A DNA stretch of 64,000 bases from Octopus vulgaris (Eukaryota). How positions within the stretch are numbered: position 1 is the stretch's first letter; each line of letters opens with the position of its first letter. Under the pieces are notes generated by a model. That model was not told where the DNA came from. It searched no databases and worked only from the letters and a program-made list of their open reading frames with translations. Both the position numbers and the translations under genes were made by a program. The stretch spans positions 101,122,001 to 101,186,000 of the forward strand of contig OX597822.1 in NCBI GenBank assembly GCA_951406725.2, read 5' to 3'. Below are positions 1-64,000 of this stretch, in pieces.

Positions 1-59
1 TCCCCCTTCCTTTTTTTTTTTTTTTTTTTTTTTTTTCTTTCTTAAACCTTCAAAAGAAA

Positions 60-118
60 AGCTCTACCTTGTAATTTGTTCTATCTGTGTGCAGCCCTGT
101 GTGGCTAATAAAGAAACA
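60..118 (+). mobile_element. 3' tail remnant of a non-LTR retroelement, similar to the SINE family C type-1 tail
   Basis: ttgttctatctgtgtgcagccctgtgtggctaataaagaaa resembles the family C tail tttgtcccctctgtgtttagccccttgtgggtagtaaagaaa; followed by (TCTA)n. Confidence 0.45.
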
Positions 119-159
119 TATCTATCTATCTATCTATCCATCCATCCATCCATCCATCC

Positions 160-228
<69 letters not shown>

Positions 229-260
229 GCTACTGTTCTATCTATACACACACACACACA
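119..260. repeat. (TCTA)n/(TCCA)n/(CA)n compound microsatellite
   Basis: direct reading. Confidence 0.95.
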
Positions 261-931
261 GCGTAATATGTAACATATTGTAGATAAATGTGAAGTTTGA
301 GCTTACTAAACTGGAAATGCATATTTTCTTCAAATGTCCATTTAAATTATTACTTTTATATATTTGGAACATCAATGAAAATTAGAAATGATACCAAACA
401 AGAAAAAAAAACAGCGAAAAAAAAAACAAACTAAAATACATAAAACTAAAGAAAGTAAATACTTTTGAAATAGATTTTTGTTCGTAACAGCAAACTGTCA
501 GTTTGAAATGTGAAGTAATTATACAACTGTCCTAAGATTATAAGTACATATATATTCTTAAGAAAATATAGGGAATCAAATTTTAATAAAATTAAATAGA
601 CCGTATGTACTTTAAGACGTTGAAGTCTTATATAAATTTCAACGCAGAACGTATCACAGCTTCACACCACATGAATTCACACGACTCTTAACACATAGAT
701 ACACATATACGCTCACACACATACACGCACACGCACACACATACGAATATGTATACATTATGTATATCGTCTCTACATGTTACGTGCACATGCACTCACT
801 CACATACACACACACGCATACACTTCCACACGCACACACACACACAAATGGAATATGTAAACGAAATTATAGATCAACGTCGTATATGTATCAATATATT
901 TCTTATGCGAATATATCTGTTCCGCAAATAA

Positions 932-2956
<2,025 letters not shown>

Positions 2957-3145
2957 CGTGCTTTCACTTCACTACCGAGCGCAGCTCTGTGTGTCTTGGG
3001 TATGTGCTGTGATTTGTTGTGATGCTCTGATAGTTATTGTATGGAAAGTGTTCTGCGTAGGATGTGTGCAGTGCCTAGTAGTGCAATTTTCTGTATGTTA
3101 TATGTGTTTGTAAGTCCTGGTGTTTTTGTTATGTATTTGTCTGAA

Positions 3146-3146
<1 letters not shown>
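2957..3146 (-). mobile_element. 3' fragment of an R4/Dong-type (restriction-like endonuclease) LINE inside (TAA)n
   Basis: Minus strand reads NIQKIALLGTAHILRRTLSIQ*, a typical R4/Dong C-terminus; flanked on both sides by (TAA)n. Confidence 0.75.

Positions 3147-3215
<69 letters not shown>
3147..3215. repeat. (TTA)n microsatellite
   Basis: direct reading. Confidence 0.95.
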
Positions 3216-3217
<2 letters not shown>

Positions 3218-3344
3218 TATCTCTTATTTACATTTTGTTGGTAATGTAAGATATTTGAGAATTTTCTGTGATTTTTACATTTGGAAGGCGTTACATGAAA
3301 TCACGAAATTTTGGTGTGGTATTCTGTTTCCGCACATGCACGGA

Positions 3345-3543
3345 CGCACACACACAAACTCACACACGCACACACACAAACTCACACACGCACACACACA
3401 CACACGCACACAGTCACAGACCAAAACACATGCACGCACGCACACACACAAACACACACACACATACACACACACACATGCACGCACGCACACACACAAA
3501 CACACACACACACATACACACACGCACACAGTCACAGACCAAA

Positions 3544-3580
<37 letters not shown>

Positions 3581-3829
3581 TGCATGCACGCACACACACA
3601 AACACACACACATATACACACACGCACACAGTCACAGACCAAAACACACACCCACGCACGCACACACACACACACACGCACACACACACACACGCACACA
3701 GTCACAGACCAAAACACACACGCACGCACACACACACACGCACACAGTCACAGACCAAAACACACACACACACACACACATGCATGCACGCACACACACA
3801 AACACATACACACACATACACACACACAC
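3345..3829. repeat. CA-rich minisatellite with recurring core cacgcacacagtcacagaccaaaacaca (5 copies)
   Basis: core recurs near 3403, 3521, 3621, 3691 and 3737. Confidence 0.9.
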
Positions 3830-4011
3830 GGAGCTTCCAAAGCATAAGGTGATGCACAAATACCCAACTCTGAGTGCACAGCATTCTAAAGCAGAAACAG
3901 ATGTTAGATAATGAAGTTCATTGTAATGGTTTATATAATTTTTATTAACTGACATGTTAATTTTCAGGTTCTATATGTGATTGTTTAATCATATTTTGCA
4001 TACACACATGA

Positions 4012-4392
4012 AAGCACTCCGTCGGTTACGACGACGAGGGTTCCGGTTGATCCGAATCAACGGAACAGCCTGCTCGTGAAATTAACGTGTAAGTGGCTGA
4101 GCACTCCACAGACACGTGTACCCTTAACGTAGTTCTCGTGGATATTCAGCGTGACACAGAGAGTGACAAGGCCGGCCCTTTGAAATACAGGTACAACAGA
4201 AACAGGAAGTAAGAGTGAGAGAAAGTTGTGGTGAAAGAGTACAGCAGGGATCACCACCATCCCTTGCCGGAGCCTCGTGGAGTTTTTAGGTGTTTTCGCT
4301 CAATAAACACTCACAACGCCCGGTCTGGGAATCGAAACCGCGATCCTATGACCGCGAGTCCGCTGCCCTAACCACTGGGCCATTGCGCCTCC
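4012..4392 (-). mobile_element. tRNA-derived SINE family A, full length
   Basis: tRNA-like head ggaggcgcaatggcccagtggttagggc..ggtttcgattccc (A/B boxes); near-identical to 7407-7791 and 44700-45084; probable TSD gcatacaca. Confidence 0.9.
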
Positions 4393-5164
4393 GCATACAC
4401 ATATACACATACACACACAAAATACGTGATATAAAAGAACGAGAGATATATAAAGAAGCGAGGAAAAGAAAAACAGATATATAAAAATGGCTTCCGAACA
4501 ATTTTCCTGTCTTCTCTCTTCTACTACGGTAACACACAAACGAAACTTAATATTCCTTCTTCAATCCACTCGAAATGTGTTCACGGAAACCTTGCAAATG
4601 ATCTATCTTAGAATACCATTCTTTACTCTACGAATAAATCGTAATGCTATTTTTTTGTGCAGCAATTTTAAGGCATGGGTGTAGTTCTGCGCATGCGCTA
4701 CTATTTTGAATGAGCTCTTCTCTTCACAACATGCTATTGCTGTTCGTTTGTAAAGGAAAAGATATTGTATCTTTTCAGAAGAAACCGATGAAGCAGAACT
4801 CGTCCTTCGATTAAATTGTTTGAATTTTCACAGTCATTGTGGTCGGCTAACACGCAACTCGTCCTATTAGCTTTAGGAGAATATTATAGGCTGAGGAGTA
4901 TTTAGTAGATGAGTTAAGAAATACTTCTATTAATAACTGTACGAGCGAGCGAATTAGACTTGGTAACAAAGGAATTGGACTGTTTTTTTCAATGTCAAAC
5001 ACGAAAACTATTCTTTCAAACCCTTTGAATGGGCGCTAAAATATAAAATATTACGGAAGGGGAACAAAACAGCTAAACCTCAATACACTCTCTAACAGAG
5101 GGAATAAATTGTATTGACAGACTCTGGAGAGGTGTAGGAAATCGTTTCTCTCCGTGCATTATTA

Positions 5165-5305
5165 TGGCTGTGAGCTGAGACGTTTTCTTTCCAACGACAT
5201 CGTTCTGGGTTCAATCCCACTGTGCAACACTTTGGACAAGAGTCTTCCACTATAGACCAAAACTTTGTGAGTGGATTTAACAGACGAAAACTGAAAGAAC
5301 CATGT
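5165..5305 (+). mobile_element. degenerate SINE family B, 5' half
   Basis: gggttcaatcccactgtgcaacactttggacaagagtcttccactatag..gtgagtggattt..gaaaactgaaagaa matches the B head and body. Confidence 0.7.
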
Positions 5306-5438
5306 CAAGCGGGCGACAAACATAAACACAACGACACACACACACACACCAACACACACACACACCAACACACACACACACACCAACACACACACACACA
5401 CCAACACACACACACACACCAACACACACACATATACC

Positions 5439-5489
<51 letters not shown>

Positions 5490-5800
5490 GGAGCTTCCAA
5501 AGCATAAGGTGATGCACAAGTACCCAGCTCTGAGTGCAAAGTGTTTTAAAGCAGAAACAGATGTTAGATAATGAAGTTCATTGCCTAATTTCCTTTTCCT
5601 TTGTCATTTATTTAACCTCATATTCTAGTCTGTACTCAGCTAACCCTTCCTTCGTGGCTTTTATGAATATTAAGTTCCAGCACCGGATTGTTAGTGTCGT
5701 TATTCGTAAGCGAAACATCAATATAAAATATGTAATATAATATAATACATACTACATACATACATACACACACAGACACACACACACACACACAGACACA

Positions 5801-5858
<58 letters not shown>

Positions 5859-5974
5859 CATACCACATAGATACATACATACATACACACACACACACTC
5901 ATATATATATACATACAGATATGTGTATGTATGTATCTATCTATCTATCTCTCTTTATATATATATATATATAT

Positions 5975-6145
5975 CAATTCAAATAAACGAAGAAGAAAAA
6001 CGAAAACAACGAACGTGACGATTTGCACAAGAAGTGGAGATGCCCAGTGAAATGAGAGAGTTTAACGTTTCGAGCATAGCTCTTCGTCGGAAAGGAAAAA
6101 GGGAAAAGTCCAAAGGAGAAAAAGCAGAAATCGCCAACGGCACAG
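5975..6145 (-). mobile_element. Penelope-like pLTR remnant with hammerhead-like core
   Basis: minus strand ccttt-CCGACGA-A-GAGC-tat-GCTC-GAAACGTT-aaa; similar to 7015-7220 and 34400-34560. Confidence 0.55.
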
Positions 6146-6159
6146 TGTCGTTATATTGC

Positions 6160-6299
6160 TGTTTCCGTCAACTAGATCCACTCACAAAGCTTTGGTCGAT
6201 CCGGAGTTATAGTAGGGGATATTTGCCCACGTTGAGACGTCGTGAAACTAAACCAGGAACCAAGTGATTCGAAAGCAAGCGTCTGACCATACAGTCACG

Positions 6300-6303
<4 letters not shown>
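6160..6303 (-). mobile_element. degenerate SINE family B, 5' half
   Basis: gtttccgtc..atccactcacaaagctttggtcg..ttgccca matches the B consensus (reverse strand). Confidence 0.7.
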
Positions 6304-6366
<63 letters not shown>

Positions 6367-6892
6367 GTATACATCATACATACATACGCACAGACATAAC
6401 AGAGGTAAATGGACACCCCATAAAACATCGTTTTATGCTTATTCTAACATGTAATGGTTTATATTTTTTATTAATTGACATGTTTATTTTTCAGGTTCTA
6501 TATGTGATTGTTTAATCATCCTATGTACAAAAGAAGCCTTGGAACAGTCAAGAAGAATTGAACGGCCTAAAATATTAATGTTACTTTCGTCAGATTTCTG
6601 GTTATGAAATTTTTCTATTTTTCTAAATCGATCAGCAGGCCGATTGAGCAAACCTATTAGTAACGAACCTATAATTTACTACTGGAAACAACTGTAAGTC
6701 AAATTTAATACAATAGAGAAAAATATTTTATTGTGTCTGAGGAGAGTCATTCTCTTTTAGTGCCTTATTAATTTGACACACTCACCGATCTGATTTCCAC
6801 TTATTTACTTGTTATTTTTTACTAAAATTTTCATTGCGACTTGCAACTTCTTCAATAGTATACTTATATACATATATATTATATGTATATAC

Positions 6893-6948
<56 letters not shown>

Positions 6949-7014
6949 GTATATATATATATACTTATATACATATATATTTTTTTCAGTTTTCTTAGCA
7001 TTTTTGTTTTCAAT

Positions 7015-7215
7015 ATGTGACCACGTGTCTATCGTTGGCGATTTTCTTTCTTCGTCTCCCCTTCCTTGGACCTTTCCTTTTTCTATGTTTCTGACGAAGA
7101 GTTCCGCTCGAAACATTTAGTCCTCCTTCTTCCTTTCCTTTCCTTGGCGTCCAATAACACTATACTTGTTCCACGTCCTCGCTTTGTTGTGTTTTCTCTG
7201 TGTTCATGTTTGGAT

Positions 7216-7220
<5 letters not shown>
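7015..7220 (+). mobile_element. Penelope-like pLTR remnant with hammerhead-like core
   Basis: ttt-CTGACGA-A-GAG-ttccg-CTC-GAAAC at 7088-7114 in pyrimidine-rich context, ending in (TA)n. Confidence 0.55.
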
Positions 7221-7251
<31 letters not shown>

Positions 7252-7406
7252 TACATACATATACGTATATATATGTGTATCTGTGTGTATGGATTGTTGA
7301 AAATTTGTGATTACAAACGAAGAAAATAGCTTTCCGTACATCGAGTATAATATGTTTTATTAAAGGCTAAAGCATCTGAATCATGCAAATGTATATATAC
7401 GTGTGT

Positions 7407-7791
7407 GGAGGCGCAATGGCCCAGTGGTTAGGGCAGCGGACTCGCGGTCATAGGGTCGTGGTTTCGATTCCCAGACCGGGCGTTGTGAGTGTTTATTGAG
7501 CGAAAACACCTAAAAAAGCTCCACGAGGCTCCGGCAGGGGATGGTGGTGATCCCTGCTGTACTCTTTCACCACAACTTTCTCTCACTCTTACTTCCTGTT
7601 TCTGTTGTACCTGTATTTCAAGGGGCCGGCCTTGTCACTCTCTGCGTCACGCTGAATATCCCCGAGAACTACGTTAAGGGTGCACGTGTCTGTGGAGTGC
7701 TCAGCCACTTACACGTTAATTTCACGAGCAGGCTGTTCCGTTGATTCGGATCAACCGGAACCCTCGTCGTCGTAACCGACGGAGTGCTTCC
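7407..7791 (+). mobile_element. tRNA-derived SINE family A, full length
   Basis: head with A/B boxes; 3' end cctcgtcgtcgtaaccgacggagtgcttcc; TSD atatacgtgt. Confidence 0.92.
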
Positions 7792-7910
7792 ATCCATATA
7801 CGTGTATATCCATATCTACTAACTTGCTAATGTGCACATATGTAAGTGTGCCCATAAATATCTTTGTGTTATACGTTAGGTGTGAATATATACCTGTGTA
7901 TGTGTAGGTG

Positions 7911-8328
7911 TACTCTTTTCTCTCTCTTTTACTCTTTTACTTGTTTCAGTCATTTGACTGCGGCCATGCTGGAGCACCGCCTTTAGTCGAGTAAATCGAC
8001 CCCGGGACTTATTCTTTGTAAGCCTAGTACTTATTCTATCGGTCTCTTTTGCCGAACCGCTAAGTTACGGGGACGTAAACACACCAGCATCGGTTGTCAA
8101 GCAATGCTAGGGGGACAAACACAGACACACAAACACACACACGCATATATATATATATACATATATACGACAGGCTTCTTTCAGTTTCCGTCTACCAAAT
8201 CCACTCACAAGGCATTGGTCGGCCCGGGGCTATAGCAGAAGACGCTTGCCCAAGATGCCACGCAGTGGGACTGAACCCGGAACCATGTGGTTGGTTAGCA
8301 AGCTACTTACCACACAGCCACTGCTGCG
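7911..8328 (-). mobile_element. SINE family B, full length, with internal (TA)n(TG)n
   Basis: matches copies at 10731, 35775 and 46834; tail (gtaaaaga)n. Confidence 0.9.
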
Positions 8329-8721
8329 GTGTATATATATATATATGTATATATTTGTGCGCGTTTATGCATACGTTTATAAGCGTGTTAGCTTACGTAT
8401 TTGTGTTTAGTGTACTGGAATCAAATAACACTGTAAATTGAAATTTAATGATAAAAGGCGCCAACACAAACAAGACTTGTGTATGGTCCATCGACCCTTT
8501 GTCAAGTATTTAAATATATTTTGTAAAAATATTCTCGACGTTTGCCGATACAATTCACACTCAAGTTTTAATCAGTTCTGTAATCAAAGTTTCTATGGTT
8601 ACGCAGCTATTGTACCTCTACAAGTATGGTTCTCTAGTTAAAAGATTCGCTTTGTGGTCCTTGAGGTTCTTTTCCATGTACATCAGGGCCTTCACAAACT
8701 TAGCCAGGCCCGGGTTGGGTG

Positions 8722-8723
<2 letters not shown>

Positions 8724-8779
<56 letters not shown>

Positions 8780-8875
8780 ATCTATCTATCTATCTGAAAA
8801 AATCTCTCACTCTCTATATACGTATATATATATCAATCTATATATTTACATATGTATGTATCTCTCTCACACACA

Positions 8876-8938
<63 letters not shown>

Positions 8939-8973
8939 GGTATATATAAATATATATATATATATATCTGTAT

Positions 8974-9037
<64 letters not shown>

Positions 9038-9058
9038 TATATCTATATCTGTATGGGT

Positions 9059-9109
<51 letters not shown>

Positions 9110-9374
9110 ACTGTATGTATACATACACACACATCTACAAAATCACATATATGCGAAAACTGGAAGCAGATTTTCTTTGATGTGCAATTTAATTGGTCAC
9201 TAATCGATTTTCTATATTAATTTGTCATCTGCATAATGAAATGTACGGAAATATACATATAACTATCATGGAGGCAAACATATGCAAGAATTACACATAC
9301 ACAACAAACACGCACCCCACAGACATTTACGCGCATACGTGCATGCAATTAATACATACATACTCACATACATG

Positions 9375-9424
<50 letters not shown>

Positions 9425-9625
9425 CATATATATATATACACACACATATATATATATGTATATATATGTATATAGGGTTATACACATATGTATGTATACA
9501 TGTGTTTATATAAATATAAGTATATATTAAGTTTGTATTAATATATAAGTATAAATATATATATATATATATATTATATATATACATATACACATATACA
9601 TATATGTATGATGTATATATGTATA
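8724..9625. repeat. (TA)n-dominated compound microsatellite tract
   Basis: direct reading. Confidence 0.9.
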
Positions 9626-10730
9626 GAGAGCGAGAAAGAAATAGATAGAGAACTGTAGATAACGATGGAAGTCATATTAGGGACTCATAGAATTTATGCG
9701 CGTACACATATTATACACAGACACATACGCACACAAACATATATACACACATGCATGCAATTATATACACCTATATGCTAGTTATTTATTTTCTTTTTCG
9801 CCCTACATGCACATGATGTATCGCGTGCTTACATTTACATTTCATTATACGTAATTTGATGAGTTTACAATGAAGAAAGAAAAGTAAAAGGAAAAAGGAA
9901 AGTGAGTGGTAGTAGATAGCGGTAGTTATCCTTAAGATCTATTTATTTTGTTTATTGTGTTTCTTTTCTCTCGCCCATCAATGGAATACTCTAATCGTTT
10001 TATTTTGCTCCCAGTATGGATACCATTTAATCTAATTTTCGATGCGTCTATTGTAAATGACATGAACATTTCCACATTTGAAATAACACGGGAATTTCCC
10101 ATGATTGTAACTGTAAACGAGCAATACGATGCAAATGTGTATTCATCATTCATTATTAAACTTCTGCTTGAGAAATTTAAACTTTTAATTGGTTAGCCAT
10201 TGATGTTATTGCTTTGGAAATTGTTTGAACTTTCGATATAATTTCATCGGTATTAAAAGTCTTCCTTTCTAGTCTACAATGTAAAAATATTAGGCTTTAA
10301 TTTCATTAGTTGTTAAAATATTTTACTGTCATTTATGTATTTTAATTATTTTATATCGGAATCTGTGAAGATAGCGTTGCTGGTTCACTGCATTGTTAAC
10401 AAGTAAAGTAACATTAAGGCGTCTGTAACGCGTGAGATTTCGTTATTTTTGGCATATTTGATACACACGAAAGATACACTCATGCACATATTCATCATGC
10501 ATATGCACTTGTGCATGCATGTAAACCTAAACAAATACACACTTCTTAAGAAATTAGAATTTACGAAACCGGAATGGAGAAAGCTAATTAGAAGAATACG
10601 TGTACTAATCATAAACGGAGCAGTTAAAATATATAAAACGGAAGTTCGGCATATAAGTCCGTATGCAGATATCTAGACGCGCAGCTCTATGTATGAGCAT
10701 CCATACATAAAACAAAACATAAAAAAATCT

Positions 10731-11152
10731 GCAGGAGTGGCTTTGTGGTAAGTAGCTTGTTTACCAACCACATGGTTCCGGGTTCAGTCCCACTGCGTGG
10801 CATCTTGGGCAAGTGTCTTCTGCTATAGCCCCGGGCCGACCAATGCCTTGTGAGTGGATTTGGTAGACGGAAACTGAAAAGAATCCCGTCGTATATATGT
10901 ATATATATATATATATATATATGCGTGTGTGTGTTTGTGTGTCTGTGTTTGTCCCCCTAGCATTGCTTGACAACCGATGCTGGTGTGTTTATGTACCCGT
11001 TACCTAGCGGTTCGGCAAAAGAGACCGATAGAATAAGTACTGGGCTTACAAAAAGAATAAGTTCCGGGGTCGAGTTGCTCGATTAAAGGCGGTGTTCCAG
11101 CATGGCCGCAGTCAAATGACTGAAACTAGTAAAAGAGTAAAAAGTAAAAGAG
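10731..11152 (+). mobile_element. SINE family B, full length
   Basis: gcaggagtggc..gggttcagtcccactgcgtggcatcttgggcaagtgtc..gcatggccgcagtcaaatgactgaaac. Confidence 0.92.
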
Positions 11153-11321
11153 TATATGCACTGACTCCAAATACTTACACACATAATAACAATCATACTA
11201 ATTATCCTGTTAATGTTGTTGAAAGTCCGGCGGAGTTTGGGATCTAGATTAGAAACTGGCTCTCCCTCTATTGGTTAGGAACCTAGAAATAAAACTTAAT
11301 AACATATATGCATAAATGCAT

Positions 11322-11487
11322 ACAGGCATGGTGTTTATGATGCTAATATCGCAAACGTGTGCTTTCGGGTTCAGTTCCACTGGGCGGCAGCTTGTGTAAC
11401 TATAGTCCTATTTAAAGCACCGGGCTGAATTAATGTCTTGTGAAGAAATTTGATTGACGGAAACTGTGTGGAACCCCATCTCTCCCC

Positions 11488-11577
<90 letters not shown>

Positions 11578-12046
11578 GCAGATACACCCGCATATATGTG
11601 TATGTGCGTGTTTTGTGTTAACCCCCAGGTCACTAACAACTGGTATTGGCTTGTTTATATCTCCTTAACTTATCCTATTTCTTTACTACCCACAAGGGGC
11701 TAAACACAGAGGAGACAAACAACGGCAGACAGACGGATTAAGTCGATTATATCGACCCCAGTGCGTAACTGGGACTTATTTAATCGACCCCGAAAGGATG
11801 AAAGGCAAAGTCGACCTCAGCGGAATTTGAACTCAGAACGCAGCGACGGACGAAATACCGCTAATCATTTCGTCCAGCCTGCTAACCATTCTGCCATTTT
11901 GCCGCCTTATCCGATCAGCAAAAGCCAGCGATACAATGAGTATGAGACTCTAAAAGAAACAAATACAGAGATCATTTTGTTCGACTAAACAATTTAAAGC
12001 GGTGCTCCAGCATGATCGCAACCCAACCACAGTAATAAGTAAAAGT
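11322..12046 (+). mobile_element. old degenerate SINE family B interrupted by a family C SINE
   Basis: B head at 11322-11480; B tail aaagcggtgctccagcatg at ~11996-12046; C insertion at 11676-11908. Confidence 0.65.
11676..11908 (-). mobile_element. SINE family C (tRNA-like head, Meta/Sauria-like central domain)
   Basis: central gtcgactttgcctttcatcctttcggggtcgat; short TSD ttatcc. Confidence 0.88.
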
Positions 12047-12482
12047 ATACTGATACATAAATTTATACACACGCACACACACACACATCCACGCACACAC
12101 GTACATACAAACACACACACATGTACATATACATATATTCCCAATGTATGGGAATATATACACATGTGTAATTTGTTATAAGTACACGATTACCTGTTGA
12201 TGTTAAACCGGTTAGCAAATGAATTAAACCACTCAACCACTCAAGAAGAAGACCAGCCCCACCAATAGGCATTCACGCAGTTTCCGTTTATTAATGTTTT
12301 CACTATAATTGACGAATGAAAAGGATTCTTTTATTGAACGATATAAAGAAAGGGTTACCATAGTACAACTTGAACAAAAACCTATTAAGTGATAATATAC
12401 GAAAACAAAAATAACTAGAATGCTTCCTTTATTTTGCAGCAACTGCACCACTCTTAAGAACGTTTCATAAATACACACACAT

Positions 12483-12537
<55 letters not shown>

Positions 12538-12682
12538 CAGAATTTAGGATACTTGGAATATGTTTGTCACATATTTCAACTACTAAAAGGCAAATAGACT
12601 ACACTTACTGTGGAGAATAAATTTATCTTATGGTAAAAAGGTGTGAAAACACTGTTTCGTTCAGTGTCGCCCTCTATTAGGA

Positions 12683-12730
12683 ATCGCAGACATCGATGTT
12701 TCGAGCTATTTTGGCTCTCGTCAATGAGAT
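12683..12730 (-). ncRNA. type I minimal hammerhead ribozyme-like motif
   Basis: minus strand AUCUCA-UUGACGA-GAGC(caaaaua)GCUC-GAAA-CAUCGAUG-UC/UGCGAU; GUC triplet, palindromic helix III, C3-to-U variant. Confidence 0.65.
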
Positions 12731-12772
12731 GTATCTAAGAGAGTCAACCCTGAACGAACTTAGAAAACTATG

Positions 12773-12848
12773 ACCCGGTCTGGGAATCGAAACCGCGATC
12801 CTACGACCGCGAGTCCGCTGCCCTAACCACTGGGCCATTGCGCCTCCA
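12773..12848 (-). mobile_element. SINE family A head-only fragment inserted in the fold-back
   Basis: cccggtctgggaatcgaaaccgcgatcctacgaccgcgagtccgctgccctaaccactgggccattgcgcctcc; absent from the opposite arm. Confidence 0.88.
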
Positions 12849-13379
12849 CATAGCATTATATATAATCTAGTCAATACATTGACTAATTTTTGCTAGCAGA
12901 TCGCCCGATCGAAGTAAACAACGAAGCAGTTTTTAGGTATGAGCAGAATTTAGGCTAGCCGAAATATATCTGTCACATATTTCAACTGCTGGAAGACAAA
13001 TACACTTGCCTAAATTCTGCTCAAACCTAAACACCGCTTCGTGTTAACACTTCGTTGTTTACCTCGATTGGGTGATCTAGTAGCACAAATCAGTCAATAT
13101 ATTGACTGGAATATACATAAAGCTAAAGCTTTCTAAGTTCGTTCAAGGATGCCTCTCTTAGGTAGAGGCAAAATAGCTCGGAACATCGATGTCTGAGATT
13201 GCTAATAGAGGCGACACTGTATGAACCGGTGTTTGCACACCATTTTATCTTAAGAGACATTTATACTCCACAGTAACTGCTGTGGGATTGCATTTTAACA
13301 GTTAAGATATGCCAGAAACATATTTCAGCTAGCCTAAATTCTGCTCATGCATAAAATCTGCTTCGCGCAAACGCTTCGT

Positions 13380-13802
13380 TATGTATACATACGTATTTAT
13401 GTATGTATGTATGTATGTATGTATGTATGTATGTATGTATGTATGTATGTATTAATATGTGTGTGTATATGTATGTACGCATGTATGTATGTATGTATGT
13501 ATGTATGTATGTGTCTATGTATCTATGTACACACACACACACACACATACCAGTTTCAAAAATTAAACAGAGGAACTACTAAGAAACTTATGTAAAATTC
13601 AAATACAAGATAAGGACATGCTCGTTTTTTGTCAATTATCGTCGGAAAAATCATTACTATTTCACGCCTCATATATATACATACATGCACATATATATAT
13701 ATATATGTGTCATATATATACATACATGCACATATATATATACGTATACATACACACACGCACATATGTGTGTGTGTGTATGTATATATCTGTATTTATA
13801 TG

Positions 13803-13845
<43 letters not shown>

Positions 13846-13948
13846 CTATCTCTTTATATGTATATATATATATATATATTTATACATAATACAAACATAT
13901 ATATATATATATACACACAGGTATGTATGTATAAATATATATGTGCAT

Positions 13949-14020
<72 letters not shown>

Positions 14021-14030
14021 ATACATTCAC
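13380..14030. repeat. (TATG)n/(TA)n/(TG)n compound microsatellites
   Basis: direct reading. Confidence 0.9.
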
Positions 14031-14726
14031 ACATGCGCCTATGTATGTGTTTGAAACAGAAGAAAGAAATTTATTGTGATATTTATGAACTACGCACCAC
14101 CAAAAAAAGAAAAAAGAAAAAGCGATCGGGAACGTGAATGAATTTGAACTGTAGTTCAAAGCATCGTGGCACTCTCACTCTAATGGAAGTTTAGTGCTTG
14201 TTTTACAGCAGTCGCTACGAGACGCTTAAATAATTGAAATAAAGTTTATTTTAACAGAAATATATTGAGGTGAAGCTCTATTATCTGGAGTGTAATCTTG
14301 TAACATGGTTGTTTATTTGTGTATGTAATTATATCGTTTCCTCTCACAACATTTATTTTGCGAGGAAAGAAATATGTAAATTATAAGAAAATTTCAAGTT
14401 CTCCTCGAAACATATCTGTGTGTCTATTATCAAAAGGAAAATATTCTATCACTCAAATGTAATCATTTCTGTTTCTTAGTATCTCAATAAGATTTCAATT
14501 ATATTTATTTCATTTTTGTAGTTTTTAGTAATTGTTTTGTTAAATTTTGAACTGAATGCCAGGTTTTTAGTTCCTTTATTTGTTAGAGTGAAAAGGTTAT
14601 ACACCACCTGTTGTTTTTTGGTCCTCCTCTTCAGCAGGTACGAGTATCACAGTTAAAGAGTAGCTTGTCACTGTAAGGTGCAGCAAGTATGTAAAATAGA
14701 ATTCGACAAATGTCTCGCTTGCTAAT

Positions 14727-15148
14727 TAAACTCTTTTGTTAGATATTTCTTTTGAAATACACTACTTTTGTTTCAAATAATTATGGAAATAATTAATTTA
14801 ATAAAATAACTTAATAACTGACTAAGCTGGTGTTTAGAATATAATCCTTTTGTTATCATATTTTCCGAAATACACAGCCTGTGTTTCAAATAATTATGGA
14901 AATAATTAATTTAATAAAATAACTTAATAATTGATTAAGCTGGGGTTTAGAATATAATCCTCTTGTTATCATATTTTCTGAAATACACTGCCTGTGTTTC
15001 AAATAATTTTGGGAATAGTTTAATAAAATAATTTGTCATTATTAAGCTGGTGTTTAGAACATAAATTAACGTGGAATTTAAGACAGGAAATTTATATCAT
15101 AAAACAAAACCAGGACAGTCTCATATAGGTTGGTATGAAAATGGTTTC
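14727..15148 (+). mobile_element. degenerate TTAA-type (piggyBac-like) MITE with internally triplicated ~110-bp segment
   Basis: unit gaaatacac..tgtttcaaataatt..taagctggtgtttagaa occurs three times; ends resemble ttaaccctt..aagggttaa termini, though degenerate. Confidence 0.5.
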
Positions 15149-15892
15149 ATGTAAGTATAGCTAGGAAAGATGTGGGCTCTACCATTTTGATATATATGGA
15201 TAGAGACGAAATGCTTAATATCGCTTCTAAGATCCAGTACGCTATGGAAACAATCTTCTACCACCGAATTATATTATAATAATATACAGAGGATGTTAAT
15301 GCATTCGAAGTCTTGTTTAGACTATTAGTCTACAAACTGGAAACAAAACTTAACGAGGAAATCACTGTTGAAAAAGATTCAATTCTGGGCAAAGAAAACT
15401 TGGACACTTTGTTTGGTGCAGTCTGAGAAATAAAATACAGTACGAGACAGGTGCAGTAGGATGGAAATTGAATCTAAGGCATCAAGACGATGAAAGCATA
15501 ATGTTGTCGGAATCAGAATTCTATAAACCATTATTTTGTATAGATTTGGTGTTACTTTAACAGTGTAGACGCCTATGTTTTCTTGACTGTATGCAATCGA
15601 AATATCTTCTGACATGATTTTTAAAGCTTCTCGAAAAGCAATAAATATACAAGTGCTTTTAACTGCAGTAGATTTTCTTCGGAATTATCCACTAAATCAT
15701 GATTCACTAGTTAGATTGTATTTTGGTGTCTCCAATTATATTATTGTCAACGACTATTATCGATTGGCGTCACCGATTCGTTTCACTTAACCATTGTCAC
15801 AACCCTAGGTATTGACATACAGGAAAACAAAAAAAAAAAAAATGAATAAATAAAATAAATTTTCTATCACAAAGTAAAATGGAGGCTTTCTA

Positions 15893-15948
<56 letters not shown>

Positions 15949-15955
15949 TAATAAT
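15893..15955. repeat. (TAA)n microsatellite
   Basis: direct reading. Confidence 0.95.
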
Positions 15956-16797
15956 GGTTTCTTACCTCAACTTATTTAAACACATTTCACATAATATAAT
16001 CAGTACGGCTTTATTGCATTTGTGTAAGCTTTCGTAATAGCGAGCTTTGGTTTACCGTCGTCTCAAAGAACTACACAGCAGTCACTCACAAATAATGTAA
16101 AATATTAAAACTAAGTGACCACACAATACCGCAAGGATACAGGCCGGTCAATGCAAACACAATCTGATACAGAATTTGCCAGTTTGTTTGTCGTTGCTCA
16201 ATGCAGATGTCAAAGATAAATCATCGATGCTTCACAAGGAGGAGCCAACGATCTTTTCGTTGGTTTTCTTCTAAATTATAACAACAAAGAGGAAACTTTG
16301 AAACAAAATTGACATCCCACTATTTGATTGAATAAAATGTAATGAAGCATTCAAGTTTTCACTGCAATATGAAGTTTACACGAACAGTTAGAAAATAATT
16401 TATAAATCTAGAGAAATATAATTTTGAAATATATACAGAAAACAGAGTATATAATAATATAAAGTAATCCGTATATACTTCTCCATTTTGTTTCTTCTGT
16501 GTAACAGTTCTAAGAAGGATCAGTTTTTAACAAGCAAGATGTTTTCAACTCGTATAATTCTCCAAAAGAAATAAATTGAATAAAACTAGTTTTATTCACC
16601 TTTTTTCTCCATAGCTTGAACGCTTCCGGATCGTGATATCAAGAAAGCGCAAATTTAAAAAAATCCAAACATATTGGGAAAAAATTAATCAAATTGAAAA
16701 TCTGTAACTACAAGATAATATTGTTTGGGAGCAAATGTATATACTAGTTATAACAGGTAAGGTGAAAAGTTCGAGTATATATCTATATATCTACACA

Positions 16798-16859
<62 letters not shown>

Positions 16860-17625
16860 CATATACATACATACATACACACACACACATATATATATAC
16901 ATACATATATATCAATAATAATTAAAAAATAACATAATATATTCTAAGGTTTCATTTACCTGTGAATCTTACCGATATTCAATTCCAGTCATTGAATATC
17001 TTAACGATATTCAATTCATCCCTTTGGAGCTATGTGGCTTCTGCAAATATTTAATAAAATATATGTTGTAAAAAAAACAAACGTTATGTATTTGTATTTC
17101 TGTAAACTCAAGCTGTTCGGTTCAATAAGCTAACTCCAATATTTTGATGTTATAGATCACATTTCAAATTTCTGTTTCTTTTATATAAATGCCACGTTTT
17201 ATTTTTTAAAAATCGTAAGGAAATATTTCATTTATTTTCTTAGCTTTAATGCATCGATTAAACGTTTGACTACACATACACTCCTACCCCCACTCCTGAC
17301 ACATATGGACACATCGGATCGTACATATATAACAAAGGACACAAAAATCTCATACACTGCTGCAAAAAGTACTCTTAATTTCTTAACGTTTCGTGATAGG
17401 AAGTATTAATCAAACTCGTAAAAACAGTCTATTTAATTTTAGTTTATGAGAAAATGAAGGTTGTGAATTTCACTCCTTTTCTAATTTTTTAGAGGAGGAA
17501 ATAACGAGGTTGAAATAAGGCTTTAACCTAAGTCGTAAATTCTAGGCGGAGAACGATAAGTCAAAATTTGTTTTACGGTGCACACCAACACATTTTGGGA
17601 CTAATATCTCTAACAAGAACATATA

Positions 17626-17812
17626 TATTTCTTTACTACCCACAAGGGGCTAAACATAGAGGGGACAAACAAGGACTGGCAAAGGGATTAAGTCGATTAC
17701 ATCGACCCCAGTGCGTAACTAGTACTTAATTTATCGACCCCGAAAGGATGAAAGACAAAGTCGACCTCGGTGGAATTTGAACTCGGAACGTAATGACAGA
17801 CGAAATACGGCT
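17626..17812 (-). mobile_element. SINE family C, 5'-truncated
   Basis: body and type-1 tail match the C consensus. Confidence 0.88.
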
Positions 17813-18307
17813 TTGACAACGAAGGTATCATCTAATGAGTCAGGAATAGATTCCAAATCTCCTTCAAATCACACTTTACTGTATTTAAAAGAAGAAACAC
17901 CTTAGATTATAGATAGTGATAACCGATGATGAGATGATCATAGATGCTCCATAACAATAATTATAAAAACAACTAAAATATTGTAAAAGAATTCCTGAAT
18001 AAAGTTATTTGAAATGATTGCCTGGCACCATTCAATGTAAAGACATTTATTATAGGTAAGTAACAAGAGCGTTAAAAATTGCGTGGTGCATTCAAACTTA
18101 CTTGAACACACGTGCGGTTGTATTAAGGAGGTCTCGTTACTCTGAGGGCTGGCAAAATTCTGAATCAATTTATTTATAGCGATCTGAACCTTTCCTTACC
18201 GAGAAAAACATGTTAAATGCAAAATACAGGAGATAATACGCATTGATGTATGTATGTATGTATGTATGTATGTATGTATGTATGTATGTATGTATGTATG
18301 TATGTAT

Positions 18308-18714
18308 TTTTCTTTTCTTTTCTTTTGCCTGTTTCAGTCATTTGACTGCGGCCATGCTGGAGCACCGCCTTTAGTCGAGCAACTGGACCCCGAGACTTAT
18401 TCTTTTGTAAGCCCAGTACTTATTCTATCGGTCTCTTTTGTCGAACCGCTAAGTAACGGGGACATAAACACACCAGCATCGGTTGTCAAGCAATGCTAGG
18501 GGACAAACACCGACACACAAATACACACTCGCATACATATATATATACATATATACGACGGGCTTCTTTCAGTTTCCGTCTACCAAATCCACTCACAAGG
18601 CTTTGGTCGGCCCGAGGCTATAGAAGACACTTGCCCAAGGTGCCACGCAGTGGGACTGAACCCGCAACCATGTGGTTGGTAGACAAGCTACTTACCACAC
18701 AGCCACTCCTGCGC
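18308..18714 (-). mobile_element. SINE family B inserted in (TATG)n
   Basis: full B consensus, flanked by (TATG)n on both sides. Confidence 0.9.
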
Positions 18715-18763
18715 ATGTATGTATGTATGTATGTATGTATGTATGTATGTATGTATGTGTGTA

Positions 18764-19542
18764 TGTAAGGACGAAAAATAATTCATTGTGGTGACGTAGG
18801 CGGTATGATTTAGGGCGCTTTTTACTGTGTGGGCGAACTATAAATACGACTAGTGAACACGTGGCGAGTGAGTTAGTCTGTACTGGAAGACAAGGTGCTT
18901 CGGTTGACGTACGTGAGCGGTTGGTGTGAATAGTTGATACGGCAGTCGGTGCCATGCAGGTAGATATGAGGCAGCCGATGTGAGAGATGGTGCCGGGAAA
19001 TTCGTGTGGAACAACTGACACAGTATTTGGTTTCGGTGGTTAAGGTGAACAATGTATTTCACTACTGCCCACAAGGGGCTAAACAGAGAGGGGACAAACG
19101 GATTATGTCGATTACATCGACCCCAGGGCGTAACTGGTACTTAATTTATCGACCCCGAAAGGATGAAAGGCAAAGTCGACCTCGGTGGAATTTGAACTCA
19201 GAACATAACGGCAGACGAAATACGGCTACGCATTTCGCCCGGCGTGCTAACGAATCTGCCAGCTCGCCGCCTTATGGCATCTTTGCTGCGAGGAGAACGG
19301 TTTATAAGTCTAAGTCGGTTCGATACGACGATGAATGTGAGTCAGTTAATGCAAACAGTGGCATCTTTGTAACGTGGACGGTTTTGAACTGGCTGTGAAA
19401 ATATTGTGAACTTGGCAACGTGAAGAATACGGAATGGTCGCTGGACTAACGTAAATTCGGGAGTAAACAACAGAGTCCAGTCGAGAAAAAAGAAGAGATA
19501 AAAAGAACAATGAATCATTGACGGGTGAATTCTCTTTTAACA
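18764..19542 (+). mobile_element. possible solo LTR interrupted by a family C SINE
   Basis: starts TGTAAG and ends TTAACA; TATA-like tataaata at ~18840; GC-richer than flanks; no convincing TSD. Confidence 0.35.
19055..19273 (-). mobile_element. SINE family C
   Basis: C consensus with a small internal deletion. Confidence 0.88.
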
Positions 19543-19599
19543 GTAAAAAAAAAGCAAAATATACTTAAGTACTGCTTATATCAAGAACGCATCGCTGCA

Positions 19600-19795
19600 C
19601 CACATCTGATCACGAGCAGAATTAGTGGGTGAGCATCATAGCCATGTGTTGAGAGGAATTATGTGGGGTTTGAATAATTCACCTTTGGAAACATGGGTAT
19701 TTTGTTCATCATCCTTAAAGAAACTTTATTGAGAGAGCTTTTGAACGGGATAGGTTACTCAACCTGAAAAAATTCTAACTGGGACCCACCTGCAT
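19600..19795 (+). repeat. diverged partial copy of the unclassified element at 21692-22218, opposite orientation
   Basis: ctgatcacgagcagaa..gagcatcatagccatgtgttgagag..aattcacctttggaaacatggg is the reverse complement of ~21850-22040. Confidence 0.7.
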
Positions 19796-20174
19796 ATAAT
19801 ATCCACCTTGATATACGATCACAATATCGCACACATGCTGGCGTCCCCTCGCTATCACCGCAGATATATTCTCGCGAAAGCTCAACGTTAGCGTAGTTAA
19901 GGCCCCATCCAAAAGAATAATACATCTTTTTATGGCCAGAAAATATCTCAACCCTCAACAGCTGTTGAGTCTCAACAAGACTCAAGTGAGGATTACAATG
20001 AAGTATTGTTTCCATATATAATACAACACTGCTGCTTATATGCACATACATCCCGGATCACATCCAGAGAACGCCCAATTGGTTGATTAGCGTTTGAATG
20101 CTAATGAACCCACTCCGGACTCTGGCGTGCTGTCTTCCTTCTCTGTTTTTTCCTTTGCTATTATAATGACCTCA

Positions 20175-20667
20175 AATGAGGTGGCGAGCTGGCAGAATCG
20201 TTAGCGCATCGGACAAAATGCTTACCGGCATTTCGTTCGTCTTTACATTTAAGGCGGCAAGCTGGCAGACACGTTAGCGCGCCGGGCGAAATGCTTAGCG
20301 GTATTTCGTCTGTCGTTACGGTCTGAGTTCAAATTCCGCCGAGGTCGACTTTGCCTTTCATCCTTTCGGGGTCGATAAATAAAGTATCAGTTTCGCACTG
20401 GGGCCGATGTAATCGACTTAATCCCTTTGTCTGTCCTTGTTTGTCCCATCTGTGTTTAGCCCCTTGTGGGTAGTAAAGAAATAGGTATTTCGTCTGTCGT
20501 TATGTTCTGAGTTGAATTTCCGCCGAGGTCGACTTTGCCTTTCATCCTTTCAGGGTCGATAAATAAAGTACCAGTTTCGTACAGGGGTCGATGTAATCGA
20601 CTTAATCCCTTTGTCTGTCCTTGTTTGTCCCCTCTGTGTTTAGCCCCTTGTGGGCAATAAAGAAATA
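20175..20667 (+). mobile_element. multimeric SINE family C (extra head, unit, headless unit) with 16-bp TSD
   Basis: TSD tattataatgacctca at 20159-20174 and 20668-20683; internal junction aaagaaata|ggtatttcgtctg. Confidence 0.88.
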
Positions 20668-20689
20668 TATTATAATGACCTCAGTTCAT

Positions 20690-21020
20690 CGGATCGGCTG
20701 GTCTCATACTTCCACTAATCAAGCATCTCCGACCCATTCATCTCCTTACGTCTCAGTACCCTTGGTGCACCCAAACCCACCTCATTCCCTGCCCTAATCA
20801 CTATGCCCATAACGTCACCCCTAGAACAACTGTGCTCTGGAATCTCCTCGTTGCTCATATTTTTGTTACGACAGTTTAAATAGAACATTAACCGCATCAA
20901 TTCCACTAACCTCCTAGGGCCTGCAAGGGTCACGAGCTCTGCCCCTTCCTTGAGACTTAGTAAACAAAAACACCCCAAAAAATGCAAGCCAATATAATAC
21001 ATCTTTTGGAATGCTGTCAA
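20690..21020 (-). mobile_element. highly degenerate LINE (RTE-like) C-terminal fragment
   Basis: minus-strand peptide ..MSNEEI..DVMGIVIRAG..RVLRR resembles the RTE post-RT region. Confidence 0.35.
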
Positions 21021-21424
21021 CTGTTTAATGAAAAGTTTAACACAAAAAGAAGAAAATTATTAAAGTCACATAAACAAGCGGCCTCCATGTTTCTTTAGTT
21101 TTATGTCTTTTCTGTAACATAATTTGCACTCATCCATTTTTGTTTTAATTTCTTTTGCTTCTTACCGTTATATTTTTGTTGCACTGAAAAAAAAAAAAAA
21201 TTTATTCAGAATCTATTCTTTCGGCAAACAATCACAGAAATAAAGATTCGCTTTTTTTGTAGTTTTTGATTCTCTTTTTTTTTTTTTCCTGAAAAGAATG
21301 AAAAACGAATATATACGAAAAAGAAGAGAAAAAAACACACACAAAAATAAAACGCAAAATCTAAATAAAACAATCTGGGATTCATCATTCAAAAGAAAAT
21401 CAATATTTGTCCATCCCTACGTCT

Positions 21425-21550
21425 TCTGCTCCTTCATCATCATTATCATCAGTGTCGCACCGACGCCGCGCGCCACCGCCGCCATCACCACCATCACCGC
21501 CACCGCCGCCACCGCCGCCACCGCCGCCACCGCTGCCACCGCCGCCGCCA
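21425..21550. repeat. (CAT)n/(CCG/CCA)n GC-rich triplet repeat
   Basis: direct reading. Confidence 0.9.
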
Positions 21551-21644
21551 CATTTGCCTTCCTCTTATTGTTATTATCATTATCATTGTCATGAAAAGCA
21601 AGACACACACACACGCACACACACACATTTTCTGTACTGTTATC

Positions 21645-21691
<47 letters not shown>

Positions 21692-21692
<1 letters not shown>

Positions 21693-22218
21693 GAGTGAAA
21701 GAGCAGCGCATGCCATCACAGTGACACTGGGATAAAATTTACGAAGCTCAGTTACTCGTCTGATAAGAGTACTCCAGGCACATGCATCACAACCATATGT
21801 GCGCGACATGGTGATCTCATATCAAGATAAACAGCGCATGACCTTCCAGGTAGGGGTCCAGCTAGAATTTTCTTCAGCTCCAGTTGTCTATCTCACTCAA
21901 AAGGTTGCTGTATAAGGATTGTGTAAGGACGTTGAACAAAACCCCCATGTTTCCAGAGGTGAATTATCCAAACCCCAAAGAATTACTCTCAGCACATGTT
22001 TATGATGCTCTTCCACTACTTCTGCTCGTGATCAGAGATGCACATATCGTCAGCTACTAAGGGACATGCTCGACTCGTTATAGTCAAAAATTGACAAGCA
22101 AATCTGTGGTATTGAGCAGAATAATTGCTGTAACCCATCTTTTACACCAAGACAACACAGTGTACATAACACTTCCAATCAATTAAGATCTAAAGCCATG
22201 AGGGGCACTGTCTGGCAC
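21692..22218 (-). mobile_element. unclassified (TAA)n-tailed interspersed element
   Basis: minus strand ends ..gcatgcgctgctctttcactc followed by (AAT)n (21645-21692); second diverged copy at 19600-19795. Confidence 0.55.
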
Positions 22219-22228
22219 TCTCTCTCTC

Positions 22229-22447
22229 CCTTTACTCTTTTACTCTTTTAGTTGTTTCAGTCATTTGACTGCGGCCATGCTGGAGCACCGCCTTTAGTCG
22301 AGCAAATCGACCCCGGGACTAATTTTTTCTTGTAAGCCCAGTACTTATTCTATCGGTCTCTTTTTGCTGAACCGTTAAGTCACGGGGACGTAAACACACC
22401 AGCATCGGTTGTCAAGCAATGCTAGGGGGACAAACACAGACACAGAA

Positions 22448-22492
<45 letters not shown>

Positions 22493-22657
22493 TACGACAG
22501 GCTTCTTCCAGTTTCCGTCTACCAAATCCACTCACAAGGCATTAGTCGACCCGGGGCTAAAGCAGAAGACACTTGCCCAAAGTGCCACGCAGTGGGACTG
22601 AACCCGGAACCATGTGGTTGGTTAGAAAGCTACTTACCACACAGCCACTCCTGCGCC

Positions 22658-22658
<1 letters not shown>
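22229..22658 (-). mobile_element. SINE family B, full length
   Basis: B consensus. Confidence 0.9.
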
Positions 22659-22717
<59 letters not shown>

Positions 22718-23333
22718 GTTTAATTTGAAAGCGCCGCGGAGAAAATAGTTTTTAACTGGATTAAGTTAAGAATATTTCTTTTTCACTTGCGTAGTTCTAA
22801 ATTTACGAACGGAAGACTTTTGATCTGCTCCAGGATGCACTCTATTAACTAGTGTAGAAGAAAGGTTTGCCTTTGGTCATGTTAGCTGTTTACACAGTTA
22901 TGCAAAAGAACCATCTGTTTACACGCGGTGCCAGGCTGCTTTAGGAATTGGAATAAAAGGTGATCGCCGAAGTGGGAGTAGAAGTAATCTACGATAAACA
23001 CGCCCTTAAGTTGTTGCCAAATGAAAGATCAAATAAGTTTTAAAAAATTTAAATAATTCAAGCTATAAAAATATCAAACATGTAAGCAGGGCTTCAAAAT
23101 TAAACACTCACTTGTATGATAGAAATCACACACACACACATACACACACACATACACACACACATACACACACACATACACACACACATTCACACATATA
23201 CATAACCACACACACAGGCGCACACACCCATCACGCACACATGCACGCATGTATGCACGCACGCGGGGGCGCGCACACTCACACAAAATTAGAAACATTA
23301 ATTTGATTGAAAAAATAATCAGTATAAACAGTG

Positions 23334-23493
23334 GCAGGAGTGGCTGTGTGGTAAGTAGGTTGCTTACGAACCACATGGTTCTGGGTTCAGTCCCACTGCA
23401 TGGCACCTTGAGCAAGTGTCTTCTACTATAGCCTCGGGCCGACCAAAGCCTTGTGAGGGGATTTGGTAGAGGGAAACTGAAAGAAGCCCGTCG

Positions 23494-23557
<64 letters not shown>

Positions 23558-23740
23558 TGTGTCTGTATTTGTCCCCCAATATCGCTTGACAATAGATACT
23601 TAGCAGTTCGGCAAAAAGAGACCGATAGAATAAGTACTAGGCATCCGAAGAATAAGTCCTGGGATCAATTTGCTCGACTAAAGGCGGTGCTCCAGCATGG
23701 ACGCAGTCAAATGACTGAAACAAGTAAAAGGGTAAAAGAG
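23334..23740 (+). mobile_element. SINE family B with small internal deletions
   Basis: B consensus head, internal (TA)n(TG)n and tail. Confidence 0.88.
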
Positions 23741-23960
23741 TATGAGCAGTATTCTCCTAGAAACAAAAAGTTTCCTTCCGTAACAGTACCAACCAAAATG
23801 AGTGAGACAATTTGTGCCAATTCATGGTAAAGGAGTAGTCGTGAGATTAGGTTACAAAAGATGGTTTCCCCTTTCCAGATGAATTTATTATGGAGAATGT
23901 GAAAAGGAAGGTGCTGTATCTCTGTTGCAACCGCCCCACCAAGTAATAATAATAATAATC

Positions 23961-24008
<48 letters not shown>

Positions 24009-24438
24009 GCCCTCATTGGTAAGTAGCTGTCCCAATCGATAAAAACGTATATGTCAAGACCTACCAGAAACTGAGCAACTATAAAGATCTTGAAATAGAA
24101 ATCAGCAAAATGTGGAACCTGAAGACTAAAACAAGACATGTTGTCATAGGTGCCCTGGGAATGATAGCAAAAGGCGCTGATTGCTACATAACTCAGATGC
24201 CAGGAAACCCCAAAATGGCAGAAATTCAAAAGATAGTGCTCATGGGAACTGCTCATATCCTACGCAAAATACTTTCTATGTAATCTCAAGTTTTAAAACA
24301 AACATAATTTTTGTATGGTTGTTTAGGCATTCACTAGTACTACACTAAGTACAAAACCAAATATATGGCACCCTAGGCATAACACCAACGTGAACTTCCA
24401 ACTTGTTGTCTCTTGAGGTCTCTGGGTGAGACTTGGAG
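24009..24438 (+). mobile_element. 3' fragment of an R4/Dong-type LINE (RLE domain and 3' UTR) directly after (TAA)n
   Basis: reads VAVPIDKNVYVKTYQKLSNYKDLEIEISKMWNLKTKTRHVVIGALGMI..IQKIVLMGTAHILRKILSM*. Confidence 0.8.
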
Positions 24439-24878
24439 CGTAACGGCAGACGAAATATCTATTTCTTTACTACCCACAAGGGACTAAACACAGAGAGGAC
24501 ACAAACAAGGACAGACAAACGGATTAAGTCGATTATATTGACACCAGTGTGTAACTGGTACTTATTTAATCGACCCCGAAAGGATGAAAGGCAAAGTCGA
24601 CCTCGGCGGAATTTGAACTCAGAACTTAAAGACAGACGAAATACCTATTTCTTTACTACCCACAAGGGGCTAAACACAGAGGGGACAAACAAGGACAGAC
24701 GAACGGTTTAAGTCGATTACATCGACCGCAGTGCGTAACTGGTACTTAATTTATCGACCCCGAAAGGATGAAAGGCAAAGTCGACCTCGGTGGAATTTGA
24801 ACTCAGAACGTAACGGTAGACGAAATACGGCTACGCATTTCGCCCGGCGTGCTAACGATTCTGCCAGCTCGCCACCTT
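24439..24878 (-). mobile_element. multimeric SINE family C (unit, headless unit, start of a third unit)
   Basis: repeated junction cagacgaaatacc|tatttctttac. Confidence 0.85.
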
Positions 24879-24984
24879 GACAGAGACGCAGTTATTGGAA
24901 AATGAACGCATAGTTTACTGGACGCAAAGCATCTAGGGACTATAAAATTTTCTTTTAAATCTGTCGGTCAAAGTGAAAAGATCC

Positions 24985-25105
24985 CATCGAACCCACTGTT
25001 TAACTGATACCTATTTCATCGACCCCAAAAGGATGAAAGCCAGGAGGAATCTGAACTCAAAACGTACATACAGACAAAATGCCGCTAAGCATTTCACCCA
25101 GCGTG
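24985..25105 (-). mobile_element. degenerate SINE family C fragment
   Basis: atcgaccccaaaaggatgaaag..gaactcaaaacg..gctaagcatttc. Confidence 0.65.
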
Positions 25106-26396
25106 ACAAACTGGAATAGACGACGGTGGTGGAGACGGTGGGAAGCTATCATAAATAACAGATGTTATCTTGGATTACACTGTCCTACAAGTATTTTTCT
25201 TCCAAGACACTACAGTGAGATTTGAGTGAGACTTGGCTATTATTTCTAGCAATTCGAGCGACCACGCAGAGTCTCCCTCGTTGGCGCGTGTACTGTATGT
25301 TTAATCGTAGTCAATAGTAAACACTAGCATTCATTATCAGTTGTGTATTAGGTTTGGTTTAATATTTATGAGTAACATATATTATGCTTAGACTTATTGA
25401 CATCAAATAATAAGACGTGGAGAGTTTAGAAGCATAATTGGGATCAAATAAGCAATAAAAATACGGACTAATTACATTATTTTCTCTTGTACGGCACTCA
25501 CTGAAAATTAATAATCATTCTGTACATTTCGGATAAGGATGGAATATAGTTGAATATAAATTATGCGTATCTTCGGTTTGTTTATAGATTAATTCCCATT
25601 TGAGAGAGGGAGAAAGGGAGAGAGAGAGGTAGAGGGGAAAAAAAAAAATCGATTTTAGTGCTGGTACTTTATTTTTCGACCCTCGAAAGACAAAATTGAT
25701 CCCAGGGGTACTAGAAGTCAGAGCTGAGACAGCTAAAACGAATACTGTGACCCAATGCGACCATCTAACGACTCTGTAATTTTGATGGCTTAAGTATCCA
25801 TTGTAGCGAACGAAAATATTATAACTAATTAAAATTACGTTTATGGTGAAGAGAAAGAATCTTTAGCATATTCATTAATTATTGTAAAACCAAAATTAAA
25901 AATGTTTGAGAGATATCATTCAACCACGGTAGTGGTTGAATATATTCTTAAGTCCACCATTTCATCAATCGCAGCAGCTTCCAAGCTTCACCACTAATTC
26001 AGTTTTCAACTAAATTGCAAACTGTTAACAGTTTTAAAGAGGAAACCTCCTCAGCTACACTTTAACATAAATAGTTTGAGATTTAGTTCAGTAGAAAAAA
26101 AATAGGTACATCAAAATATCTGCCACATCAAGGGGGGCAATAAGGCACCTATTCACTTTCAATTGACATAAACTTTTTAAATTTTTAAATAAAAGTATAC
26201 TTTCCTTGGGCTTAAATGATTGAAAAATGTATGAGGAATTCAGAGTCGTTAGTCGCATTGAACAAAAATTAGTAGAAGAAAAGTTATACGGTGAAATGCC
26301 ACGAAATTTCGTGTCAGTAAGTAAGAGAGTAAGAAAGTAACGTTTAGCAATAAAAATAATAAAGAATATATTGCTAAAATTAATACATACGTCCCA

Positions 26397-26495
26397 AGGC
26401 GGCAAGCTGACAGAAACGTTAATGCGACGATCTGTGTTTACCTTTTTGAGTTCATATTCCGCAGAGGTCGACTTTGCTTTTTATCCCTTTCGGAT
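26397..26495 (+). mobile_element. degenerate SINE family C 5' fragment
   Basis: aggcggcaagctgacagaaacgtt..gaggtcgactttgc. Confidence 0.7.
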
Positions 26496-26604
26496 CTAAT
26501 CATTTTGACGTACAGATTATTTAATTAAACGAAACACTTCGAAACGTCCGATACTGGTACAATGTGTTACATACAAAAGGCTTTACTCTTAACGTTTCCG
26601 ACAA

Positions 26605-26975
26605 AATGTTAGACCTTTATTCTCTTGAAAAACGCCGCCGCCGTGGTGATCTCATTCGCGCCCACAACATCATAAGCGGGAAGTGTAACCTCTCGAAAGA
26701 GCTGTTCTTCACTCCTGCTCCGGAGCGTCGGCTGCGGGGTTATTCCGAAAAGCTCTACCTGCGACGATTTCATCTCAATCGAAGGAGAGGAGCTTTCTCC
26801 GTCCGGGTTGCGGATCCGTGGAACAAGCTGCCAGACGAGATGGTGAAGATGCCGACGACCGCTTTGTTCAAAGCCTACCTGGACCTCAAGTGGCATGAAC
26901 TCTTTACATGAACACCACCCTGTACTTAACTCCATGTCCCCCTACATGGCCTTGCTATTTGCTTTTGAGCCAAAT

Positions 26976-27011
<36 letters not shown>
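26605..27011 (+). mobile_element. CR1-clade LINE 3' fragment with (AACT)n tail
   Basis: LDLYSLEKRRRRGDLI..RLRGYSEKL..FSVRVADPWNKLP..FKAYLD, a typical CR1 ORF2 C-terminus; (AACT)n at 26977-27011. Confidence 0.88.
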
Positions 27012-27555
27012 AAGTTACAGAGTGACAATGGACAAATTCGTGTTTGATAAGTACCAATACACGAAACTCTCAGCTTTTGACTTATCTCTCTAACTTCTGC
27101 CGATGATATATATATATCTCTTATTATAAAAGGCAGATTTTATCTGCCTCCCTTTGGGAGTTATACAAATCTACAATATAGGATTTCTTCAATTACAATT
27201 TACCTAGCAGTTTTAAGAGTACAATGCATCGCGTCATGCCAGGTCCAGTTTTTAAAATTTAAACTCCAATTAAGCAAAATTTACAGAAAACTCACATTCT
27301 GGTGTGTGTGTCAAATGCTTTTCTTAGTCTGGTTTACACCACACGCAAACGCACACACACAGTGGGCAACGAATAAAATGAAAGTAAATAGCGACAGAGT
27401 GATTTGAGGAAGACTAAAGTGAAAGTATTCTGTCTATGACGCTGATAGATACATGAGTAAAATGTATGGGAAGCTAAGAGCTAAGAGTGAGTGAAAATGT
27501 TCTTGGAAGAGAGTAATTAGTAATAAAGTAAACATACACTCATACATACATACAT

Positions 27556-27586
<31 letters not shown>

Positions 27587-27892
27587 TACACACACACATA
27601 CATACACACACACATACATACATACACACATACATACATACATACATATACATACATACATATACATACATACATACATACACACACACACATACACACA
27701 CACAGTATTGGAGCTTGAGAACAATCAGATACATTTGCAACACATCTGTTGAAAATATTATTGTTCACACACATACATATACATATATACATACAGACAG
27801 ACAGACAGACAGATAGACACACACACACACACATGATCCAGCATGGCCACAACCTCAAGGCTGAAACATATAAAAGAATAACAGAATATAAA

Positions 27893-28250
27893 TGTGTGCA
27901 AAGTACAAGAAATATTAATGCAGTATATGGGGATTGGACAATAAGCGTAAGGCAGTGTCAATGGTGGTTCCAGAAATCCCGAGCCATAAACTACAGCCTA
28001 GAAGACGAGCCTCATCCTGAAAGATCTGTAGAACTCGACAAGGACATCCTGAAAACCCTGGTGGAACAAAATATCATCGTAACTGTTGAGGAACTAGCAG
28101 AGAAGCTTGGATTTGGTCATTCAACCATTCATTGACACCTGTGTGCTATCGGAAAAGTCAGCAAATTGGGTCAATGGGTTCCTCACGAACTTTCCGAGTC
28201 TAATTGCATGCAGAGAGTGAATGTATGCTTTTCTTTGCTGTCATATCTCA
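27893..28250 (+). mobile_element. mariner transposase N-terminal fragment (pseudogene)
   Basis: RNINAVYG..SVRQCQWWFQK..SLEDEP..TVEELAEKLG..HSTIH*HL.AIGKVSKLGQWVPHEL (WVPHEL motif). Confidence 0.88.
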
Positions 28251-28270
28251 CCACTACTGCGCTATGTATA

Positions 28271-28907
28271 TCTATATATATAAAACTGTAGTTGTGTGAG
28301 TGTCTGTCCCCTTCGATTTAGATTCCTAACTACTCCCACATTTTGCGGTACAGTTTAACCAAATTCGGGTAGCTTATAGTCGTGATTCATATCGAGCCCG
28401 TCTGAATATTAGCGCGCGTCTACGATGAGTCTACGATTTTAAAAATAATTTAACATCATTTTTTATTCCATTTTAATGCATAATTTTTCGTGTGTCGATG
28501 GCGGCGGAGTTGGCGTCCACGCTCACACCTGCACTTGTGGGGAAGGGAGTGTAAGGAAATCAACGTCGTAATGCGTTGTCAAGGAGACCAGTGTTCTTTT
28601 AGAACAACGACTTCATGGCTTGAAGACACCAAAACAGAAATGGCTAAGAAAGCGTCTACATGAGTCTACGATTTAAAAAAAAATTTACCATCGTTTTTTT
28701 TCCATTTTAATGCATTTTTTCGCTATTATATAAGGGAAGTAACTCTCTAAAAATGTCTACGATGAGTCAACGATTTTTCAAAAAATTTACCATCATCTTT
28801 TTTCCATTTTTAATGCATTTTTTGCTATTTTTTGGCTATAACTCTCTAAAAATGCTTATATAGTTATTTCCCTTACAAACCCGAGCAACGCCGGGCGATA
28901 CTGCTAG
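28271..28907 (+). mobile_element. non-autonomous Helitron
   Basis: 5' A|TCTATATATATAAAA; 3' hairpin cccgagcaacgccggg followed by CTAG|T; no TSD; three internal gtctacgatgagtctacgattt repeats. Confidence 0.85.
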
Positions 28908-29113
28908 TATATATATATATACATGTATGTGTAAAAGAAAATCTCATCAACCAATCAAACCAATGAAAGAGCCTCTACCTGGTCGCTCGACACGCAAAAA
29001 ATAACTGCCAATGTATCCCCCTACCTAGTATTTTATAAGGTAAAATCCTAAATTATTAATTGACACATTATTAATTATCTTATAACAGCAATGCCTGGAA
29101 AAATCATGGATTA

Positions 29114-29654
29114 CATGGAAAAATGCGAGCATGAAAAGTAATATTCTTAAGATTATAAACCTGAAAAAGTACAAGACAAGTTATTACACCTGTAAAAGTG
29201 TAGGACAATCTGTTACTTCAAGTAAAGTAAAGAATAAGAAACATTTTACTAAAAGATATTGCAGCTAAAATTAACATTTGAATATTTAAAATATTTTATT
29301 ATAGTTTACAAGTGACACTACACTTATTTAAGTAGAATTTGACTAATTTACTATCTTAAATAGTGAAAAAGTGACTAATTAGACAAACTTACAAATTAGC
29401 TGAACAGTTTTTTTTTACAATAAATTTAAAAGATGGGAACTGTCAAGAGTGATAAATTAGAACTGACATTCTTTGCTGCAATATTTTAAATAAAAAGCTT
29501 CTTATTCTTTACTTTACTTGAAATAATAGTTTGTCCTATACTTTTACAGGTGTAATAACTCGTCCTATACTTTTACAGGTGTAATAACTTGTCCTGTACT
29601 TTTCCAAGTTTATGATATTAAGAATATTACTTTTCATGCTCGCATTTTTCTATG
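29114..29654. mobile_element. MITE with ~150-bp TIRs and TA TSD (Tc1/mariner type)
   Basis: TA|catggaaaaatgcgagcatgaaaagtaatattctta ... taagaatattacttttcatgctcgcatttttctatg|TA; subterminal ~28-bp repeats gtcctatacttttacaggtgtaataact. Confidence 0.85.
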
Positions 29655-30029
29655 TAATATAGATGTCCCAAGTTAAAATTAATTAAAACTAATTTTAAAA
29701 ACGTAGGTGGGAAATGCAGTTGGAATTGAGTTTGATGTAGGTAGTACCATAAACAAATGCCGATACGTTCCGCTCTTATTAAAAGTCGCCAGTGAATTAT
29801 ATACTTTATCAGAATGCTTACTACGAGCATCCAGCCAAGCACTCTTCACCGGTGATGAGTATAGTGTTGTCAAGGGCACTAATTACAACAGCAAAACCAG
29901 AGGGTAATAGCAGCGTTAACAAAATAATGAATAATTTATATCCTCCTCTTCCTTCCCCCCCTTCCATCATCATCGTCAGCATCATAATCATAGTGTCAGC
30001 CACAACAACATTTGGAAGGGCCTTTCCAT

Positions 30030-31130
30030 TATCGAATTGCAAGGGCCCAATACCAGATTTAGTTCAAGGATACTACTTAAAGGAATTTAGTAGCTTACAT
30101 GGGAGACTGATGGAACAATTTCTGGATTGCCTGAATAAAGGAGTCATACTTAATTGGATGACTAGAGGGAGTACAAAACTCCTTATGAAAGACAAAAGAC
30201 AATCTAGCTAGGCAAAGGCAATGTAGCAAGGAATTATAGACCGATCAATTACCATTAGTGTAGAAGCTGTTAGCAGGAATGCTTTCAGAAAGCATTTATG
30301 AGTGCATTGGCAGCCAGAATTTATTTGCTGAAGAACAGAAAGGTTGGAGAAGATCTAAAGGAAGGCATGATCTATTAGACAAAGCAGTTCTAAATGAGGT
30401 GAAATTTAGGAAGATAGATACAATGACGTCATGGTTAGATTATAAGAAATCATATGACATGATTCCAAACTCATGGATAAGTGAATGTTTAAGAATATTC
30501 AGTATTGCAGACAACACAAGTGATTTCGTTAGCTATAGCATGAAGAAGAGGAAAGTAGATTTTTACTGGAGCGATATAGCCTTAGGGAAAGTTAATATCA
30601 AGAGAAGAATTTTCCTAGGAGACTGGTTATCCGTTTTAATATTCGTGCTATGCTTAATACTGCCCAGTGTAGTAGTATGAACAACAAAGGTAGGCTATCA
30701 GTTTAGAAAGAGCAAAGGAAAAAATTAACCATTTGCTCTTCATGGATGATTTGAAGCTTCTTAGGAATAAAAATAAGTAGATTCTTGAATACAAACTATA
30801 AGACTCTTCAGTAAGAGGAATGGAATTTGACTTAGATAAGCGCCAAATAAAAAGAGACAGGTAGCTGGCAATGAAAGCATTCAGTTACCAGATTGCCACA
30901 CATAAAAATCAAAAGAAGGAGAAGGCTATAAGTATCTAGGAATATCAAAATCTGACTGAGAAATAACCATAGAGATGAAAAAGAAAATTGAGGAGTACAT
31001 TAGAAGGATGAGAAACTTAATGAAGTCAAAGTTAAATGGCCTGAATCTAGTGAAGGGTGTAAATACTTGGGCAATATCGTTACTTAGATATTCAGCAGCT
31101 TTTGAAAACTGGATGCGAACAAAGAACTAG
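30030..31130 (+). mobile_element. degenerate R4/Dong-type LINE reverse transcriptase fragment
   Basis: PDLVQGYYLK, NYRPI, EEQKGWRR, WLDYKKSYDMIPNSWI, KRRIFLGD.LS.LIF, INHLLFMDDLKL, YKYLGI, GVNTWAI..LRYSA. Confidence 0.82.
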
Positions 31131-31174
31131 AGTCCTTCATTCATACCAAATATTGAAGTTATATAATAATGAAA

Positions 31175-31614
31175 AGAATCCTCTTTACAATAGGTGCATG
31201 GGCTGAAATTTGTGGGAGGAGAGAGTCGCTTATATCGACCTCAGTGCTCACTGAAAATATGAAAGGCAAAGATGCCCTTAGCGGAATTTGAACTCAGCAC
31301 GGAATGACAGGAGAAATGCCGCTAAGGATTTTGTCTGGCGTGCTTACGATTCTGTAAGCTCACCGCTTTAGTAGTATTAATAATAATCCTTTCTAATATA
31401 GGCACACGGCCTGACACTTTGGGGGAAGTTACTAGTCAATTACATCGAACCCAGTGTTTAACTGATACCTATTTCATCGACCCCAAAAGGATGAAAGGCT
31501 GGAGGAATCTGAACTCAAAACGTGCATACAAACGAATTGCCACGAAGTATATCGCCCGGCGTGATAACGATTCAGCTAGCTCGCAGCTTTTTTAATAATA
31601 GTAATAATAATGAC

Positions 31615-31652
<38 letters not shown>

Positions 31653-31662
31653 GGATAATAAA

Positions 31663-31716
<54 letters not shown>

Positions 31717-32139
31717 CCTTTGTATTATAGGTACAGGCCTGAAATTTGCGGGGAGGAGACTAATCGATTACATCGACTCCAGTGTTTCACTGGTACCTAA
31801 TTTATCAGCCCCAAAAGGATGAAAGACGAAGTATACTTTGGCGGAATTTGAACTAAGCTCGTAGCTACGGGCGAAATATCGCTAAGTGTTTCATCGTGGG
31901 TGCTGAGGATTCTGCTAGCTCGCTGCTTTTTTAATAATCCTTTGTTCTATAGGCACAAAGCCTGAAATTTTGGCGGAGGGGATCAGTGGATCACTGATAC
32001 TTAAATTTATCGAACCCGAAAGGATGAAAGGCAAAATCGACCTCGGTGAAATTTGAACTCAGAACTTAGCTGTGGGCGAAATACCGCTAAGCATTTCGCC
32101 CAACGTGCCAACGATTCTGGCTGATCGCTGCTTTTTTAA

Positions 32140-32191
<52 letters not shown>

Positions 32192-32428
32192 GCAATAATA
32201 ATACTAATGGTTTCAGATTTTGCCACAAGGGCAGTCATTTTTTTGTGGGTGAGGGGAAAAGTCGTTTACATCGACCCCAGTGTTTCAATGGTGCTTAATA
32301 TATCGGCTCCGAAAGGATGAAAGGCAAAGTCGACCTCGGTTGAATTTGAACTCAGAACGTTGCGATCGGCGAAATACCGCTAAGCATTTCGTCCAGCATG
32401 CTAACGATTCTGCATGCTCGCTGCCTTT
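31175..32428 (-). mobile_element. cluster of five family C-related SINEs (type-2 tail) separated by (TAA)n/(GAT)n
   Basis: copies at ~31175-31368, 31385-31590, 31715-31930, 31937-32135 and 32207-32428, all minus strand; tail ataatccttt..ataggcac..ggcctgaaattt (more diverged in the last copy). Confidence 0.85.
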
Positions 32429-33092
32429 AATAGTAATAATACTAATGATAATGGTAGTTTGAAGGAAGCATTAATTTGGGCCTTTGTAAAATGTCCGGTG
32501 TCGTATCAGCAAAAAGAAAAAAAAAAGTCGAGAATTTATGTGGGAATTAGATTATAGTTAGGGCTATAGGAATAAACAATGATGGATAGTTATGAACCGG
32601 AAATCTTAAACAATGCATAATTTATTTTAGGTCTTGTCCAAAAGTTATAATATGGATGCCTTCGGACACTAATTTGATAGCTGCCTCCCTTCTCTCTTCT
32701 GGTAAAGATAGACTGTATCTATTTACAGCGCGAATAGCAAGAATTTCAATTTCCCTTTCCTATAAATATTTTACATATGCTCTCGATCTTGAGAAAAGCT
32801 AAACTGCAAGCTGACAGTTCTCCATTGAAATCAACTTGTAACGGTTAACAAAATCTTTCAGAAAATATACGAGAAACTTGTATATTTCTACTTCCTTAAA
32901 AGTTACGCGATTCATGAATATTGAAAAAAAAAAATTAGTTACATATATTTTTGTATAGTTTAGTGTATCTCTTTTATCTTCTTTATCAACGTTGTTTCAC
33001 GTGATTTCTTTGGCCAATAAATAACATATCTTATAGGCAGATTCAATAGATTTACACGTTGTTGGTACATTTATGCTCTATGAAATCCGAGT

Positions 33093-33411
33093 GAGGGCGC
33101 GTGGCTTAGTGGTTAGGGCATTCGGCTCATGATCGTAAGGTTGTGAGTTCGATTCCCGGCGACGCGTTGTGTCCTTGAGCAAGACACTTTATTTCACGTT
33201 GCTCCAGTCCACTCAGCTGGCAAAAATGAGTTGTACTTGTATTTCAAAGGGTCAGCCTTGTCACTCTCTGTGTCACGCTGATTATCCCCGAGAACTACGT
33301 TAAGGGTACACGTGTCTGTGGAATGCTCAGCCATTTGCACGTTAATTTCACGAGAAAGCTGTTCCGTTGATCGTATCAGCTGGGACCCTCGTCGTCGTAA
33401 CCGGCGGAGTC
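33093..33411 (+). mobile_element. SINE family A2 (distinct head with CORE/V-like block, family A 3' half)
   Basis: head gagggcgcgtggcttagtggttaggg..gttcgattccc; block gttgtgtccttgagcaagacac; tail from tgtacttgtatttcaaaggg to cctcgtcgtcgtaaccg shared with family A. Confidence 0.88.
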
Positions 33412-33523
33412 TTTAGTCTTTAGAATGAACTCCGAACTGACGTATCTAGAGACTTACAAATACATTTACGCTAACAAATTTACACAAAACTTTATTAACG
33501 CGAGAGCTTGAACCGCATGAGCG

Positions 33524-33933
33524 TCTCTCTCTTTACTTGTTTCAGTCATTTGACTGCGGCCGTGCTGGAGCACCGCCTTTAATCGAGCAACTCGACCCCG
33601 GGACTTATTCTTTTTGTAAGCCCAGTACTTGTTCTATCGGTCTCTTTTGCCGAACCGCTAAGTGACGGGGACGTAAATACACCAACATCGGTTGTCAAGC
33701 AATGCTAGGGGGAACAAACACAGACACACAAACACACACACATACATACATATATATATATACATATATACGACGGGCTTCTTTCAGTTTCCGTCTACCA
33801 AATCCACTCACAAGGCATTGGTCGGCCCGGGGCTATAGCAGAGGACACTTGCTCAAGGTGCCACGCAGTGGGACTGAACCCGGAACCATGTGGTTGGTTA
33901 GCAAGCTACTTACCACACAGTCACTCCTGCGTC
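33524..33933 (-). mobile_element. SINE family B, full length
   Basis: B consensus. Confidence 0.9.
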
Positions 33934-34271
33934 TGTTAGGAATATCTCGATAGTGCATTTCTTTTCACTTCGATCTACTTCAGATTGTGCATATTGTACA
34001 AGTAAACTCAAACTAAATTTATGACTACGACGTTGGTTTAAGCCTTAAAAAATACTGAAAGCATCCTGATGAGGTTATGTTGTGTCAAATGAATCTATTC
34101 TACATTTTTCATTGTAGCAAATGAAAAGCAAGAATTATTTCACGTAATCAACTGTTGTTGGTCTTCTCATCGTCCTCTTCCATTCTGATATTCCTCTTCG
34201 TTTTTATTCTGCTTCAAATAAATAAATACATACATACATACATACATACATATACATACATACATATAAAT

Positions 34272-34332
<61 letters not shown>

Positions 34333-34399
34333 CATATATATATATGTATATATACATATACATATATATATATATGTATATGTATGTACGTATGATAGA

Positions 34400-34560
34400 T
34401 CGTTAGCCACTACACACATTTTTTCTCTCTTTGTTTCTCTCCTTGTTATTTCTGTGTTCCTTTCTGTAGAAGAGCGTAGGCTTGAAACGTTAAAGAATTT
34501 TTCTATTCCTGAGCGTTATACTAATACATCTGTTTGTTTTGTACACCACCTGTCTTCCTT
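34400..34560 (+). mobile_element. Penelope-like pLTR remnant with hammerhead-like core
   Basis: cttt-CTGTAGA-A-GAGC-gtag-GCTT-GAAACGTT-aaag at 34460-34495. Confidence 0.5.
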
Positions 34561-35077
34561 TCCCTTGGATTGGAAGAATAGTTAACATGTCGCATTGAAT
34601 ACACAATGTCATTTCTTCCAGCGCTTTACGTTCTGAGTTCAAGTCCCATTGAGGTTAACTCTGCCTGTCATTTCTCCTGGTTTACCAGTCAAATATTGGA
34701 GCTTATGGTATCGACTAACTCCTTCTCCCAAGTTCCAGGCATGGTACCTATTCTAGAAACTTCATTTCCTATTGTAACCTTCCTTCCCTTCACTATTGTT
34801 ACCTTACATTCTTATTACTTTTACTCTTACCTTTGTTCACAGACCCAAACAACACAGGTATGTAAATGACTTTGTAAAACTTGGCGACGTAAACTTATAT
34901 CTAATTGTTAATATTATATTTCTGCCAGTTATCTTTGACATATTCACACGGAGCAACTGCACACATCTAACTGCTTTATGTCTTTCACCAATCGATTTAA
35001 TATCATCTGTTGGTTCGTAATTGAGCCAAAGTAAGACTTTTAAATCTTTAAAATCAATATTCTTCGGAAAGATCTAT

Positions 35078-35442
35078 CATCATCATCATTGTTCGACCGT
35101 GGTCGAGACAATGGAATTTACTATGTTACGCCAGACTTCACGGTCCATCATAGCATTACGGAGGTCCTGTTGCTGGATGCCTGTATCCCTGGAGATTACA
35201 TCAGGGTAGGAGAGTGTGCGCCCTCTGGTATTGCGAGTAGATGGCTTCCAGAGGAGAAGAGTAGAAATTACTTCTTTTTCAGCTCTACAACAATGTCCAG
35301 CAAACTGGACTCTCCTACCTTTCACAAGAGATGACACAGGTGGTAATTTCCCATATATTTGCATTTTTGTTGGATGGCGCTTCCACGAGAGATTTTGAGC
35401 TCTCATAAGGAGGCGAGTGTAGGTTCCATCCAACCGCCTCTC
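35078..35442 (-). mobile_element. 5'-truncated RTE-type LINE 3' end with (GAT)n tail
   Basis: LERRLDGTYTRLLMRAQNLSWKRHPT..RRVQFAGHC.R..LLWKP..RGR..DTG..AMMDREVWR; candidate TSD aagatctat at 35069 and 35443. Confidence 0.85.
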
Positions 35443-35523
35443 AAGATCTATAGTAGCAGTTGTAATCTGTAGTAGTACTAGTATTAGAAGAAGAAGACGA
35501 AGAGGAAGGAGAAGGAGAATAAA

Positions 35524-35563
<40 letters not shown>

Positions 35564-35774
35564 CGTCTGGAACTGGTACATACTACAAATAAAGAGTTAA
35601 TATTCATATTGTTAACCATACCTCCCGTATACATAATGCCCGACAGTCAAATTTTGATAAGCTATAATTTGCTATAAAAACAATGGAAAAGATAGACGGT
35701 TAATATTTTTAACCAATCAGAATATAGCAAATTCGCAAATTTATAACAAGTTTAAAAAATTAAGAGCTATACTA

Positions 35775-36192
35775 AGGCGCAGGAGTGGCTGTTTGGTAAG
35801 TAGCTTGCTAACCAACCACATGGTTCCGGGTTCAGTCCCACTGCGTGGCATCTTGGGCAAGTGTCTTCTGCTATAGCCCGGGCCGACCAATGCCTTGTGA
35901 GTGGATTTGGTAGACGGAAACTGAAAGAAGCCTGTCGTATATATGTATATATATATAAGTGTGTGTGAATATGTTTGTGTGTCTGTGTTTGTTCCCCTAG
36001 CATTGCTTGACAACCGATGCTGGTGTGTTTACGTCCCTGTCACCTAGCGGTTCGGCAAAAGAGACCGATAGAATAAGTACTGGGCTTACAAAGAATAAGT
36101 CCCGGGGTTGATTTGCTCGACTAAATGCGGTGCTCCAGCATGGCCGCAGTCAAATGACTGAAACAAGTAAAAAGAGAAAAAGAAAAAAAGAG
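35775..36192 (+). mobile_element. SINE family B, full length
   Basis: B consensus; short TSD tatact. Confidence 0.92.
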
Positions 36193-37017
36193 TATACTCT
36201 TCCATGTGTTCCTTCATAACTAGAGATGAGTGGCGATGGTCACGATGAGTCCAATCGGCTGGAGAGGCGTGCGTTTATCATTGTTAAAGTGTCTGATCAT
36301 TGATATTGTCTTTTTTTTTCTCCAGGAATTGAACTCCTCCTATATCCATTGTCGACAATAGTGTCACGTAAAAACAAAGGATCGCATTGGGAATACGTCA
36401 AATTATATAGGAATTAACAAGGAGACTGGTGGTTCATAGTGTCGAGATAAACTCTCCTCCGCCGAGGAAGAATGAATATAATACGTCAAATGTCATCTAG
36501 AAAAAAAAAGCCAGCATTGATAGAATCTTGTCTGTTTTTACATATTGAAGTTTATGTTATAATTGTAGACAGCAGTGTCAAGAGACTGGAAATAAATAGA
36601 TGGAAGTCTTCTCTGTAGTTACACATTTAGAAATGAATTGCAAATTTTCAGATATATTTATTTATACATTTGTCATTTTCTTACAAATTTCATGTCTCTA
36701 TAACGGAGCGACTCCTGGTTGAAATCATAAAATGTCATAAAATAAACCAAAGGCGCATAAGTGTAACAGGCTACAAATTAAACATTCGGACCTCGTTCGC
36801 GGCTGTTTTTTAAATAAAAAGTACTGCTTTCTTACATTTATGCAGGCAACACCACTAGTCTATACACTGGTATTTCAGGTGTTCTTCATCAGTAATAATG
36901 CCCTCCTATTCCTAATTTTATATCTGTTTATACAATATTTAGATAGGCTCATAATATATTATTTCCTTTTGTTGTCTATATATCCGCAATGGTAACGGTG
37001 TGGCTGCTACACATACC

Positions 37018-37244
37018 TATTTCTTTACTACCCACAAGGGCTAAACACAGAGAGGACAAACAAAGACAGACAAATGGAGTAAGTCGATTACATCGACCCC
37101 AGTGCGCAACTGGTACTTAATTTATCGACCCCGAAAGGATGAAAGGCAAAGTCGACCTCGGCGGAATTTGAACTCGGAACGTAACGGCAGACGAAATACG
37201 GCTACGCATTTCGCCCGGCGTGCTAACGTTTCTGCCAGCTCGCC
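37018..37244 (-). mobile_element. SINE family C
   Basis: C consensus followed by (CA)n. Confidence 0.9.
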
Positions 37245-37246
37245 AC

Positions 37247-37330
<84 letters not shown>

Positions 37331-37857
37331 ACGCACACACACATGCACACACACACACACGTTCACACACATAAAAATACGCACACAGACATAGAGCTCA
37401 CCGAAAAAAGCCCCACTCAACTGATTAGCTAATGTGGTGCACCAAATATTTCCAACTTTTAGCTTACAGAAACGCTTTCTTCTCTATCTGCCTTTTCTAC
37501 TGTTACTACTGTGTCTTTTACCTGCTAGGATCTAGGTAGATTCGTTCCGCTGCCACTAAGGCACTTCCGACTCATCTCTTTACCCATATTGTGTTTACCT
37601 AAAAGCTCCCCACTGCATTAACCGTTGCAACTAGTGCTTCCTTTCCAGAACGTCGACCCCCCCACCTTTAAATTCCATCGTTGCACATAGTTTTCCTGTT
37701 AGCTTCGATTAGTATAATTTTATGAAGGTATAGGATTGCTTCGCAATGGATTTCACAAGGTGAGAGAAGCTGTGGCCAACCAAAGCAAATGTGACAGAGC
37801 ACAATAACAAAAGATCTTACAAGCAGAAGGTTAAGAATGGAACAAGGTTTTCCCCTC

Positions 37858-37901
<44 letters not shown>

Positions 37902-37997
37902 GCACACATACATATAATACATATTTCAGTCATTAGATTGTGGCCATGCTGGAGCACCACCTTGAAGAATGGTTGCCCTTGTGTCAAAATCTGAAAC

Positions 37998-38050
<53 letters not shown>

Positions 38051-38147
38051 TTATTAATATTAAATATTATTTTTATTATTATTATTATCATTATTATTAA
38101 TTATTATTATTATTATTATTATTATCATTATTATTAATTATTATTAA

Positions 38148-38214
<67 letters not shown>
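37998..38214. repeat. (TTA)n microsatellite
   Basis: direct reading. Confidence 0.95.
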
Positions 38215-38215
<1 letters not shown>

Positions 38216-38469
38216 TAACGCTTTCAGTGTTAGAAGGTGGAATGATCTTGCTGTCGCCTCAAGTGCCACAAGGCACAATAAGACCCGAATAGTGAATGAA
38301 TGAATGCGTGAGACATAGTGGCACAACTATTTTGGTGCAGCCTCTCTGGCGGCGTTGATTCGACGCTGCCTTATTTGATATCAAACACCTTAATGTTTCG
38401 TTCGTCCTCCCCCTCTCTCTGTTTATGTGTGTGAGCATCTAGTTATACTTTTATGTATGTGTAATGTCT

Positions 38470-38884
38470 CTATCTCTTTATCTCTTTTATTTGTTTCAGT
38501 AATTTGACTGTGGCCATGCTGGAGCACCACCTTTAGTCGAGCAAATCGACCCCAGGACTTATTCTTTGTAAGCTTAGTACTTATTCTATCGGTCTCTTTT
38601 TCCGAACTGCTAAGTAACGGGGACGTAAGCACACCAGCATCGGTTGTCAAGCGATGTTGGGGGAACAAACACAGTCACACAAAAATACACACACACCGAT
38701 ATATATATCTACATATTTACGATGGGCTTCTTTCAGTTTCTGTCTACCAAATCCACTCACAAGGCTTTGGTCGGCCCGAGGCTATAGTAGAAGACACTTG
38801 CTCAAGGTGCTACGCAGTGGGACTGAACCCGGAACCATGTGGTTGGTAAGCAAGCTACTTAACACACAGCCACCCCTACGCCTA
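38470..38884 (-). mobile_element. SINE family B
   Basis: B consensus. Confidence 0.88.
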
Positions 38885-39620
38885 TATCTCCTTTTCTATC
38901 TCTCACTCTCTCTGTATCAGCATATACATTTATTTGCGCGTATATGTGTGCTAGCACCCAGTGCAAAAACGTACTGTTTCTAAGACTATTTGAATGCGCC
39001 CAAACATCCTCGCCTAATCGTCTCATTGCGTTTCACGATGAACCTTAACCGTGTCAGTCACACAAATGTCACGGACATAGCTCCTTCCTGAAGCCTAATC
39101 ATACGAAAAGGAAAACCTTTTTACTCGATACGTGCATAAATTCACATTTCAGGTGTATTCAAAATCTACGAAGATAACAGAGAAAATGCTTCATCTTTGA
39201 ATAGTTGAGGGTTGTATAATTTAAATAAGCTCAGTAGTTACCATAAAATTTAAATAATTTTAACACACACCTGAGAGAGAAAACTAACTTGGGACATTTG
39301 GTTATAGAAGTTTTAGATAGAGAAACGAGTAAATATTTGGACAATTGATCGATCAAAAGTGAAGCCAGGGAAAAACAAATAACTGGTTTAAATTGCTTAA
39401 TTAATTACATTAATGTTGTAAAACATCTATATTGTAATAATCAAAGTTTAGCGTATATTTGGTATAGTGTTTGTCATGGACATATTCTGTATCAAGTACA
39501 GAATACCTAGAAATTAAGCAAATTTACCAATTGTCTCTTCGCCTAGACTTGATGTGTGCGTAAGTGTAGGTGTGTGCGAGTGTACAGATTGATAGAGAGG
39601 TTGATGGAGACACGATAGAC

Positions 39621-39622
<2 letters not shown>

Positions 39623-39672
<50 letters not shown>

Positions 39673-39743
39673 CTATCTACCTACCTACCTACCTACCTAC
39701 ATACATATGAATGAATAAATGACTCAGTCAGTCAGTCAGTCTG

Positions 39744-39827
<84 letters not shown>

Positions 39828-39895
39828 CTTACCTACCTACCTACCTACCTACATACATATGAATGAATAAATGACTCAGTCAGTCAGTCAGTCTG

Positions 39896-39939
<44 letters not shown>

Positions 39940-40019
39940 CTTACCTACCTACCTACCTACCTACCTACCTACCTACATACATATGAATGAATAAATGACT
40001 CAGTCAGTCAGTCAGTCTG

Positions 40020-40071
<52 letters not shown>

Positions 40072-40151
40072 CTTACCTACCTACCTACCTACCTACCTAC
40101 CTACCTACATACATATAAATGAATAAATGACTCAGTCAGTCAGTCAGTCTG

Positions 40152-40237
<86 letters not shown>
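39623..40237. repeat. higher-order tandem repeat of compound microsatellites (4 units of ~120-150 bp)
   Basis: (CTAT)n(CTAC)n-acatacatatgaatgaataaatgactca-(GTCA)n repeated four times. Confidence 0.92.
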
Positions 40238-41215
40238 ACTACTGTCTGCGTTAACCGTTCTATACCTGCATTGTCTAGTTTCATATACGGAATTTGTTAA
40301 ATACATACATAAAATTAGTTCGTGAGTTTCTGTGTTTTTATAGTTAAAAAAACACACAGATGCATACATATACACATACACACATACACACACATTCATG
40401 AATATATATATTTATCTATTTCATTACATTCTTGTAAATTTCCAACACGTTTATGGTTACGAAGTATTAGGCCAGTTAAGGGTAGAGAAAGAAAAAGCCA
40501 TTAGTTTTTGTTACTCTCCAAGAAGAAGCCCCTTTTTTCTAATACTATAACGTAATTTATAGACTTTATCAAATCTCCCACAATCTCAGAACACTTCAGG
40601 TAGTTTGAACAGAAAAAAAACTACTAATCGGCAGCTCTACATCACAGTTTTCACCAATTTCTACACTCCACATAATTGTATTTTTACGAGAGGTGGCTTT
40701 GTATAAACGGTAAAATGTCGAAGTGAATACATCAAATCTATTTAGTTTCTTCTTTCTATGTTCTAATATCTCACCGGTATTCGTCTTTCAGTATCACCTT
40801 ATTTGTAACAGTAAACTGACAATATTTTTTTCTATGCAACTTTGGATACTTGTGTGAAATCAAGTGTGGATAGAAATATGCAATTTCCTAGAGAAACAAT
40901 AAAGAATATGTATTATATTTCAATGTTTTATTGTAGAAAAATTGTTCCCTCCTGGTTTTATACCACTCCATTTCTAGATATGGTTTAAACTGCATTTACA
41001 ATAATCCAAAACATCTTGACAAATGCTCTTATAAATAATATATGTATGTGTGTATGTATATATATTGGAATTAGTTATAAATTGTAATCAATGCTCATAT
41101 GGAGTCTAAATGATAAAATGTAGGCATGTGTATGTAAATAAACGACAGCACAAATACGAAAAGAAAGAAAAAGGCATCTGAAAACATTTCGGACGTTAGA
41201 GCAAAGTAGGTAGGT

Positions 41216-41226
41216 AGAGAGAGAGA

Positions 41227-41316
<90 letters not shown>
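41216..41316. repeat. (GA)n microsatellite
   Basis: direct reading. Confidence 0.95.
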
Positions 41317-41322
<6 letters not shown>

Positions 41323-41475
41323 GAAGAAAGAGAACACGGATGTGGGGTTAAAAACCAGGTGGGAATTCTGGCCTATAGGGGAGTTAAGAAAAGAAAAGAT
41401 GCGGGTGGTTAAATGCATGTATAGGAGTGTATCAGTGTCTGAAATCGAGTATAAAAAGGATATGTTGAAAATATG

Positions 41476-41688
41476 TATTTCTTTAATGTCCACAAGAGGC
41501 TAAACACAGAGGAGACAAACAAGGACAGACAGACGGATTAAGTCGATTATATCGACCCCAGTGCGTAACTGGTACTAATTTAATCGACCCCGAAAGGATG
41601 AAAGGCAAAGTCAACCTCAACGGAATTTGGACTCAGAACGTAACGGCTACGCATTTTGCCCGGCGTGCTAACGTTTCTGCCAGCTCGC
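41476..41688 (-). mobile_element. SINE family C
   Basis: C consensus with a small deletion. Confidence 0.85.
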
Positions 41689-41775
41689 ATGATTACATAA
41701 AAATGTAATTACAAAAAATAGAAAAATACAGCAAACTTCCAAAAATGTCCCTCTGTTGTTAAAAATGCGTATACA

Positions 41776-41984
41776 AGCTGTGACTGACAAATCTTCCACA
41801 TTTTACGCACCAATTGCTGTGACGTTGTAAAGTTAGGCAGGTGGTAATTGTTTTCATGTAGATAATATTTTAATGCTTTTTTCAGTTGCCATCATGGTTT
41901 GAATTGTTGCACATTTTGCATTTGTTGTTTTAAAATTTTCTCAAGAATGATGTATCTGAGGGATTTTTTTGTCGCACCGCGTAT
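41776..41984. mobile_element. possible degenerate Tc1/mariner MITE
   Basis: imperfect TIRs tacaagctgtgactgacaaatc / gattttttttgtcgcaccgcgta with TA ends. Confidence 0.3.
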
Positions 41985-42496
41985 ATAATAAATTTGTTTA
42001 GAAAACCGTCGAAAGGTAAATGAAACCACAAGAAAATAATATAGTTTCTGCTATAATTAAATGTTACTAGATTGTGTAAAATTTATAATGAAATTTAAAA
42101 CGATCGTTATGATTGTGTATCAAGTGAGAAGAGGTCTTGGAAGTTTGATAAGCGTCTCATCAAAAACGGTAATGGTCGTATTAACCAAACCTTAATTCCT
42201 GTCCCTTTTGTTATAAATATTATTAGGAAACTAATTTCGTGTTCCTTTCTGGGGCGTTTGCTGATTAAAAATACAATCTGTTGCCGTTTATTGACGTACA
42301 ACAATACAGTAATTCCCATGCAGTCAAAGAGACTATAAAAAGTAACAGAAAAATGGAATTCTGCTCTTGATTATGGCATCGTGTGAAAGATTTTCTCTTG
42401 TTCAAAAATTGCAAAACCATACATTGAATCATTTCCAGAATTTTGCACAAAATTACATCAGAATTTTAATGAGAGGGCGGCGTTTAAACTGACACG

Positions 42497-42586
<90 letters not shown>

Positions 42587-42805
42587 TACACACACACACA
42601 CACACACATATATATACATAAATATACATAGAGAGATATAGATAGATAGATAGAGAGAGAGAGAGAGACAGAGAAAGAGAGGGAACAGAAAGTAGACGGA
42701 GTTAGTAGTTCAACCATTTCTTCAATTTCAATTCTTTTCTAACCCAGGTAAGTCAGAACAGATTTGAACGGGAACATAACAAAAGGCTTATTTTACTTTT
42801 CGTAT

Positions 42806-42845
<40 letters not shown>

Positions 42846-43216
42846 GTGATAATAAATCTACACATGGAGAAGGACATACTACCACCATGTTCTTAATGAT
42901 GAAATTAACCTCTCTGTCTATATATCTCCCCTCTTTGTAATGTTGGCAAATGAAATAAGTATAAAAATGTACATTGTCCATTTAATTAAAAAATTCTATA
43001 TGTGGCTGGAGATTGCTCGACATTGTAAAATTGATGTAATACTTACAGTGTTTAATAAAATGAAGTAGCATGAAACGATTGTACTACACTACCTTGGGTA
43101 TCCTTGGGTATTTTGATTATAATCACCTCCTTTGGTTTATATGGGTAATACCATACCAAATTCTGGTGCCTTTAACTTAAGTACCATATTCATCTGAATC
43201 TAAATTTTGCTGAACC

Positions 43217-43278
<62 letters not shown>

Positions 43279-44289
43279 ACCATTTCAAGCAAGATGAAAA
43301 AACAAACTATATTAGGGGCGAACGCTAATCTTATGATATGATTTGAATTTTTAGATTCTCTGCTATAGTCATAGAGAAAAGCAGGCATATCAGGAAAATC
43401 TTATTTTCGCTTTATTAAAGTGTTATATCTATATAATTAGTCACCGAAAATTGGTATTAGCTCAAAGCTACGCTACGTACATTAATATTCATATTTTCAT
43501 ACACAAGAAGTAAGTTTTGAGTGAAACAGAATGAAAAATGTTCTGTAAGTTTTAAAAGTTCAAAGCTCAAGACTTCAACTTTGTTCTTTATATAGAATAT
43601 CAATACATAGGTAGTCGGTAAAGCGGATCTCAACCCTAAGATATTCCCTATGAAAGGTTAACTTAGTGTGTGGAGTGAAATAATTCAATCAGTAATCGAT
43701 CTTATGCTGCATACTAGATTCAATATCAGCTTGCATGACACTACGCTGCTTCTACGCGTCCAATTTAAGTATTTGGTTAATATTTGAAATGGATTTGAAT
43801 TTGGGAAAGACCAATAATACTAGAGATTATAGATTAATTCTGTTTCGTTGAAAGATTAAGTAGCTATCTGAAGCAAAGATGAAGTAGATGGCTGATACGA
43901 AGAATTGCATTTTATCCGCAACCATTTTATCCGGTTTTAAGAAATACAGGTGCAAATATATTTCGAAATAAATTAATGCTGAAACACCATAGAACATTGA
44001 AAATATTTTCAGATTATAAAAATATAAAAGCATTTCTCAAAGAGAATGATATTTCTGAGCAAAAGTAAAACATGAACAGAAGATTTTTCAATAATATTAA
44101 GTTTCTTGAGCTTTGAGTTTCATTCGGCAAACAAATTATTGTTGATTTTATAGATTAAAATAATTGTTTCTGATTTAAGTATCGAACCAACAATTTCGAG
44201 GCGAGTGGATTAATCAATACCAATCGGCTTCAGTACATGATTGGTTATTTAATTTGTCGATCAGATGGATGGAAAGCAAAGTTGAATTC

Positions 44290-44492
44290 TTCTTGTCTTG
44301 TCTTGAGACAGCATTCACCCGGGGTGGGTTGACCTGGCTTCATTCATCCTCAATGCTGCATCTCTCACAAACGCCGACCAAACCTGGCGATTTGAGGCTA
44401 ACGACCGCGTGATCTCCAACCACTCCTTCTTCCAGCGACGAACGCCGTAGACATGGGGGCCTAGACTGGGTTTCAGATCAGCCTTGACTGTC
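44290..44492 (-). mobile_element. RTE-type LINE 3' end with (CAAGA)n tail, inserted in a degenerate family C SINE
   Basis: KADLKPSLGPHVYGVRRWKKEWLEITRSLASNRQVWSAFVRDA..HPG*; gaattc on both sides; host SINE remnants at 44170-44289 and 44499-44580. Confidence 0.75.
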
Positions 44493-44699
44493 GAATTCAT
44501 TAGGATTTGAACTCATATCGCAAACAGTCGGAAGAAATGGGGTGAAACGTTCTGTTGGACGCTTTAACAATGCTTCCTTATTAAGTAACTAAAAATATTT
44601 TTTGGGTATTTTCATGATTCTACGTTTGTTTTACACAAACTAATTATTTTCACATTCTCTGTTGAGATAATGGAACATACTACATATATTTAATAGATT

Positions 44700-45084
44700 G
44701 GGAAGCACTCCGTCGGTTACGACGACGAGGGTTCCGGTTGATCCGATCAACGGAACAGCCTGCTCGTGAAATTAACGTGTAAGTGGTTGAGCACTCCACA
44801 GACACGTGTACCCTTAACGTAGTTCTCGGGGATATTCAGCGTGACACAGAGAGTGACAAGGCCGGCCCTTTGAAATACAGGTACAACAGAAACAGGAAGT
44901 AAGAGTGAGAGAAAGTTGTGGTGAAAGAGTACAGCAGGGATCACCACCATCCCCTGCCGGAGCCTCGTGGAGCTTTTAGGTGTTTTCGCTCAATAAACAC
45001 TCACAACGCCCGGTCTGGAAATCGAAACCGCGATCCTATGACCGCGAATCCGCTGCCCTAACCACTGGGCCATTGCGCCTCCAC
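44700..45084 (-). mobile_element. SINE family A, full length, 13-bp TSD
   Basis: TSD tatttaatagatt at 44687-44699 and 45085-45097. Confidence 0.93.
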
Positions 45085-45384
45085 TATTTAATAGATTAGA
45101 ACCAGTGAAAATGTTATTACATTTTTTGAGAGCGGTAGATTAGCAGACTCCGTAGAGCGTTGGGTAAAATGTTTGTTATATTTAATTTCGTTCCTTTATA
45201 TTCTAGGTTCCCCTATCGCATAGAATCAATTTTATTTTCGTCCTTCTGGGATTTGTAAATGAAGTCCAATCCATGTCAAGGCAATTGACTAAATGATAAT
45301 GTGACGATTTTAGAAATTTTAATTATTATTACTGTTGTTGCTATGGACATTTGTGATGACACAGAGAAGACAATTTGGCATAGC

Positions 45385-45550
45385 TACGAAGGCGTGCTGA
45401 AACGTTTCTGACTTTAAGGGTCTCGCGAGAGGCCTGGTTAGAGGCCCAACTTTCGGAGTTCTTCTACGGGGCTTAGAAAAAAAAGAACTGAAAGACCGCT
45501 GCAATAAGTGTGTGAATATGAGAGGAGAATATGTTGAATAAAATCATAAT
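45385..45550 (+). mobile_element. mariner-derived MITE fragment, same family as 61496-61693
   Basis: TIR-like tacgaaggcgtgctgaaacgtttc; includes mariner C-terminus RCNKCVNMRGEYVE*. Confidence 0.7.
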
Positions 45551-46004
45551 TAACCAATATATTTCATAAATCAAGTTTAGATGAAAGGAAATATGTCATT
45601 TTGATTTTACTGTTCATAACCTTGGAGACGATACGAACGATCCTCAATCTGTATATATTAATGACTTGTAGCCACGTGGTATTTCGTTATGCAATCATAA
45701 TATTCTATAAAACATATTATGAGTCAACACCACGTTCTACTCTGTTAGCAGTGCTTTTTACATTATTTTGTTAAGGCTATTTCTACAGAAATTATAGTCA
45801 GCACGTTTCGTATCCAGACGTTAGATGTAAACATACAATGTGATGGGAAACAGAAAATGGATAATGAATATATATTTCGGGGGGTTTTGCTCATCATCAG
45901 CACCCAGTTAACCCCACTCTACAGGAATGCGTTTAATATGTAAGTTGGTATATCCAATAACTTAACACCGCTGTATGCGGTGACTATATAAACTATGCAT
46001 TCGG

Positions 46005-46603
46005 GGCGGCGAGCTGGCAGAAACGTTAGCACGCCGGGCGAAGTGCGTAGTCGGATTTCGTCTGCCGTTAAGTTCTGAGTTCAAATTCCGCCGAGGTCGA
46101 CTTTGCCTTTCATCCTTTCGAGGGTCGATAAATTAAGTACCAGTTACGCACTGGGGTCGATGTAATCGACTTAATCCGTTTGGCTGTCCTTGTTTGTCCT
46201 CTCTGTGTTTAGCCCCTTGTAGGTAGTAAAGAAATAGGTATTTCATCTACCGCTGCGTTCTGAGTTCAAATTCCACCGAGGTCGACTTTGCCTTTCATCC
46301 TTTCGGGGTCGATTAAATAAGTACCAGTTACGCACTGGGGTCAATATAATCGACTTAATCCGTTTGTCTGTCTTTGTTTGTCTCCTCTGTGTTTAGCCCC
46401 TTGTGGGTAGTAAAGAAATAGGTATTTCGTCTGCCATTACGTTCTGTGTTCAAATTCCGCCGAGGTCGACTTTGCCTTTAATCCTTTCGGGGTCGATAAA
46501 TAAAGTACCAGTTACGCATTGGGGTGGATGTAATTGACTTAATCCCTTTGCCTGTCCTTGTTTGTCCTTTCTGTGTTTAGCCCCTTGTGGGCAATAAAGA
46601 AAT
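46005..46603 (+). mobile_element. trimeric SINE family C (one head, three body/tail units)
   Basis: junction aaagaaata|ggtatttc occurs twice; degenerate TSD tatataaactatgcattcgg / tatattagctatgtattcgg. Confidence 0.9.
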
Positions 46604-46833
46604 ATATATTAGCTATGTATTCGGAGGAAAGAGTGGGTTAAATGGGTACTGATAAAGGGGAACCCCCCTCCGCCCGAAATATGGCATATACACTTATTAC
46701 CCATTGTTGTCTTCGATCTCATTCTTTGTTTACATCTGGTGTCTCGTTACGAAACGTAGTAAAAAAAATCAGTGCTGGCTATAATTTCTGTATAAATAAC
46801 CATAACAAAATCCATCTCTAAAGTATATAATGT

Positions 46834-47220
46834 AGGCGCAGGAGTGGCTGTGTGGTAAGTAGCTTGCTAACCAACCACATGGTTCCTGGTTCAGTCCCAC
46901 TGCGTGGCATCTTGGGCAAGTGTCTTCTGCTATAGCCCCGGGCCGACCAATGCCTTGTGAGTGGATTCGGTAGACGAAAACTGAAAGAAGCCCGTCGTAT
47001 ATATGTATATATATGTATATGTATGTATGTGCATGTGTTTGTGTGTCTGTGTTTGTCCCCCTAGCATTGCTTGACAACCGATGCTGGTGTGTTTACGTCC
47101 CCGTCACTTAGCGGTTCGGCAAAAGAGACCGATTGAATAAGTCCTGGGGTCGATTTGCTCGACTAAAGGTGGTGCTCCAGCATGGCCGCAGTCAAATGAC
47201 TGAAACCAGTAAAAAAAGAG
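46834..47220 (+). mobile_element. SINE family B
   Basis: B consensus; TSD taatgt. Confidence 0.92.
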
Positions 47221-47719
47221 TAATGTGTACCTAAATCAAAACAAACATCGTATTTTACTGAATATCGTATCAGTTCGTATTATAGCTTATTATCAGTTGT
47301 CCCACCAGTTATAAAGTAATGAAAATAATTTAACTTCCAACAATATAAACGCATATCATATAATACATGTAGAATTGTATTAGGCGCTTGAATTATGAGT
47401 ACAAGATAATTGACCTGTTGATAATTAAACTGTTCTTACAAGACAATAAAAAATACTTAATAATGACGAGTAAATCTCTGAAAACAATTTTAGAAATAGT
47501 TACAAAATAATAGTTTGACAATGGTTGGCGAAAGATTAGAAACATCGAAAACAACCATAATATAATTCATATTTTATTACTCACGGAAAACAATAGTTCT
47601 GTAGTGTTAACAGTTACCTTATTGATATATAATTGGAGTTCTCTCGTTGTTATTTATCGAATAATAGATATCCAATTATATACGATAAAGTGGTTAATGT
47701 GTATATTACAGTGTATATA

Positions 47720-48565
47720 TTTTTTAGTTTCATCTTTTGCTTGTTTCAGTCATTGGACTGCGGCCAACTTTGAAGGGCTTAGTTTAACAAATCGGCCCCA
47801 GTACTTATTTTTAAGTCTGTTACTTATTCTATCAGTCATTTTTGCCAAAGCGCTAAGTTATAGGACGGGAACAAACCGACACCGATTGTCAAAAAGTGGT
47901 GGGAGACAAAAGCAACTGCTTGCTTGTTTGGAAGTCCCACGACTCTAAAGACGACGACACCCCTTAAAGCTGGTGCCAAACGCAAATAGTGTATACACTG
48001 ATATGAGCGGAGACCACATCAGCCTTTATATAGGCGTTGGTGTGGCTGCGCGATAAGTTTGCTTTCCAACCACATAGATTCAAATTTAGTCCCCTGTGAC
48101 TAAATTATAGTTTGGCTATAATTTTGCACCGAATAAAGCCTTGTGTGTCACTTTAGTAAACGGTAGCTAAAAGAAACTCGTCGTATACACACATAAACGT
48201 AAGTGTGTGTGTGTTTCTTTGTGACTATGTTTGTCTCTAACCACCGCTTCATATCTGTGCTGGTGTGTTAACGTCCCTGTAACTTAGAGGTTCGGAAAAA
48301 GAAACCGATAGAATAAGTGCCAGGTTAATAAAAGAGTGCTAGGGTTCATTCGTTCGGCTACCATTTTTTAAGGCAGTGCCCCAACATGGCAGCAGTGTGA
48401 AGTAAGTAAAAAAATATACTCAATGGGCTTCGTTCAGTTCCCTTCTACCAAATCCACTGATTTATAGTAGAAGACACCTGCACAAAGTGCATCGCAGTGG
48501 GACTGAACATAAAACCACACGGTTGGGAAGCAAGCTTCTTTACCACACAGCCACCCCTGCTCCTA
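47720..48565. mobile_element. cluster of degenerate SINE family B pieces (47720-47910 minus, 48031-48410 plus, 48420-48565 minus)
   Basis: recognisable B motifs with many substitutions. Confidence 0.65.
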
Positions 48566-48997
48566 TCATCACGTCTGCGCAGCCATCCTTACTTCGATTA
48601 TTATAACGCGGCTACTTGAGGGTTTCAGCAGAAAAGAAAATATTTAGCTATTTCTTTTTGCTGAATGGTAGAATGGTAGAATGTCTCAGTTTAATAGGTA
48701 ATTAGAAAATGTGATGTTAGAGATTTCAAAAATTCCAATGGCTAGATCGAAACCGGATCGTGGAATCATTAAAAGATAGACTCGCATACTACTGTTTTCG
48801 GCATAACATTATCATCAATACTACAGTTATTTTCCTTCCAATTCAAAATATAATGCTAATTTCATTAATAATATTAAACATCGATAGTGTTAAAGATAAT
48901 GTAATGCTGCAAGCAGAATACCGCATGAATAATCTCAGAAAATTATCTTTTCGCGATCATGCGCACTTCAGTTCTCTGAAAGCAAGACTTAAAGATA

Positions 48998-49392
48998 AAC
49001 ATATACATACATCCATACAATCATACATACATACATACGTACATACATACATACATACATACATACATACGTACATACATACATACATGCATACATACAT
49101 ATGTACATACATACGTATGTACATACACACATACATGCATACATACGTACGTACATACATACATACATACGTACATACATACATACATACGTAAATACAC
49201 ACATACATACATACATACGTACATACATACATACTTACATATGTACGTACATCCATACAATCATACATACATACATGCATATATACATATGTACATACAT
49301 ACGTACGTACATACACACATACATACATACATACACACGTACATCACATACATACATACGTATATACATACGTACATACATACATACATGCA

Positions 49393-49423
<31 letters not shown>

Positions 49424-49535
49424 GTACATACAATCATACATACATACATACATGCATTCATACATATGTACATACATACATATGTACGTACGTACATACA
49501 TACATACATACATACATACACATATGTGTATATAT
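48998..49535. repeat. (CATA)n/(CGTA)n microsatellite with higher-order duplication
   Basis: direct reading; atccatacaatcatacatac recurs. Confidence 0.93.
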
Positions 49536-50770
49536 ACCACTTATCATATAAACGTTTCTATCTACCTTGAAGCATGGTAGTTACCTTTTAATGCATCTGC
49601 TTATTTATCTTCCGATGTTGACAAGAGCACGTTGCACGAGCACCCCCCCCCCGCCAAACAACTCACTTAGAAAGATAGACTTGGACAACGGAAAATAGAA
49701 AGAGAAAGCTAAATGAAGTAAAGCAAGGAAGAAGTGAAATAACCAAGAAAGTCATAGAAAAGATGAAGAAGGAGCACAAGGGTAACGGGGGTAAAAGGAT
49801 GAAACGGGAACAAATTAAAGCGAATACGAGAATACGAGTGATATTGCCGAACATAGAAGTATCAGTTCATTGAATCCATTCCTCGGAAAAATAATCAAAA
49901 AAAAAAACAGCTGCCGTATTGCAGCGAAATGTTACATCCTGCGTTCCTTCAAGCTATTCGCAATATCCGCTTTCCTATGTTAGATGGTCTTCTCTTAAAT
50001 ATGTACAGTGCAATCCAAACACCCCAAATAAAACGTGTCTTTCAAATGAACATGAGAGATAAATATCTACAAAAATTCTTTAGTATTAAATCACGATCCA
50101 CCCTCTCTCGCCGAAGCTCACCTCCTGTGCCCTCTGTATTTTTGGAAGATTTACATTATCTAGACCCTACTCTGATCAAAATTCTCGGTAAAATCTGTGC
50201 TCCAAATCCCTTGTGTTCTATACTGCATTTTAGATATCGTCACCTCCTTTTATATAAAGGTGTTATGTATGACATAGCTTACAATGTATTTAAAAGGCAT
50301 GATTTCAAAATCGAATAGTGGCTGATTGTTTATCTCTTGCTATATTTTGGTTTATGTTCCCGTAACTTAGTGGTTCGGCAAAAGACACTGATAGAACAAG
50401 TACTGAACTTTAAAGAAAAAAATAGTTACTGGAGTGGAATCGTTCAACTAAAACCTTTCATGATGGTACCACAACATAGCCGCAGTTCTATGACTAAAAC
50501 CAGTCAAAGATAGGGATATCTCTATTTTGCTGTCTTTTTCTATACGATTTAAAGAGTGAAAGGAAAAAATCAACCAACACCCACCAACCAACATTATGTT
50601 GCCTATTACTTTATAATATTATAAAGAGATAAATGCTATCATTTATTTGTTTGCAAGATTTGAGACAGTTTGTTTAGCGGAAGTTAATTTGATAAGAACA
50701 CCTAATCCCGAAAGAAAAAGTTCTTGCTAGACATTTCTGTAGACTTTTGTCCACCATTATAAATAGGTAT

Positions 50771-50979
50771 TTGAGGCGGCAAGCTGGAAGAATCCTTAGC
50801 ACGCCGGTCAAAATGCTTAGCGGCATTTCGTCCGTCTTCACGTTCTGAGTTCAAATGCCGCCGAGCTCGACTTTGTCATTCTTTCGGGGTCAATAAAATT
50901 AGTACCAGGCGAGTTCTGGGAATCGACGTAATCGACTTACCTCCTCTCCGAAATTGCTGGCCTTGTGTCAAAATTTGAG
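50771..50979 (+). mobile_element. SINE family C, type-2 tail, ~18-bp TSD
   Basis: accattataaataggtat / accattataaatcggtat flank the element. Confidence 0.85.
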
Positions 50980-51024
50980 ACCATTATAAATCGGTATGAA
51001 TATATGTATTAATTATCTTTTAGG

Positions 51025-51340
<316 letters not shown>

Positions 51341-51371
51341 TTATATATATATATATTTATATATATATATA

Positions 51372-54300
51372 ACGTACACCTCACCTCGATGCTCCTACTG
51401 AACATCAGAGGACTGCAAACACTCAGTAACAGGACAAAGATCCCGTTCCTGAGAGACTTAGTTGCATGCAATCAAGCCTTATGCATAGCACTTACAGAAA
51501 CGCACCTGAAACCGGACATAGCAAATGCGGAGTTACACATACCACAGTATGCTGTACTACGGACCGACAGGAAAGAAAGGAGTCATGGAGGTGTTGCTAT
51601 GTACATCCGTGAGGACCTCACACCCCAGGTCCTCTTGTCATACTCAAACTCGGTGTGTGACACACTAATTGTACATATTAGGCAACTTGATGTAGTTGTG
51701 TGTGCTACATATCGCCCTCCAGATGCCCCAAGCCATGTAGGCAAGTTTGAAGACTGCCTTATAAAAATAGAAGAAGTTCTAACCACATTAGAACAACACA
51801 TAGGTGTGCTTCTTATGGGAGACTTCAATCTGCCCAATGTCAGATGGCCCGAGGGCCTTTCTCTCCCAGATGTGAACGAGGACAGGCGAGGTCCCTCCTG
51901 AACCTCATCAACACCCTGTACATGGAGCAGGTAATACTCCAACCAACCAGGGCAGGTAACACACTGGATCTCTGCTTCACAAATGACATGGATCTCATCC
52001 ATAATGTGAAAGTGACACCGACACTACTCTCGGATCACAACATGATAGAGCTGACCATGTACGGGCCAAAAGAGAGCACGGACATGCAGCCTACAAGAAA
52101 CCCTCAAAACCCTCAAAACCCTCAAAATCTTTCCAGCTTGAACTACCATAAGGCAAACTGGAAACAAATTGAGAAAGAGATCCTCAAACAAAACTGGCCT
52201 AAATGTCTCTCCTCGCCGACATCGACGTGAAACTTCAACAATTCATGTCTGTAATGCAAGCCATATGCTACAAATGTGTCCCAGAGAGAAAGGCCACTGT
52301 ACACAAGAACAAAATCCCCAGAGAGAGGAAAATTTTAATGAGACGGCGTACGAAATTTTCAAATCGCCTAAACAAACAGATTGAAAGCAGTGAAAAGTCC
52401 CGCCTAAAAATAAAACTGTTGGAAATCGAAAAATGTCTGCAACTCTCCCATGAAAAAGAAAGAGCAGACAAAGAAGCCTGGGCTATAGAAAACATAAAAT
52501 CTAACCCCAGAGCTTTCTACAGGTATGCCAAAGAAACAGCTACAGTGCACTGTAGAATAGGGCCACTCCTCGAAAAGGATGGCACACTTACAGGAAAACC
52601 AATGAGGGTAAGTGAAATACTGAATGAGCAATTCAAGAGTGTTTTCATTCCACCCCTTGGGCATCTCCAAATCACCAATCCAACTGACTTTTTTACCACT
52701 GCAGATATAAAATCAGAGGTGGCGACGATAGATTACATCGATATAAAGGAAGACGATGTAACCAAGGCTATAGATGAAATGAAAAAAGACTCAGCTACTG
52801 GCCCCGATGGATTCCCGGCAATCCTCCTAAAAGCATGTAAGAGAGTCCTAGCAAGACCACTGCAGTTCCTCTTTCAGAGCTTCCTTGCAGCTGGCAAACT
52901 TCCAGGAAAACTGAAGGAAGGTAAAATATGCCCCATTCATAAAGGAGGTAGCAGAGCGGAAGCCAAGAACTATAGACCTATCTCTCTGACCTCACACATC
53001 AGCAAGGTCATGGAACGAATAGTCAGAAGGAAGCTGATCACCTTCCTTGAAGAGAATGACTTGCTGCCCGACACCCAACATGGTTTCCGACAAGGGAGAA
53101 GCTGTTTAACTCAGCTCCTACAACACTATGACTGGGTGCTGAAACGGCTGCTCAACCACTCAAATGTGGAAGTGATATATCTCGACTTTGCAAAGGCCTT
53201 TGATAAAGTCGATCATGGAATGATATGTCACAAACTGCGTGATCTCAACATAGTTGGAAAACTGGGAGAATGGCTTCATGACTTTCTGAAGGATAGAAGT
53301 CAGGTGGTAGTAGCCAATGGGGCCACCTCCATTAACACACAAATAGTGAGCGGTGTTCCGCAGGGCACTGTTCTGGGACCACTACTGTTCATAATGGCCC
53401 TCTCAGACATGCCCTCAGCCACGCAGAGAGCCACGATCACAAGTTATGCAGATGATACAAAAGTTTCACAGGCAATACAGAACCCTGAGGACACTAAACA
53501 CCTGCAATGTGAGCTGGACGAAATATACAAGTGGGCTGAAAAGAATAGCATGCAGTTCAATGCTGGAAAGTTTCAAGCTTTATACTATCAGCATGCAAAA
53601 CTGAATGCAATACCCAATGAATACACTGGACCCGGAGGGATTGCAATCCCAGAGGCACAATCAGTGCGTGACCTGGGTATTCACATGAGTGATGACGCGA
53701 CCTTTCATGTACATGTTGCTAAACTGACAATGAAATGTAGACGGCTGGCTGGATGGATTCTTAGAACCTTTAGAACAAGAGAACAAGAAACCATGATGGT
53801 CCTCTGGAAGACACTTGTCCTAAGCCACTTTGACTATTGCTCTCAGCTATGGTCACCATCCAGTGTCAAGTTGATCACAGAACTTGAGGCGATCCAACGA
53901 AGCTACACAAAGAAGATAGCCTCTATGCAGAATGTAAGCTACTGGGAAAGACTCAAGAGATTAAAATTATATTCCCTGGAGCGTAGGCGGGAAAGATATG
54001 CCATAATATACATCTGGAAGATCCTGGAGGGAAGTGTCCTGAACTTTGGCATCGAGAGTTACGCAAATGCCAGAACTGGGCGCCACTGCGTGGTGCCTAG
54101 GACTCCAGACCTGCCATCAAGATGTAGGACAAGATTCTGTGATAGCCTGGGCTTCCGAGGCCCACAGCTCTTCAATATCATCCCGAAGAACCTGAGAGAC
54201 CTGCATGGGGTGGATACAGATGTCTTTAAAATGAAGCTGGATCTCTTCCTGTCAGGTGTCCCAGATGAACCAACTTCACGGCAGGAGGGGCAGATGAGGG

Positions 54301-54448
54301 CAGCTGCATCGAACTCTCTCATGCACCAAATAGCAGTTGCTAGAAAGCCCCCATGAAGTGAAACCAAGTAGCAACACCAAATGGCGGTGCCCCAGCATGG
54401 CCACAGCTCATAAGCTGAAACTAGAATCAATCAATCAATCAATCAATC
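51372..54448 (+). mobile_element. CR1-group LINE with near-complete ORF2 (apurinic endonuclease + reverse transcriptase), 3' UTR and (AATC)n tail, embedded in (TA)n
   Basis: APE motifs LNIRGL, LTETHL, GGVAMY, YRPP, MGDFN, PTR..NTLDL, SDH; RT motifs NYRPISLTS, QHGFR, YLDFAKAFDKV, SGVPQGTVLGPLLF, YADD; C-terminal LYSLERRRERY. Confidence 0.95.
51389..54356 (+). pseudogene. LINE ORF2 (endonuclease/reverse transcriptase) split over three frames (51389-51901, 51844-52230, 52203-54356)
   Basis: consecutive overlapping ORFs continue one protein; the 717-aa RT-containing part is uninterrupted. Confidence 0.9.
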
Positions 54449-54955
<507 letters not shown>

Positions 54956-54956
54956 T

Positions 54957-55256
54957 GAAGGCATGCGACTTAGTGGTTAGGGCATTCGGCTCACGATCGA
55001 AAGGTCGTGAGTTCATTTCCCGGTGATGCGTTGTGTCCTTGAGTAAGACACTTTATCTTACGTTGCTCTTGTTCACTCAGCTGGCAAAAATGAGTAGTAC
55101 TTGTATTTCAAAGGGCCAGCCTTGTCACTCTCTGTGTCACGCTAAAAGGTACACGTGTCTGCGGAGTGCTCAACCACTTGCACATTAATGTTCCGTGTAA
55201 GCTCTTCCGTTGAGCTATCAGCTAGGACCCTCGTCGTCATAATCGACAGAGTGCTC
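54957..55256 (+). mobile_element. SINE family A2, diverged
   Basis: matches 33093-33411. Confidence 0.85.
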
Positions 55257-55280
55257 CTTTCATTATATATATATATATAT

Positions 55281-56975
55281 CAATTTTCAAACGATATAAA
55301 AATATGTACACTATAAAGGGTGTATTCAAAATTGGTGTGACCGCCCTTGCTTTTAATGACTACATTAAGTCTTCTGGGCATAGAGTCGACTAAATTTCCA
55401 CATATAAGTGATGAAATCGATCTCCATTTGTCCTGGATGATATCTTTCAACCGTGTTACATTGCGGGGTTTTTTCTCCTCAACCTTCGTTTTCAAAACAC
55501 CCCACAGGTCTCCTATTGGGTTTAAATCATGCGACATGTTAGGCCAAGGCAATACCTTTGCCTTTTTATCTGATAAAAACTTAGTCGTCATCTTTGAAGT
55601 GTGTTTGTTTAGAGTCATTATCAGTTTGGAACATGGAATGTCTTCCTAGTTCCTTTATGCTTTTCAAAATTTTTTCTGTAATATGTCATAATAAAACCTT
55701 GAATCTCTTTGTTCTCTCAATAAATGTGAGTCTCCCACACCAAGCGCTATCATGCATCCCCTGAGCATTACACTTTTGCCGCCGTGTTTCACGGTAGACA
55801 CAGTACATTTGTCGCTACTATCTTCACCTGGTCGTGGCCATACTCGTGTAGTACCATCTGACCCAAACAAATTGATTTTAGTCTCGTCAGAAAAAAGAAT
55901 TTCATTCCAAAACTCCTTCTCCTTACTCACATAAGTTTCGGCAAATGAAAGACAACTTGGTTTATGTCTGGTAACGAGGAGAGGCTTCCTACGAAGAATG
56001 CGTCCATGAAAACCACACTGGTTCAAACCCCGGTGAACTCTTTGGGCGGATACACTCTATCCAGTAACAGAAGACACATCTTGGGCCAAAGATGAAGCGG
56101 TACGACACCTGAAGCCCATGACGCAACGTTGGATATGGTAAATATCACGCGCAGTAAGGCGGCGAGCTGGCAGAAACGTTAGCACGCCGGGCGAAATGCG
56201 AAGCCGTATTTCGTCTGCCGTTCTGAGTTCAAATTCCGCCGAGGTCGACTTTGCCTTTCATCCTTTCGGGGTCGATAAATTAAGTACCAGTTACGCACTG
56301 GGGTCGATGTAATCGACTTAATCCGTTTGTCTGTCCTTGTTTGTCCCCTCTGTGTATAGCCCCTAGTGGGTAGTAAAGAAATAGAATATCACGCGCAGTT
56401 AAAATAGAAGGACGCCATGGACGATGTTTGTTGCTTAGCCGTCCAGTAGCTTTATACTTCTGAATTACTTTGGCGACTGTGTTTACGTTAATATGTGGAG
56501 GTTTGCATTTTAACATATCTTTCTTGTGCAAATTAAAAATAATTTTGTTTCAAATCTTCAGACAATTTTTACCTTTTTGTTGCCATTTTAATCACAATGA
56601 AGAAAGTTTTCACGACGAGATGCAAAGCAGAATTCCTGCAGATGCAATAACAATGACCGGTGCAAAACTGCCAGAAAAGTAATTTATTAGAATTGAAATT
56701 ATCAGCGATTCGATTTGGTTAAAAAAGAAGTGGATAAAATATTGAATATAGCAAATTTCCTTTAGTGTGTGCATGTTTCTGTAACGTTTGAAAATTAATA
56801 TTTCGTTCATATCTTTGAATATGTTTATTGCTTTTTGTTTCAAACTCATAAAATATTTGCATGTATAATATATTTTATTCAGTATAAATTTCGTTTGTTT
56901 TTCTTCGATATTATCAGAGTAATGGCAATTTTTACTGAAAAATTTTAGGGGTGTACTTACTTTTGTGAGATACTG
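55281..56975 (-). mobile_element. Tc1-family DNA transposon with degenerate DDE transposase; one end truncated
   Basis: minus-strand peptides RRKPLL, ILFSDETKINLFGSDG, TVKHGGKSVM.RGC, VLPWPNMSHDLNPIGDLW, LVDSMPRRL.VVIKSKGGHT; TIR TA|CAGTATCTCACAAAAGTAAGTACACCCC at 56975. Confidence 0.92.
56156..56384 (+). mobile_element. SINE family C inserted in the Tc1 transposase, 15-bp TSD
   Basis: TSD aatatcacgcgcagt at 56141-56155 and 56385-56399. Confidence 0.95.
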
Positions 56976-57059
56976 TATTTTCCAAAGAATCCTGGATACC
57001 AGCCTTATGAGCCAATGGTTCAGGAAGGACATTCGATCGAATTCCAACGTTGATATATA

Positions 57060-57462
57060 TCTTTTTCTACTCTAGGCACAAGGCCCGAAATTTATGGGGA
57101 GTGGGGCCAGTCGATTAGATTGACCCTAGCACGCAACCGGTACTTAATTTATCGACCCCTGAAAAGATGAAAGGCAAAGTCGACCTCGGCGGAATTTGAA
57201 CTCAGAATGTAAAGACAGACGAAATACCTATTTCTTTACTATCCACAAGGGGCTACACACAGAGGGGACAAACAAGGACAGACAAACGGATTAAATCGAT
57301 TACATCGACCCCCAGTGCGTAACTGTTACTTAATTTATAGATCCCGAAAGGATGAAAGGCAAAGTCGACCTAGGCGGAATTTGAACTCAGAACGTAACGG
57401 CAGACGAAATACCGCTACGCATTTCACCCGGCGTGCTAACGATTCTGCCAACTCACCGCCTT
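57060..57462 (-). mobile_element. dimeric SINE family C with two different tails, 14-bp TSD
   Basis: TSD aacgttgatatata at 57046-57059 and 57463-57476; first unit has the type-1 tail, second has the type-2 tail. Confidence 0.88.
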
Positions 57463-57698
57463 AACGTTGATATATACATCAATTCAGTTTGGTAGTGAAC
57501 TCGTAGTTAGCTTTATAGAGCTCACCCACGTATATCGGCAACAAAGTGCAGTTTCACAACGAAAACAGATGAAGATACATCCGGAAATTCCTGAATATCC
57601 TTACAGTAGATATAAAAAAGTTGTAAACAAGACAGTGATCATGCTTTATTGCATATCACAATTCTTTCATCTTCGCTTTCAACCGAAATATTACTATC

Positions 57699-58085
<387 letters not shown>

Positions 58086-59399
58086 GACGCGCTGTTGTTA
58101 CTGCCTCTGCCGCTGTTTACCTTTATTCCTCTCTTTTTCGTGTTTATTTAGACTCATCTCATTTTGATCGTCACCGGCTTAATAGTTACTGATCGTGAAA
58201 AAAGTGTATGAGTGTACTTACACACGCAGACACACACACACACACACACACACACACTGACATCTCGAGTTTCGAAAAACGTACATATATTTTCAACACG
58301 TAGCATATACAGACGATGTAATCAATGCTCGCTTTCTTACAATCTGCTGTTGATTTCTATAGACTCATTTACGGTTTAAGTCTTATGCCAGAACCTGGAA
58401 CACATTTCAGCCTAAGTTCTTGTCTTCTGAACTAACGAAGCGTGTTCCAGCCCTACAGCTACTTTGTTCATTTGCCTTAGATATTGGCCGTTTTAGAGAG
58501 ATTTTATTGCTTTCTATGAACATTTTATAGTTTTAGTACCAGTATTGTTTTTAAGTATTTATTACACGTTTGGTTTGAATTTCTCTTTATAATGATGTTT
58601 ACCCTGTTTTGTCGTAGGCAGATTTGTTGAAGAATATACTCCACGCAAAAAAGAAGACTGTCTTCTTCAAGTCTTCTAGATATTTGCGTTAGCTGAAATT
58701 TATTCTCAACTAGATATTTTTATAATCCTATATAAGCTGTTTTAGATTAATTTCTAATTGTCTATGATGTCTTTTACCTTAGCTGATATACTCTAGATAT
58801 GTCTGGAGATTGTGTACTGCATTCTAAATAGAATTGTCTTATCTTTTTTGCTTCCAATTTGTTTTTGTAATTCACTCGTTTTCCTATTTAGATATTTAGT
58901 TCAAGCTTATCAATAGTGTTGACACCTATTATCTGACTTTACGCATCTAGTTCATTTTTAATTGACGAATTTATATTTTCCTACCTTATGTTCTCATTCC
59001 TGTATATTGTAAAATGTTCTACTTTCAGGATTCCCGGCTTTGTCATTGGAATACCTGTTCTAAATCTTCATAAAGCTGTACAACTCAATCACTGATTATT
59101 CGAAATTATAAGTGAAGATTTTGTTATATTTTTATATTTTGGGATAGTCAATTTTTTCTGCCAAATAAACACACGCGCTATATATTCGTTTTTTCACTTC
59201 AGATTTATAATTGTTATTATTTTATGTCCTTTACCTGGAAATCTTTGTGGAGATCTGGAAAACACACACCCTAGGACCTCTTCAGCGACTCTCCATCCCA
59301 CTTGTAACTGAAGATTATTTAAGGAGAAAGACTGGGCTGATCATGACGTGTATTGATTATCAAAAGGTTTCTGAGTAGATCCTGCAACCTGTAAATTCT

Positions 59400-60170
59400 G
59401 GAAACGTTAGTCATGAGTAGTTTAGTATTTTGTGGGTACTAGAACTAATAAACAACATGTCTTGAATGAATTATAAAAACAACCTAAACCCATCTCCATT
59501 AAATGTGAAATATTGCAAGAGGACTCCTTACCACTCCTTTTATGCCTCAAACTAACATATTTAGCCAACATGATAAATTACACTGAACTCAAATGTATGT
59601 ACAGTAGGACACTAATCAATCAATTCTTTATTTGGATGACCTCCAGTCGTATTGTTCATACAAATGTAAACATTGCTTTACAGAGACAATTGAATCAGTA
59701 GAAGAATTGACATAAAATGCAGTTTCGAAAAATGTACAAAAGCAGCAACAACAACAACAAAAAAAAGAGCGACTGAGAAATAGACCAAACATAGACATAT
59801 AAGTACTTAGGAATTAAACTTTGTATAAACATATGCTGAGGGAACATATGCTGAGGAAGAAGCAGTAGAAACGCATTAGATTAATAGTAAAAATAGCTAA
59901 AGAGCAAAAATAAGGTAATAAAAATCACTATTTTAGTTGCTCCAGTAAAGAAAGCGATACAAGAAAAAAAAACAGAAAAATAATAACTTGAATGTCAAAG
60001 CAGAAAGGTTATATCTACTGAGAATTAAAGGGCAATGTGGAAGGAAGCAGAACACAATAACAAATTTAAGTATCAATCGTATGCCTCAACGCAACAGGCT
60101 TTTGAGACTAGAACCTGTTTGGATTTCTGAGGTGTTTATGCTACTAAGAGTAAAAAACGCCCGCCACTGA
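59400..60170 (+). mobile_element. very degenerate R4/Dong-like RT remnant
   Basis: LQEDSLPLLLCL (QGD.LSPLLF-like), INQFF.WM, atgcagtttcgaaaaatgt, YKYLGI. Confidence 0.45.
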
Positions 60171-60284
60171 ACAAAATGCCAGTTCATTGCAGGCTTATCT
60201 CCCCTCATTTGCAGTTGAGTGGATTAGAGTGACAGGAAATGAGATACCTTAATCAAGAACTCCATACACCGTGAGTTCGACCCT

Positions 60285-61742
60285 AGTTCTGCTGAAAAGT
60301 TCAAAGGCTAATCAAGATACTCTCATGGAATGTGACAAAATGAGGTTTATTTTTCCACTTAGTCATCCACACTTCTTCCATTGGTGTTGCAATGCCTGAT
60401 CCAGTTGGTGAAGAAGCTTTCATGTTGTTGGTAAAAAAAGTCATCAACAACAGATGTGATGTCATCATCACTGCCATACGAGTTCCCAGCTAAGTGGGAT
60501 TTTCATGTTGGAGAACAGATGATGGTCAGATGGGACCAAATCAGGAGGATAGGGAGGATGATCAACCAGTTCAAAAACACAGTCACGCATAGCAGCCATT
60601 GAACAAAGGACTTGGGTGTTGGAGCATCGTCCTGATGAAACAAGGCCCCTCTCATCAGTTCCCTTGGGTGTTTGGTTTTCATAGTCTCTAGTAACTGCCT
60701 TAACAAATTGGAATAGTACATTCCTTTAATGATGTGGTCCTTTTGAAAGTAGTCAATAAAATGCCTTTTCCCTCCACTAAAAATGAGGTGATCATCTTCC
60801 ATGCAGATAAAACGACCGTGGAATTCCTTGGAGCAGGTGAGGAAAGGTGTTTTCACTGCACACATTGCCTCTTTGTCTCTGATCCAAAGTGATGAACCCA
60901 TCATTCATACTGGATTAAACATTAAAACAAAAATCCGTTCAAGAAAACCGGTTTGATCTGCTCCTAGTATTGCCAGATTCTCCTGTGATGTGATTAACCC
61001 GATGCGCTTTTGATCAGATATCACATGACGTGGCACCGAATGAGCTAAGTTAATTGTGAAAAATATTCTCACTTCTATTTCGGGATATGCTATTAGAATT
61101 GGCTCTTGGAGTTATGGTCAATCGCCTGTTATCCATCAGCATGTGTTGAACACGATCAAGGTTCCCTCGGTGGTGGCAGTTGCAGGACATCCAGACCTTG
61201 GGTCATTTCAGAACTATCCTTTCCGTTCGTAAATTAAGCCGCCCACTTTTGTACTGTTGATAAAGTTGGAGCGTCATCCTCTGACGCAGCAACCATGTCA
61301 GCATGGATATCCTTAGGAGCTAAACAATTTTGCTGCAGATACTTGAAAGCATCACAATGCAAAATTTTACCCACTTCCTGAGAGGTTTGTTACTAGTTTT
61401 TCTTCGAAATCTTTGAACAAATTTTAGTTTACCTGGAAAGAAACAATGCAGTTATAAGTAAGAAAAGTTGAAATTAATGAAAGATTTCACAACTCTACGA
61501 GGGTTGTTCAAAAGTTCCTGGCTTTAAGGAGATCGCGAAAGACCTGGTTGGGGGCCCAACCTTCCGAGTTCTGTTACAGGGCTTAGAAAAACTGAACAAC
61601 CGCTGCAGTAAGTACGTGAATAAAATCGTAAGTATCTGATCCTCCTGTAGTTTCTTTTACCCAAAGCCAAAAACATCTCAGCACCCCCTCGTAGTATCAC
61701 TCCTTTATTGTCAGGCTATGAACTTTTCAGCCCACATTCGTA
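60285..61742 (-). mobile_element. degenerate mariner transposon
   Basis: minus-strand peptides KYLQQ..PKDIHADMV..DDAP..STVQKWAA, LFHQDDAP, HPPYPPDLVPSDHHLFSNM; imperfect TIRs gctgaaaagttca at both ends. Confidence 0.85.
61496..61693 (+). mobile_element. mariner-derived MITE nested in the mariner
   Basis: TA|cgagggttgttcaaaagttcctggcttt ... aaagccaaaaacatctcagcaccccctcg|TA. Confidence 0.8.
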
Positions 61743-62298
61743 CCTAACGATTGTCAGCTCAGCAATCTTAGCACTATGCTACGCACATTCATTATTATAT
61801 TTTATAGAACTACAAAAATACCTAGGAAAGAATTAAGAAAATTATTCATTCAAACAAAAGCCGTTTTCTACTTTTAAGGAAGCCAACAAATAGAATAGCG
61901 ATCAGAAACTAGTAGACTGCTAAGATAAAAATGAAGAATGAATCAGAGAAACTACTAATAGGCTAACAATGAAACTATGACATTATCCAATGTTTGTGAA
62001 CATTTTTGGAAATTGCTAGAATCAAAACAGAAATGAATAGTAATTGTATTGTGGAGCATGATTTCAATTTTACAGAAATCAGTGTTTATTTGATTGTATG
62101 CTAAAGTACTTTTGTAAAACTAAAATTTTGTTTGTATTCTCTCTCCAGCAGCATATTTTCTGTCACAGACATACATATGCACGCTGCTCCCTCCACAGCT
62201 TCTGATTATAAAACGCCATTAAAAGCGTTGTCTCACAAAGGCTCTCAAAATATGAGTCATTTAGGCTCCATGTCCAAGAAATGTACGTAACACCGCCC

Positions 62299-62332
<34 letters not shown>

Positions 62333-62531
62333 ATGTATGTTGTTTATTCGCATACCTGACAACCCTGGCTGCCAACCGTGAAATATAAAATATTTTTCAG
62401 CTTCGATACGGGAAAAATTCACAACCTTCCACCCCAATAAACCACTATTGTTCCTGAAAATTGTTGTTTTATATTTACTAAAGATTGCTTGAAGCTCACT
62501 TTCTTCCTACAGTTCGATCCTTGCATCTTAA

Positions 62532-62574
<43 letters not shown>

Positions 62575-62822
62575 GATATATATGTATATCTTTCTCTCTT
62601 TCTCTCTCTCTATTTATAATGTTGAATCGAATTGATTTTATTATTATTATCTATCTGAAAATATAGCCATGAAACGTACGTAGTCTTTTTACTACTATTT
62701 ACTATTTATTGTACTATATTGATTTTTAAAATAAGTTTTTTTTTATAGTCTATGTTTTCTATATGGTGTGAATAACATTCTTCTTTATTGAATTGTTTAA
62801 TAGTGGTTTTTCTCTAAATTAT

Positions 62823-62853
<31 letters not shown>

Positions 62854-62856
62854 CAG

Positions 62857-62893
<37 letters not shown>

Positions 62894-62959
62894 GATATAT
62901 ATATATACATATACATATACACTCCTCATTCCCCCTTTTTATCTTTGCAGATTCTAGCT

Positions 62960-63306
62960 GGTACTTCAAATTTGTTTACATGTTATCATTATTTTCATTT
63001 CAGTAGCAAAATTCATGGCGATTTAACAAAAGTAGTCTGACTCATTTGGAGTTGCTCTACAGCATCAACTTATTATTTTCATCAATCCTCTGGACAGACT
63101 GAATGTACCTATCTGAGAGCTCCTGCCAGACTGAGCAGGATGCTGTTGTTTTCTTACCTTTGCTGGTGAATTATATTGTCATTCTGTAGATTGTGCCAGG
63201 AGAAATCCCAAGGTTTTTTTGCAATCTTACGTTGGCTAAGTTCACTCTCAGATTTACTCACAATGCACCTTCACTGAAAATCTTTTGCGTCTGGTATTCC
63301 CAGCAT
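62960..63306 (-). mobile_element. degenerate Tc1-like transposase N-terminal (HTH) fragment
   Basis: minus strand ..ELSQRKIAK.LGISPGTIYR.. resembles the Tc1 paired-like HTH. Confidence 0.5.
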
Positions 63307-63504
63307 GGCTAATTGCTATAAACAATAATTATTCTACTGTAATCTAAAATGTAAAAGAATAACACATTAACAAATTTGATGTATCAAGATGTGTCCGTAC
63401 AGATAAAGCGGTGTAACCAGAGGAGTGTCTATTTACTTTGGGATGTCTGTGTACATACATGCATACACACGTTCATTCATTCATCCATACATACGTTTAG
63501 GTAT

Positions 63505-63730
63505 ATGTTTGTGTGTGCGCCTTTGTGTTTTGTTTTTTTTCTTCTCGATACCGTTTGACAAACAATGTTGGTTTGTTAACATCCCCACAACATGCCGGAT
63601 CAGCAAAAACGAAGGCGATACTGTAAGTACTATATTTTAAATAAAATGAGTATTGAATTAATTTGGTTAAATGAACTTCTCCAGGTGATACTTCTGCCTG
63701 GACGCAGTCAAATGATTGAAGCGAATAAGG
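63505..63730 (+). mobile_element. degenerate SINE family B, 3' half
   Basis: ttgacaaac..gtttgttaacatcccc..cagcaaaaacg..taagtact..gcagtcaaatgattgaa. Confidence 0.6.
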
Positions 63731-63791
63731 GTACATATATCTACATAAGTTCTATATAAATGTGTGTGTATATATATGAGATCAAACAGAA

Positions 63792-63794
<3 letters not shown>

Positions 63795-63888
<94 letters not shown>

Positions 63889-63939
63889 TATATAATATAT
63901 ATATATATACATACATATATATATAATATATATATATAT

Positions 63940-63972
<33 letters not shown>

Positions 63973-64000
63973 CATACATATATATATAATATATATATAT
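63795..64000. repeat. (TA)n microsatellite
   Basis: direct reading. Confidence 0.95.

Follow-up and report, generated by a model that had tools for sequence, protein, structure and literature searches.

Architecture of the locus

The window, a stretch of 64,000 nucleotides of Octopus vulgaris DNA, contains an insertion built of two inverted arms of a repeat with a 336-nt unit, in which the following features were recognized.

12534..13006, minus strand: left arm, comprising unit positions 272-336 and one full unit; fixed 3' end without a tail, adjoining (TA)18
12683..12730, minus strand: damaged type I hammerhead with a U3-G8 core (UUGACGA), a single mismatch in helix I, and a helix III that is palindromic; cut predicted at 12689/12688
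12726..12742, minus strand: empty target site (unit 129-145) of a putatively Tx1-like LINE family; no LINE at the locus
12774..12850, minus strand: SINE head of 77 nt, inserted later, separating the hammerhead from the promoter-like motif; not present in organism D
12881..12889, minus strand: putative promoter element, degenerate relative to the U1/U2-like upstream motif
13005..13009, no strand: inversion junction, where the two arms, each truncated at its 5' end, meet at unit 272 and 322; shared by organisms B, C, and D
13009..13347, plus strand: right arm, comprising unit positions 322-336 and one full unit
13087..13095, plus strand: AAATCAGTC, putative promoter element; U1 and U2 genes of the genome have a matching motif 50-55 nt upstream
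13164..13199, plus strand: hammerhead remnant; a 14-nt deletion just before it has removed the first core box; A13>G
13348..13385, plus strand: Penelope-type tail, the first ~39 nt of the next unit; right arm only

Comparison of the window with itself aligned positions 12533-12769 with 13127-13348 in inverted orientation at 77% identity (E 1e-51) and a further stretch, 12851-13125, inverted against itself at 71%, bearing out the fold-back that an earlier note on this DNA had claimed. The start given there, 12534, stands, but the end at 13347 does not, since the element continues to 13385 with a tail of ~38 nt; the proposed unit of ~325 bp gives way to the 336 nt of the family consensus, local units being shorter because of deletions. 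The left arm, whose starting 15-mer is present at both 12534 and 12940, had been described as a full unit plus the start of a second; the full unit remains, and the partial one, read on the ribozyme strand, is the last 65 nt of a unit that precedes the full one. The right arm, described as a diverged inverted unit, is indeed a full inverted unit, but it also carries the last 15 nt of another unit, as well as the tail.

The SINE head, which on our own reading we take to be tRNA-like, contains no tRNA gene called by ARAGORN in 12774..12850; it is 96-97% identical to three other copies in the window (4319-4397, 7404-7480, and 45009-45084), and its copy number was very high in all four organisms examined. 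One contig of X10 has a joint that skips 81 nt at the SINE head, and an organism D contig lacks the head but has the right-arm deletion in common with the window. Contigs of organisms B, C, and D cross the inversion junction of this very locus, and the insertion thus predates the splits of these organisms; in one organism D contig, the base at window position 13007 is A, giving a 3-nt microhomology between the arms at the junction. The arms share 3 of 41 derived changes, and both have an extra loop II base that was seen in 10 of about 103 copies of the family. Any target duplication at the locus is masked by microsatellites. Elsewhere in the window, we observed long endonuclease-like and reverse transcriptase (RT)-like LINE frames of 233 and 717 aa (51200-54356, plus strand; apparently young), SINE-like tandem units of 184 bp in two to three copies (20300-20667, 24439-24828, and 46072-46604), and a 113-bp tandem unit (14754-15064).

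The minus strand at 12683-12730 matches Rfam RF00163 with 30.2 bits (E 1.9e-4), under the gathering score of 34, in agreement with the hammerhead that had been proposed, and the helices, the GUC site, and the predicted position of the cut (12689/12688) are those given in the earlier note. Helix I of the left arm has a single C-C mismatch; in the right arm, the 14-nt deletion takes the 5' strand of helix I together with the first core box. This had been put down as the loss of a CUGA box, and the first core box is deleted, but it was never CUGA: the family core is UUGACAA, and the locus copy reads UUGACGA. There is one hammerhead per arm, as opposed to the two consecutive complete ones by which active retrozymes are recognized in the available sections of 10.64898/2026.07.22.740005, and two same-strand hammerhead sites were found in only 5 of 158 loci of the family. 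Because the single hammerhead in each arm is damaged, the locus cannot yield a monomer; we predict an inert copy, of correspondingly limited value.

A retrozyme family with a variant hammerhead core

A search of the genome (2.8 Gb in 227 contigs) with the left arm returned 1,488 candidate places, the best nonself identity among the 40 scored being 87%. The consensus unit of 336 nt was derived from 75 distinct loci, and 103 arms diverge from it by 5-19% (median, 11%), with no young copy among the top matches; the longest frame in the unit, 74 codons, lies on the opposite strand, and the unit is noncoding. The family hammerhead is of type I, with three helices around the core and helix I open. 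A noncoding unit of 150-400 nt with such a hammerhead, arranged head to tail and without a long terminal repeat, is a retrozyme by definition, and the description of the locus as a relic of a noncoding ribozyme retroelement family holds for this ORF-free unit and its divergent arms.

The core is not the standard one. The 158 loci furnished 146 complete pieces, in which U outnumbers C by 131 to 6 at position 3 and by 95 to 42 at position 4, and A outnumbers G by 123 to 17 at position 8. Sorted by core type, 96 copies comprised 72 with U3-A8, 15 with U3-G8, and none with C3-G8; by the last criterion, the standard core C3-U4-G5-A6-N7-G8-A9 is absent from all 96, so that collecting copies with an intact CUGACGA, as had been suggested, would have misled. 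CpG decay was ruled out as the origin of UUGA or A8: the mirror changes were rare (G5>A in 3 and C7>T in 11 of the 146 pieces), for which reason we regard U3-A8 as the master state and not as a product of decay. According to the accessible parts of the respective papers, the U3-A8 core is a natural variant in schistosome Penelope hammerheads (PMC4209133), and U4C lowers activity in vitro yet permits viroid infectivity (PMC3088659); no report on the kinetics of C3U/G8A was found in the literature. As 42 of 146 copies carry the activity-lowering U4C, cleavage may not have been needed for spread, and the U3-A8 and U4C subgroups offer a way to ask whether spread needs cleavage. A further subgroup (L143, L199, L206, and L221), in which the core is UCGAAAA and helix II starts from a U-U pair at its base, spread nonetheless, and a separate repeat family (L149, L150, and L153) gave hammerhead matches with a helix II insert of ~60 nt.

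The three helices were paired in 91.7% of 1,108 cells across 30 aligned copies, against 29-41% in slid controls, and 12 of 96 copies, the window locus not among them, keep the core and all 13 pairs. The helix covariation that the earlier note had proposed to look for in other copies is seen at helix II pair 4 (U-A in 52, C-G in 23, C-A in 13, and U-G in 1); the score for the whole structure is weak, being equaled in 32 of 500 shuffles, and since 10 of the 16 double changes fall on that pair, the covariation comes mostly from one position and may represent a single event. Folded as a circle, the consensus reaches -112.7 kcal/mol, compared with -61.5 +/- 4.9 kcal/mol for 60 shuffles (z -10.5), and the opposite strand folds equally strongly. 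No kinship of the unit with other hammerhead repeats was detected in a comparison with six RF00163 loci (73 of 263,217 candidates scored).

Insertion footprint and the nature of the template

Arm orientation was established for 95 loci located by their 3'-end motif (the first 100 of 181 matches, with duplicates merged): 47 were inverted with the 3' ends pointing outward, none inward, and 48 had a single orientation, at least 1 of these concealing a tiny inverted arm. The full set of loci gave 83 inverted pairs for examination; both ends could be assigned in 50 of them, and 46 of the 50 combined a plain end (at ~336) with a tailed end (~20-39 nt further), i.e., two fixed 3' registers ~39 nt apart. 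Of these 46 pairs, 15 had no microsatellite ends, and a target duplication score of ≥9 was reached by 10 of the 15 but by only 4.3% of 210 mismatched controls, and 55% of ends touched a microsatellite, compared with 12% of background windows. With an inverted 5'-truncated copy, a tail on one side, and a target duplication, the insertion footprint of the family is that of Penelope. A layout of tandem and inverted copies with a tail is described as standard for Penelope-like elements (10.1101/2021.04.23.441226), and purified anole Penelope protein is reported to extend both strands from two internal start positions, by which the tail is defined (PMC11167929).

Both outer ends of a locus consist of the same sequence in inverted orientation, as would be the case in a MITE or foldback DNA transposon with long terminal inverted repeats, and the earlier note had allowed for the unit being such a terminal repeat. 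That origin is scarcely credible: arm lengths (63-422 nt from the 10th to the 90th percentile) and the junction vary freely, the tail is one-sided, units run head to tail, and the target duplications are long; the varying 5' truncation is in itself sufficient to refute it.

More serious, albeit improbable, is the proposition that an old autonomous Penelope-like element had this unit as its pLTR and left the loci behind as truncated stumps, since the tandem, inverted, and tailed layout just described is the standard one and U3-A8 cores occur both in the Penelope pLTRs covered by PMC4209133 and in young Penelope-like elements of this genome, which combine a 781-aa RT plus GIY-YIG ORF with a minimal hammerhead. 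Against it, overlong arms run back into the unit and not into an ORF, and the sole upstream flank common to the repeat loci was a LINE. No ORF with RT and GIY-YIG domains was present in the window or continuous with an arm in 158 loci; Penelope protein matches lay near 2 of the 158, neither joined to the arm, and the adjacency to PLE ORFs that the earlier note had thought worth examining thus came to nothing. The search for a partner drew on 30 loci from a GIY-YIG search (150 of 6,136 candidates scored), on a further 10 loci of greater length, and on 29 loci of a second RT family; among these 69 Penelope loci from the best-scoring young families, none had DNA similarity to the unit. One apparent retrozyme-Penelope chimera, L129, was ruled out because a tiny inverted arm closes the insertion before an unrelated element begins. 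Two side observations concern Penelope-like sequences: a 727-aa frame that resembles a Penelope-like protein (L258, 3858-6038, plus strand) lies 2.3 kb from a repeat copy without being joined to it, and the young family with the 781-aa ORF (L094, L099, and L240-L245) has a zinc-finger linker, an overlapping upstream ORF of 300-440 aa, and its minimal U3-A8 hammerhead ~1 kb past the 781-aa ORF, and ends in (TA)n. Of the two possibilities raised in the earlier note, a retrozyme or a Penelope pLTR system, the retrozyme-type monomer and the Penelope layout were thus combined, the monomer having no ORF link in 158 loci.

The predicted cut is crossed by 81 of 162 arms, and 27 of 121 arms exceed one unit, the longest reaching 795 nt; the template was thus either circular or uncleaved. 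A pile-up of 5' ends at the cut was considered and dropped, as 3 of 94 junction 5' ends fell within 6 nt of it, about the level expected by chance; together with the arms that cross the cut or exceed the unit, this lack of a peak indicates that a cleaved linear monomer was not the main template. Two arms from a single locus have 15% of their derived changes in common, compared with 5.5% between loci, and 1 of 158 loci spans the region from the promoter through the second cut site. The template might have been uncleaved read-through RNA from a tandem master, with the same element and enzyme but a weak or idle hammerhead. The flat distribution of 5' ends, the spread of the U4C and U3-G8 subgroups, the finding that hammerhead mutants did not stop Penelope insertion in vitro (PMC11167929), and the failure of eight of nine Xenopus retrozymes to cleave, as given in the available text of 10.64898/2026.07.22.740005, all speak for this, but the full three-helix fold and the compensatory pair are kept across subgroups and an arm of 795 nt is compatible with a circle; on balance, we think an idle hammerhead unlikely without dismissing it.

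Our preferred reading, to which we assign a probability of roughly three in four, is that the locus preserves, in decayed form, the two-armed insertion of an old retrozyme with a 336-nt unit, probably written by a Penelope-type RT on circular or uncleaved multimeric RNA. The proposed sequence of events would begin with transcription from a U1/U2-type promoter inside the unit, starting slightly upstream of the hammerhead; two successive hammerheads would excise a monomer, which would be closed into a circle; Penelope protein acting in trans would prime at two registers, one for each DNA end, and extend both broken ends on the circular or uncleaved multimeric RNA; and the two 5'-truncated cDNAs would then join head to head.

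A LINE family at one base of the repeat

The LINE upstream of the repeat proved to be inserted at unit position 129, co-oriented with the unit and just upstream of the hammerhead. Two loci have insertions at this base with a 17-bp duplication from a first LINE family, which was ruled out as site specific, since it was at the site in 2 of 24 places and elsewhere in the repeat in 1 more; a second, related family, found at unit 129 in seven more loci, is the site-specific one. When located by its 3' untranslated region alone, this LINE had the target immediately behind its end, or behind a single interruption, in 25 of 30 loci (in 24 of 29 if the query is left out), 19 of them with the repeat body and 6 via a stack or insert; with the addition of 10 lower matches, the figure was 27 of 40 scored, from 73 candidates. 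For comparison, the accessible text of PMC4494074 recognizes target specificity where >20% of copies are flanked by one target. The LINE is present in 5 of 60 sampled loci that cover the site, and neither of the two target sites in the window contains one.

Copying of the LINE and the repeat together as one chimera was considered and is not the rule, because both repeat halves flank full and variously truncated LINE copies; different repeat subgroups were struck, and one array was struck twice. In about 12 LINE loci, the upstream repeat half was absent within the examined range, and some hitchhiking or target deletion is thus possible. The target precedes 19 of the 25 LINE 5' ends, and C at unit 137 occurs in 11 of 19 upstream target copies, compared with 5 of 157 family copies and none of 19 downstream (3') copies, from which we infer that the 5' target copy travels with the LINE RNA, which starts inside the repeat.

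One targeting copy has an RT, and an intact relative encodes APE, RT, and zf-RVT domains, its best solved match being L1 ORF2. The family appears to belong to the L1 group and to be Tx1-like, the clade label Tx1 being our presumption. Sister LINE subfamilies (L355-L363, L367, L369, L380, and L383, and L334-L353) each precede a different hammerhead-like core by 20-30 nt, and several more repeat families thus seem to serve as LINE targets. Among 20 U2 loci, 2 (L390 and L397) have LINE relatives whose 3' ends lie directly before the first base of the U2 snRNA gene. Tx1 elements that target other transposons are known (PMC4494074), and no report of one in a retrozyme was found in the literature, although the families may be cataloged in Repbase or Dfam.

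A putative promoter within the unit

The U1 and U2 genes of the genome share a motif that ends 50-55 nt before +1, and the same core motif is present in the unit at positions 64-72, where it is the best-scoring site (8.8 bits with a matrix from eight promoter types), but 102 of 1,000 shuffles reach this score. From the U1/U2 motif spacing, a start near unit 118-124 is predicted, a few bases before the LINE site. A U6-type promoter was ruled out, as the upstream motif of U6 differs. An internal promoter of the U1/U2 type is plausible, and no retrozyme with a proximal sequence element promoter was found in the literature.

The LINE was likely transcribed from this putative U1/U2-like promoter, borrowed from the repeat, because its 5' leader carries repeat sequence; the LINE at unit 129 would in this way use the promoter of its host. 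The alternative is that the site was chosen through endonuclease preference alone, for an ATC-CT-like word that is also present at the U2 start, promoter use being incidental. The motif lies 64-66 nt before unit 128, compared with 56-60 nt before +1 in U1 and U2, a spacing that is 4-10 nt longer, and of the 24 places occupied by the sister family with a TCTCT preference, 2 were at this very base; these points favor a choice by sequence word, whereas the LINE-borne leader that begins inside the repeat (near unit 117 in L470) and the placement of relatives at U2 +1 and ahead of other hammerhead cores do not. Endonuclease preference as the whole explanation seems doubtful to us.

Two organism D RNA runs from 2026, with 12.9 and 12.0 million reads, gave 200 and 121 reads, respectively, that fall on a single copy of the family, in both orientations; 95-96% of them run on into unlike flanks, and their ends do not pile up. 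These reads are consistent with passive read-through and are silent on circles.

A tentative wider picture, to which we give somewhat less than an even chance, is that of a fossil three-tier parasite system, in which a circular hammerhead RNA, carrying an snRNA-type promoter of its own and doubly variant in its core (U3-A8, with U4C as well in one subgroup), would have been copied from both DNA ends by Penelope, while a Tx1 LINE lineage specialized on the start sites of retrozymes and U2 and switched between retrozyme hosts.

Comparison with known systems

The family resembles Penelope-like insertions in its partial tandem and inverted 5'-truncated copies (10.1101/2021.04.23.441226, PMC11167929, and PMC4209133, each as available to us), in the 30-40-bp tail on one end and the microsatellite neighbors, and in a U3-A8 core like that of schistosome Cercyon (PMC4209133); it differs from the Penelope-like elements described there in having no ORF, a canonical instead of a minimal hammerhead, and both arms derived from a small repeating unit. 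Like the target-specific Tx1 LINEs treated in PMC4494074 (Tx1L in Tx1D, Keno in U2, and Tx1-Mar in Mariner-N4), the LINE found here occupies a fixed base in a multicopy element, forms tandem stacks, and probably relies on flanking transcription, and it has a relative at U2 +1; in contrast to those LINEs, its target is a hammerhead retrozyme. We did not find this class of one-base target in print, and it points to where a promoter and a start position would lie within the repeat. Newt satellite 2, a hammerhead repeat, is said to use an internal snRNA-type promoter (PMC2220036), whereas the promoter proposed here is only predicted, from a weak motif match.

The closest counterparts are the metazoan non-LTR retrozymes of coral, mussel, and axolotl (PMC7229834) and of vertebrates (10.64898/2026.07.22.740005), which, as far as these accounts go, share with the present family a noncoding, low-GC unit of ~340 nt, a proposed dependence on Penelope, a canonical type I hammerhead with a 6-bp helix I, a 4-bp helix II, and a palindromic helix III, and head-to-tail units with strong self-pairing; a case from cephalopods was not found in the literature. 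In the available text of the vertebrate study, Penelope dependence is argued from co-occurrence and sequence kinship only (10.64898/2026.07.22.740005), to which our family adds evidence at the level of the insertion, namely, two priming registers, two arms, target duplications, and arms of more than one unit, and it singles out a candidate region of the RNA for recognition by a Penelope protein. In contrast to the retrozymes of those studies, the octopus family is old and probably extinct, occurs mostly as one to two units in fold-backs, and has a U3-A8 core and a U4C subgroup, and its circle is only proposed. The kind of retrozyme is already known from these sources; it is the variant core and the site-specific LINE that set this family apart.
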